In this document: piece by piece, positions 1 through 47,397 of the stretch
Numbering within the stretch: position 1 is the first letter of the stretch
How the letters are laid out: the number at the start of each line of letters is the position of its first letter
Source of the DNA: Centroscyllium fabricii
Taxonomy: Eukaryota
Assembly (NCBI GenBank): GCA_051313645.2
Contig: JBNRSN020000027.1
Span: 54,932,001 to 54,979,397 of the forward strand
Direction: 5' to 3'
Length of the DNA stretch: 47,397 bases
The notes under the pieces: model-generated
What the model saw: the letters and a program-made list of their open reading frames with translations, nothing else
What the model was told of the DNA's origin: nothing
Database searches by the model: none
Program-made: the position numbers and the translations under genes

Positions 1-2620
1 AGTTACCCCTTATCCTTCGACTATGACCCCTGGTTCTGGACTCTCCGATCATTGGGAACATTCTTCCTGCATCAAGTTTGTCCAGACCAGTTAGAATTTT
101 ATACGTTTCGATGAGATCCCCTCTCAATCTTCCAAATTCCAGAGAATACAAACCCAGTCTACCCAGTCTCTCCTCATACGTCATTCCTGCCATTCCAGGT
201 ATCAGCCTGGTGAATCTTCTCTGCACTCCCTCCATGGCAAGGACGTCCTTCCTTAGATAAGGAGACCAAAATTGCACACAGTACTCAAGGTGTGGTCTCA
301 CCAAGGCCCTGTACAACTGCAGCAAGACCTCCCTGTTCCTGTACTCGAACCCTTTCGCTATGAAGGCCAACATACCATTTGCCTTCTTAACCGCCTGCTG
401 CACCTGCATGCTCACCTTCAGTGACTGGTGCACAAGGACACCCAGGTCTCGTTGTACTTCCCCTTCTCCCAATCTATTGCCGTTCAGATAATAGTCGGCA
501 TTTCTGTTTTTGCCCCCAAAGTGGATAACCTCGCATTTATCCACATTATACTGCATCTGCCACATCTCAGCCCACTCGCCCAACCTGTCCAAATCATCCT
601 GGAGCTTCCTGGTATCGTCCTCGCAGCACACACCCCCTCCCAGCTTTGTGTCATCTGCAAACTTGGAGACATTACATTTAGTTCCCTTTTCTAAATCATT
701 AATGTGTATTGTGAATAGCTGGGGTCCCAGGAACGATCCCTGCGGTACCCCACTAGTCACTGCCTGCCACTCTGAAAAAGACCCATTTACTCCTCCTCTC
801 TGCTTTCTGTCCGCCAACCAGTTCTCAATCCAAGTCAATACCTTGCCCCCAATCCCATGTGCCCTAACTTTACATGCTAATCTCTTGTCGAACGCCTTCT
901 GAAAGTCTAAGTACACCACATCTACTGGTTCTCCCTGATCAATATTCCCAGTTACATCCTCAAAAAATTCCAGTAGATTAGTCAAGCACGATTTACCTTT
1001 TGTAAATCCATGTTGACTTTGTCCGATCGTGCCACTGATTTTCAAGTGCTCAGCTATTACATCCTTTATTATGGACTCCAGCATCTTCCCCACTACCGAT
1101 GTCAGGCTTACTGGTCTGTAATTTCCCGCTTTCTCCCTACCACCCTTTTTGAATAGTGGGGTAACATTAGCCACCCTCCAATCCATGGATACAATTCCAG
1201 ATTCCATCGATTGCTGAAAGATAATCAGTAATGCATCCACTATTTCTAGGGCCACTTCCTTAAGTACCCTAGGATGTAGATTATCAGGCCCTGGGGATTT
1301 ATCTGCCTTTAATCCCATCAATTTCCCTAACACCATTTCCCTGCAAATATGGATATCCTTCAGTTCCTCCCCTTCATCAAACCTTATGTTCCCCAATATC
1401 TCTGGGAGATTACTTGTGTCCTCCTTTGTGAAGACAGAACCAAAATATGCATTTAATTGGTCGCCCATTTCTTTGTTCCCCATTATCACTTCCCCTGCTT
1501 CTGACTGTAAGGGACCTACGCTTGATTTCACTAATCTTTTTCTCTTCACATATCTATAAAAGCTCTTACAGTCAGATTTTATATTCCCTGCAAGCTTACT
1601 TTCATATTCTATTTTCCCCTTCTTAATTAATCCCTTTGTTCTCCTTTGTTGAATCCTAAACTGTTCCGAATCCTCAGGGTTACTGCTTTTTTTGGGCAGT
1701 TTATATGCCCTTTCCTTTGATCTTATGCTATCCCTAATTTCTCTCGTCAGCCACGGTTGCGCTGCCCTTTTTGTTTTATTCTTGTGCCACACTGGGATGA
1801 ACAACTTCTGTAGTTCATCCATGCAGCCTTTGAATATTTGCCATTGCCTATTTACTGTCAACCCTTTGAGTGACATTCCCCAGTCAATCCTACCTAGTTC
1901 GCTCCTCATACCATCATAGTTTCCCTTATTTAGATTCAGGAGCCTAGTCTCTGATTCCACAACCTCACTCTCCATCCTAATGAGGAATTCTATCATGTTA
2001 TGATCACTCAGACCCAAGGGGCCCCGTACCACGAGATCGGTAATTACTCCTTTCTCGTTACATAATACCCAGTCTAGGATGGCCTGGTCTCTGGTTGGTT
2101 CCTCGACATATTGTTCCAAAAAACCGTCCTGTAGACATTCTAGGAATTCCTCCTCAACAGTATTTTTACTAATCTGATTAGCCCAGTCGATATGTAACTT
2201 AAAGTCCCCCATGATGACTGCTGTGCCCTTACTGCAAGCTTCTCTAATTTCCTTTTTAATGCCATTCCCAACCTCCATATTACTGTTTGGAGGTCTGTAT
2301 ACCACTCCCACTAATGTTTTCTGACCCTTGTTATTTCTCAGTTCTACCCATACAGACTCCACATCATCAGAGTTAATATCCTTCCTTTCAATTGTGTTGA
2401 TCCCCTCCTTAACCAGCAATGCTACCCCACCACCCTTTCTTTTTTGTCTATCTTTCCTAAATATTGAGTACCCCTGGATGTTGGGTTCCCAGTCATGGCC
2501 ACCCTGGAGCCATGTTTCTGTAATCCCAATCAAATCATAATCATTTACCTCTATTTGTGCCGCTAATTCATCTACCTTGTTCCGAATGTTCCTTGCATTA
2601 AGACACAAGGCCTTCAGGCT
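1..2620 (-). pseudogene. CR1 ORF2 (APE endonuclease + RT) of copy 1, with a 12-bp in-frame deletion and a probable 1-bp deletion near its N-terminus
   Basis: Reads DFQKAFDK-RLACK where the intact copy has DFQKAFDKVPHKRLACK (~885-895). The A-run at ~2623-2628 is one base short of joining the upstream -1 frame. The ORF track lists no stop-terminated segment in this frame, consistent with it running open to the window edge. Confidence 0.85.
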
Positions 2621-2786
2621 TGTTTTTTAATGCTCTCAGCTCTATATGTATTACTATTTCCTGTGGCCAAGTTTGATTTAAACTGTTGTGTTTTTCGCCT
2701 TATACTTTTCGTTATCTCCTTCTTGCCTTTTACTTTTATTGTTGATCCCCTTTCCTCTGTCCTCCTGTTCCCAATCCCCTGCCATT

Positions 2787-3485
2787 TTAGTTTAAATCCT
2801 CCCTCACAGCACTAGCAAACACTCCCCCCAGCACATTGGTTCCAGCCCTGCCCAGGTGCAGACCGTCCGGTTTGTGCAGGTCCCACCTCTCCCCGAACCA
2901 GTTCCAATGTCCCAAAAACTTGAATCCCTCCCCCTTGCACCAATCTTCCAGCCATGTATTTATCTGAAGTATCCTTCTATTTCTACTCTGACTAGCACGT
3001 GGCACCGGCAGCAATCCTGAGATTACTACCTTTGAGGTCCTGCTTTTTAATTTATCTCCTAACTCCCTATATTCTGATTTAAGGACCTCATCCCGTTTTT
3101 TACCTATATCGTTGGTGCCTATGTGCACCACGACAACTGGCTGTTCACCCTCCCTTTCCAGGATGTTCTGCAGCCGCTCGGAGACATCCTTGACCCTTGC
3201 ACCAGGGAGGCAACACACCATCCTGGAGTCTCGCTTACGGCCACAGAAATGCCTCTCTATTCCCCTAACAATTGAATCCCCTATGACAATAGCTCTTCCA
3301 CTCTTTTTCCCTCCAGCCTGTGCAGCAGAGCCTCTCCTGGTGCCAGGAAGATGACTGCTGCTGGCTTCCTTTGATAGGTCATCTCCCCCAACAGTACTCA
3401 AAGGGCTGTATCTGTTAGAGAGGGAGATGGCCACAGGGGTTCCCTGCACTACCTGCCTATGTCTGTTTCTCGGCTTGCTGGTCAC
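2787..3485 (-). pseudogene. CR1 ORF1 C-terminal part (SGNH/GDSL esterase domain), 5'-truncated
   Basis: Motifs IGDSIVRG, CLPGA, HIGTNDIG, DGLHL are present. The N-terminal CxxC zinc finger seen at 6904-7854 is missing. Confidence 0.9.
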
Positions 3486-3589
3486 CCTGTTGCAGCTGTG
3501 AATGATGTTGTGGGATCACGATGGATAACATTACTGATTCATGCTCGACTAAGTTACCTTCAGCAAGGCCTGAGAGATACCAGAACTAA

Positions 3590-3862
3590 GAGGTTAGAAC
3601 TATCAGGAAAGATTGAACGGGCTGGAGCTCTTGTCTCTAGAAAAGAGCAGGCTGAGGGGGTGACCTGATCGAGGTCTTCAAAATTATGACGTGGTTTGAT
3701 AGGGTAGACGTAGAGAAGATGTTTCCACTTGTAGACAACGAGTCCAGAACTAGAGGCCATGAATTTAAGACGGTCATCAATAAATCCAGTAAGGAATTCA
3801 GGAAAAACCTCTTTACCCAGAGAGTGTTTAGAATGTGGAACTTGCTCCCACTGGGAGTAGTT
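3590..3862 (+). mobile_element. Older CR1 3' fragment, left part, interrupted by the full-length CR1
   Basis: Encodes DRVDVEKMFPL..SRTRGH..FTQRVFRMWNLLPLGVV and continues in frame at 8874 (EVDSTDAFKGKL). Confidence 0.85.
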
Positions 3863-3952
3863 AGAATCATAGAAGATAGGAGCAGGAGTAGGCCATTCAG
3901 CCCTTCGAGCCTGCTCCGCCATTCAATGAGATCATGGCTGATCTTTAGCAAG

Positions 3953-6907
3953 CTAGTACCCCGTCCCCGCCTTTTCTCCATAACCTTTAATCCCTTTAGC
4001 TTGAAGAAATATATCCAATTCCCTCTTGAATATGTTTAATGAACTGGCCTCCACCGCCCTCTGTGGCAGGGAATTCCACAGGCCCACCACTCTCTGAGTG
4101 AAGAAATTCTTCCTCATGTCTGTCCTAAATGGTTTACCCCTTATCCTTAGACTGTGGCCCCTGGTTCTGGACTCCCCCGCCATTGGAAACATTCTCTCTG
4201 AATCTAACCTGTCCAGACCTTTCAGAATTTTATACGTCTCAATGAGATCACCTCTCAATCTTCTAAACTCCAACGAGTACAAGCCCAGACTACACAATCT
4301 CTCCTCGTAGGTCATTCCTGCCATTCCCGGAATCAGCCTGGTGAAACGCCGCTGCACTCCTTCCATGGCAAGAACATCCTTCCTCAGGCGAGGCGACCAG
4401 AACTGTACACAATACTCGAGGTGTGGTCTCACCAGTGCCTTGTACAGCTGCAGTAAGGTATCCTTATTCCTATACTTGAACCCTCTTGATATGAAGGCCA
4501 ACATACCATTTGCCTTCCTAACCGCCTGCTGCACCTGCGTGCTCGCCTTCAGCGACTGGTGCACAAGAACACCCAGGTCTCTCTGCACCTCCCCATCTCC
4601 CAATCTATTGCCATTTAAGTAGTAATCTACCCTCCTGTTTTTGCCCCCAAAGTGGATAACCTCACATTTATCCACATTATAGTGCATCTGCCATCTATCT
4701 GCCCAGTCCCCCAACTTATCCAAATCTCCCTGTAACTTCCTGACACCCTCTTCAGAGCCTGCTCCCCCTCCTAGTTTGGTGTCATCCGTGAATTTGGAGA
4801 TATTACATTCAATTCCCTGATCCAGATCATTAATATATATTGTAAACAGCTGAGGTCCCAGGACAGACCCCTGCGGTACTCCACTAGTCACCGGCTGCCA
4901 CTCAGAAAACGAGCCGTTAATTCCAACTCTCTGTTTTCTGTCTGCCAACCAGTTCCCTATCCACATCAAAACTTTGCCCCCAATCCCATGAGCCTTAATT
5001 TTGCATGCTAATCTTTTATGTGGAACCTTATCGAAGGCTTTCTGGAAGTCAAGGTACACCACATCTACTGGCTCTCCCCCATCTATTTTCCGAGTTACTT
5101 CCTCAAAGAATTCCAATAGATTAGTTAAACATGATTTACCTTTTGTAAATCCATGTTGACTCTGTCCGATCTCATCCCTAATTGTCAAATGCTCCGAGAT
5201 TACATCCTTGATAATGGACTCGAGCATTTTGCCCACTACTGATGTAAGGCTTACTGGTCTATAATTCCCTGCTTTCTCTCTGCCCCCCTTTTTAAATAGT
5301 GGGGTAACATTAGCCACCCTCCAATCCGTGGGTACTGATCCAGAGTCTATCGAGTTCTGGAAAATGATCCTTAAAGCACCCTCTATTTCCAGGGCTACCT
5401 CTTTAAGTACCCTAGGATGTAGATTATCAGGCCCTGGGGATTTGTCGGCCTTCAATCCCTTCAACTTCCCCAAAACCATCTCCCTAGAAATACTGATATC
5501 TGTTAGCTCCTCCCTTGCATTAGACCCTATGTTCGCTGCTATCCCTGGGAGGTTGCTTGTGTCCTCCTTTGTGAAAACAGTACCAAAATATGAATTTAGT
5601 TGGTCTGCCATTTCTTTATTCCCCATTATATATTCCCCTGAATCGGACTGCAAGGGACCGACTTGGGATTTTACCAATCTTTTCCTCTTGATGTACCTAT
5701 AAAAGCTTTTGCAGTCAGTTTTTATGTTTGCCGCCAGCTTACATTCGTAATCTATCTTTCCCCTCCTGATTAATCCCTTTGTCTTCCTTTGCTGTATCCT
5801 GAACTGCTCCCAATCTTCCGGCCTAGTACTTTTTTTGGCCAATTGATATGCCCATTTTTTGGATTTAATGTTGTCCCTTATTTCCCTTGTTATCCATGGT
5901 TGAGTCACCTTTCTAGGTTTATTCTTATGCCAAACCGGTATGAACGAGTTCTGTATTTCTTCCATCCTATACTTGAATGCTTGCCATTGTCTATCCACAT
6001 TCAATCCCCCCAGGAACACTGCCCAATCTATCTTGCTTAATTCCCTTCTCATACCTTCATAATTCCCTTTATTTAAATTCAGGACCTTAGTCTCTGAGTT
6101 GATCTTTTCACTTTCCATCCCAACTGAGAATTCGATCATATTATGATCGCTCCGACCCAAGGGGCCTCGTACAACTAGATTGCTAATTAGTCCCTTATCA
6201 TTGCACAATACCCAGTCTAAGATGGCCTGATCCCGAGTTGGTTCCTCGACATATTGGTCCAGATACCCATCCCGTAGACATTCTAGGAATTCCTCCTCCT
6301 CAGTATTTTTACTAACTTGGCTAGTCCAATCAATATGTAGATTAAAGTCGCCCATGACGACAGCTGTGCCCTTATTGCAAGCTTCTCTAATTTCCCTTTT
6401 TATGCCGTCCCCCACCTTCATATTACTATTTGGAGGCCTGTATATAACTCCCACTAATGTTTTCCGCCCTTTACTATTTCTTAGTTCTACCCATATAGAT
6501 TCCGTATCATCTGAGTTAATATCCTTCCTTTCAATTGCATTTATCCCCTCTTTCACCAGCAATGCCACCCCACCTCCCTTTCTTTTGTGCCGATCCTTTC
6601 TGAATGTTGTATACCCCGGGATGTTGAGTTCCCAGCCTTGCCCCCCCTGCAGCCATGTTTCCGTAATTCCAATCAACTCATATTTGCTTACCTCTATTTC
6701 CACAGCTAGTTCATCCACCTTGTTCCTAATGCTTCTTGCATTAAGATACAAAGCCTTTAGGCTTGTTTTGATCACACTATTATGAATTTGTTTGACCCTT
6801 TGTGTTTCTCTCCCTTGCTTATTGTTTCTCACCTTCCTACCATTTGTTTCTGGCTTCCTATGACCTCCCTCTTTTCCACTACCTATCCCAACCCCCTGCC
6901 AAGTTAG
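3953..6907 (-). CDS. CR1 ORF2: apurinic-type endonuclease + reverse transcriptase (no ATG start; frame open back to the ORF1 stop region)
   Basis: APE motifs LNARSI, GITETWL, YRPP, GDFN, SDH. RT motifs KSPGPD, NYRPVSLTS, QHGF, DFQKAFD, GVPQGSVLGP, FTDD. The 'M' at 6832 in the track is a GTG codon. Confidence 0.96.
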   Translation of the reverse strand, partial: LTWQGVGIGSGKEGGHRKPETNGRKVRNNKQGRETQRVKQIHNSVIKTSLKALYLNARSIRNKVDELAVEIEVSKYELIGITETWLQGGQGWELNIPGYTTFRKDRHKRKGGGVALLVKEGINAIERKDINSDDTESIWVELRNSKGRKTLVGVIYRPPNSNMKVGDGIKREIREACNKGTAVVMGDFNLHIDWTSQVSKNTEEEEFLECLRDGYLDQYVEEPTRDQAILDWVLCNDKGLISNLVVRGPLGRSDHNMIEFSVGMESEKINSETKVLNLNKGNYEGMRRELSKIDWAVFLGGLNVDRQWQAFKYRMEEIQNSFIPVWHKNKPRKVTQPWITREIRDNIKSKKWAYQLAKKSTRPEDWEQFRIQQRKTKGLIRRGKIDYECKLAANIKTDCKSFYRYIKRKRLVKSQVGPLQSDSGEYIMGNKEMADQLNSYFGTVFTKEDTSNLPGIAANIGSNAREELTDISISREMVLGKLKGLKADKSPGPDNLHPRVLKEVALEIEGALRIIFQNSIDSGSVPTDWRVANVTPLFKKGGREKAGNYRPVSLTSVVGKMLESIIKDVISEHLTIRDEIGQSQHGFTKGKSCLTNLLEFFEEVTRKIDGGEPVDVVYLDFQKAFDKVPHKRLACKIKAHGIGGKVLMWIGNWLADRKQRVGINGSFSEWQPVTSGVPQGSVLGPQLFTIYINDLDQGIECNISKFTDDTKLGGGAGSEEGVRKLQGDLDKLGDWADRWQMHYNVDKCEVIHFGGKNRRVDYYLNGNRLGDGEVQRDLGVLVHQSLKASTQVQQAVRKANGMLAFISRGFKYRNKDTLLQLYKALVRPHLEYCVQFWSPRLRKDVLAMEGVQRRFTRLIPGMAGMTYEERLCSLGLYSLEFRRLRGDLIETYKILKGLDRLDSERMFPMAGESRTRGHSLRIRGKPFRTDMRKNFFTQRVVGLWNSLPQRAVEASSLNIFKRELDIFLQAKGIKGYGEKAGTGY

Positions 6908-7854
6908 TTTAAACCCTCCCCAACCATGCTAGCAAACCTCCCCGCCAGGATATTGGTCCCCCTCCGGTTAAGGTGGAGACCGTCGTCCCCATACAAGTCC
7001 CACCTTTCCCAGAAACAGGGCCAGTTATCCAGGAAACTAAAGCCCTCCCTCCTGCACCAACTCTTGAGCCACGTATTAAGCTGCTCTATCCTCCTATTCC
7101 TATACTCACTAAATCGTGGCACAGGGAGTAATCCAGAGATTACAACCTTTGAGGTCCTGCACTTTAATTTTCTGCCTAGCTCCCTGAATTCTTGTTGCAG
7201 GACCTCATCCCTCTTTTTACCTATGTCGTTGATTCCTATGTGTACAACGACCTCTAACTGGTTTCCCTCCCTTTCCAGGATGCCCTGCAGCCGTCCCGTG
7301 ACATCCTTGACCCTGGCACCAGGGAGGCAACAGACCATCCTGGAGTCACGTCTACGGCCACAGAAACGCCTATCTGCTCCCCTTACGATAGAGTCCCCTA
7401 CCACTATTGCTCTCTCACGCCTTTTCCCCCCCAGCTGAACAGCAGAAGCAACCCCAGTGCCCGGAGGTTGGCCACTGTTGCATTCCCCTGGTAGCTCGTT
7501 CCCCCCAACAGTATCCAAAACGGCATACTTGTTCGTGAGGGGGATGGCCACAGGGGTTTCCTGCTCTACCTGCCTGGCCTTACTGTTCTTTCTGCTGGTC
7601 ACCCAATTCCCTTCTGCCTGCACACCCTTAGCCTGCGGTGTGACCAGCTCACTGTATGAGTGATCCACGCACCTCTCAGTATCGCGAATGCTCCATAACC
7701 CATCCACCCTCAGTTCCAGTGCCGCAATGCGGTCAGTCAGTAACTGAAGGTGGACGCATTTCCCACACACATGGTCACCAGGGACTCCAGTGGTGACCCT
7801 GGCTTCCCACATGTGGCAGGAGGAGCAAAGCACGGCACCGAGCTCCACTGACAT
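6904..7854 (-). CDS. CR1 ORF1: zinc finger (CxxC..CxxC) + leucine zipper + SGNH esterase domain
   Basis: CSSC...CGKC, then heptad LTDRIAALELRVDGL, then GDS / PGA / GIND / DGLH blocks. ATG at 7854. Confidence 0.95.
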   Translation of the reverse strand: MSVELGAVLCSSCHMWEARVTTGVPGDHVCGKCVHLQLLTDRIAALELRVDGLWSIRDTERCVDHSYSELVTPQAKGVQAEGNWVTSRKNSKARQVEQETPVAIPLTNKYAVLDTVGGNELPGECNSGQPPGTGVASAVQLGGKRRERAIVVGDSIVRGADRRFCGRRRDSRMVCCLPGARVKDVTGRLQGILEREGNQLEVVVHIGINDIGKKRDEVLQQEFRELGRKLKCRTSKVVISGLLPVPRFSEYRNRRIEQLNTWLKSWCRREGFSFLDNWPCFWERWDLYGDDGLHLNRRGTNILAGRFASMVGEGLN

Positions 7855-8269
7855 GACGTACCCCTCTAATTACTTTTACAAAAAATTTAACACCACCAAA
7901 AAAACAAGATATATACTAGGGTGCTAGTCTACCAGAAGTCCCCGTTATACCACAGAGACCTCAGAAAAAGAAATAACAATAAAAATAAAAAAATATCACT
8001 TACCCTGCTTGCCTTTATAGCCGCCGCCTCCTGGAAAAAAGAACAATGACCCGGAAAACTCCTGTCCTGGTCCTGCTGCCGCCGCCGACTGCTACCTCTG
8101 TCCAGGAGCCCTTCCACTTAGGTTAAGTCCCTGAAACAAAAAACAAATCAAACCTACCTTTTAAATTCCCTCTACCCCTAAAGGTTAGAGGAGGTGGAAG
8201 GGTGGGAGACACTACTAGTGTAGTGTCTCGGGTTTAGCAACTGCTCCACCTATATACGGGTACCAATGG

Positions 8270-8873
8270 ATTGGCCCCGCCCCCTGGCTCCGACCTCTGC
8301 TAGGTCCGCTCTGCCCCGCCCCCTGGCTTTAAAAAAAGCCCGCGAAACTCGGTCCGCTCTGCTCGCTGCTGCTGCGGTCTCTCGGGACCCACCTAGCTCA
8401 GCTCTGCGCTGCTCGGCTCTTTATAGCCGCCTCCTCGCTGCTGTTGCAGCGCTCCGACCTCTGCTTGGTCCGCTCTGCCCCGCCCCCTGGCTTTAAAAAA
8501 AGCCCGCGAAACTCGGTCCGCTCTGCTCGCTGCTGCTGCGGTCTCTCGGGACCCACCTAGCTCAGCTCTGCGCTGCTCGGCTCTTTATAGCCGCCTCCTC
8601 GCTGCTGTTGCAGCGCTCCGACCTCTGCTAGGTCTGCTCTGCCCCGCCCCCTGGCTTTAAAAAAAGCCCGCGAAACTCGGTCCGCTCTGCTCGCTGCTGC
8701 TGCGGTCTCTCGGGACCCACCTAGCTCAGCTCTGCGCTGCTCGGCTCTTTATAGCCGCCTCCTCGCTGCTGTTGCAGCGCTCCGACCTCTGCTAGGTCCG
8801 CTCTGCCCCGCCCCCGGCTTTAAAAAAAGCCCGCGAAACTCGGTCCGCTCTGCTCGCTGCTGCTGCGGTCTCT
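8270..8873 (-). repeat. ~3.6 tandem copies of a 164-bp GC-rich monomer forming the CR1 5' end (putative internal promoter)
   Basis: CTCCGACCTCTGCT recurs at 8288, 8452, 8616 and 8780. On the element strand each unit has GGGGCGGGG and GGCTATAAAG. Confidence 0.93.
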
Positions 8874-8950
8874 GAGGTGGATAGCACAGATGCATTTAAG
8901 GGGAAGCTAGCTACGTACATGAGGGAGAAAGGAATAGAGGGATATGCTGG
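8874..8950 (+). mobile_element. Older CR1 fragment, right part
   Basis: Encodes EVDSTDAFKGKLATYMREKGIEGY, continuing 3590-3862. Confidence 0.8.
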
Positions 8951-8953
8951 TAG

Positions 8954-9314
8954 CCAGGGCCAGCCTTAGGCCAATTGAACCTATTTAACCCAATGGGGCC
9001 CTGCACCCATTACTTGAAAGTCCAAACTCAAAACCCTAACACCTTCAAACCAAACCTGTGTCTTATTCTTTTGAGCTGCAAAAAGGCACCAATCAATAAT
9101 TAGTCTCGGGCTAGAAATGCAGGCATGGAGCAGTCATGCACAACATGACTAATTATAGCAACCTTGAAGGAGATCTGGATCACTTTACTTTCACACTGAT
9201 GCTTGGGTATCATACTGGGCGCTGACTTGAGTTTAGCCAGCCCTGAGTGATGTGTAATATCATATTGCTTAGGTTCCACCCTGGTCCAAATTGGACCCTG
9301 CAATTGCTACGGCC
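8954..9314. mobile_element. Possible hAT-type MITE
   Basis: Starts CAGGGCCAGCCTTAGG. A partial matching right end (CTACGGCC) is cut by the adjacent SINE. Confidence 0.35.
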
Positions 9315-9577
9315 GGGTGCTCCGGTTTCCTCCCACAGTCCAAAGATGTGCGGGTTAGGTTGATTGGCCATGATAAAATTGACCCTTAGTGTGTTAGGGG
9401 GATTAAATGTGTGGGGTTACGGGGCTAGGGTGGGATATGTGTCTGTGTAGGCTCGATATGGGAAGAGGGCAGGGGCGGGGAGCTGGGTTTGGATGATCAG
9501 CCATGATCTCATTGAATGGCGGAGCAGGCTCGAAGGGCCGAATGGCCTACTCCTGCTCCTATCTTCTATGTTTCTAT
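9311..9577 (+). mobile_element. HE1-type V-SINE, 5'-truncated
   Basis: V-domain (CCGGGTGCTCCGGTTTCCTCCCACAGTCCAAAGA) plus a CR1-shared 3' tail. Confidence 0.88.
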
Positions 9578-9786
9578 GGTAGGGTTGGAGGAGGTTCGTG
9601 TGGAGCATAAACACCAGCACAGACGAGTTAGGCCAAATGGTCTGTTTCTATGCTGTAAATTCAGTGTCATTCCATGTAAGGCCTACGAAGTATGGGATCA
9701 CAGCACATGAAGGAAACGGATGGTTTTAAATGCGGCGTATTTTAGATCCTGGCCTACAGACGGCTTGGATGAAGGATTTGTGCCTT

Positions 9787-10157
9787 GGACGACACGGTGG
9801 TGCAGTGGTTAGCACTGCTGCCTCGCAATAAGGAGCTCCTGGGTTCGACTCCTGCTTGGCCCGGGACACCTCTGCGTGGAGTTTGCATGTTCTCCCCGTG
9901 TTCGAGTGGGTTTCCTCCGGATACTCCGGTTTCCTCCCAACCCCCAAAGACATGCAGGTTAGGTGAATTGGAGATACTAAAAATTGCCCATGAGTATGTG
10001 TGTGAGATATAGTTCTTGGAGTTGGGGGTGTGAGGAGGGAGGGAGTAGGAGTGGGGTGCTGGGTTTGGATGATCAGCCATGATCTCATCAAAAATGGCGG
10101 AGCAGGCTCGAAGGGCCGAATGGCCTACTCCTGCTCCTATCTTCTGTGTTTCTGTGT
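9787..10157 (+). mobile_element. HE1-related V-SINE, second subfamily
   Basis: tRNA-like A box TGGTGCAGTGG and B box GGTTCGACTCC, V-domain, CR1-type tail ending in TTCTGTGT repeats. Confidence 0.88.
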
Positions 10158-10314
10158 GCCTTCAGTGAGTTTTGCCCCTCGCTGATATTCATTGTTTTGC
10201 TTTCTTTATTCCTCTGGTTTTCATTCTTCAGAACTTTTCATCCTTTTTTTTTTGTTGCATCGATCATTTCTTAGCTCCACCGAATGATTGTTCATCTTCA
10301 TAATTTATTTTCAG

Positions 10315-10359
10315 TTCTGTGAGAGTGCTTGGTGATGTCGTAAAGAGGCATAGAAGAAG
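10315..10359 (+). CDS. AKAP13: AKAP13-like coding exon A (45 nt, phase 2-2): SVRVLGDVVKRHRR
   Basis: Acceptor tttattttcag and donor AAG|gtaaaa. Resembles human AKAP13 SMRVLGDVVRRPPIHRR (recalled). Splices in frame to 20134 to give RRSYSLEGLT. Confidence 0.85.
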
Positions 10360-10619
10360 GTAAAAGATAAAGCAAAACTAATAGTTATTTTAACCCAAGA
10401 AAATGGATGTTAATGCTCTGTTTTCACACAAACTGAGTGTTTGGATGCACCTCCAGTAGATGTTTTTTTTCTATAAATGTTATTTCACTGAAGCCTGTTC
10501 AATGGCACTACTATTGGGACCGACCAAAAACTGACTCTTTAAATAGACTTCGTTCCTAACCAAAGTCTTGGAGCTGTGGGGGAAAAAAATGGGTGTTGCA
10601 GACAGGTGACTGTCAATTG

Positions 10620-10900
10620 GCCCCGTAGCCAAGGTTGTAGCATGTGACTGACCCACACAAACCAGGAAAGATCCCTTTTTTACATCCTTGCTCTGTGCGG
10701 AGTTAGTTGATCTCGGCCATGGCTACAGTTGAACTTGGCACGTTCCCGAGCGCTGATCCAGAGATCTCTCCTAGAAAGTGCGGGCGTGGATGTCTGGTGA
10801 GGCGGAATCAGGCCAGCATTCAGCGCCTAGGCTCCCATACGCTGGTCACTTGGGTGAGGGATTGACGAACTGCTCGTACCCATAGAACTACTGAGCGCCT
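10620..10900 (+). mobile_element. Old tRNA-derived SINE (AmnSINE2-like), degenerate
   Basis: ACCAGGAAAGATCCC...CTCTGTGCGGAGTTAGTTGATCTCGGCC. A related reverse copy lies at ~30230-30340. Confidence 0.4.
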
Positions 10901-11434
10901 TTCTGAGTCTTGAGGCCTGTGTTGCTGGCCCTCTGTTGTCCATCTCTTCCATGCTCGAGATGGGGAGTGCTGGGGGGTGGTGAGGGAGAGGAAGGGTCAG
11001 TCGCCTGATGAGCTCCAGGTTTCAGTGTTATAACAGTATGTGCCTGTGCCCGACACAGGGTTCATTAATCAAGAACAGGGCTATTCTTTGCAAGTGCTTT
11101 ACTAATCTTCCCAGCAGCAGTTGCTGGCGTTGCTTTTGTTCCCCAACTAATTACTGCCATGTTTTAAAACTTTGTGACAACTCCACTATTTAACAAAACA
11201 AAATTGGAACACACTTGAAGGAAGGAATGTGCAGCGACACAATGTGGTTCTTTTAGTTCCATGTTTACGTTTTGAAATACGCAAATCAGTCTTGTCACTA
11301 GGATTGCAGTCACGTGCGATGGTCAAGGTGTGAAATTTTCACGCTGGGCCCGCTTGAACTGTGGAAAATGCCCAGCAGTACAATTCTGGATCCTGCCTTC
11401 CAAACACTAAAGAAGTTGAGCCATGTAACACTAG

Positions 11435-12040
11435 AAAATGGGTGTGGTAGTGTAGTGGCTGTGGTACTGAACGAGCAACTCGGAGGTCATGAGTTCAAGT
11501 CCCACCACGATAAGTTCTGAAATTGAATTCAATAAATTTGATACAGGTTGAGCACCGGTAATCTGGCGCCCTCGGGACCAGGCCGGTGCCGGACCACTGA
11601 AAATTCCGAACCTCTGAAAGTTCGGGTAGAACGCGCGGGTAGAACACTCCCCGGGGCCCGGAGCGCGCGGGTAGAACACTCCCCGGGAGGCAGCCCGGGA
11701 ATAGAAGACTTACAAGCCTTAAAAAACAGAAACCCGAAGCCTTCGGCGCTCGCCCTCCCTTCGCAGGAAACGGTGGCGCTGCCGAGCGGCTGCTCCGCAA
11801 ACCGAAGACTGCCGGTTTCGATTCATGCCGGACCACTGAAGGTGCCGGACCATCGGGTGCCGGATTACCGGTGCTCAACCTGTATTACCAAATCTGGTAA
11901 ATTTGTGGGTTAAAAATATGACCATTTATTAATAGGGAAGGAAACCTGGCCTGACCTACAAGTGGCTCCAGTCTCAGACTCTGAAGTGGACGAGTCACTC
12001 AGCTGTCAGGGCAGCTTGGCGTAGGTTATAAATTCCAATG
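11435..12040 (+). mobile_element. Old tRNA-derived SINE split by a MITE
   Basis: B-box-like GAGTTCAAGTCCC, then AATTGAATTCAATAAAT. A related reverse fragment lies at ~29690-29850. Confidence 0.45.
11544..11882. mobile_element. Tigger/pogo-like MITE, family A
   Basis: TA|CAGGTTGAGCACCGGTAATC...GATTACCGGTGCTCAACCTG|TA, with internal GGTAGAACACTCCCC repeats. Confidence 0.9.
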
Positions 12041-12062
12041 TCTGCCTTATACAGAGAACACT

Positions 12063-12387
12063 GGGACAAAATTCTGTTGCTTTGTGCCTCTCGTTAGCAC
12101 CCTAAGGAGGCGCAAAACAACTAGCGCCCAGGCGCGGCGCCGCTAACGCTTCCCAAGAAATTAAGCGGGAGGTTAGCAGTGGTGGTAGCGCCCATCATCG
12201 CCGTGTGCAATGCCCCGCTTGCGCCCCCTGACGTACCACCGGATGCGGCGATATTTAAAGGGGAGGTGCCGGGCGGCCATCTTATTTGCTGGCCGCTGGC
12301 AGCACCTGCCTTCTTTGCCCTCTTCCTGCGGGGTTCCGGCCACGTTCGGGCAGCTTGGCACTCATCTTGAGTGCCGGGCTCTCTTGC
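12063..12387. mobile_element. GC-rich Harbinger-like MITE, left part (same family as 27857-28488 and 42143-42550)
   Basis: GGGACAAAATTCTGTTGCTTTGTGCCTC.. matches the start of the 27857 element. Truncated by a Rex1-like insertion. Confidence 0.6.
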
Positions 12388-13240
12388 CGTGAGGGTCGTG
12401 AGGACGGCTGAAAAGATCATCGGGTGTGCACTTCCATCCATCGAGGAGATCTTCCAGACCAGGTGTCGGAACAAGGCCCACTCCATCATCCAGGACCTCA
12501 ATCACCCTGGGCACGATCTGTTCTCCCTCCTGCGGTCCGGCCGTCGGTACTGCAGCATCCGAACCAGGACCAGCAGGTTCAAAAACAGTTTCTACCCACA
12601 GGCTACTGAACTGCTAATCACACTTGTTTGCTTATTTGTTTATTTGCTTATTATTTTTTATATTTATACTTGTTTTTACTTTTGCCTTTTATATTTATGC
12701 TTATACAGGTTGAGCACCATTAATCCGTTACCCGAAAAACCGTCAACTTCGAACGTCTGGCAATAATTTCCCCGACTACCCCGCGCATGCGCAGAATGGC
12801 CGCCGCGATTGAAGCTTTGGCGAATGATCTGCGCATGCGCAGATCATTCAAAATGGTCTCTCTGAGCCGATGGCCGGGCCGGGACTCCCCTAACGCGGGC
12901 TGGGCCGGGATTCCCCGAACGCGGGCCGGGCTGGGACTCCCCGAACGCGGGCCGGGCCGGGATTCCCCGAAGGATGCTGGGCCGGGACTCCCCGAACGTT
13001 AAGTGCATGCGCAGACCACTCAAAATGGCCGCTGGCCTTTCGCGGTAGCCATTTTGAATGGTCTGCGCATGCGCTCGCCGAAGTTTCAGTCGTTCTGGAT
13101 TTTGACTTCCCCGGCATGGCCCTGGTCCCGCCCGTGCCAGATTAACGGTGCTCAACCTGTATTGTGGGAGTGAGTGGGGAGTAGGCATTCCATTGTACCA
13201 GTCACATATGGCAATAAAATAATCTTGAATCTTATTTGAA
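12388..13240 (+). mobile_element. Rex1/Babar-type LINE 3' fragment (MITE inserted in its 3' UTR)
   Basis: RT C-terminus VVRTAEKIIG..HPGHDLFSLLRSGRRYCSIRTRTSRFKNSFYPQA, ending GCAATAAA + TCTTGAATCTT. Confidence 0.85.
12706..13159. mobile_element. Tigger/pogo-like MITE, family B
   Basis: TA|CAGGTTGAGCACC...GGTGCTCAACCTG|TA, with internal GCGCATGCGC and AAAATGGCC motifs. Confidence 0.9.
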
Positions 13241-13405
13241 AACTGGAAAAGCCATTAAAATTATTTTTCATGTGACCTCAGAGCTTGAACCCAGCTTGGT
13301 GTCCTTGCATCGAGCCTTTTGCTGACACTCTCTGGATACACTTCTCATCTCTTTGCTCTGTCATTATTTCCTTCCTCATTCTCCTCCTTTCTCCCCTTAC
13401 TCCTA

Positions 13406-13640
13406 CATAGATACATAGATACATAGATGATAGGAGCAGGAGTAGGCCATTCGGCCCTTCGAGCCTGCTCCGCCATTCAATGAGATCATGGCTGATCCTT
13501 CAGTTCAGTATCCCGTCCCTGCCTTCTCTCCGTAACCTTTAACCCCTTTTGCCTGCAGAAATATATCTAATTCCCTCTTAAATATGTTTAATGAGCTGGC
13601 GTCCACTGCCCTCTGTGGCAGTGAGTTCCACAGGTTCACC
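13406..13640 (-). mobile_element. CR1 3' fragment with 7-bp target-site duplication ACTCCTA
   Basis: (CATAGATA)n tail plus CR1 3' end. ACTCCTA occurs at 13399-13405 and 13641-13647. Confidence 0.9.
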
Positions 13641-13648
13641 ACTCCTAG

Positions 13649-13711
13649 TATGAGTTGGTGTCCCTTTGAGAATCAGTTCCTTTCCATGGTGTCTGACATT
13701 AATCACAGAAG
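13649..13711 (+). CDS. AKAP13: AKAP13-like alternative exon B (63 nt, phase 2-2): SMSWCPFENQFLSMVSDINHR
   Basis: ctcctag|T ATG AGT TGG TGT CCC ... AGA AG|gtacgg. Resembles the human AKAP13 alternative exon MSWCPSGVQ...DFNYR (recalled). Same phases as exon A. Confidence 0.8.
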
Positions 13712-14107
13712 GTACGGATCATTACAGGCGCTGACGGAAGATCAGATGGTTTCACATCTGTGTTTTCAGTTTGAAGGTGAAAGGGGGGGAAATTGAGCAT
13801 CTTAAGCTGACAATAACTCGCATAAATAAAAAGGAAAAAAAATAATGCTGGAACTCTGAAGTAAAAACGGAACATTCTGGAAATACACCACAGATCTGCC
13901 ACCACCTGAAAAGAGCAAAGAAAAGTATTTCCTTGATTGGATTGAAGTAGGTTTTACACACACAATGACATCTGGCAGAAAGAACTCATTTCAGTTATTT
14001 ATAGCTTCTGGCTTTCGCTGAATTTGTGTGGCGGGGGGTAAAATTACTAAATACATTCCCCAAGAATAGTGTGGTGGGATTTGCAGGGCCAGTACAGATG
14101 AACATGC

Positions 14108-14330
14108 GTAAGAAGTCACACAACACCAGGTTATAGTCCAACAGTTTTATTTGAAATCACAAGCTTTCGGAGCGTTGCTCCTTCATCAGGTGTACTAGAG
14201 ATGCACATAGGCACAGCATACATAGTCGGAGAACAATGTAGTCTTTCCAACTGCCCTACATCACACCTCGGCAGAGAGACATTCATAGCAATTAAAGGTG
14301 TGACTGGTGTTTAAACAGATCAGATGAACA
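14108..14330 (-). mobile_element. Penelope-like element terminal fragment with hammerhead-like core
   Basis: Minus strand reads CTGATGAAGGAGCAACGCTCCGAAAGCTTGTGATTTCAAATAAA..CCTGGTGTTGTGTGACTTCTTAC. Same family at 44830 and 45582. Confidence 0.7.
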
Positions 14331-14632
14331 TACAATGGAGCTCTCTGGACCACTTTGAACCTAAAAAGGATAGAACCGGATATTTTCTAAATTGTGAAAA
14401 GTTAAAAACAGTGGAGGTCCAAAGAGACTCGGGGGTCCAGGTACATAGATCATTAAAATGTCACGAACAGGTACAGAAAATAATCAAAAAGGCTAACGGA
14501 ATGCTGGCCTTTATATCCAGAGGACTAGAGTACAAGGGGGGAGAAGTTATGCTGCAGCTGTACAAAACCCTGGTTAGACCACACCTGGAGCACTGGGAGC
14601 AGTTCTGGGCACCACACCTTAGGAAGGATATA

Positions 14633-15436
14633 CAGGTACACAATCCTTTATCCGCTACTCCGAAAACCTCCAAAAAACGAAATTACAAATAGAAACATAG
14701 AAACTAGGAGCAGGAGTAGGCCATTCGGCCCTTCGAGCCTGCTCCGCCATTCAATGAGATCATGGCTGATCATCCAAACCCAGCACCCCACCCCTGCCCT
14801 CTCCCCACATCCCTCGATCCCTATCGAGCCTCCATCAACACATATCCCACCCTATCCCCGCAACCCCACATATCCAATCCCCCTAACACTAAGGGTCAAT
14901 TTATCCTGGCCAATCAACCTAACCCGCACATCTTTGGACTGTGGGAGGAAACCGGAGCACCCGGAGGAAACCCACGCAGACACGGGGAGAATGTGCAAAC
15001 TCCACACAGATAGTCACCCGAGGCTGGATTTGAACCCGGGTCTCCAGTGCTGTGAGACAGCAGTGCTAACCACTGTGCCACCGTGCCGGGTCATATTTCG
15101 CGCGCAAATGACCCGAGTTGCGCGCGAAATATGACCCGGCGCTCCGGCCACACAGGCCCCGATGGCCCCCGATGCTCCCGGCATCCGACGGCCCCGATGC
15201 TCCCGGCACCCGATGGCCCCGATGCACCCGACCGCTGATCTCTGATATTTTTACAAATAAACTTTACTAGAGTACTTATAAACTGTTTATAGTCTTTATT
15301 TATCCCACTTTTTGTGAATATTCACAAGGTTCATGCAGAAATATTAATGTTAATGCGACCATTCCGAAAACCAAAAATATCCGAAATCCGATAACCGTCC
15401 GGTCCCAATGTTTTCGGTTGAAGGATTGTGTACCTG
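14633..15436. mobile_element. Tigger4-like MITE containing an HE1 SINE
   Basis: TA|CAGGTACACAATCCTTTATCCG...CGGTTGAAGGATTGTGTACCTG, with TCCGAAA motifs. Confidence 0.8.
14691..15088 (-). mobile_element. HE1-type V-SINE, full length
   Basis: A/B boxes, V-domain and CR1 tail on the minus strand. Confidence 0.92.
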
Positions 15437-17109
15437 TTTTGGCCTTGGAGGGAGTGCAGCGTAGGTTTACCAGAATGATACCCGGACTCCAAGGGTTAAA
15501 TTACGAGGAGAGATTACACAAAATTGGGTTGTGTTCCCTAGAATTTAGAAGGTTAAAGGTTGATCTGATCGAAGGTTTCAGGATATTAAGGGGAACAGAC
15601 AGGGTCGATCGAGAGAAACTATTTCCGCTGGTTGGGGATTCTAGGACTCGGGGCAGAGTCTAAAAATTAGAGCCAGACCTTTCAGGAGTAAAATTAGGAA
15701 ACACTTCGACACACAAAGGGTGCTAGAAGTTTGGAACTCTCCTCCGCAAACAGCAATTGATGCTGGATCAATTATTAATTTCAAATCTGAGGTTGATAGA
15801 TTTTTGTTAACCAAAGGTATTATAAGACGGGTATATGGAGTTAGGTTGCAGATCAGCCATGATTTCATGGAATTTCGGAGCAGGCTCGAGGGGCTCAATG
15901 GCCTACTCTTGTTCCTATGCTCCCATGAAGCTGATTTCCTGTTCTCTTCATGAGGAAGATGGTTCCTGGCAGCAGGGGCTCTTCCTGTGGGGAGAGGCGT
16001 CTCCAGCGGGCTGCTCATGAGCGGTGCCTGGTGGCCAGCTACCAGTATTGCTGGTGACCGCAGCTACCGTGAGGGGTGTTCAGATGATGCGCGAAGAAAG
16101 AAAGATGTGTATCTGCCCTCACTGGACGATACCTTATCCCACCTATCTTCCCCCCGCCCCTCCCCAACACAAAAGAAGCAAAATTGTCCATGAGAATTTG
16201 TAAAGAACAAAAACTGAAAAAACAGATGTATAATCTTCTGGAAGTTTAGTACCAAACCTAATAAGTTGCTTAATGACACAATTGGTTAAGAGTGTCTGTC
16301 TGCACTGGCTGCCGTCACTTCAGTGTCGAAGCCCTGCACCTTCCAGCAGCAGCCCTGGTAGCGGTATTGTGGGGGTGGGGAGATTGGCAATGCCATTTGC
16401 CCAGAATGGGACCGATGTGCAGGATCTTTAACTGCTTTGTACTGAGAGAACTTTTTGTGCCCCTGCGCCTCGGATGCTTGCTGCTCCGTAGCCACGCCGT
16501 CAACCTGCACGTTTTTGCGACTGTGCTAAAAATGTATGTTTTGTCTTCCCTTGTAGGTTTTGGCTTTTTGTGCGCACTTTCTCTGGTTGTAAATTTGACG
16601 TATGTCTGTCTGTCTGCCCGTTGGTGGAGCATGATGCTCGTGGTCATACTTGAATGCACGAGAGCTGGTTTTTGATGCTGCCCCGATTCTGAAAGCCTTT
16701 TTGCATGCTGAGAACATTTGTGTTAACTGTGCTTTTGTTTTTGAAATTGTTGAGTTGCTCTGTAATTGGTCTGGTCTCAGGACAGTGACACCAATCTTGC
16801 TGCTAATTGCTGCCCTGCACTTTTCCCACGCACAGGCGAAGTCAAATATTTCTTTTCTAAATCATTTATATAAAGATTACTATTTCTCTCCTCCGCCCTC
16901 CTTGCCAAAAGAAACACAATTTTCCACAACACCAGCGGAGTGCCAGAAATAGGCAGCAGGTCAGTTGGCATCTGGGAACTGGCAAGATCAGTTAACGTGT
17001 CGGTGTGCAAATATCGTACCCGAGCTTCGTCAATGCCAAATATCCATTGATGGCATCAGCAGTATTTCTGTATCAGGAGACAACATCTAACCAGGTTTAG
17101 TGTTTCTGT

Positions 17110-17330
17110 AATAACAACAGAAAACACTGGAAAAACTCAGCAGGCCAGGCAACATCTGTGGAGAGAGAAATAGCGTCAACGTTTCAGGTCGAAACCCTTC
17201 ATCAGAACTGAGAAAAAAAAGGCAGGAAATGAAACGGATTAAAAGGCCAGTTTGGGGGCTGGGAAATGGGGGAGGGGAGGAAAGGACAAAAGGGAAGTGA
17301 AGAGACATTAAGAAATATTCAAGGCGAGAC
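17110..17330 (-). mobile_element. Penelope-like terminal fragment, second family, with hammerhead-like core
   Basis: Minus strand reads CTGATGAAGGGTTTCGACCTGAAACGTTGAC...CAGATGTTGCCTGGCCTGCTGAG. Confidence 0.7.
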
Positions 17331-17352
17331 GAGATGGTGACAGGACAGGTAA

Positions 17353-17797
17353 AGGTTAGGTGAATTGGAGATACAAAAAAAAAATTGCCCATGAGTAACA
17401 TAGAAACATAGAAGATAGGAGCAGGAGTAGGCCATTCGGCCCTTCGAGCCTGCTCCGCCATTTAATGAGATCATGGCTGATCATCCAAACCCAGTACCCC
17501 ATCCCTGCCCTGTCCCCATATCCCTCGATCCCTATCGAACCTGCACTGACACACATCCCACCCTATCCCCGTAACCCCACATATTCAATCCCCCTAACAC
17601 TAAGGGTCAATTTATCCTGGCCAATCAACCTAACCCGTACATCTTTGGAGTATGCGCGTGAGATATAGTTCTTAGAGTTGGGGGTGCCGGGGGAGGGGGT
17701 GGTGGGTGCTGGGTTTGGATGATCAGCCATGATCTCATCAAAATGGCGGAGCAGGCTCGAATGGCCGACTCCTGCTCCTATCTTCTGTGTTTCTGTG
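17353..17797. mobile_element. Nested SINEs: + strand subfamily-2 fragment interrupted by a - strand truncated HE1 (17398-17648)
   Basis: CCATGAGTA | insertion | GAGTATG.., with GAGTA duplicated. Confidence 0.8.
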
Positions 17798-17949
17798 TAA
17801 AGAAACAAACACTGGCTCTCGATGAAGTGTGAAATGCGCTGGCAGAGTGAGAGACAGCTGCCTTGTGGGAGAGAGAAAAAAAGTAAAAGGCACAAACCAA
17901 AGGTGTGCATATAAAATTATATAAAAATATAATGGTGTTTCTGTGTTGG

Positions 17950-18380
17950 TCGCGAAAGATCCTTGACCAACTGAATGCTTGTTCATTCCTCAAGCTCTCT
18001 TACTCTAGTGCTCTCCTTCCCAGCCTCCACAAATTACAACTCTCCCGCAATACTGCGGCCTGCACCCTCGCCCACACTTACGCCCTCCCATCCTCGCCAA
18101 CTTCTGCGGGGTTACCATGCTGAGGGAATTGACTTTTAAAATCCTTCTCCTTGCCTTCAACTATTTCTCCTGCCTCAGCGATGTCCAGCCGCGTGTACCC
18201 TGCCTGTTAACCTGTGCTCATCCAATGCCAGCTGACCTCTCGTTGCTGCTTCACCGTCAGTCACCACTTCCTCAACCTCTGTGGCCATGGCCTCAGAAAT
18301 TTCGTCTCTCCCCACCGCATCATTGTCAGCTTCATCCCTGATTTTAATGCCCTCTGAAAGACCATTCTCTTTGACTTGCT
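17950..18380 (+). mobile_element. Degenerate L2-type LINE 3' fragment
   Basis: Remnant peptides YSSALL..LHKLQLSRNTAA..TFKILLL. Confidence 0.55.
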
Positions 18381-18990
18381 TCCAACCTCCACTTCCCTAG
18401 TTCCTTTCTTCATACTGCTTGTATCAATAACCTTTTATCTCCTGTCCTGAGATGTGTCTCTGTATATGCAAGTTGTTGAAAAGGCGGCATTGGCCCAGAA
18501 ATTTGGGTCGAAGGCTTCCCGAGGGTGCAAGCCTCCAACCTGCACTTGCCTTGCGCGCCGGCCGTTGAGCTGTGGGCCCGCGTGGAATTCCGTTCCTGGC
18601 CTGCCTCCAGCTGCCGGCGCGCAGTGCTTGCGTATCCCAGGGGGTGCAGTTAGTTCGATGCGTCCCCTGAGATCACGTGGGCCATGAAGAGCCAATCGGA
18701 ACAGGGAATGCTTCATAAGTTTGACAGGAAGTGCTGTCAAAACTATGAATACTATAAGCCCCAAAACATCACTAAAACTTCAAATAAAAAATTTAAAACA
18801 TCACATTTTTAAAATAACTATTTTAAAAAATAATTTAAATTTTTGAAAAAAGTTATATTTTCTAACAGGGCTAAAATTAAACTTACCTTTCTTTAAAGTA
18901 TTTAAAATTAATAAACCTGTGGAAAAAATGTTTTAATTTGAATTAATTCACCACTTACCTTGTTAATAGCAGGCCTTGCGTCTGCTTGTT

Positions 18991-19400
18991 ATAGAAACAT
19001 AGAAACATAGAAGATAGGAGCAGGAGTCGGCCATTCGGCCCTTCGAGCCTGCTCCGCCATTCAATGAGATCATGGCTGATCATCCAAACCCAGCACCCTG
19101 TCCCTGCCTTCTCCCCATATCCCTCGATCCCTATCGAGCCTGCATCGACACATATCCCACCCTATCCCCGCAACCCCACATATTTAATCGCCCTAACACT
19201 AAGGGTCAATTTATCCTGGCCAATCAACCTAACCCGCACATCTTTGGACTGTGGGAGGAAACCGGAGCACCCGGAGGAAACCCACGCAGACACGGGGAGA
19301 ATGTGCAAACTCCGCACAGATAGTACCCGAGGCTGGATTTGAACCCGGGTCTCCAGTGCCGTGAGGCAACAGTGCTAACCACTGTGCCACCGTGCCGCCC
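18991..19400 (-). mobile_element. HE1-type V-SINE, full length
   Basis: A/B boxes, V-domain, (CATAGAAA)n tail. Confidence 0.92.
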
Positions 19401-19621
19401 ATGTCTAAAATCTGCAGACCTACCCGCACGGAAAAAGCTGTAAAAAAAAAAAATTAAGTGCAATGCGCACGCGCTGCTGCTCCCGCGCATGCACGCCACC
19501 TCTTAACCCCATTGTTCAGGGGAACGGAAGTTCCGGTTTCCTGTGCATGCACGAAACCGGCACTTTCGTGGGGCCTACGGGTGAGTACTCGGCGCGTACT
19601 CACCCATGGAGACCCGGATTT

Positions 19622-19937
19622 CATAGAATCATAGAATCTCTACATTGCAGATAGAGGCCATTTCGGCCCATCGCGCCTGCACCGACACATATCCCACCCC
19701 AACCCCGTAACCCCACATATTCAATCCCCCTAACACTAAGGGTCAATTTATCCTGGCCAATCAACCTAACCCGCACATCTTTGGACTGTGGGAGGAAACC
19801 GGAGCACCCGGAGGAAACCCACGCAGACACGGGGAGAATGTGCAAACTCCACACAGATAGTCACCCAAGGCCGGATTTGAACCCGGGTCTCCAGTACTGT
19901 GAGGCAACAGTGCTAACCACTATGCCACCGTGCGCCC
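19622..19937 (-). mobile_element. HE1-type V-SINE with an alternative 3' tail
   Basis: Head and V-domain as in other copies, but the tail reads CATAGAATCTCTACATTGCAGATAGAGGCCATTTCGGCCCATCG. Confidence 0.88.
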
Positions 19938-20133
19938 ATCTGGACCATTATTGCCCCATCCTGCATCGTTAACTATGCGCAGAAAATAATTCCTGCACTT
20001 TCACTGTGGGTTGATGGAAAGTTTGCGATGGAAATACTCGGTGAGGATTACCTTTTGTATTTGTTGCAAGTGACTTTCCAAAATGTTGCGACAATTACTG
20101 CCTGACTTGAATATGTCCTGTGTGCGCATTCAG

Positions 20134-20329
20134 TTACAGCCTGGAAGGACTGACAGCTGGCAACGAGGTGACCAAGGAGCCGTCGCACACCGTGGAGGCT
20201 GCCTTGCGGAACTACCGCGACCCTCGCCGAACTCCGATGGTCAGCGCCGATGAGCGTGGATCGCTAGTCTCACTGACCGAGGAGGAGATGGAGTCGGACC
20301 ACAGCGAGGGCAGCGTATTTGAAAAGACG
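20134..20329 (+). CDS. AKAP13: AKAP13-like coding exon (196 nt, phase 2-0): YSLEGLT...ERGSLVSLTEEEMESDHSEGSVFEKT
   Basis: attcag|T TAC AGC ... ACG|gtaaag. Resembles human AKAP13 FSLEGLT...DSLVSLSEEDLESD (recalled). Confidence 0.9.
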
Positions 20330-20582
20330 GTAAAGTGGCTTCTGATGCTATTGTCTGGTGACCACGACCAAAGCTGTTCAATTTTTGTGTGTTTTTATTT
20401 TATTGAAATTAAGACGCAGGTGAAAGGTCAAGGCCCGTCGAGCAGAATGAGAGCTGAGCTAAACCAAGAAACACTGATGAAAGCCCAGAAGCGACTGTAC
20501 AATAACTGTACATGTGCGCTCAAGACAAAAGAAAGGTCTTTCATTTGTACGCGCATGCTTCACAGTCTCAGGACGTCCTGCA

Positions 20583-21587
20583 TTGGTGGTAATGATCAGA
20601 AAGGCCAGTGGAATCTAGGCTTTTATTGCAAGGGGGATGGAGTATAAAAGCAGGGAAGTCTTGCTGCAGTGATACAGGGTACTGGTGAGGCCACACCTGG
20701 AATACTGCGAACAGTTTTGGTTTCCATATTTAAGAAAAGATAAACACAGAAACACAGAAGATAGGAGCAGGAGTAGGTCATTTGGCCCTTCGAGCCTGCT
20801 CTGCCATTTTGATGAGATCATGACTCATCATTCAAACCCAGCACCCCCCTCCTACCCTCTCCCCATATCCCCCGACACCCCCAACTCTAAGAACTATATC
20901 TCACACACATACTCATGGGCAATTTTTAGTATCTCCAATTCACCTAACCTGCATGTCTTTGGGTGGTGGGAGGAAACCGGAGTACCCGGAGGAAACCCAC
21001 ATGAACACGGGGAGAACATGCAAACTCCACGCAGAGAGGTCAAGGGCCAAGCCGGATTCGAACCCAGGAGTAGGCCATACGGCCCCTCTCGAGGCAGTTC
21101 AGAGAATGTTCACTCGGTTGATTCCGGAGATGAGGGGGTTGACTTATGAGGAGAAGTTGAGTAGGCTGGGCCTCTACTCATTGGAATTCAGAAGAATGAG
21201 AGGCGATCTTATCGAATCATATAAGATTGTGAGGGGGCTTGATCGGGTGGATGCGGTGAGGATGTTTCCACTGATGGGTGAGACTAGAACTAGGGGGCAT
21301 AATCTGAGAATAAGGGGCTGCCCTTTCAAAACTGAGATGAGGAGAAACTGCTTCACTCAGAGGGTGGTGAACCTATGGAATTTGCTACCTCAGAGAGCTG
21401 TGGAAGCTGCAACATTAAATAAATTTAAAACAGAGATGGACAGTTTCCTAGCTGACAAGGGAATAAGGGGAGCGGGCAGGGAAGTGGACGTGAGTCCAAG
21501 TTCGGATCAGCCATGATCCTATTGAATGGCGGAGCAGGCCCGAGGGGCCGTGTGGATGACTCCTGCTCCTACTTCTTATGTTCTTAT
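20583..21587 (+). mobile_element. CR1 RT/3' fragment interrupted by a - strand subfamily-2 SINE (20743-21069)
   Basis: RPHLEYCEQFW..LRKD | LEAVQRMFTRLIP..NLWNLLPQ, then a tail. Confidence 0.88.
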
Positions 21588-21751
21588 GTCCCAAAATGCT
21601 TCGCACCCAATGAAGTACTTTTGAAGTGTAGTCACTGTTATAATGGAGGAAATGCTCAGCACATTTGTATTGCATTATTATTCCAACTTCATCTGCTATT
21701 TTAGCAGAGGCAGCGTAACCTCATTTTAATAATCATTGTTACTCATTGGTA

Positions 21752-22438
21752 CAGGTTGTGCACCGTTAATCTGTTACCCGATAAGCCAGCAGCTTCAGTC
21801 TTCCGGAACAGATTGCCCTGACTGCTCTGAACATGCGCAAAATGGCCGCCGCGATTGATGCATCATGAATGATCTGCGCATGTGCCGCCGAACAGCGAGC
21901 GCATGCGCACATCATTCACAATGGCCGCCGCGAAGTTTTTAATGATCTGCGCATGCGCTGCCGTACGATCACGAGCCGGGCCTTCCCGAGCCTCACCTTA
22001 CCGAGCCGGGCCAGGGCTTCCTGAGCCGGGCCTTCCTGAGCAGGGCCTTGCCTCGCCTTACTGAGCCTCCCCGAGCTGGGCCTCACCTTGCCTTGCCTTA
22101 CTGAGCCTTCCCGAGCCGGGCCTCACCTCGCCTTGCCTTCCCGAGCCGGGACTCGCCTCGCCTCGCCTTGCCTTGCCGAGCCGGGCCGGGGCTTGCCGGG
22201 CCTCGCCTCTCCTTGCCGAGCCTTCCCGAGCCAGGCCGGGCCTTACCGAGCCTCCCCGAGCCGGGCCTTACCGAAAGATAAGCGCATGCGCAAACCACTC
22301 AAAATGGCCACTGGCCTTTTCGCGGCGGCGATTTTGAATGGTCTGCGCATGCGCTCGCCGAAGCTTCAATAGTTCGGGATTTTCACTTTCCCGGCATGGG
22401 CCTGGTCCGACCGTGCCAGAGTAACGGTGCTCAACCTG
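21752..22438. mobile_element. Tigger/pogo-like MITE, family B, with expanded internal (GCCTT/CCGAG) repeats
   Basis: TA|CAGGTTGTGCACCGTTA...TAACGGTGCTCAACCTG|TA. Confidence 0.9.
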
Positions 22439-22461
22439 TACTGCTATATTCTCACAGTATC

Positions 22462-23030
22462 GTCCGTGGCTCAGTGGGCAGCACTCTCGCCTCTCAGTCT
22501 GAAGGTTGTGGGTTCAAGTCCCACTCCAGGCACTTGAGTGCAAAATCTCGACTGACACACCAGTGCAGTATTGAGGGAGCACTGCACTGTCGGAGGTGCC
22601 GTCTTGCGGATGAGATGTTAAACTGAGGCCCTGTCTGCGCTCTCTCAGGTGGCCGTTAAAGATCCCACGGCACTATTTCGAAGAAGAGCGTTGTCCCCGG
22701 TGTCCTGGGCCAATTCTTTGGACACGGCACAGAAGGAATCTCTTCCATCCTTGGTGTATGCTAAAAGATGTGTTTCCTCCTCTTCAATTTCCCATATCAC
22801 TACACAGTCTGTCCTCGGGATAAAGATCCACAACGGGATGGGGCCAACATGGACATCACCAAAACAGATTCTCTGGTTATTACCATGTTGCTGTGTGTGG
22901 GAGCTTGCTGTGCGTAAATTGGCTGCCGCATTTCCTACATTACAACTGTGTCTGTACGTCAAAAAAAAAAGTACTTCATTGGCTGTAAAGCACTTTGGGA
23001 CATCCTGAGATTGTGAAAGGCGCGCTATAA
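22462..23030 (+). mobile_element. SacSINE1-like Deu-SINE
   Basis: tRNA-like head (TGGCTCAGTGG, GGTTCAAGTCC), Deu-domain-like GTTAAAGATCCCACGGCACTATTTCGAAGAAGAG..GTCCTGG, tail TGTAAAGCACTTTGGGACATCCTGAG..GCGCTATAAA. Confidence 0.82.
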
Positions 23031-23034
23031 AGAA

Positions 23035-23398
23035 CGACACGGTGGCGCAGTGGTTAGCGCTGCTGCCTCGCAATAAGGAGCTCCTGGGTTCGAATCCTGC
23101 TTGGCCTGGGACCTCTCTGCGTGGAATTTGCATGTTCTCCCCGTGTTCGTGTGGGTTTCCTCCGGGTACTCCGGTTTCCTCCCACCACCAAAGACATGCA
23201 GGTTAGGTGAATTGGAGATACTAAAAAAAAAAATTGCCCATGAGTATGTGTGTGAGATATAATTCTTAGAGTTGGGGGTGTCGGGGGAGAGGGTAGGAGG
23301 AGGTTGCTGGGTTTGGATGATCAGCCATGATCTCATCAAAATGGCTGAGCAGGCTCGAAGTGCCAAATGGCCTACTCCTTCTCCTATCTTCTGTGTTA
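23035..23398 (+). mobile_element. HE1-related V-SINE, second subfamily
   Basis: Near-copy of 9787-10157. Confidence 0.9.
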
Positions 23399-23833
23399 TA
23401 ATGGCAGGTCTTTCTTCCTCTCACTTTTGTTCAGCTGGGTGTTTAAGTGTAACTGCGGCCACAGTTAATATTGAGTTGTGGGAAATCGACAAATTTCCAC
23501 GAAGAAATGAGGTCCACACAGGAGCACAATCAAAACCGGTCTTTACTCGAAGATACAGTAGCAGGGACTGCCTGGGCAGCCCCGTGGCTGACGTCATCAC
23601 GTTTACCCGCACTCTTAAAGGGGCCACGGCCCGTATGTACAAACATTATATACACCGTACAGTGATGCCTAACACCATGGTCGAAGAGCAGGCTGGTGTT
23701 AGGACTTCGTTACATGCAGTTAGTCAGTGGTCCCGCCACAGAGTAGCTGTTTGGGAGTTATAGAAATTGCCGGTGATTTTTACATAAAATGACATTAGGT
23801 GAATGGAATTTAATGTATGTTGTTTCCTTCCAG

Positions 23834-23918
23834 AAGTTGGCCAGGGTACAACTGCATTCTGCTCCTCCGCTGACCAAATCCATGTCGCTGCAAGCCATCA
23901 GCCCACCGAACACAGACA
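23834..23918 (+). CDS. AKAP13: AKAP13-like coding exon (85 nt, phase 0-1): KLARVQLHSAPPLTKSMSLQAISPPNTD
   Basis: tttccttccag|AAG ... GAC A|gtgagt. Resembles human PLTKSISLMTISHPGLD (recalled). Phase is compatible with both neighbours. Confidence 0.9.
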
Positions 23919-24509
23919 GTGAGTACTGAGTGCAGTGTTCAGCATACTATTAGCCGAATAAAAATGACTAATTCAAGTGGTGCATGTGTTGGGAGCGACC
24001 AAGAGTGGAAATGCTGAAAGTCTTGCGCTAATTTTTTTTTAAAGTGCATGTGTTTTCTTTTTGCCACTTTTGCTTTTCCCCAGTTTTTCTCCTCTCCTTG
24101 AAGGCATTGACTCCTTACTGTAGCACAGCTCCAGGGGTGCTGCTCGCCCTGCAGGACCATACCCAAGTGGCCATTGTTCATGGGTGGACCTTGACCGTTA
24201 GCAGCAACAAGCAATTTAATCGTAAAGGGCACCTTGGAAAAAGCCCCGCGTTGTCACCCTCCAGTGTCCACATATACCGACGCCAAGCAATGGAAAATGT
24301 GCCCCTCCTTACCACCGGGTTTGAGGCGGGGGGGTGCTGTTGGTGCGATTGGCTCGACCACTGTCCCAGCTAACTTACCACAGACTGGGAATCAAACCTG
24401 GCAACGCCCACTGCTGAAGCAATGATCCCATTGCTGTTTGTGGGATCTTGCTCTTCACAGACTAGCTGCCATTTTTGCCTGCATAACAATAGTGACCATA
24501 CTTAAAATG

Positions 24510-25015
24510 TATGCCTCTTGCATTGTTCCACGGAAGCTCAGTGTAAACTCGAGGAACCGCACCTCATCTTTCGCTTTGGCACTCTACAGCCCTCTGGACT
24601 AAACATAGAATTCAACAATTTCAGATCATAACCTCGGCCCCTACCACATATTTATATATATACACCTGTATATATTTTCTCCTTTTTGTTAATCCACACT
24701 TTTGTCTGGGCTTTTTTCTTTTTTCTTCTCTCTGCCAGAGCTGTTCACACTTCATCCAGAGCCATCCTGTGTTTCTTAAATATCTCTTAATGTCTCTCAA
24801 TCTCTCCTGTCGCTGATCTTCCCTTTTGTTCTTTCAGCCCCTCCCCCTTTCCCCAGCCCCTCCCTCTTTCCCCAGCCCCCACAAGCTTTAAAATCTATTC
24901 CCCTCTCCCGTTTTTTCCAGTTCTGAAGGAAGGTCATCGACCTGAAACGTTAACTCTGTTTCTCTCTCCACCGATGCTGCCTGGCCTGCTGAGTTTTTCC
25001 GGCGTTTTCTGTTGT
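24510..25015 (+). mobile_element. Penelope-like element 3' fragment (end of GIY-YIG ORF + terminal repeat)
   Basis: KLEEPHLIFRFGTLQPSGLNIEFNNFRS* at ~24545-24630, then CTGAAGGAAGGTCATCGACCTGAAACGTTAAC at ~24923. Confidence 0.75.
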
Positions 25016-25435
25016 TAGAAACATAGAAAATAGGTGCAGGAGTAGACCATTCGGTCTTTCGAGCCTGCACCGCCATTTAACGCGTTCATGGCTGAACATG
25101 CTACCTCAGTACCCCATTTCTGCTTTCTCGCCATACCCCTTGATCCCCCTAGTTGTGAGTATTATATCTAACTCCCTTTTGAATATATTTAGCGAACTGG
25201 CCTCAACAACCTTCTGTGGCAGAGAATTCCACAGATTCACCACTCTCTGGGTGAAGAAGTTCCTCCTCATCTCAGTCTTAAATGGCCTCCCCTTTATCCT
25301 TAGACTGTGACCCCTGGTTCTAGGCTTCCCTAACATTGGAAACATTCTGCCCGCATCTAACTTGTCTAAACCAGTCAGGATTTTAAACGTCTCTGTAAGA
25401 TCCCCCCTCATTCTTCTGAACTCCAGAGGATACAA
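25016..25435 (-). mobile_element. CR1 3' fragment
   Basis: LEFRRMRGDL..NLWNSLPQ..KGYGEKA, then a tail. Confidence 0.9.
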
Positions 25436-25545
25436 GTTCTTAAAAAGTAATTGGTTGGCTGGGAAGCACGCTGGGGCCTCCTGAGGATGGGAAAGGTGCT
25501 ATATAAATGTGTGGTTTACTTCTGCCCCTTTGCCCTCCTGTTCAG

Positions 25546-25930
25546 GGCGGCACGGTGGCACAGTGGTTAGCACTGTTGTCTCACAGCACTGGAGACCCGG
25601 GTTCAAATCCGGCCTCGGATACTATCTGTGTGGAGTTTGCACATTCCCCCCGTGTCTGCGTGGGTTTCCTCCGGGTGCTCCGGTTTCCCCCCACAGTCCA
25701 AAGATGTGCGGGTTAGGTTGATTGGCCAGGATAAATTGACCCTTAGTGTTAGGGGGATTGAATATGTGGGGTTACGGGGACAGGGTGGGATATGTGTCGA
25801 TGCAGGCTCGATAGGGATATGGGGAGAGGGCAGGGGCGGGGTGCTGGGTTTGGATGATCAGCCATGATCTCATTCAATGGCGGAGCAGGCTCGAAGGGCC
25901 GAATGGCCTACTCCTGCTCCTAGTTTCTAT
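25546..25930 (+). mobile_element. HE1-type V-SINE, full length
   Basis: A/B boxes, V-domain, CR1 tail. Confidence 0.92.
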
Positions 25931-26684
25931 ATTTCACTTCCTTTCCTTTGAGCTGGTCTTTTATCTCATTGCTCTTTGTGTGATTTTTTTTTTTGCCGTT
26001 GTATGTGGTAAATGCTGCTCCATCCAGCCATATAACAGCAGCCTCTGCACTTCACCAATAATGGCCCGAAGCAAAGGCGTTCGCCAGCGTCGGAGCAGTG
26101 AATGACCGACCGCAACTTCAGGATTCCCCGTGTTGGGCGGCTCGTGCGCTAATCCCTGAAGTTGCCGTCCGTTTCAAAGGCAAAATGACGGCGGAGGCTG
26201 CCAGTTCGCCGTCACCAGGACCGCAAATTCGGGGCCACTGAATGCAAAGTGACCTGAGACATGTTGTGAGACATTGTAAGGTGCTAAATAAATGGAAGTC
26301 ATTCTTATATTAGTTAGAACAAGAGGAAATCTAAAATAAAAGGGACATTAACGGTAGAACAGAGCAGGAAGATTCAAGTGCTCAAATTTTATTTCGATTT
26401 AAAATTGTTTGCGTTCTCTTTGGGCTGATGTTCTGGTCCTGAAGTGGATTTATGATACTATTTTCAACATCACGAGGAAGTGGGGGTTTCCATGAATGGG
26501 CGGAGAGTTGAAAGATTCATGCAGCCTATGTTTCATAGATTCATAGAAGTTTACGGCACAGATGGAGGCCATTTAGTCCATCATGTCCGCACCGGCAGAA
26601 AATGTGCAATCCCACCTAATCCCACTTTCCAGCTCTTGGTCTGTAGCCCAGTAGGTTATGGCACTTCAAGAGCATAACTAAGTA

Positions 26685-27073
26685 CAGGAAACTCTTTTTT
26701 TTATCCGGCACCGACGGGACTGGCATGGTGCCAGTTTATCAAAAAGTCCGAAGTACAGAGAGGTATAGTTAAAAGGTACAAGAGCCCCCATACACAGCAA
26801 TAAATCCAGGCTTCCCTGTTGCTTAGCAACAGGTACAAGAACCATGGCTACAAATCCAGGCTTCCCTGTTGCTTAGCAACAGGTGCAAGAACCACGGTCA
26901 CAAATTCAGGCTTCTCTGTTGCTTAGCAACAGGTGCAGGAATCCCGGTTACACAACCACACATGCAGGAACGGCCACTAATATGAAGTAAAACTTACCTG
27001 AACCTACTCCTGAATTTTGCCGGTTAACCGGGATTTCCTGTTATTTAGGTGCCGGTAAATCGAGAGTTTCCTG
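26685..27073. mobile_element. Tigger-like MITE with three 50-bp internal repeats
   Basis: TA|CAGGAAACTCT...AGAGTTTCCTG|TA. Repeat units start at 26802, 26852 and 26902. Confidence 0.82.
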
Positions 27074-27856
27074 TACAACTTAATTTAAGTTTTGATTTTT
27101 ATTATTTAATTTAACTACAAGGCCAATCTAACGAAAGACCTTAAAGCTGAGCTTTCTGTAAGTGTAGGAGTCCCAGGCAGTGAGGGGTGGCAGGCTGCTT
27201 GACTGATGCATCAAAACCAGGCCCAATCCTGTCTTCATCATACATCTGCACACATGTCGTTTCCCTAGCCTAGGTGCACCGAAGCCAATGAATTTGTCTT
27301 GAACTGGTCCGACTTATTTACTTCAAAGATTTTAAATAAAATTAGTATGAGAGCAAATGGCAATCATTGATCCGTATGGAATTGTTACTCACAACGTCAA
27401 TACGAAAGATTGCCAAGGGAAATAAAAGGTGTTTTGCTAGGTCTGTACAATTTCTACAGAGTTCATTCATTCCAAGGACTCCCTGAAGTTGGTGGTGAGA
27501 ACATTAAATTGCGTAGAAGTCGCTGAAAGTCCATGCAATGCACTTTTATGCAAATCATTGGTTCCTCTCAACTCATGGACTCCACGGGAAAGTGCGCTCC
27601 ACACAACCATTATTATTGAAGGCCATGAAACAACTGGTAATCCCTCCAAGCCAATGTATAACCCCAACAGGTCCTGCTACACAGCCTTGTATAAAACACG
27701 AAGAATTTGCACAGCCTAATGCATTCCTACATTAGGATTCACGTTGAGACAAAAAAAAACAAATTGTTCACTTTTTTGTTAGGCAAATGTGGAAATCCTA
27801 TGGGAAATCTAGTTCTGCAACAGAAGAAATGTAAAGTTGTTGGGTGGGGGGTGGGG

Positions 27857-28488
27857 GGGGGGAGAAATTCGGTTGCTTTGTGCCTCCCGTTAGCGCCCCG
27901 AGGAGCGCAAAGTACCTCGCACAAAATTCAGTAGGAGGTTACCGGCGGTGGTAGCCGATAGCGCCCCGCAGCGCTGCGCCTCCGGGGCTGACTCCATCGC
28001 GGTGTGCAACACCCCGTTCGCGCCTGGCCACAAACTTGGCTCGCGGCCCCTGACCTACCATCGGATGCTGTGTCCAACAGGGTCAGGGGGGCGTTTTTGC
28101 GGCCGGGGCAGCAATAATTAAAGGGCAGGTGCCAGGCGGCCATTTTTGTGGGCCACCTGCCAGCACCGGTCCCCTCTGGCCTCCTGCTGCCGAGTGCCGG
28201 CCGCGATCTGTCAGCCTGGCACTCCTCTCGAGTGCTGGGCTCTTTTGCCGGCACCCTGCTCCCCGGTGGTCCGGCAGGGTCCCGGTGTGCGCTGTGCTGT
28301 AGCCCGTCCCATTTAATCAGGGGAGGGAGGCCGGCAGTACCGCGGCGCTGCGTGCCGACGGGCGTGGCGCTGCTGCACGTAGCGCCGTGATATTTAATGG
28401 GAGCGCGCCAAGAGGGAGGGGCAGCGCTTCCAGTAGCGCCCCGGAGAAGTTAGCGCCCCAAAGCAGGCGCGACCCAATTTGTTCCCCC
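27857..28488. mobile_element. GC-rich Harbinger-like MITE
   Basis: Ends GGGGGAGAAATTCGGT / ACCCAATTTGTTCCCC, with internal GTTAGCGCCC motifs. Confidence 0.65.
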
Positions 28489-28506
28489 GTGCCTCAAAAT
28501 TTTAAT

Positions 28507-28887
28507 ATGAAACATAGAAACTAGGAGCAGGAGTAGGCCATTCGGCCCTTCGAGCCTGCTCCGCCATTCAATGAGATCATGGCTGATCATCCAAACCCAG
28601 CACCCTGCCCCTGCCCTCTCCCTATCGAGCCTGCACAGACACATATCCCACCCTATCCCCGTAACCCCACATATTCAACCCCCTGACACATTAGGGTCAA
28701 TTTATCATGGCCAATCAACCTAACCCGCACATCTTTGGACTGTGGGAGGAAACCGGAGCACCCGGAGGAAACCCACGCAGACACGGGGAGAATGTGCAAA
28801 CTCCACACAGATAGTACCCGAGGCTGGATTTGAACCCGGGTCTCCAGTGCTGTGAGAAAACAATGCTAACCACTGTGCCACCATGCC
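28507..28887 (-). mobile_element. HE1-type V-SINE, full length
   Basis: A/B boxes, V-domain, tail. Confidence 0.92.
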
Positions 28888-28952
28888 GAAGTTACTAAGG
28901 GGAGCACAACACAGGTCACGAATCCATGATCCATGAGTGTGTTTTTTGTGTT

Positions 28953-29071
28953 CAGGTTGAGTGTCAAAATGAGTTCGGGAATCTGGACTCCGGGGCGATT
29001 GGTGGCAGGGTCATCCGGAATCTGTAAAATGCTCTAGAATCCAGAACTCCGGATTTTGGACGCTTAACCTG
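28953..29071. mobile_element. Short Tigger4-like MITE
   Basis: CAGGTTGAGTGTCAAAAT...ATTTTGGACGCTTAACCTG|TA. Confidence 0.65.
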
Positions 29072-29179
29072 TACTTCAAAAAGCCATTAGCTTTTTTTTT
29101 TTTTTAAATCCTATGAAAATGTGAGTGCTGCAATGAAACTTTAGTGTTGTGTTTTATCCTCCTCAATCTGCACAGCTCC

Positions 29180-29454
29180 GCTGAGTGTTTCCGCCAGGCC
29201 ATCGAGTGCTCGCAGCGTCCCTCCCCTTTGACAGAAGGGGAGGGGGACGGAGAAACGCATCAGCGCTGCACGGCGCGGCCCAGGCATTTCCGGACTTGGA
29301 ACGTGTTTCTGACGTCCGAAGGCCCAAAACGCCCGAGCGCAGGTTGCGATATTTCCGGACTTCGGACATCAGAAACACGTTCCGAAGTCCGGAAAAACAC
29401 ACAAACCGGCTCGGCCTCGGTCCCGAGGTTGCCGGATTCAGGACGCTCAACCTG
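29180..29454. mobile_element. Partial Tigger-like MITE with internal inverted repeat
   Basis: Right end GGACGCTCAACCTG. Inverted arms at 29287-29320 and 29361-29395. Confidence 0.55.
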
Positions 29455-30747
29455 CACTGCTATTTTGAATTGCATGTCTTTTTTACTTCCGGCAAAGCTG
29501 CATTTATTTATATATATTTGTCAGTCTCTTGCTAAACCAGGAAGTAGCTTCCCTTCCCTCAACGCCTGACAACTTGGAAGCGTCGGGGAAGGAAATGTGC
29601 CACCCATCTCACCGTCCACAGTCTGTCCTACACCCAACTCCAGTTTCACATGGTGTGGTTGGCTTATAATACCCCTCTGAAAGACATGAGTGAACTAGTT
29701 GGGTTTTTCCAACATGATAGTTTTCAAGGTCATGAATCAGCCCACAAATTAACCGATTTATTGAATTGAATTGAACCATTTGGCATGGTGAGATTTGAAC
29801 ACTCAACCTCCAGATTTCGATTTCAGTGCCGTAATCACTACACGACCATATTCTACTAGATCTGACCTTCCCCTTTAAGGCAATAACGCTATCCCAATCT
29901 TCTGCTTTTTCTTTAAATTGCTCTTGCGGGGACTGACGTTTCTGAGTACAATATTCTCTTTCAGTTTACAGAGCAAAGCATAACTGGTCTATTTTGCCAA
30001 GTTTCTCCTCTCTCCGCGGAGGCTTGCTGTGGTGCGGTTCCCTCGAATTGCCAGCCCTCCTGTAGATCACCCGGCTGGCCATTCTCGATGGGGAAGTGAC
30101 TCAAACATCGGGGGTGCGGGGGTGGAGGGGGGGCAGCGAGCAAACCAAGCCCAGTCTGGTGATTGCTCAACAGCTATCTGTGCACTTTCTAGCAGGGGTC
30201 GTCCAGCTTGGCATCTTTTACCTTGCTCGTCTTTCTAGCCCAGGTCCGCTGGGGCCAGTTGATGTCCTGGCTGAGATCTGCGGACTCAGCACACAGCAGG
30301 AATCAAAACCTGGGACCTGTGCGGCTGACTACATCACTCGGTGTATGTACCCACAGAGCCAGCGAGAGGGTCACTTCCTCCGAGTTAGTAAGAATTGTAG
30401 TTTAGATGGTTTATATCATTGGGCAAACCTAATTTGACAATCATGTCATCACTGTGCTAGACTATGGACATTGTTAGTTCCCAGTAGTCTGCTTAACAAG
30501 AAACATTCAAGTTCAGTTCCTGTTAGCACCTAGTATTCTTAGTTGCACATCTGTCAGCCCACGTCCTGTCGGAGGGGCCACTTCAGAGAAAACCATTTCA
30601 AATGGTTAAAGTATGTTGACGTTTCTTTTTTTTTCAAAACCGGCAGACTTTCTTTCTGTAAATATTTGGCTCCTAAATAATTTATTGCAGCCATACAGAC
30701 TGTTGCGGTCTTGGGTTCAGTTGTTGGTTTGTGCTGCGTTAGCTCAT

Positions 30748-31130
30748 TCAATTCAACTCAATTTATTGTCATTGTAAAGTGAACATACACAATACAACGA
30801 AATGCAAACATGCAATCTCCCCAGATATTAAAATGTCCTCTAGTCCCAGACTGATCTCTTCCATCCCACCAGGACGACCCGGCACTCCGGACACGACGGC
30901 CTCGATGGTCCCGGCACTCAGGCCACGCAGGTCCCGGCACTCAGGCCACGCAGGTCCCGTCACTCAGGCCACGCAGGTCCCGGCACTCAGGCCCCTGCGG
31001 CCTCGATGATTCCCAGCGCCCGACGGCCTCGATGATTCCCGACGGTCTCAGTGCTCCCGGCGCCCGACGGCCTCAGTGCTCCCGGCGCCCGACGGTCTCA
31101 GTGCGCCCGACGGCCTCGGTGCTCGGGGTG
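30748..31130 (-). mobile_element. Non-autonomous retroposon with Rex1-like tail (partial)
   Basis: Reverse complement of the 32150-32278 tail (ACAATGACAATAAATTGA), with GC-rich internal tandem repeats. Confidence 0.7.
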
Positions 31131-31302
31131 TTGGTGGGGGAGGGAGGGTGAGGGCACAATGGAGAGCCAGCAAAAACGTTAATGCCTTTAATCTCCCAAG
31201 GTGCTTTACAGAGGAGGGGTAAAAAGAAACATTTTAATTTTAAATGGGCAGCATGGCGTGATGCGAGAGTTGGGGAAGGCGGCCTGAAAGCTGGGTCTAA
31301 TA

Positions 31303-31721
31303 CAGGTCGAGCACCATTGATCGGGACACCGTTAATCCGGCAACTTCAGTCGTCCAGAACGAATCCGGCCGACTGGTGTGTGCATGCACAAAATGGCCGC
31401 CGCGCTTGGCTGCGCATGACCGGGCCTCTCCCCGACTGCCCATGTGCAAAATGGCTGCTGCGCATGCCCGAGCCTCTCCCCGACTGGTCTGCGCATGCGC
31501 AATATGGCCGCCGCACTTGGCTGCGCATGCCCGGGCCTCTCCCCGACCGATTGATGCTTCGGCGAGCGCATGCGCAGACCATTCAAAATGGCCTCTGGCG
31601 TTCGCGGTGGCCATTTTGAATGGTCTGCGCATGTGCTCGCCAAAGCTTCAATCGTTTGGATTTTTCAAAAATCCGGCACTGTCCTGGTCCCGACCGTGCC
31701 GGATTAACGGTGTCGGACCTG
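31303..31721. mobile_element. Tigger/pogo-like MITE, family B
   Basis: TA|CAGGTCGAGCACC...GGTGTCGGACCTG|TA, with GCGCATGCGC repeats. Confidence 0.87.
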
Positions 31722-31744
31722 TAAATGGATTCTGAGAAACATAG

Positions 31745-32278
31745 AAGATGGCGACAAGATGGCGGCGCGCATAGACGCAGCGGCTTTGCGTCTCCCAAGG
31801 AAATGATGTCCGCTGGTCCCCATACTGGTTTTGAGCGTGGCCAGGTGCCGGTAACATCGAGGCCGTCATGGCTGGAGCCTGCGTGGCCCGAGCATTGGGG
31901 CTGGAGCGTCGTGGCAGGGCGCTAGGAGCTTCGGGGCCTGCGTGGCCTGAGCGTCGGGGCTGGAGCGTCGGGTCCGTCGTGGCCGGAGCATCAGGGCCAG
32001 GAGCATCGGAGCCTGCGTGGCCTGTGCATCGGGGCTGGAGCGTCGGGGCCGTCGTGGCCGGGCGCTAGGAGCTTCGGGGCCTGCGTGGCCTGAGCGTCGG
32101 GGCTGGAGCGTCGGGGCCTGAGCATCGGGACCGTCGGGGGCATTATGGACCAGACTGGGACTTACAGGAGAGGACATTTTAATATCTATTGTTTCTTTGG
32201 GAGATTGCATGTTTGCATTTCATTGTATTGTGTTCGCTTTACAATGACAATAAATTGAATTGTATTGTATTGTATTGT
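31745..32278 (+). mobile_element. Non-autonomous retroposon with AAGATGGCGG 5' end and Rex1-like tail
   Basis: 5' AAGATGGCGACAAGATGGCGGCG, internal GC-rich repeats, 3' AATGACAATAAA(TTGTA)n. Confidence 0.7.
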
Positions 32279-32612
32279 AAGATAGGAGCAGGAGTAGGCC
32301 ATTTAGCCCCTCGAGCCTGCTCTGCCATTTAATGAGATCCATGGCTGATCACCCAAATTCAGTACCCTGTCCCTGCTTTCTCCCCATATCCCTTGATCCC
32401 TTTAGCCTTAAGAAATATATCTAACTCCTTCTTGAATATATTTAATGAATTGGCCTCTATGGCTTTCTGTGGTAGAGAATTCCACAGGTTCACCACTCTC
32501 TGGGTGAAGAAATTCCTCCTCATCTCAGTCCTAAATGGCTTGCCCCTTATCCTTAGACTGTGACCCCTGGTTCTGGACTTCCCCGGCCATCAGGAACATC
32601 CTTCCTGCAACT
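32279..32612 (-). mobile_element. CR1 3' fragment
   Basis: Near-identical to the 3' end of 36016-36470 and 43605-44072. Confidence 0.9.
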
Positions 32613-32861
32613 AGTCTGCCCAGTCCCGAAGATGTTGAAAGCGGGTGAATCCATCTTTCCAAAGCTGCGTTGCTAACTGTGCTGGGGCCACCAGCTCCCG
32701 GCATGCAGGCTGCGTGTGGCTGGCAGTCACACTGAAGATAAACCCGCCATCGTCACAAGGGCTTGGTCCTCCTGCCGTCGGCGCTGGCGAACCTGGTGTC
32801 GCCGACAGCTGCGTGACAACCCAGGGAACGGGCGGCACTAACTTGGCACGAGGGCGATATA

Positions 32862-33210
32862 CAGGTTGAACACCTGTAATCCGGCACTCGATGGTCCGGC
32901 ACCTTCAGTGGTCCGGCTTGAATCAAAACCGGCGCTCTTCAGTTTGCGGAGCAGCCGTTTGGTGGCGCCACCGTTTCCCGCGAAGGGTGGGCGAGCGCCG
33001 AAGGCGTCGGGCGTTTGGGTTTCTGTTTTTTTTAAGGCTTGTAAGTGTTCTATCCCCGGGCTCCCTTCCAGGGAGTGTTCTACCCGCACGCTCCAGGCCC
33101 CAGGGAGTGTTCTACCCGCGCGTTCTACCTGAACCTTCGGTGGTTCCGTATTTTCAGTGGTCCGGCACTGGCCTGCTCCCAAGGGTGCCGGATTACTGGT
33201 GCTTAACCTG
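32862..33210. mobile_element. Tigger/pogo-like MITE, family A (reverse orientation)
   Basis: TA|CAGGTTGAACACC...GGTGCTTAACCTG|TA. Confidence 0.9.
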
Positions 33211-34386
33211 TATTGGTACCTTTTTAAGCTTTGTGAAGTTTGTCGGGGGGAGAGCGGGGGGGAATGCTGGGACAGTCGGCTCTTTGCGAATGTTAACAAT
33301 TCATCCAGCATTCTAGCGCCAACGAGCGTTGATTTTTTTGCATGTATTTACATCTTAATTTTCTGCTGCAGCTTGAAAGCCTCGGCAGCTGCCCTTGAAG
33401 TGGGAGAAGCATGGTCCTTTAAAGGTGCCTGGCCAAGTCGCAAATCATTCTAATGTCTATCATCTGTAGCAAGCTGCAATTAACATTGAATTTTCATGTC
33501 TAAAAATAGTTTGGGTAACTTGACCAAAATTATATGCGAAGATTAAAAGCATAAGCAGCTGGCTGATGAATGGCTTTCTAGTGTTTGTCGGATAATCGGA
33601 GGCAGTGTGAATGTAAGTGGCTGTCTGTTCTGAGACTGCAGATGTCTTGCGTGAACACCAACTGCAGCAATCGAAAAAATGAAGCCTGACCGCTTCCTTA
33701 TGGGGAAAAAAAAGGATGAGCTGGTTCGTTTTCCTTAAACAGATCCTTACAGAATTTGAGCAATACTTGCATCAGTCTGAAATAATGACTGCCAGAAGCT
33801 TTGGGTTAAGTGTACTGAATCCAAATGAGCAACATAGCAGTCAGCACTTCGAAAGAGATGAGTCACTACTGGGCCGAGGGTGGAGCTAATGTCCTAATTG
33901 AGTGGTGTTGGAAAATCTTCAAGTATACATAAAATAAGAGCAGGCAATTGAAGACATGGGTTAAAAGAACCAGTGATGTAGATCATTTGGACCAAGTTCC
34001 ATAAAAGGCTCCCGATTTTTAAAAAAAACCTGAAAAGCTGTGTTCTACTCTCGTGTTGTAATAAAGGGAGTAGCCATATGTTTCTTGCCTGGTGCTTTAA
34101 TATTTAATTTGGAATTCCAAACTTGAGTAACCAGTGACTGGAAAATAGCTTATGGTTTTATTGATGCTGTTTTCTGAGAATTGAATGAAGTGAGAATTGC
34201 AGCGGTCTGGTTCATTTACGTCAAAGGTAAATTATCGAACCCTGTAGCTTATTGGCTCGTCTAACTACCACAGAATCGTAGAATTCAAAAGCAAAGGAGG
34301 CGGCCATTCATCCCAATGTGTGTGTGCTGACTCTCTGATAATTCACAATATATATTAATGATCTAGACGAGGGAACCAGATGTATT

Positions 34387-35150
34387 GGCCCAGAAATTGC
34401 AGTGGAGCCTTCGTGCGGGTGCAGTACCTGCTTAACGCACTTGCACTGCCCATAATCCGGTTTGCTTTTTTGCACTCAGAAATTGCAGTTAGCCCAGCCT
34501 ATCAGAGCTCCGTGCGAGTTTCATGGGCATCTGACGGGCGTAATTAGTGCGAGATGGCTTTTGAGACCACCTGATTGGCAGGGAGCCAATCAGTGGAACC
34601 AATTCTCCATTCAAAACTTCCACTGAGAAATCTGTGCGAGTTTTCAATGGAGAGATTGCCCAAAAGACATCTAAACTCAAAAATAAAAAATTTTAAAACA
34701 CCACATGTTTTTAACATTACCCCAACTAACACAAATAACCTATTTTAAAGAAAAAATAAAAATTTACAGAAATTTTTTTCAACTTCCAACAGGTCTAAAA
34801 AAAATACTTACCTGTCTTTAAAGTTATCAACAATTAAAAACCTGAAAAAACAACAATTAAAATCAATAAAATACACACTTACCAGATTAAAAACGGCTAC
34901 TTACGACTGCTTTTTCCCAGTGTAGAAAATCCTGGTCTTGGTCCGTAGAAAAAGTTTTTTTTTAAATCGGAATGTCTGGACGCACCCGTAGTTCGCTGCT
35001 TCCTGCGCTGGAACTCATAAGAACATCCAACCCCCCCCCCGCTGGCCGGCATAGGAAAACCCAGAGCTGCGCTACCGGCTGCTTCCTGCGGGATTAAGCT
35101 CTGGTGCACTCACACCAAACCCGATATGGGCAGACGGGAATTTCTGGCCC
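34387..35150. mobile_element. Harbinger-like MITE
   Basis: ATT|GGCCCAGAAATT...AATTTCTGGCCC|AAT inside a CR1 whose empty site reads TGT AAT ATC, implying a 3-bp duplication. Confidence 0.75.
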
Positions 35151-35613
35151 AATATCTGCAGACAACACAAAGCTGGGTGGGCGAGTGTGCTGTGAGGAGG
35201 ATGCCGAGAAACTCCAGTATGATGTGGACAGGTTGGGTGATTAAGCGGATGCAATATAATGTGGATAAATGTGAGGTTATCCACATTGGTGGCAAAAACA
35301 GGAAGGCAGATTATTATCTGAATGGCAATAGATTGGGAGAAGGGGAAGTGCAACAAGACCTGGCTGTCCTTGTGCACCAGTCGCTGAAGGTAAGCATGCA
35401 GGTGCAGCAGGCGGTTAAGAAGGCAAATGGTATGTTGGCCTTTGTAGCGAGAGGGTTCGAATACAGGAGCAAGTATGTCTTGCTGCAGTTGTACAGGGCC
35501 TTGGTGAGACCACACCTCGAGTATTGTGTGCAGTTTTGGTCGCCTTATCTGAGGAAGGATGTTCTTGCCATGGAGGGAATGCAGCGAAGATTCACCAGAC
35601 TGATACCTGGGAT

Positions 35614-36015
35614 GGGCGGCACGGTGGCACAGTGGTTAGCATTGGTGTCTCACAGCACTGGAGACCCGGGTTCAAATCCAGCCTCGGGTACTATCTGTGT
35701 GGAGTTTGCACATTCTCCCCGTGTCTGCGTGGGTTTCCTCCGGGTGCTCCGGTTTCCTCCCACAGTCCAAAGATGTGCGGGATAGGTTGATTGGCCAGGA
35801 TAAATTGACCCTTAGTGTTAGGGGGATTCAATATGTGGGGTTACGGGGATAGGGTGGGATATGTGTTGATGTAGGCTCGATAGGGATTGAGGGGTATGGG
35901 GAGAGGGCAGGGGTGGGTTACTGGGTTTGGATGATCAGCCATGATCTCATTGAATGGCGGAGCAGGCTCGAAGAGCCGAATGGCCTACTCCTGCTCCTAT
36001 CTTCTATGTTTCTAT
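35614..36015 (+). mobile_element. HE1-type V-SINE, full length
   Basis: A/B boxes, V-domain, tail. Short ATG duplication. Confidence 0.92.
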
Positions 36016-36985
36016 GGCAGGAATGACGTATGAGGAGAGATTGGGTCGATTGGGTTTATACTCGCTGGAGTTTAGAAGAATGAGAGGGGATCTCATTGAA
36101 ACTTATAAAATTCTAACAGGACTGGACAGACTAGATGCAGGAAGGATGTTCCCGATATCCGGGGAGTCCAGAACCAGGGGTCATAGTCTAAAGATAAGGG
36201 GTAAGCCATTTAGGACTGAGATGAGGAGGAATTTCTTCACCCAGAGAGTGGTGAACCTGTGGAATTCTCTACCACAGAAGGCAGTAGAGGCCAATTAAAT
36301 ATATTCAAGAAGGAGTTGGATATATTTCTTAAGGCTAAAGTGATCAAGGGATATGGGGAGAAGGCAGGGACAGGGTACTGAGTTTGGATGATCAGCCATG
36401 ATCTCATTGAATGGCGGAGCAGGCTCGAGGGGCCGAATTACTCCTGTTTCCTATCTTCTATGTTTCTATGTAAAGTTAGTCACATCGCCAAACGCCGATT
36501 GCATTTTTCTTTTGAAATATCTAATTACCTTTTAAAAGCTATCATGGATTTTGCTTCAACCACTCTGTCCGGGAGAGAATTCTATGTCCTCCCAATCCTC
36601 CGCTTTTTTAAAAACAAAAGCACCTAACTCTTCCCTTTGCTCTTTTGATGAAAATTCAAAAATGTATGACTTCACCCAACCAGAGGAAGTAGCTTTTCTC
36701 TCTTTATCTCGCTAAAACTCCTTAAAATTGTGGTCATCTTGGTCATATCTTCTCTGCTCTAATGGCTTTTATGCCTGCTAACATCTTGGGGAATCTTGTC
36801 GCCATGGTCTTGACATCTTTCCAGAAGTAGCGCGCCAAAAAATGAACTAATTGTGACTTTAATTACCAAGTTACTTAACGTTTTCTGTTCTGTTTCTTCC
36901 CCTTACCCACCAAGCCAAAACTGCCCGCAAGCTCCCCCTGCCCTAGCCCTGAACCCGCATGTTTCTCTCCTATCTCCCCTCATGC

Positions 36986-37432
36986 TTCCGGAGATGAGGG
37001 GGGTTGACTTATGAGGAAAGGTTGAGTAGGTTGGGCCTCTACTCATTGGAGTTCAGAAGAGTGAGAGGCGATCTTATCGAAACATATAAGATTGTGAGAG
37101 GGGCTTGATCGGGTGGATGCGGTGAGGATGTGTCCACTGATGAGTGAGACTAGAACTAGGGGGCATAATCTGAGATGAGGAGAAACTTTTTCACTCAGGG
37201 TGGTGAATCTATGGAATTTGCTACCTCAGTGAGCTGTGGATGCTGCGACATTAAATAAATTTAAAACGGAGATAGACAGTTTCCTAACTGATAGGGGAAT
37301 AAGGCGTTACGGGGAGCGGGCAGGGAAGTGGACGTGAGTCTAAGTTCGGATCAGCCATGATCCTATTGAATGGCGGAGCAGGCCCGAGGGGCCATATGGC
37401 CAACTCCAGCTCCTACTTCTTATGTTTATGTA
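36986..37432 (+). mobile_element. CR1 3' fragment (same subfamily as 21070-21587)
   Basis: High similarity to 21120-21587. Confidence 0.88.
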
Positions 37433-37481
37433 TGCCCTCCCAGACTCCTCTTGTCCTTGAGACCCACCTGCTGGTCTCTTG

Positions 37482-37881
37482 GGCGGCACGGTGGCATAGT
37501 GGTTAGCACTGTTGCCTCACAGCACTAGAGACCCGGGTTCAAATCCAGCCTCGGGTACTATCTGTGTGGAGTTTGCACATTCTCCCTGTGTCTGCGTGGG
37601 TTTCCTCCGGGTGCTCCGGTTTCTTCCCACAGTCCAAAGATGTGCGGGATAGGCTGATTGGCCAGGATAAATTGACCCTTAGTGTTAGGGGGATTGAATA
37701 TGTGGGGTTACAGGGATAGGGTGGGATGTGGGTCGGTGCAGGCTCGATAGGGATCGAGGGATATGGAGAGAGGGCAGGGGCGGGGTGATGGGTTTGGATG
37801 ATCAGCAATGATCTCATTGAATGGCGGAGCAGGCTCAAAGGGCCAAATGGCCTACTCCTGCTCCTATCTTCTATGTTTCTA
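37482..37881 (+). mobile_element. HE1-type V-SINE, full length
   Basis: A/B boxes, V-domain, tail. Confidence 0.92.
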
Positions 37882-37883
37882 TA

Positions 37884-38212
37884 TCCACTTAACTGCTGAC
37901 ATCCAACGTTCCTTCCTGGCCCCCGTGCTAGCTGACATTGTAAATGGTGCCCTCAGCTCGGGTACTGCCCACCTCATTTTCAAAAATACCGTTATCACCC
38001 CTTCCTCAAAAACCCACCCTTAACCTGCCCCCCCCCACAGTCTTTGCCAACTACCGCACCATCTCTAATTTCCTTTTCCTCTCCAAAGTCCCTGACTGCG
38101 TTGTCGCCTCCCAATTCCGTGCTCATCTTTCCCACGCACCCACGTTTGAATCCCTCCGATCAGGTTTCCGTCTCTGCCGCAGCACTGAAACGGACCTGAG
38201 CAAAGTCGTGAA
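37884..38212 (+). mobile_element. L2-type LINE RT fragment
   Basis: LADIVN..LSSG..NYRTISNFLFLSKV..FESLRSGFR..STET. Confidence 0.75.
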
Positions 38213-38385
38213 TGTCAGTGAAATCAGTCTGCTTTAAATGTTGTGCCAATATGCTTATGGTGTGACCATCTTGGCTCATCCACTCAAATTGGTCCCATCA
38301 GCACCCTGCCCACCAGTGCTTCACCCAAGTGTTGCACGGCTGAAAATGCTCGCTTCTGACAAGCCACATTTGAGAGCAAGACAAT

Positions 38386-39135
38386 GGCCCAAAAATTAGC
38401 CTTGGAGCCTTCCTGCGAGTGCAAGGCTCCAAGGTACACTTACCCTGCACTTCTGCCTATTTGCAATTATGGGATGTGAAATCCCGAGTTGTACAGCTGC
38501 TGTAAGCAACAGGCGCCCTGCTGGTGCAACTCAACAGCGTAATTAGTGCGAGATATCGCACGGGACCACGTGATCAGCAGGGAGCCAATCAATGGAAGCA
38601 GTCCTCCATTCATAACTTACACGGAGAAATCTGTGTAAGTTATGAAAAGGAAGAGCTTCAAAAACACATTTAAACACAAAAATAAAATTTAAAAAACACC
38701 ACATTGTTTCACAATACTCCAACATAAATTTCCTATTTTAAAGAAAAAATAAAAATTTAGAAAAAGAATTTAAAGTTTTTAACTGGCCTAACATAATACT
38801 TACCTGTCTTTAAAGTTTAAAAAATTTATAAACCTGTTAAAACAATACTTAAATTCTATAAAATAAAGACTTACCTGCTAAAAACGGGTGGTTACGGCCG
38901 ATATTTTTAAGTGTAAAATCTTCCATACTTACCCCGATAAAACACTCGGAAGTCCACTGCGCACCTCCTGGTGCGCAGGCGAATGCGATCCAGCTCGCAG
39001 CAGCTCGCAATCCCCCGCTGGACGCCATCGGAATTGCAGGTAGCAGCTGGAAATGGCTGCTCCCTGCGATTCGGAGCTCGGGTGCATGAGCACCCGGCTC
39101 AAAAAACCTCCCGCGCTCATCGGGATTTCTGGCCC
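38386..39135. mobile_element. Harbinger-like MITE
   Basis: AAT|GGCCCAAAAATT...ATTTCTGGCCC|ATT. Interior homologous to 34387-35150. Confidence 0.75.
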
Positions 39136-39184
39136 ATTGTGAACTGTGCTGCTGGGCATTTTCCACAGTTCAAGTGGACATAAT

Positions 39185-40036
39185 GGGCCAGAAATTCGGG
39201 TTTGCCGGTTGGTGGGCAACTAGGACCATGCGGAGCACTTAAGAAGCCCACCAACATCGGACTTTTTTTACGCTCTGGATTTCCGATCAGCTCCGCCCCC
39301 TTCGTGCGCAATGTGGCAGTCCAGCCACGCTAGGTGCGCAGTGTATGCCCCGCCCACAGATCCCAAATTTAAATAAAAAACGCCCCCAGATCCCTAATTT
39401 AAATTTAAAAATGCGCACAGATCCCGAGTCGGACCTTTGTGAGAGCAGGGACGTGCGGAGCTCCACTCACAGACTCGGCGGGGAGCAGCGCGGGCACAGC
39501 AGCTTCTCAGAGGAAGAAACGCAAGGTAAGTCTGCCATTTTTTCTCTTAGATTTTTTAATAGCTAGATAGTTAAAAATATCAGAAATGTAACTTTAAAAA
39601 TTAGCGATTTGAAACAGGTTAATTAACTTAAAATCGGATTTGTAAAAAATTTTTTAAAACTTTAACTTAAAAATTTAACACTACTGACCTGGCCACATTA
39701 CTCCCCAAAACTGTTAAAACTTAAAATTAAAGGTAAAAAAGTAACTTACCTTGTTTAAGAACGTTTCTCTCTCCCTCACGCACGAGTTACTGCAGGTTTT
39801 TTCATGTGCATCTCAGGGCTCCGTTGCCCACAGAATCACAGGAAAAAAAGGCGCCCTTTTGGAGCCCAAATTCTGGGTGCAACTCACTCGTGCGTTTGAT
39901 GCTGAGGGCCCTTCTCCCTCAGCATCGGAAATCTCGGATCCGTGGGCATCTCGGATCCGTGGGCATCTCGGATCCGTGGGCATCTCTGTGGGCATCTCTG
40001 TGGGCATCTGCTTTGAGGCACCGGAAATTCTGGCCC
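39185..40036. mobile_element. Harbinger-like MITE, different interior
   Basis: AAT|GGGCCAGAAATTC...GAAATTCTGGCCC|ATT, with a small tandem repeat (TCTCGGATCCGTGGGCA)x3 at ~39932-39983. Confidence 0.72.
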
Positions 40037-40533
40037 ATTCTGGAAGTTTCACATGCCCACTAATGTGCTTTAACTGAAATCCTAGGGACGACATTTCTTT
40101 TGATAGCGAACAATGAGAGAGTGGATTTTGCATACCCAATCCTTTTGAAATTATAAATGATGCCTGCTGAGGAGGAGCCAGTGGACACATTGGCTCCAGT
40201 CCTTTTCCAACTTGTGTGTTAAAACAAGGAAAGATTGAAATTGGTTCGTTACTTGGAACAATTCAGCTGTTATTAAAATCTAATCAGAAAACGCTTTGAA
40301 ATGTCTGCAGACTGGATTTCTATATCTACTCTCTCGCTCTTCACAATGAATGCCAATTACCAGCTGGTGATTTAATCACTGCCATTAACCAGCATGCACC
40401 TCTGCTCTGCCTGCACCTTGCTGCTTGGCATTTTTTGCTTCAGTAGTCGTGGAGGAACTGCAGGGAGATTTCAACAGAACCTGTGATTCAGTTCCTTTCA
40501 GTAAAATGTCCGCTCTAATTCTGCTGTTGACAG

Positions 40534-40653
40534 AACCTGGGCGGACCAGGCCCAAGAAGAGAATCTCCTTTTCCTTGAACATCTCTCCACTCCTTCCTAA
40601 GTCTAAAACTATCTTTTCTCTTGGTTCTTCCTCAAGTGATGATGAGTCAGATA
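40534..40653 (+). CDS. AKAP13: Probable AKAP13-like cassette exon (120 nt, phase 1-1): PGRTRPKKRISFSLNISPLLPKSKTIFSLGSSSSDDESD
   Basis: tgttgacag|AA CCT ... GAT A|gtaagt with a perfect donor. Phase matches the 23918 donor. Lies in repeat-free sequence. Confidence 0.78.
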
Positions 40654-40779
40654 GTAAGTAAACCTTGGAATGAAATATCTACCGTGTTGTAATTTGTATA
40701 CGGTCCGAATCTGCCGAAAGGAAGACCCAAGAGTAGGCTTCTGAACTCCCAGATGCTTAACCATTTCTAGTTCTGTATG

Positions 40780-40875
40780 AAAATAGAAAATGCTGGAGAT
40801 ACTCAGCAGGTCAGGCAGCATCTGTGGAGAGAGAAACAGAGTTAACGTTTCAGGTCAATGATCCTTGGTCAGAAC
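40780..40875 (-). mobile_element. Penelope-like terminal fragment
   Basis: ACTCAGCAGGTCAGGCAGCATCTGTGGAGAGAGAAACAGAGTTAACGTTTCAGGTC, same family as 17110 and 24920. Confidence 0.65.
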
Positions 40876-40887
40876 TAGTTCTGTATA

Positions 40888-41258
40888 CAGGTTGAGCACC
40901 GTTAATCTGGCACCCTCAGGACTAGGCCGGTGCTGGACCACTGCAAATTCCGAACCACTGAAGGTTTGGTGGGAGCGCGCGGTAGAACACTCCCCAGAGC
41001 ACGCGGTAGAACACTCCCCGGGGCCCGGTGCGCGCGGTAGAACACTCCCCGGGGCCCGGAGCCCGTGGGTAGAACACCCCCCGGGAGGGAGCCCGGGGAT
41101 AGAACACTTGGAACACCTTCGGCGCTTGCTCATCATTCGTGGGAAACGGTGGCGCCGCCGAGCGGCTGCTCCGCAAAATGAAGAGCGCCGATTTCCAATC
41201 GTGCCGGACCACTGAAGCTGCCAGACCATCGGGTGCTGGATTACCGGTGTTCAACCTG
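40888..41258. mobile_element. Tigger/pogo-like MITE, family A
   Basis: TA|CAGGTTGAGCACC...GGTGTTCAACCTG|TA. Confidence 0.9.
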
Positions 41259-42142
41259 TAGTTGTATTTCAGGAGTTGTGCTAATATTGGGGATTATATC
41301 ATTGAAGTTGTTCTTTGCCAAGTTGTAAAATGCATTGAGCTGCTGGTTTTCTGATTGTGTAGAATGATTTTTGGGTTCTGTCTGTTGCAAAGCGCAGTCA
41401 GAACTCCAACTCATTTTAAGGGTGGATGGTTTCCTCTATGTTATATGTTGCAAAATCATAGATGCATTCTTCATAAATGGGTTTACAATTTACGTACACT
41501 TGGAAAAAGCTCTCCGAAGCGCCCCACTGAAGCATTCCACTTCGTTCCAACTCAAATCAGTTTTTTTGGGGAAAAAATCTAATTCTTCAAAGTCCTTTCT
41601 ATCTAAATGTTTCACTGGGGGGGGAGGTGGGGGTGCGGGGGAGTCTAATATCCAAGCTCGGTTTAAGCTGCCAGAGCCTGGTTATCGCTGAATGTTTAAA
41701 GTCTCTGGCATATCTGAAATTTGATTTGGTACCAATTGAACTAGCTCAGGTGGTCTACAATTTTCCCATCACATCTTCAAGAGGAAAATGTTCCATTATC
41801 CAAATTACCCTTAAAAAAAAAAGAGAACATTTAGATTTATTGGCTTGGTTTCTGATATGTGGTTCAAAGAACAGATATATGGTGTTCCATTTGTGTTTGA
41901 TGATTCTGACCTGACTGAGATTGTCTGGAAAATAATATTACTCCTTGGTTAGGAAGAAGGGAATGTTTGGCTAGTATTACCGCCGTGAATGACTATCCAG
42001 CAACCCCTGCTGGAAAGTGGACATGAATGTTTGGTGATGACGGGCTGGGGCTCGGCTGTGAGGCACACCATAGTTGGATAGCCCGTCTAGGCTTGCTGTG
42101 CTTTTGAGCAAGGACCAGCATTGTATCCCAGCAAAGAGCCAA

Positions 42143-42550
42143 GGGGGGAAACATTGGGTGGCTTGCGCCAGCCGTTAGCGCCCTAAGAGGGCTGCTAATG
42201 GGGCGCAAGGCACCTAGCGCCTGGGCTGGCACCTCTCGTGATATTCAGCGGGGCGCTGGCGGCGGCGGCGGCAGCAGCCGTTAGCGCCCCGTGGCACTGC
42301 GCCACCAGTGATGACGTCATCGCCATGCGCAGCGCCCCGCTCACGCCCCGGCTGCGAACTTCAGTCGCGCCCCCTAACTTCGCACCGGACGGTGCCTCCG
42401 ACAGGGTCAGGGGGGCGCAGTTGCAGCTGGGGCAGCGCTATTTAAAGGGGGGGTGCCGGGCGGCCATTTTTCATGCTGGCCGTCTCCCAGCACCTGCCCC
42501 CTCTGCCGTCCCCGGCCTTCCCCAAACGGGGCGCAACCCAATTTTTCCCC
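42143..42550. mobile_element. GC-rich Harbinger-like MITE
   Basis: GGGGGGAAACATTGGGT...ACCCAATTTTTCCCCC. Interior related to 12063 and 27857. Confidence 0.65.
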
Positions 42551-43604
42551 CAGTGCCTTTTGGGTAGGGTGTGGGGGGAGAAGAAAGCTGGCAGCAAAAT
42601 ACATCCATATATTTTACTGGCCATTATATTGAATTAGCTGCCAAAAGTCACTGATTAAGCTCCTGGCAATGTGCCATCTTGTATTGCCTGACGCACGATT
42701 TAATGTACCAAGGACGTTGTTTTTGAACAATAATGTTGCAGCTTTTCTCGGTGCCAGTGAATGGCTGTCTAAACTGGCCAACAGAGAATCTGTCTGCACG
42801 TAAACTGAGCTATTTTCCGATTTGTTACAGTACTGGGACTGGTGTTTCTCAGCGCATTAATGCCTGCAATTCAGAAACACTGGTAAATTATTGTTAATAT
42901 GAAGTGATTTATGTTAATGAAGAGGGAATAATGCATGGTATTTAGCGAGACTGGAAGGGCCGTGGTTCCATTTAGAGAGTCCGGGCAACTGTGTCGTTTG
43001 ATGAAGGTGGAAAATGTACTCTTGTAAAACTCTGCTTGTGAGCTCGCTCATGCATGACCGAACTGCTGACTGGTTCCCCCCACGATTACTTTGGTGCCGA
43101 GTTCCTCTTTCAGAGCAGAAGTCACTCCAAACGAGGGATCACCAGATCCCAGGCCATTGAGTGGGTGATCCAGCGTGGTGCACCCTATATCTGTTGCCGT
43201 AACCCCAATTTACACAGCGGTGCTGTAATACAAATGGGGTCAGACCCGTGCGTAGGCAGCGACGCAGATTGTCGATACCTGCGCTGGTGCCGAGCCGCTT
43301 GAAAGTGGGTTTGGTGGGGGGGGGCGACAGAATTTGGGACCCCGATATGGGGGGGGCTCTCAAATTGCCGACCCTCCGAATGTAGGAATCCCGCTTGAAC
43401 AATGACCGTTTGGGACTATGTCTGTGGCGTTGGACCCAGCAAGGGTTCAGCACCTTTGGAAGAAGACGATGTATCCTGTAAAATAAATCAGAGTTGTGAC
43501 GGCCCATCTCTTGAAAGTAATGCCCGAGCTGCACAGACTGGAAAGCCATTCACTAAAAACTGGAACTGCGCTCTCTTCATGCTAAATTGGAAAGTGGGTT
43601 GTTC

Positions 43605-44072
43605 CTGGGATGGCAGGAATGACGTATGAAGAGAGATTGGGTCGATTGGGCTTATACTCACTGGAGTTTAGAACAATGAGCGGGGATCTCATTGAAACTT
43701 ATAACATTCTAACAGGACTGGACAGACTAGATGCAGGAAGGATGTTCCCGATGGTCGGAGAGTCCAGAACCAGGGGTCAGAGTCTAAGGATAAGGGATAA
43801 GCCATTTAGGACAGAGATGAGGAGGAATTTCTTCACCCAGAGAGTGGTGAACCTGTGGAATTCTCTACCACAGAAGGCAATAGAGGCCAATTCATTAAAT
43901 ATATTCAAGAAGGAATTGGATATATTTCTTAAGGCTAAAGGGATCGAGGGATATGGAGAGAAAACAGGGAAAGGGTACTGAATTTGGATGATCAGCCATG
44001 ATCTCATTGAATGGCGGAGCAGGCACGAGTGGCCGAATGGCCTACTCCTGCTCCTATCTTCTATGAATCTAT
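43605..44072 (+). mobile_element. CR1 3' fragment
   Basis: AGMTYEERLGRLGLYSLEF..KGIEGYGEK, then a tail. Confidence 0.92.
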
Positions 44073-44829
44073 GAGTGTGGATGGAAGTTGGATGAGGATG
44101 AGATCCATTGGTTCCACTTCCACATTGCTTGCTCCAAGGCCAATACCTGATCCTTTACCACCAAAATCCCAAGCAGCCCGGATGCCCTCAAGTGGCAATC
44201 TGCCTCAGGACTTTCTGGTTGCACCAGTCAGATAAGTACCCAACTCCTCAGGACCGCATAAATTCTCATCGGTCATTGAGGAGCTGGGGTTCTTGCCCCT
44301 TGGCTATCCCCTGCAAGACAAGGCCCTAATGGGTAGGGTGGTCATAGTTAGCCAAATAAGATTCCCTGCAGTTTTGGCGTCCACTCTGGCTCAGTGGTAG
44401 TGCTCTCCCCTCTTGAGTTAGAAGGTTGTGGGTTCAAGTTCCTACCTGGCGGGCGGGTTGGCGTTAAGCCAGAGCTGCGGTGCCAGCTATGTAAAGAAAA
44501 AAATGGTGCGACCGTAACGGAAAATGTTTATTGATAAACAGCCACCGAATTACAGTAACAGTAACTCCTCTGCAGCAGAATTCTTGAGGCACTCCGTTTG
44601 GGATGCACAGTATGCCCAGCCATAGGCAGACAGGCTCGTAGATCCCTTGGGTTCACCTCCAGAACCCACTGTGGTCCACAGACCTGTTGCAAAACCTGCG
44701 TTTTAAATAGATAAACCATTTAAAAGAAAATCTACAAATCTGCTGCCCTGCACATTCTCTTCCCCCTTCCTCCTTCCTGTATCATTAGTTCCTGATTCAC
44801 TTTGTCCTCTCGGATTCTTTTTTCAATTG

Positions 44830-45040
44830 CAAGAAGTCGCACAACACCAGGTTATAGTCCAACATTTTTATTTGAAATCCCAAGCTTTCGGAGCGCAGCT
44901 CCTTCATCAGGTGCATGTAAAAGAGATTCATTTAAACACAGCATATATAGAGAGGGAGAGAACAATGTAGTCTTTCCAACTGTTCAACATCACACCTCAG
45001 CAGAGAGACATCAAAGCAATCAAAGGTGTTTTAATATATC
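44830..45040 (-). mobile_element. Penelope-like terminal fragment
   Basis: Copy of the 14108 family. Confidence 0.7.
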
Positions 45041-45340
45041 AGTCAGGCAGCAGCCTGAGATCAGTGAGGTGCAATCACAAAGTGCATTCTTTTTTCAGAC
45101 CTTGGTGCCCCACACACTTCAGCCCTAGGTATTATTCAGCAAGTAACACCCAGTCTTTCTTTGCTGATATTGCATATTTTGACGGCTCCAAGTAATTTAA
45201 AACAAAAACAAACAACAATGAGGTGATCTCATTGAAACATATAAAAGATTCTGAGGGGGATTGACAGGGTAGATGCCGAGAGGTTGTTTCCCCTTGGCTG
45301 GAGAGTCTAGAACTCGAGGACAAAGTCTCAGGATAAGGCG

Positions 45341-45557
45341 TGATGTAATAAATGAGTCTTATACATCAATAACTCTAAAGTAAAGTTTTAATCCACTATA
45401 TTGTCACTATTTACAAAGGTGGGTTTTACCATACTTCCAGATGAAGCATTCCCCCATACTGAGCAGCTCCAGTATTTATACTATCTGGGCACAGGAAGTG
45501 ACATGTACAGAGTTCACCATTCAACCTTCCCCCGGAAGATGTTCCAATATCACCACA
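45341..45557 (-). mobile_element. Probable solo LTR (217 bp)
   Basis: TG...CA termini, flanks AGGCG / AGGGG (5-bp duplication with one mismatch), TATAAATA and ATTAAA on the minus strand. Interrupts a CR1 reading frame. Confidence 0.6.
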
Positions 45558-45581
45558 AGGGGTAGGCCATTTTAAGACTGA

Positions 45582-45990
45582 TGTAAGAAGTCACACAACA
45601 CCAGGTTATAGTCCAACAGTTTTATTTGAAATCACAAGCTTTCGGAGCGCTGCTCCTTCGTCAGGTGAAGTGAAGAGATGCATATAGGCACAGCATATAT
45701 AGTCAGGGAACAATGCTAGATGATTACAGGTAATTTTTCTAACTGCCCTTTATCACACCTCGGCAGAGATAATCACCACAATCATGGGTGTAAATGGTGT
45801 CCAACCAGGTCATTCAACAAAACATTCCATCAAAGAACAATGAGGTGGTTTCACAAAAGGTCAAACAAGCAGTAAAAAATAAAATGAAATAAAAATGTTT
45901 TGCTGGAAATCACAGCAGGTCCAGCCGCATCTGTGTAGAGAGAACAAGCCAACGACGACTCGAGTCTGGATGACTCTACGTCAGGTGGGG
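45582..45990 (-). mobile_element. Penelope-like fragments, flanked by duplicated CATTTTAAGACTG
   Basis: A 14108-family end at 45582-45820 and a second-family end at 45890-45985. Confidence 0.68.
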
Positions 45991-46784
45991 TTACATTTTA
46001 AGACTGCGATGAGGAGGAATTTCTTCACTCAGAGGGTTGTGAATCTTTGGAATTCGCTACCCCAGAGGGCTGTGGATGCTGAGTCGTTGAGTAGATTCAA
46101 GGCTGAGAGCGAGAGATTTTTGGGAACCAAGGGATATGGAGATGGGGCGGGAACGTGGAGTTGAGGTCGAAGATCAGCCATGATCTTGTTCAATGGCAGA
46201 GCAGGCTCGAATGGCCGACTCCTGCTCCTATTTCTTATGTTCTTCTATCAAGGATGCCAGGAGGAACAACTCCTTGTACGATCCAACAGAATGAACTTGC
46301 TTAACCACGGGAGCTTTATGTTCGTAACGTTATATCGTACTCCTCGATCAGCGTAGGTTAATTCAAATTATCTGGTAACTCAATTTCTAAGTACTAAATT
46401 AGCATTCCTGTTATTTACACTTCTTAATCCAAACGATTGGATAATTAAATGTTTTAGTACAAAAAATGACTTTGAACCATCAGCTCAGTAAGTGAATTCT
46501 GAAACAGAATGGCCAAACACTTCAGTCTATTTTCCACTCCGCCTGCACACACCCCCGCCCCCCCCCCCACATCCTGTGTGTAGCTTCTGATTAAAATAGT
46601 CGTCAAGCTCCCAATGAGTTGCCCGTGGAGCATCAAGAACCGTGGAGTCTTCAGGTGAAGCAGGTTTAGCAGGAAAGGGGAGCATTGAACCAGGGCACAT
46701 TTCTCAAGGAAAAACATCCTCGTCGGGCTGTAATCACCAAGTAGAGGTGCGCGAGTGTGAGGCGCTTGGACAATTGGAGATAGC

Positions 46785-46973
46785 GGCCTAGAAACTGGTC
46801 TGGGGTGGTGGCGCAGGGCGGACGGTATCGGATCGGCCGCCCGTTATATGCAGCGCCTGATGTTCAGTTTTGTTGACTTGCAAAGGAACTGAATATCGGG
46901 CGCTGCAATCTAACGGGCGGTCCCATCCGATACCGCCCGCCCTGCGCCACCGCCCCAGACCAATTTCTAGACC
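46785..46973. repeat. ~189-bp foldback hairpin (palindromic MITE)
   Basis: GGCCTAGAAACTGGTCTGGGGTGGTGGCGCAGGGCGG... is the near reverse complement of ...CCGCCCTGCGCCACCGCCCCAGACCAATTTCTAGACC. Confidence 0.88.
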
Positions 46974-47397
46974 TTTGTGTACTGCTAATAAACACATTTT
47001 TGCACTCTCAAACGATCTGCATTTATATAAATCTCATTTTGATTTTTTTCCCCCAGAATTTTTATTTTTCTTAAATGATTACAGGAAAAACCTGTACATA
47101 GAAACTCACTCGAGACAGAACCTGTACACAATTGACAGCTAATTTCCTTTTGGAAAAAAAACTATGCCCTGTATCCAATACCTCAATTGCTTTACAGTGC
47201 CCCCATAATCTATGCAAAACATTCCCCTGTACAGTAACACTGGGTGCAGTCACTGACTCTGTGCGCACATGTTGGGACAGACCTGTCCATTTCAGTTCCT
47301 CCATCTCTCACTTTCTGTAATTTTTGAGTCTGAACAATCATCTAATGTCAGCACTATTAAACTACGAAGAAATTAATACTGGAACTTTTTCTTTTCC

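Follow-up and report, generated by a model that had tools for sequence, protein, structure and literature searches.

Two CR1 elements and their ORF1-ORF2 junctions

The window analyzed here, a 47,397-nucleotide stretch of the Centroscyllium fabricii genome, carries two minus-strand copies of a retroelement that is presumably CR1, as judged from the label given in the initial annotation, the order of the domains and the type of tail. CR1 is a dominant LINE in many non-mammalian vertebrates. Copy 2 (Table 1) combines an esterase-type (type IV) ORF1, containing a zinc finger and an SGNH esterase, with an ORF2 in which an APE endonuclease is followed by a reverse transcriptase (RT); LTRs are absent, and a short repeat tail replaces poly(A). 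The tandem array in the 5' UTR of copy 2 is probably a set of promoter monomers, and no target-site duplication was identified for this copy. Copy 1 is 5'-truncated and belongs to a different CR1 family, with an ORF1 that is 68% identical. Vertebrate CR1 subgroup 7, with its type IV ORF1 (zinc finger/leucine zipper and esterase), has the same ORF1 domains, an APE-RT ORF2 and a short repeat tail (PMC4120745); the words "frameshift", "overlap" and "fused" do not occur in that paper.

Table 1. Features of the two CR1 copies (positions in the window)
Feature	Position	Strand	Basis
Copy 2, tandem array in 5' UTR: 3.6 units of 164 bp, 98% matches	8287..8873	-	repeat analysis
ORF1, 316 aa, with zinc finger (two CxxC pairs), a coiled region and an SGNH/GDSL esterase; C-terminus ...GEGLN	6907..7854	-	PF13472, E=1e-15
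Putative slippery heptamer U_UUA_AAC	6907..6913	-	sequence read; ORF1 phase
UAA stop of ORF1, immediately 3' of heptamer	6904..6906	-	sequence read
Conserved G-run (G5), 10-nt spacer; candidate stimulator	6892..6896	-	junction alignment
Purine-rich linker, ~53 codons	6746..6907	-	-1 frame: no stop, no AUG; other frames: 4 and 6 stops
ORF2, -1 frame: APE endonuclease and RT	3953..6907	-	frame reading; PF03372, PF14529, PF00078
Copy 2, 3' end: UTR and short repeat tail	3862..3952	-	sequence read directly
Copy 1 heptamer and stop, with G-run nearby	2787..2796	-	sequence read

At the junction of copy 2, the minus strand reads GAG GGT TTA AAC TAA CTT GGC AGG GGG TTG GGA TAG G. Confirming the initial annotation, U_UUA_AAC (6913-6907) stands in ORF1 phase right before the ORF1 stop, the -1 frame runs without stops from 6928 to 3953 through both APE and RT, and its first ATG (codon 162 past the stop, at 6421) falls within the Pfam endonuclease match (residues 55-254). 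The claim that this first AUG cuts the endonuclease domain rests on Pfam coordinates, because a PDB sequence search with the endonuclease region as query gave no match. The four ATGs closest to the junction all lie in the ORF1 frame and open peptides of 2-11 aa. The 47-kb window contains the heptamer followed by the stop at just two places, 6913 and 2796, each of them a CR1 junction. Copy 1 does have the heptamer, stop and G-run attributed to it, but its -1 frame, which had been described as open, is broken ~60 codons downstream, before the endonuclease, by a 1-nt loss at an A-run near 2630; several of its sisters (e.g., L032, L035, L036 and L042) keep that frame open. An overlapping G_GGU_UUA had also been pointed out and is present in the family of the window, but it occurs in only 2 of 24 representative junctions, both from that family, and was rejected as a second slip site.

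Conservation of the junction and the search for a stimulator

The junction was found in all 30 loci examined, and genome-wide the family of the window gave ~4,580 matches to the unshifted junction pattern vs. 3 with an extra base, all three of which had a lengthened T or A run. Among the first 100 unshifted matches listed, 99 read TTTAAACTAA. Because of these counts, the junction can be regarded as a family state, and a single-copy indel or an assembly error was ruled out.

A Leu-Asn C-terminus was present in 84 of 93 ORF1 homologues with the DGxH motif, which span sharks, rays, a teleost, frogs, turtles, lizards and birds. Conservation of the heptamer and its phase, on which the initial proposal depended, was upheld at the DNA level: of 24 representative junctions, hand-picked from 154 loci and, being related, not to be counted as independent trials, 23 have TTTAAAC in phase and directly followed by the stop. 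Their ORF1s fall to ~20-35% identity, with 20-39% between the major groups. All 24 have the first T of the heptamer, although the codon it closes encodes nine different amino acids, against a background in the same ORF1s of 29% T at third positions, with TTA accounting for 15% of Leu codons and AAC for 42% of Asn codons. This fixation of a wobble U under nine amino acids places the constraint on the RNA. The site thus has the canonical form of a -1 frameshift signal, X_XXY_YYZ in the 0-frame phase, with nucleotide conservation beyond the need of the protein. In the L074/L080 lineage, five additional residues precede Leu-Asn, with heptamer and phase retained; in 3 of 90 homologues the C-terminus is Glu-Leu-Asn, which makes the first U impossible there. 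From 52 metagenome loci, 30 were dropped since the ORF1 C-terminus was not found, and 3 more end before the junction. Among the 19 non-G000 loci that reach the junction, 13 were exact and in phase, 4 more had the heptamer with stop or phase lost, and 2 were decayed. At 15 of the 17 junctions where an APE motif could be located, the motif lay in the -1 frame with no intervening stop, and the linkers of these open junctions measured 35-79 codons, with 2-13 stops in their +1 frame.

A downstream G-quadruplex had been put forward as the stimulator of slippage, a suggestion that found no support as the conserved feature: among 23 junctions, none had a three-tier motif and 13 had a two-tier one, and the quadruplex was rejected as a conserved stimulator. 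The conserved feature is instead one G-run at a fixed 10-nt spacer, with G at offsets 10-13 after the heptamer in 23, 22, 22 and 21 of 23 junctions. Four G3 tracts with an optimum spacer of 6-8 nt, as described for G-quadruplex-stimulated frameshifting (PMC3919603), were not seen at this site. Folding without explicit pseudoknots disclosed no conserved 3' hairpin or pseudoknot 5-9 nt downstream, and z-scores for the 70 nt downstream ranged from -2.5 to +1.2, with values below -2 in 2 of 23 junctions; a local hairpin was rejected on account of this inconsistent signal. In the window element, the G-run was computed to pair with sequence close to the ORF2 end at -22 kcal/mol. A long-range partner was also rejected: in the 7 further elements that could be oriented by script (from 14 given), the same pairing reached -13 to -18 kcal/mol and a different partner scored better.

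We tentatively propose that the G-run 10 nt downstream acts via a bound factor, possibly aided by ribosomes pausing at the adjacent stop; a G-quadruplex is an unlikely stimulator and less likely than such a factor. The proposal is based on analogy with the PCBP-assisted, long-spacer site of arteriviruses. Excerpts from PMC5009743 give spacers of 11-14 nt for frameshifting of arterivirus nsp2TF and of cardioviruses, and describe stimulation in trans by nsp1beta and PCBP in arteriviruses. The long spacer is shared with CR1, whereas the CR1 motif is G-rich and its putative shift is -1, so that the similarity is a resemblance only.

A sister subfamily with a single fused reading frame

What is new here is a fused sister subfamily with a permanent trans-frame junction. 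In a sister CR1 family of the same genome, a younger subfamily has one inserted T at the junction, which hard-wires the predicted trans-frame junction into a single ORF of 1,314 codons. Exact junction matches numbered 811 for the fused and 2,319 for the split form, the two subfamilies being ~3% apart. The 1,314-codon ORFs have different flanks, showing that the fused copies are dispersed, and 11-nt target-site duplications were found at two of them (L126 and L137). Fused copies formed their own clade with support of 1.0 in a 38-copy tree, which fell to only 0.75 in a 77-copy tree; divergence was 1.26% within the fused vs. 1.87% within the split copies, and the diagnostic alleles of the fused subfamily show nested gain. 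Single-ORF CR1 subgroups described previously have a PHD domain (PMC4120745), whereas the fused subfamily has a whole esterase ORF1.

In the fused ORF2, nonsynonymous/synonymous counts were 23/29 for shared vs. 382/128 for singleton changes (p=1e-5), and 17/19 vs. 256/92 (p=0.002) in the 39 copies with <=3 split-type alleles; some fused copies look mosaic, and exchange with unsampled split subfamilies could inflate this signal. Purifying selection was not detected in the fused ORF1 (11/2 vs. 108/44, p=0.5), where power was low. L142, which nearly duplicates another copy, was excluded, and L213 lacked aligned cover. Only 2 of 40 unbiased fused copies were intact. The fusion is nevertheless likely to work, since copies are dispersed, some have target-site duplications and ORF2 appears to be under purifying selection. 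A search for longer ORF1 homologues returned 6 proteins, none of them a ~1,300-aa fusion, a result of little weight. The fused junction still carries a heptamer, U_UUA_AAU, and by sequence reading a -1 slip there would meet a stop two codons on. The logic may therefore be inverted in this subfamily, with the fusion made by default and, speculatively, free ORF1p made by slippage.

Translation of ORF2 and its alternatives

Judging from the comparative sequence evidence, it is probable that programmed -1 frameshifting at U_UUA_AAC joins ORF1 and ORF2. Some ribosomes would slip back one base at the heptamer, where tRNA-Leu and tRNA-Asn may shift in tandem from UUA-AAC to UUU-AAA, and continue into the start-codon-less ORF2 to give a 1,300-aa zinc finger-esterase-APE-RT fusion; the remaining ribosomes would halt at UAA and release ORF1p, presumably in excess over the fusion in gag/gag-pol style. 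U_UUA_AAC is among the most shift-prone heptamers on mammalian ribosomes, according to excerpts of PMC5009743. The fusion initially proposed is strongly backed by junction layout, conservation and the fused subfamily, with the G-quadruplex part set aside.

L1-style reinitiation is the usual model for LINE ORF2. Under this model, ribosomes terminate after ORF1 and resume translation at an AUG or near-cognate codon close by, as in SART1 (UAAUG) and likely L1. In L077, L081, L087, L095 and L073 an in-frame AUG lies no more than 5 nt from the stop, and L098 has a UAAUG overlap, which makes reinitiation possible at such non-shark loci; 10 of 15 open linkers also have an in-frame Met, at scattered positions, and near-cognate codons such as GTG at 6832 and 6775 occur in the window linker. 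However, the other 5 open linkers contain no Met, the window family (4,580 matches) has no SART1-type AUG at or near the ORF1 stop, and neither that family nor three other lineages have an AUG ahead of APE. Nor does reinitiation account for why the wobble U and the TTA and AAC codons are fixed, why the register is always -1 or why the linker is open back to the heptamer, and the fused subfamily has propagated although its junction has no stop. We consider reinitiation quite improbable.

It is very improbable that the heptamer is kept for another cause, such as the Leu-Asn end of the protein, an RNA/DNA binding site or a splice signal, with ORF2 expressed by splicing or internal initiation. The Leu and Asn columns of the ORF1 alignment show no variation, but a constraint on the protein cannot hold synonymous codons constant, nor the wobble position of a residue that itself varies. 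CTAAC..CAG-G just past the heptamer looks like an acceptor preceded by its branch point, and donor- and acceptor-like motifs occur in the 5' UTR; against splicing, other families (e.g., L043) lack the AG or have it elsewhere, a pyrimidine tract is lacking, the presumed branch point lies much too close and, as weaker evidence, no recurrent joint over the junction was seen in the aligned contigs. Three runs recorded as RNA contributed only small shares and gave no usable expression signal. A frame change at RNA synthesis, where a slipping polymerase would extend the U3A3 run by one base, would fit the lengthened runs of the extra-base copies. Yet 3 copies vs. 4,580 are far too few if edited RNAs were common retrotransposition templates, runs of three are short for polymerase slippage, and the motif obeys tRNA re-pairing rules, including phase; this explanation is scarcely credible.

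The proposed ribosomal frameshifting at the CR1 junction has partial parallels in known systems. How LINE ORF2 is translated from bicistronic RNA is called an open question in section 3 of PMC3708506. That section and excerpts of PMC5009743 describe reinitiation for LINEs: L1 and SART1, like CR1, have their second ORF on a bicistronic RNA but, unlike the frameshift reading of CR1, make a separate ORF2p by unconventional initiation or UAAUG reinitiation. For -1 frameshifting in LINEs there is precedent in Dictyostelium TRE5-A and TRE3-A, which are said in a review (PMC5911963) to need it for ORF2; these are also two-ORF APE-type non-LTR elements, with an unrelated ORF1, in another clade and another host. 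Coronavirus IBV-type and retroviral gag-pol signals share the heptamer and the order of structural ORF and -1 frame polymerase (excerpts of PMC5009743), whereas in CR1 a G-run at 10 nt takes the place of a conserved hairpin or pseudoknot at 5-9 nt, a stop adjoins the heptamer and a domain search of the fusion found no protease. A search of viral contigs found no relative. Our literature search found no description of frameshifting in CR1, and an older remark on the heptamer may exist in primary CR1 papers.

The comparisons permit a broader reading, to which we give slightly less than even weight: esterase-type CR1 elements from sharks to birds would make a gag-pol-like fusion by a -1 slip on U_UUA_AAC, with a new kind of stimulator, namely a short run of G beside the stop and always 10 nt from the heptamer, and one subfamily would have been flipped to default fusion by a single inserted base, leaving free ORF1p to slippage and still retrotransposing. 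If frameshifting is confirmed, the active CR1 enzyme would have ORF1 covalently attached, annotations that start ORF2 at the first AUG would lose half of the endonuclease, and the junction would represent a -1 signal that is ancient, not viral, and unusual in its stimulator. Being ~3% apart, the two sister subfamilies, split and fused, constitute a natural in-frame control, making the question directly testable.

Junction layout in the window elements

Two CR1-type LINEs were found in the window, both on the minus strand. The last codons of ORF1 in copy 2, the full-length element, read GGT TTA AAC TAA, so that the heptamer U_UUA_AAC is in phase and the stop follows immediately 3'. The -1 frame is stop-free from the heptamer to the ORF2 end, and its first AUG, codon 162, falls within the endonuclease match (residues 55-254); the initial annotation, which had described an in-phase heptamer before the ORF1 stop and an ORF2 lacking an ATG start, was thus confirmed. 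A -1 slip here would give a product of 316 + 984 = 1,300 aa. Copy 1, a 5'-truncated element of a different CR1 family, carries an identical heptamer and stop, as had been described, but its -1 frame, said to be open, is broken about 60 codons past the junction, where one nucleotide has been lost; several sister copies are free of this deletion.

Features of the CR1 junction analysis
Feature	Location	Strand	Description
Copy 2 5' array	8287-8873		3.6 copies of a GC-rich 164-bp unit, 98% alike
Copy 2 ORF1	7854-6907	minus	316 aa, zinc finger and SGNH esterase
Slippery heptamer U_UUA_AAC	6913-6907	minus	ORF1 phase, abutting stop
Copy 2 ORF2 (APE, RT)	3' end at 3953	minus	
Fused subfamily	L126-L144, L203-L244 (loci in the source genome, G000), e.g. 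C745:69927218-69931200		ORF1 and ORF2 in frame

The 164-bp array of copy 2 resembles stacked promoter monomers. In the 5' UTR of copy 2, upstream of ORF1 (minus strand, 8160-7870), splice-donor-like motifs (GGTAAGT, AGGTAGGT) and acceptor-like motifs (pyrimidine tract plus CAG) suggest a spliced leader. Copy 2 interrupts or abuts the 3' fragment of an older CR1 in the opposite orientation (3577-3862, plus strand), and the window contains more than a dozen other truncated pieces of CR1. At 11495-11913, both strands carry similar reading frames, each starting YRLSTGN, as long terminal inverted repeats would produce; the element may be a MITE.

Conservation of the junction and its candidate stimulator

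The identical junction was found at 30 of 30 loci in the 7.2-Gb source genome. A genome-wide pattern with ten junction bases unconstrained gave 4,580 matches, and a second pattern with one added base gave 3; TTTAAACTAA was the junction reading in 99 of the first 100 unshifted matches listed. The split junction, in which ORF1 stops at the heptamer and ORF2 lies in the -1 frame, is the replicating state of the window family.

Named hosts of the ORF1 homologues listed include sharks, rays, a teleost, frogs, turtles, lizards and birds, the nearest being from sharks and rays. A DGxH motif was present in 93 of the 120 listed, 84 of which end in Leu-Asn. As a point against a fixed heptamer, Glu-Leu-Asn termini occurred at the protein level in 3 of 90 homologues; equine arteritis virus tolerates a G_UUA heptamer start, according to part of PMC5009743. 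One homologue (P0009), labelled Pseudomonas aeruginosa SGNH hydrolase, has 61% identity to the window ORF1 and a Gly-Leu-Asn C-terminus, and is probably host DNA within a bacterial assembly.

Own-genome searches with divergent ORF1 queries and a metagenome scan reached the ORF1 C-terminus at 154 loci. Comparison of junctions, a check that the initial annotation had proposed, showed heptamer and phase to be conserved: TTTAAAC was in phase with a stop in 23 of 24 representatives hand-picked from these loci. The first T was invariant (24/24), although the residue owning that wobble base has nine identities; background use in the same ORF1s was 15% for TTA, 42% for AAC and 29% for third-position T. 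ORF1 identity between main groups is 20-39%, and one lineage has five additional residues with phase retained. The APE motif was located at 17 junctions, and at 15 of them it lay in the -1 frame with no intervening stop, after linkers of 35-79 codons. On the opposing side, Met was present in 10 of 15 linkers, at varying positions, and among 19 loci from outside the source genome that reach the junction, 13 were exact, four retained the heptamer with stop or phase lost, and two had decayed. Judged from these sequences, the CR1 recoding signature is real and deeply conserved. At five bird- or reptile-type loci (L077, L081, L087, L095 and L098), the heptamer is accompanied by an in-frame AUG no more than 5 nt from the stop, as a UAAUG overlap in L098, and frameshift and AUG routes to ORF2 might exist there side by side.

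A downstream G-tract or quadruplex had been proposed as stimulator. The G-run is conserved, with G at offsets 10-13 past the heptamer in 23, 22, 22 and 21 of 23 junctions, but a three-tier quadruplex motif occurred in none of the 23 and a two-tier motif in 13. The -1-frame codon at the run is GGG in 19/22 junctions versus 53/178 background Gly codons, and the wobble base just before it is G in 22/22, which, like the invariant first T of the heptamer, points to constraint at the RNA level. Downstream folding z-scores were unremarkable across the 23 junctions. A long-range partner for the G-run, present in the window element, was rejected as not common to other elements. Quadruplex-driven shifting was demonstrated with G3 tracts and a best spacer of 6-8 nt (part of PMC3919603), whereas spacers at arterivirus and cardiovirus sites are 11-14 nt, the arterivirus site being stimulated by a protein complex (part of PMC5009743). 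We therefore favour a bound factor, perhaps together with pausing at the stop, as the putative stimulator.

A fused sister subfamily

Searching the source genome with a distant ORF1 (P0044) revealed a sister family in which many copies have an open frame 1,314-1,318 codons long. One inserted T changes TTA AAC TAA of split copies to TTA AAT CTA, and the resulting Leu-Asn-Leu is the junction predicted from a -1 slip. Exact patterns matched 811 fused and 2,319 split junctions. The 3' flanks of fused copies differ, except in one duplicated pair, and 11-nt target-site duplications were found at L126 and L137. Frames of 985, 681 or 669 codons are common to many fused copies (L141, L142, and loci on C1333, C856, C719, C712 and C778), and L141 and L142 have flanks in common, a pattern that suggests dead copies were duplicated segmentally or in tandem. 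Among L126-L140, the 3' UTR has a long and a short form that differ by about 80 nt.

Fused copies formed one clade (support 1.0) in a tree built from 20 of them and 18 split copies, all selected for long frames, and were younger (1.26% within, versus 1.87% within split copies). The sample was enlarged by 40 copies in genome order, two of them intact, and support for the fused clade, now of 58 copies, fell to 0.75. The older members of this clade retain nested sets of ancestral alleles at 78 diagnostic sites, as expected for successive source elements after fusion. ORF2 replacements were depleted among shared changes (23/29 versus 382/128 in singletons, p=1e-5), the figures being 16/20 versus 379/124 with split-type alleles removed and 17/19 versus 256/92 in the 39 purest copies. 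Given this depletion, the ORF2 product on which fused elements relied was likely their own, now with ORF1 attached. As caveats, ORF1 of fused copies had no such depletion (11/2 versus 108/44, at low power), some copies look mosaic, and AUG codons are present in the linker of their family. Fusion has left a heptamer at the site, with a -1 frame that stops two codons on, and hence slippage could now yield free ORF1p. Loss of one G of the G-run in an 8-copy sub-lineage, a single event, hints at relaxed constraint.

Competing explanations and literature

A programmed -1 frameshift is the most likely reading of the CR1 junction, and we hold it with considerable confidence. Reinitiation may play a part at junctions with an AUG next to the stop, as at several bird- or reptile-type loci (hosts assigned by peptide likeness only), but it cannot account for the invariance of synonymous bases, for a -1 register that never changes or for the fused subfamily, and is unlikely as the general route. 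Splicing, or another constraint behind the heptamer, fits more poorly than frameshifting and is less probable still, and transcriptional slippage, also a poorer fit, is very improbable.

As to novelty, which the initial annotation had left to the literature, no report of CR1 frameshifting was found in a literature search that covered the papers cited here. "CR1" occurs 0 times in the first 300,000 of 449,034 characters of PMC5009743, the word "frameshift" is absent from PMC4120745, section 3 of PMC3708506 describes the rival termination-reinitiation mechanism, and portions of PMC4255032, PMC1965478 and PMC5006619 have no bearing on it. A precedent exists in Dictyostelium TRE5-A and TRE3-A, which need a -1 frameshift according to a legend in PMC5911963. 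For CR1 itself, the fused subfamily constitutes a natural in-frame control for the split junction.

Follow-up and report, generated by a model that had tools for sequence, protein, structure and literature searches.

Predicted effects of an antisense CR1 insertion at the 3' splice site of an optional AKAP13 exon in the shark Centroscyllium fabricii

Retroelements that end up within 3' splice sites have been described in several genes, and those reports provide the frame for the case presented here. In the dog, merle is an antisense SINEC_Cf located at the boundary between intron 10 and exon 11 of PMEL (PMC6091007, PMC7349775), and in human NF1, Alu insertions into the AG or the polypyrimidine tract led to exon skipping in all four cases reported (PMC3219598). 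Point variants can have similar consequences, since 24 out of 49 variants that introduced a new AG into the AG-exclusion zone caused skipping (PMC7317903). The element considered here is a CR1, a clade whose canonical marks are an esterase ORF1, 5' truncation, a 3' hairpin and an octamer tail (PMC4316615; PMC13343379); chondrichthyan L2s lack an ORF1, and so do Rex1 and Zenon (PMC13343379). According to another study, CR1-like LINEs occupy introns of more than 88% of whale shark genes (10.1101/443036). In the open-licence literature we found no paper on the shark locus analysed below, nor on a CR1 insertion at a shark acceptor.

A CR1 fragment in the acceptor of an AKAP13 cassette exon

The stretch that we analysed, hereafter the window, comprises 47,397 nucleotides of Centroscyllium fabricii (GCA_051313645.2, contig JBNRSN020000027.1, positions 54,932,001 to 54,979,397, forward strand), and its features are collected in Table 1. 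A protein search with the exon at 20134-20329 gave 30 matches at E <= 0.01, and among the 27 for which a name was listed 22 were AKAP13 and five were unnamed or hypothetical, the best being a match of 92% to sawshark AKAP13. Five AKAP13 exons lie collinearly on the forward strand, so that by its best protein matches and exon order the locus is the AKAP13 orthologue, with the RhoGEF (DH-PH) and PKA-anchoring parts lying outside the window.

Table 1. Positions of exons, splice signals and CR1-derived features in the window (Y, pyrimidine share)
Feature	Positions	Strand	Remarks
Near-complete CR1 LINE	3862..7869	-	991-aa ORF2 unbroken; 321-aa esterase ORF1
Cassette exon A	10315..10359	+	45 nt, phase 2-2
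Native 3' splice-site region of exon B	13315..13405	+	AG-free run, polypyrimidine tract, branch-point match
Target-site duplication, upstream copy	13399..13405	+	ends TA-C; AG no longer formed
5'-truncated CR1 LINE 3' end	13406..13640	-	right boundary ambiguous up to 13644 (microhomology)
Octamer microsatellite tail	13406..13428	-	~2.9 copies; + strand TAGs ending 13410, 13418, 13426
3'-UTR hairpin of CR1 insert	13433..13471	-	weak: z -1.97; 7/200 shuffles equally stable
End of LINE ORF2 (45 codons and stop)	13505..13642	-	still open
CR1-borne candidate acceptor	13539..13558	+	branch-point match (A 13542, -17), Y 0.80, CAG, 48-nt AG-free zone
CR1-borne cryptic donor GCA/GTGAGT	13618..13626 (cut 13621)	+	resembles the gene's own donor at 23919
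CR1-borne CAG	13631..13633	+	15 nt before original AG; weak tract, Y 0.55
Downstream duplication copy plus G	13641..13648	+	original TAG acceptor, which CR1 sequence now precedes
Cassette exon B	13649..13711	+	63 nt, phase 2-2, MSWCP...; donor AAG/GTACGG at 13712
Next exon (YSLEGL...)	20134..20329	+	in all homologous models examined
Following exon	23834..23918	+	own donor ACA/GTGAGT at 23919
Further exon	40534..40653	+	skipped in 1/4 sawshark models

The exon of interest, exon B, is present in two of four sawshark models, in two of the five anchored Callorhinchus models and in nine of 18 chondrichthyan representatives, all of these being annotation models rather than reads. Judged by orthologue models of other species, in which it is both included and skipped, exon B is a frame-neutral cassette exon: since it starts and ends in phase 2, skipping it keeps the reading frame. 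NOVA2 favours, in human cells, the skipping of an AKAP13 "exon 12" (10.1101/858696), and when the primers of that study were placed by eye the amplicon spanned the pair of cassette exons A and B, either of which could be "exon 12". Counts of NOVA-type YCAY motifs near exon B are unremarkable. Together, exons A and B form an Arg-Arg-Ser-Met-Ser run, which we take to resemble a basophilic kinase site. A neighbouring site, S1565, bound 14-3-3 in one study and was dispensable alone in another (PMC10099770).

The heptamer ACTCCTA is present in the window at just two places (13399-13405 and 13641-13647), and the 235 nt that separate these two copies are the CR1 insert, which is antisense to AKAP13 and 5'-truncated. 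At the right junction the CR1's own sequence runs on as ACTC into the downstream duplication (ACTC or ACC is found there in seven of seven other copies), and at the left junction the tail unit of the CR1 ends in TA, again a microhomology with the duplication, so that the exact boundaries of the insert are ambiguous by 2-4 nt. Four letters of the duplication are thus shared with the element, and a chance match of the other three has a probability of about 1 in 64. With its duplication, its tail and its truncated 5' end, the insert is built as expected of a true retro-insertion. What it interrupted is a tract of 87.5% pyrimidine (13340-13403) within a 94-nt AG-free run, having a putative branch point, by a match to the pattern YTNAY, at the A in position 13378; the original AG has been shifted 242 nt away from both. 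A first-pass annotation of this DNA had described such an event, and all of its coordinates and arithmetic are correct (duplication, 235 nt, AG positions and exon lengths), while its assignments of the gene, the alternative exon, the CR1 element and the duplication hold up, as does the claim that the native tract was lost to the acceptor.

One may also consider that the insertion is an artefact of assembly or a rare heterozygous allele. The window is rich in repeats, 50% of it being covered by self-matches. We compared the window with contigs from four of 21 listed sequencing runs. Of these, the run of organism B reaches neither a junction nor the exon and run X3 has no coverage of 13261-13420, and neither bears on the insertion there. 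Both samples of the species, which come from one study and perhaps from one animal, one of them possibly being that from which the assembly was made, gave a single contig over 13615-14100 that matches the window without a difference and extends past the exon into the element by about 30 letters. These contigs do not branch at the duplication, where their element side measures 26-33 letters, a borderline length with respect to the 31-letter rule that applies here, and the left junction is masked. Nevertheless, unbranched and identical contigs in both samples, together with the anatomy described above, make an artefact or a rare allele extremely unlikely. No empty allele was seen in these two samples, which is weak evidence against the polymorphism that had been implied when the insertion was called an "allele".

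In a related species (organism D), which is about 5% divergent in intron pieces (20 of 440 positions), the exon contig fits the window only from 13643 (letter 45 of its 171) and has no continuation into the element; the comparison covers letters 45-171 and leaves aside the joints over 13401-13429. A fit that begins at 13643 is what an empty site would give where 13401-13429 are masked, and it is consistent with an absence of the insertion from this species. Genotyping across individuals and relatives, which had been suggested as a check, thus goes as far as a filled site in both samples of C. fabricii and an apparently empty one in the relative.

The insert matches 24 further places in the window, and the best match (88% over 231 nt) is to a near-complete LINE on the reverse strand (3862-7869), at its 3' end. 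The ORF2 of that LINE contains the Pfam domains RVT_1 and Exo_endo_phos (reverse transcriptase and endonuclease), and the ORF directly upstream of it contains a GDSL lipase domain (E 1e-15). On the basis of these domains, which were read in a related copy rather than in the insert's own parent, and of its truncation and tail, we assign the insert, as a fragment, to the CR1 clade of LINEs. It contains the final 45 codons of ORF2 and so is not the SINE whose end resembles the CR1 tail. Compared with its nearest copy, its ORF2 end has 13 synonymous changes and three changed codons, and seven of the eight letters that are private to the insert relative to seven other copies are third codon positions of ORF2 (p 0.003 against an expectation of one third). 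These patterns suggest a young copy that stands close to a working source element, from a subfamily otherwise absent from the window. Two pattern scans of a metagenome collection found no further copies of the element.

Among the 22 long tail matches within the window, 17 contain YAG repeats (counted by eye). Since these repeats are built into the CR1 tail, the three TAGs are an automatic product of any antisense copy. There is no orientation bias among the CR1 tails in the gene (11 antisense, 13 sense, p 0.84).

Other repeats were noted in passing. A second piece of an esterase ORF1 is found at 2787-3515, and one CR1 tail copy, at 32281-32498, has a terminal pentamer repeat in place of the octamer (TTGTA on the forward strand). 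Several SINE-like repeats (14688-15235, 18991-19340, 37540-37950 and others) resemble the CR1 tail in no more than the final 90-170 nt, which fits known shark SINE/LINE pairs (PMC3747384). About 240 nt upstream of the native tract lies an element (12704-13162) whose ends are inverted repeats with TA on either side and whose interior contains hairpins and a tandem repeat of 26 nt. From this anatomy we presume that it is a non-autonomous MITE of the Tc1/mariner type. Relatives of it are found near 11540-11890, 21750-22440, 31300-31720, 33140-33215 and 40880-40960, and GC-rich degenerate tandem repeats in or beside such relatives at 31150-32220 give rise to long open frames of low complexity.

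Candidate splice sites after the insertion

We described the strength of each site by its pyrimidine share (Y), its AG-free zone and the presence of a branch-point match, which are simple descriptors with rules carried over from mammals. AG dinucleotides now end at 13410, 13418, 13426 and 13648, and the respective exons up to the donor at 13712 would measure 301, 293, 285 and 63 nt. Among the sites compared, the acceptor at 13411 has the best descriptors (Y 0.85, a 94-nt AG-free zone, a branch-point match at -33), and its TAG is separated from the native tract by just 4 nt more than the old AG was; the acceptors at 13419 and 13427 are weaker (Y 0.60 and 0.40). With 13411 a stop follows after four codons, and for the three tail acceptors, in the order given, the stops inside the exon (13424, 13540 and 13428) precede the junction at 13711 by 285, 169 and 281 nt. 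Nonsense-mediated decay (NMD) acts on stops that precede a junction by more than 50-55 nt. By this rule NMD would be expected for all three acceptors; the first-pass annotation had the exon lengths of 301, 293 and 285 nt right, but had placed a stop at once only in the 285-nt form and had treated the other two as frameshifts.

These positions make a poison exon, as had been proposed, mechanically plausible: a native branch-point match and tract remain in place and the first AG is displaced by merely 4 nt. Every inclusion through 13411 would then create an NMD target, and the old tissue pattern of exon B would tune the dose of AKAP13. New AGs between branch point and acceptor do often become cryptic acceptors (PMC9284458), and the stop lies 285 nt before the junction. 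However, such AGs also silence exons and cause skipping (PMC9284458, PMC7317903), the 301-nt exon, most of which is LINE, would need to be defined as an exon, and, as TAGs come automatically with tails of this kind, nothing points to regulation or selection. We regard a dose-tuning poison exon as unlikely. As an unproductive event it is not conserved, the insertion being apparently absent from the related species and the CR1 copy being young.

The list of three TAG acceptors in the first-pass annotation was correct and incomplete: it missed the acceptors ending at 13558 and 13633 as well as the donor at 13621. The CAG at 13558 would yield an in-frame exon of 153 nt, with 30 additional LINE-derived residues and an open frame up to the donor. 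None of the seven other copies in the window has the clean tract and CAG seen there, the letters responsible being those at 13550 and 13556. Used together with the acceptor at 13559, the cryptic donor at 13621 would define a 62-nt frameshifting exon. The acceptor at 13634 would give an in-frame exon of 78 nt with five additional residues, and skipping of exon B, in frame, is available as well.

An in-frame exonisation in the manner of merle, where the extension is in frame and adds 52 residues (PMC6091007, PMC7349775), could then have rescued the exon and allowed the insertion to spread. The acceptor at 13558 is complete, and the copy carrying it is unusual in this respect. Its 153 nt are also a typical size for an exon. 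On the other hand, the improving letters are third-position and silent in the ORF2 of the LINE, which means that they were inherited with the source element rather than selected here; for the same reason we rejected an origin and selection after insertion for the donor at 13621, the CAG at 13558 and the loss of the AG at 13550. The competing donor at 13621 could trim the product to the frameshifting 62 nt, and the extension would part the conserved MSWCP from the upstream arginines, with loss of the Arg-Arg-Ser-Met-Ser run, which among the candidate outcomes is kept only by the original acceptor at 13648. No protein with the extended exon was found using a query of 30 + 20 residues, a weak search with one candidate, and none of 140 anchored AKAP13 models, which include none from C. 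fabricii, has an insert resembling the 30-residue extension. All in all, we consider a rescue by in-frame exonisation improbable.

A related proposal would go further, namely that this CR1 subfamily encodes, by means of synonymous ORF2 codons, a complete antisense splice cassette with branch point, tract, CAG and, 62 nt on, a GTGAGT donor, which here took the place of the acceptor destroyed by the insertion, and that exon B has become a fixed, merle-like switch between a poison form and a form with 30 extra residues, born in a single step. We hold this to be very doubtful. If true, it would represent a one-step origin of both a splice switch and new protein sequence by a CR1 LINE, and possibly the first visible case of a genome-wide route of exonisation in sharks, whose introns are full of CR1.

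As a separate observation, the source subfamily appears to hold a ready-made antisense cryptic exon of 62 nt (window 13539-13626), and other antisense intronic copies of that subfamily would be candidates for exonisation or purging.

The original acceptor at 13649 has gone from Y 0.95 to 0.70, and its AG-free zone from more than 90 to 13 nt. It may be that the insertion is nearly silent, with 13649 or 13634 working on CR1-derived pyrimidines and inclusion continuing much as before; cryptic merles, which are short inserts, still use the original acceptor (PMC6091007, PMC7349775). The value of 0.70 equals that of a native acceptor of the gene, at 23834, and is close to that at 10315 (0.75), and MSWCP, frame and donor are intact. 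Nevertheless, the tract before 13649 is rich in C and poor in T, a usable branch-point match is not reached until -58, with four AGs in between, and the CAG at -15 falls in a zone described as high-risk in PMC9284458, which makes a near-silent insertion distinctly improbable in our view. It had been suggested previously that the exon might rely on CR1-derived pyrimidines, and if so, such pyrimidines would better serve the overlooked in-frame CAG at 13558 than the original AG.

Possible erosion of the cassette exons and the preferred reading

The most conserved part of exon B, MSWCP, is preserved, as are the frame and the donor. That the frame and donor are intact had been remarked upon before, and while true it is weak evidence of use, since 87-91% of neutrally mutated copies of exon B stay free of stops after three to four substitutions and since there are signs of erosion. 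Five of the 20 residues of exon B are absent from nine other chondrichthyans, compared with five of 93 in the two exons that follow (Fisher p 0.015, a post hoc test). Seven other sharks have between zero and two such private residues out of 20, and the ray and the chimaera, on longer branches, have four and five. When the comparison is with sawshark alone, the figures are 6/20 against 13/93 (p 0.10) with two control exons and 6/20 against 15/132 (p 0.036) with three.

Against the related species, exon B has four listed differences (up to three more may be present in the contig), all of which change the amino acid, and per position it has changed no less than intron (4/63 against 20/440, p 0.52). 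A tally of the listed change types implies that this species shares two of the five private residues, which would mean, indirectly, that part of the erosion predates the insertion. Exon A, in turn, has an in-frame loss of 9 nt, removing three residues that are kept in all 14 other chondrichthyan models holding exon A. These observations hint that exons A and B are under loose constraint and may be eroding in this lineage, although the erosion figures are small.

Taken together, we lean slightly towards a tolerated knock-down of a dispensable exon, which would be mostly skipped, with minor poison and extended forms, and not towards an evolved poison switch. In this reading, target-primed reverse transcription of a recently active CR1 LINE placed an antisense, 5'-truncated copy in the TAG of the exon B acceptor; the anatomy of the site shows that 7 nt were duplicated and that the original AG was parted from its branch point and tract. 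Normal inclusion through 13649 would be largely lost, and exon B would mostly be skipped in frame, which is an ordinary isoform in other sharks. Skipping is favoured by human precedent, i.e. the Alu insertions of NF1 and the new-AG variants. Residual inclusion would be split between the native tract with 13411, leading to NMD, and the CR1-borne acceptor at 13559, leading to the in-frame form. The resemblance in pyrimidine share between 13649 and the gene's native acceptors may count against such a loss, but a weakening of exon B inclusion by the insertion is what the changes at the acceptor most likely predict.

We propose that the insertion persisted since exon B was dispensable and already loosely constrained in this lineage, in which case the insert would be a tolerated passenger that is finishing off, or scrambling, an optional exon. 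By a rough estimate that disregards selection, about 0.05-0.19 landings per window are expected in the last 10-40 nt before one of the five acceptors, and thus, at this repeat density, a landing this near to an acceptor is roughly speaking not improbable.

If the knock-down is real, the locus would be a natural example of a LINE persisting at an acceptor when the exon is optional and frame-neutral, as well as of lineage-specific decay of two AKAP13 cassettes that have been kept from sharks to mammals. It also offers five junctions that one RT-PCR could distinguish.

Comparison with known systems

We view the insertion as probably a further case of a known type of event and give it neither the label of poison exon nor that of exonised element, the event being not conserved and the use of its splice sites a prediction.

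Its resemblance to merle is considerable: in both, an antisense non-LTR retroelement sits in an acceptor, the duplication holds the original acceptor (PMC6091007, PMC7349775), and the element supplies a tract and an acceptor that extend the exon in frame, by 52 residues in merle and by a predicted 30 in the shark. In contrast, merle is a SINE with an oligo(dT) tract whose length tunes splicing, whereas the shark insert is a LINE tail whose octamer adds TAGs bound to stops. The NF1 Alus are similar to the shark insert in being retro-insertions with a duplication into a 3' splice site (PMC3219598), but they are de novo, pathogenic, L1-driven and located in constitutive exons, while the shark insertion is lineage-restricted, presumably tolerated and CR1-driven.

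As in the AG-exclusion-zone variants, a new AG may become an acceptor or silence the exon (PMC9284458, PMC7317903), although those are point variants in human disease, whereas the shark gained three AGs and 242 nt at once. With respect to the element itself, the 5' truncation, ORF2 end, hairpin and octamer tail are those of CR1-clade 3' ends (PMC4316615, PMC13343379), an assignment at the level of the clade. Ready-made antisense splice sites that permit exonisation are also a property of active mouse L1 subfamilies (PMC2176070). There, however, the element is an L1 and transcripts provide the evidence, just as merle, a polymorphism in a constitutive last exon, has a phenotype and proof from RNA, whereas the shark case is a single CR1 copy at an internal optional exon, with no empty allele seen, and is known from its sequence only.
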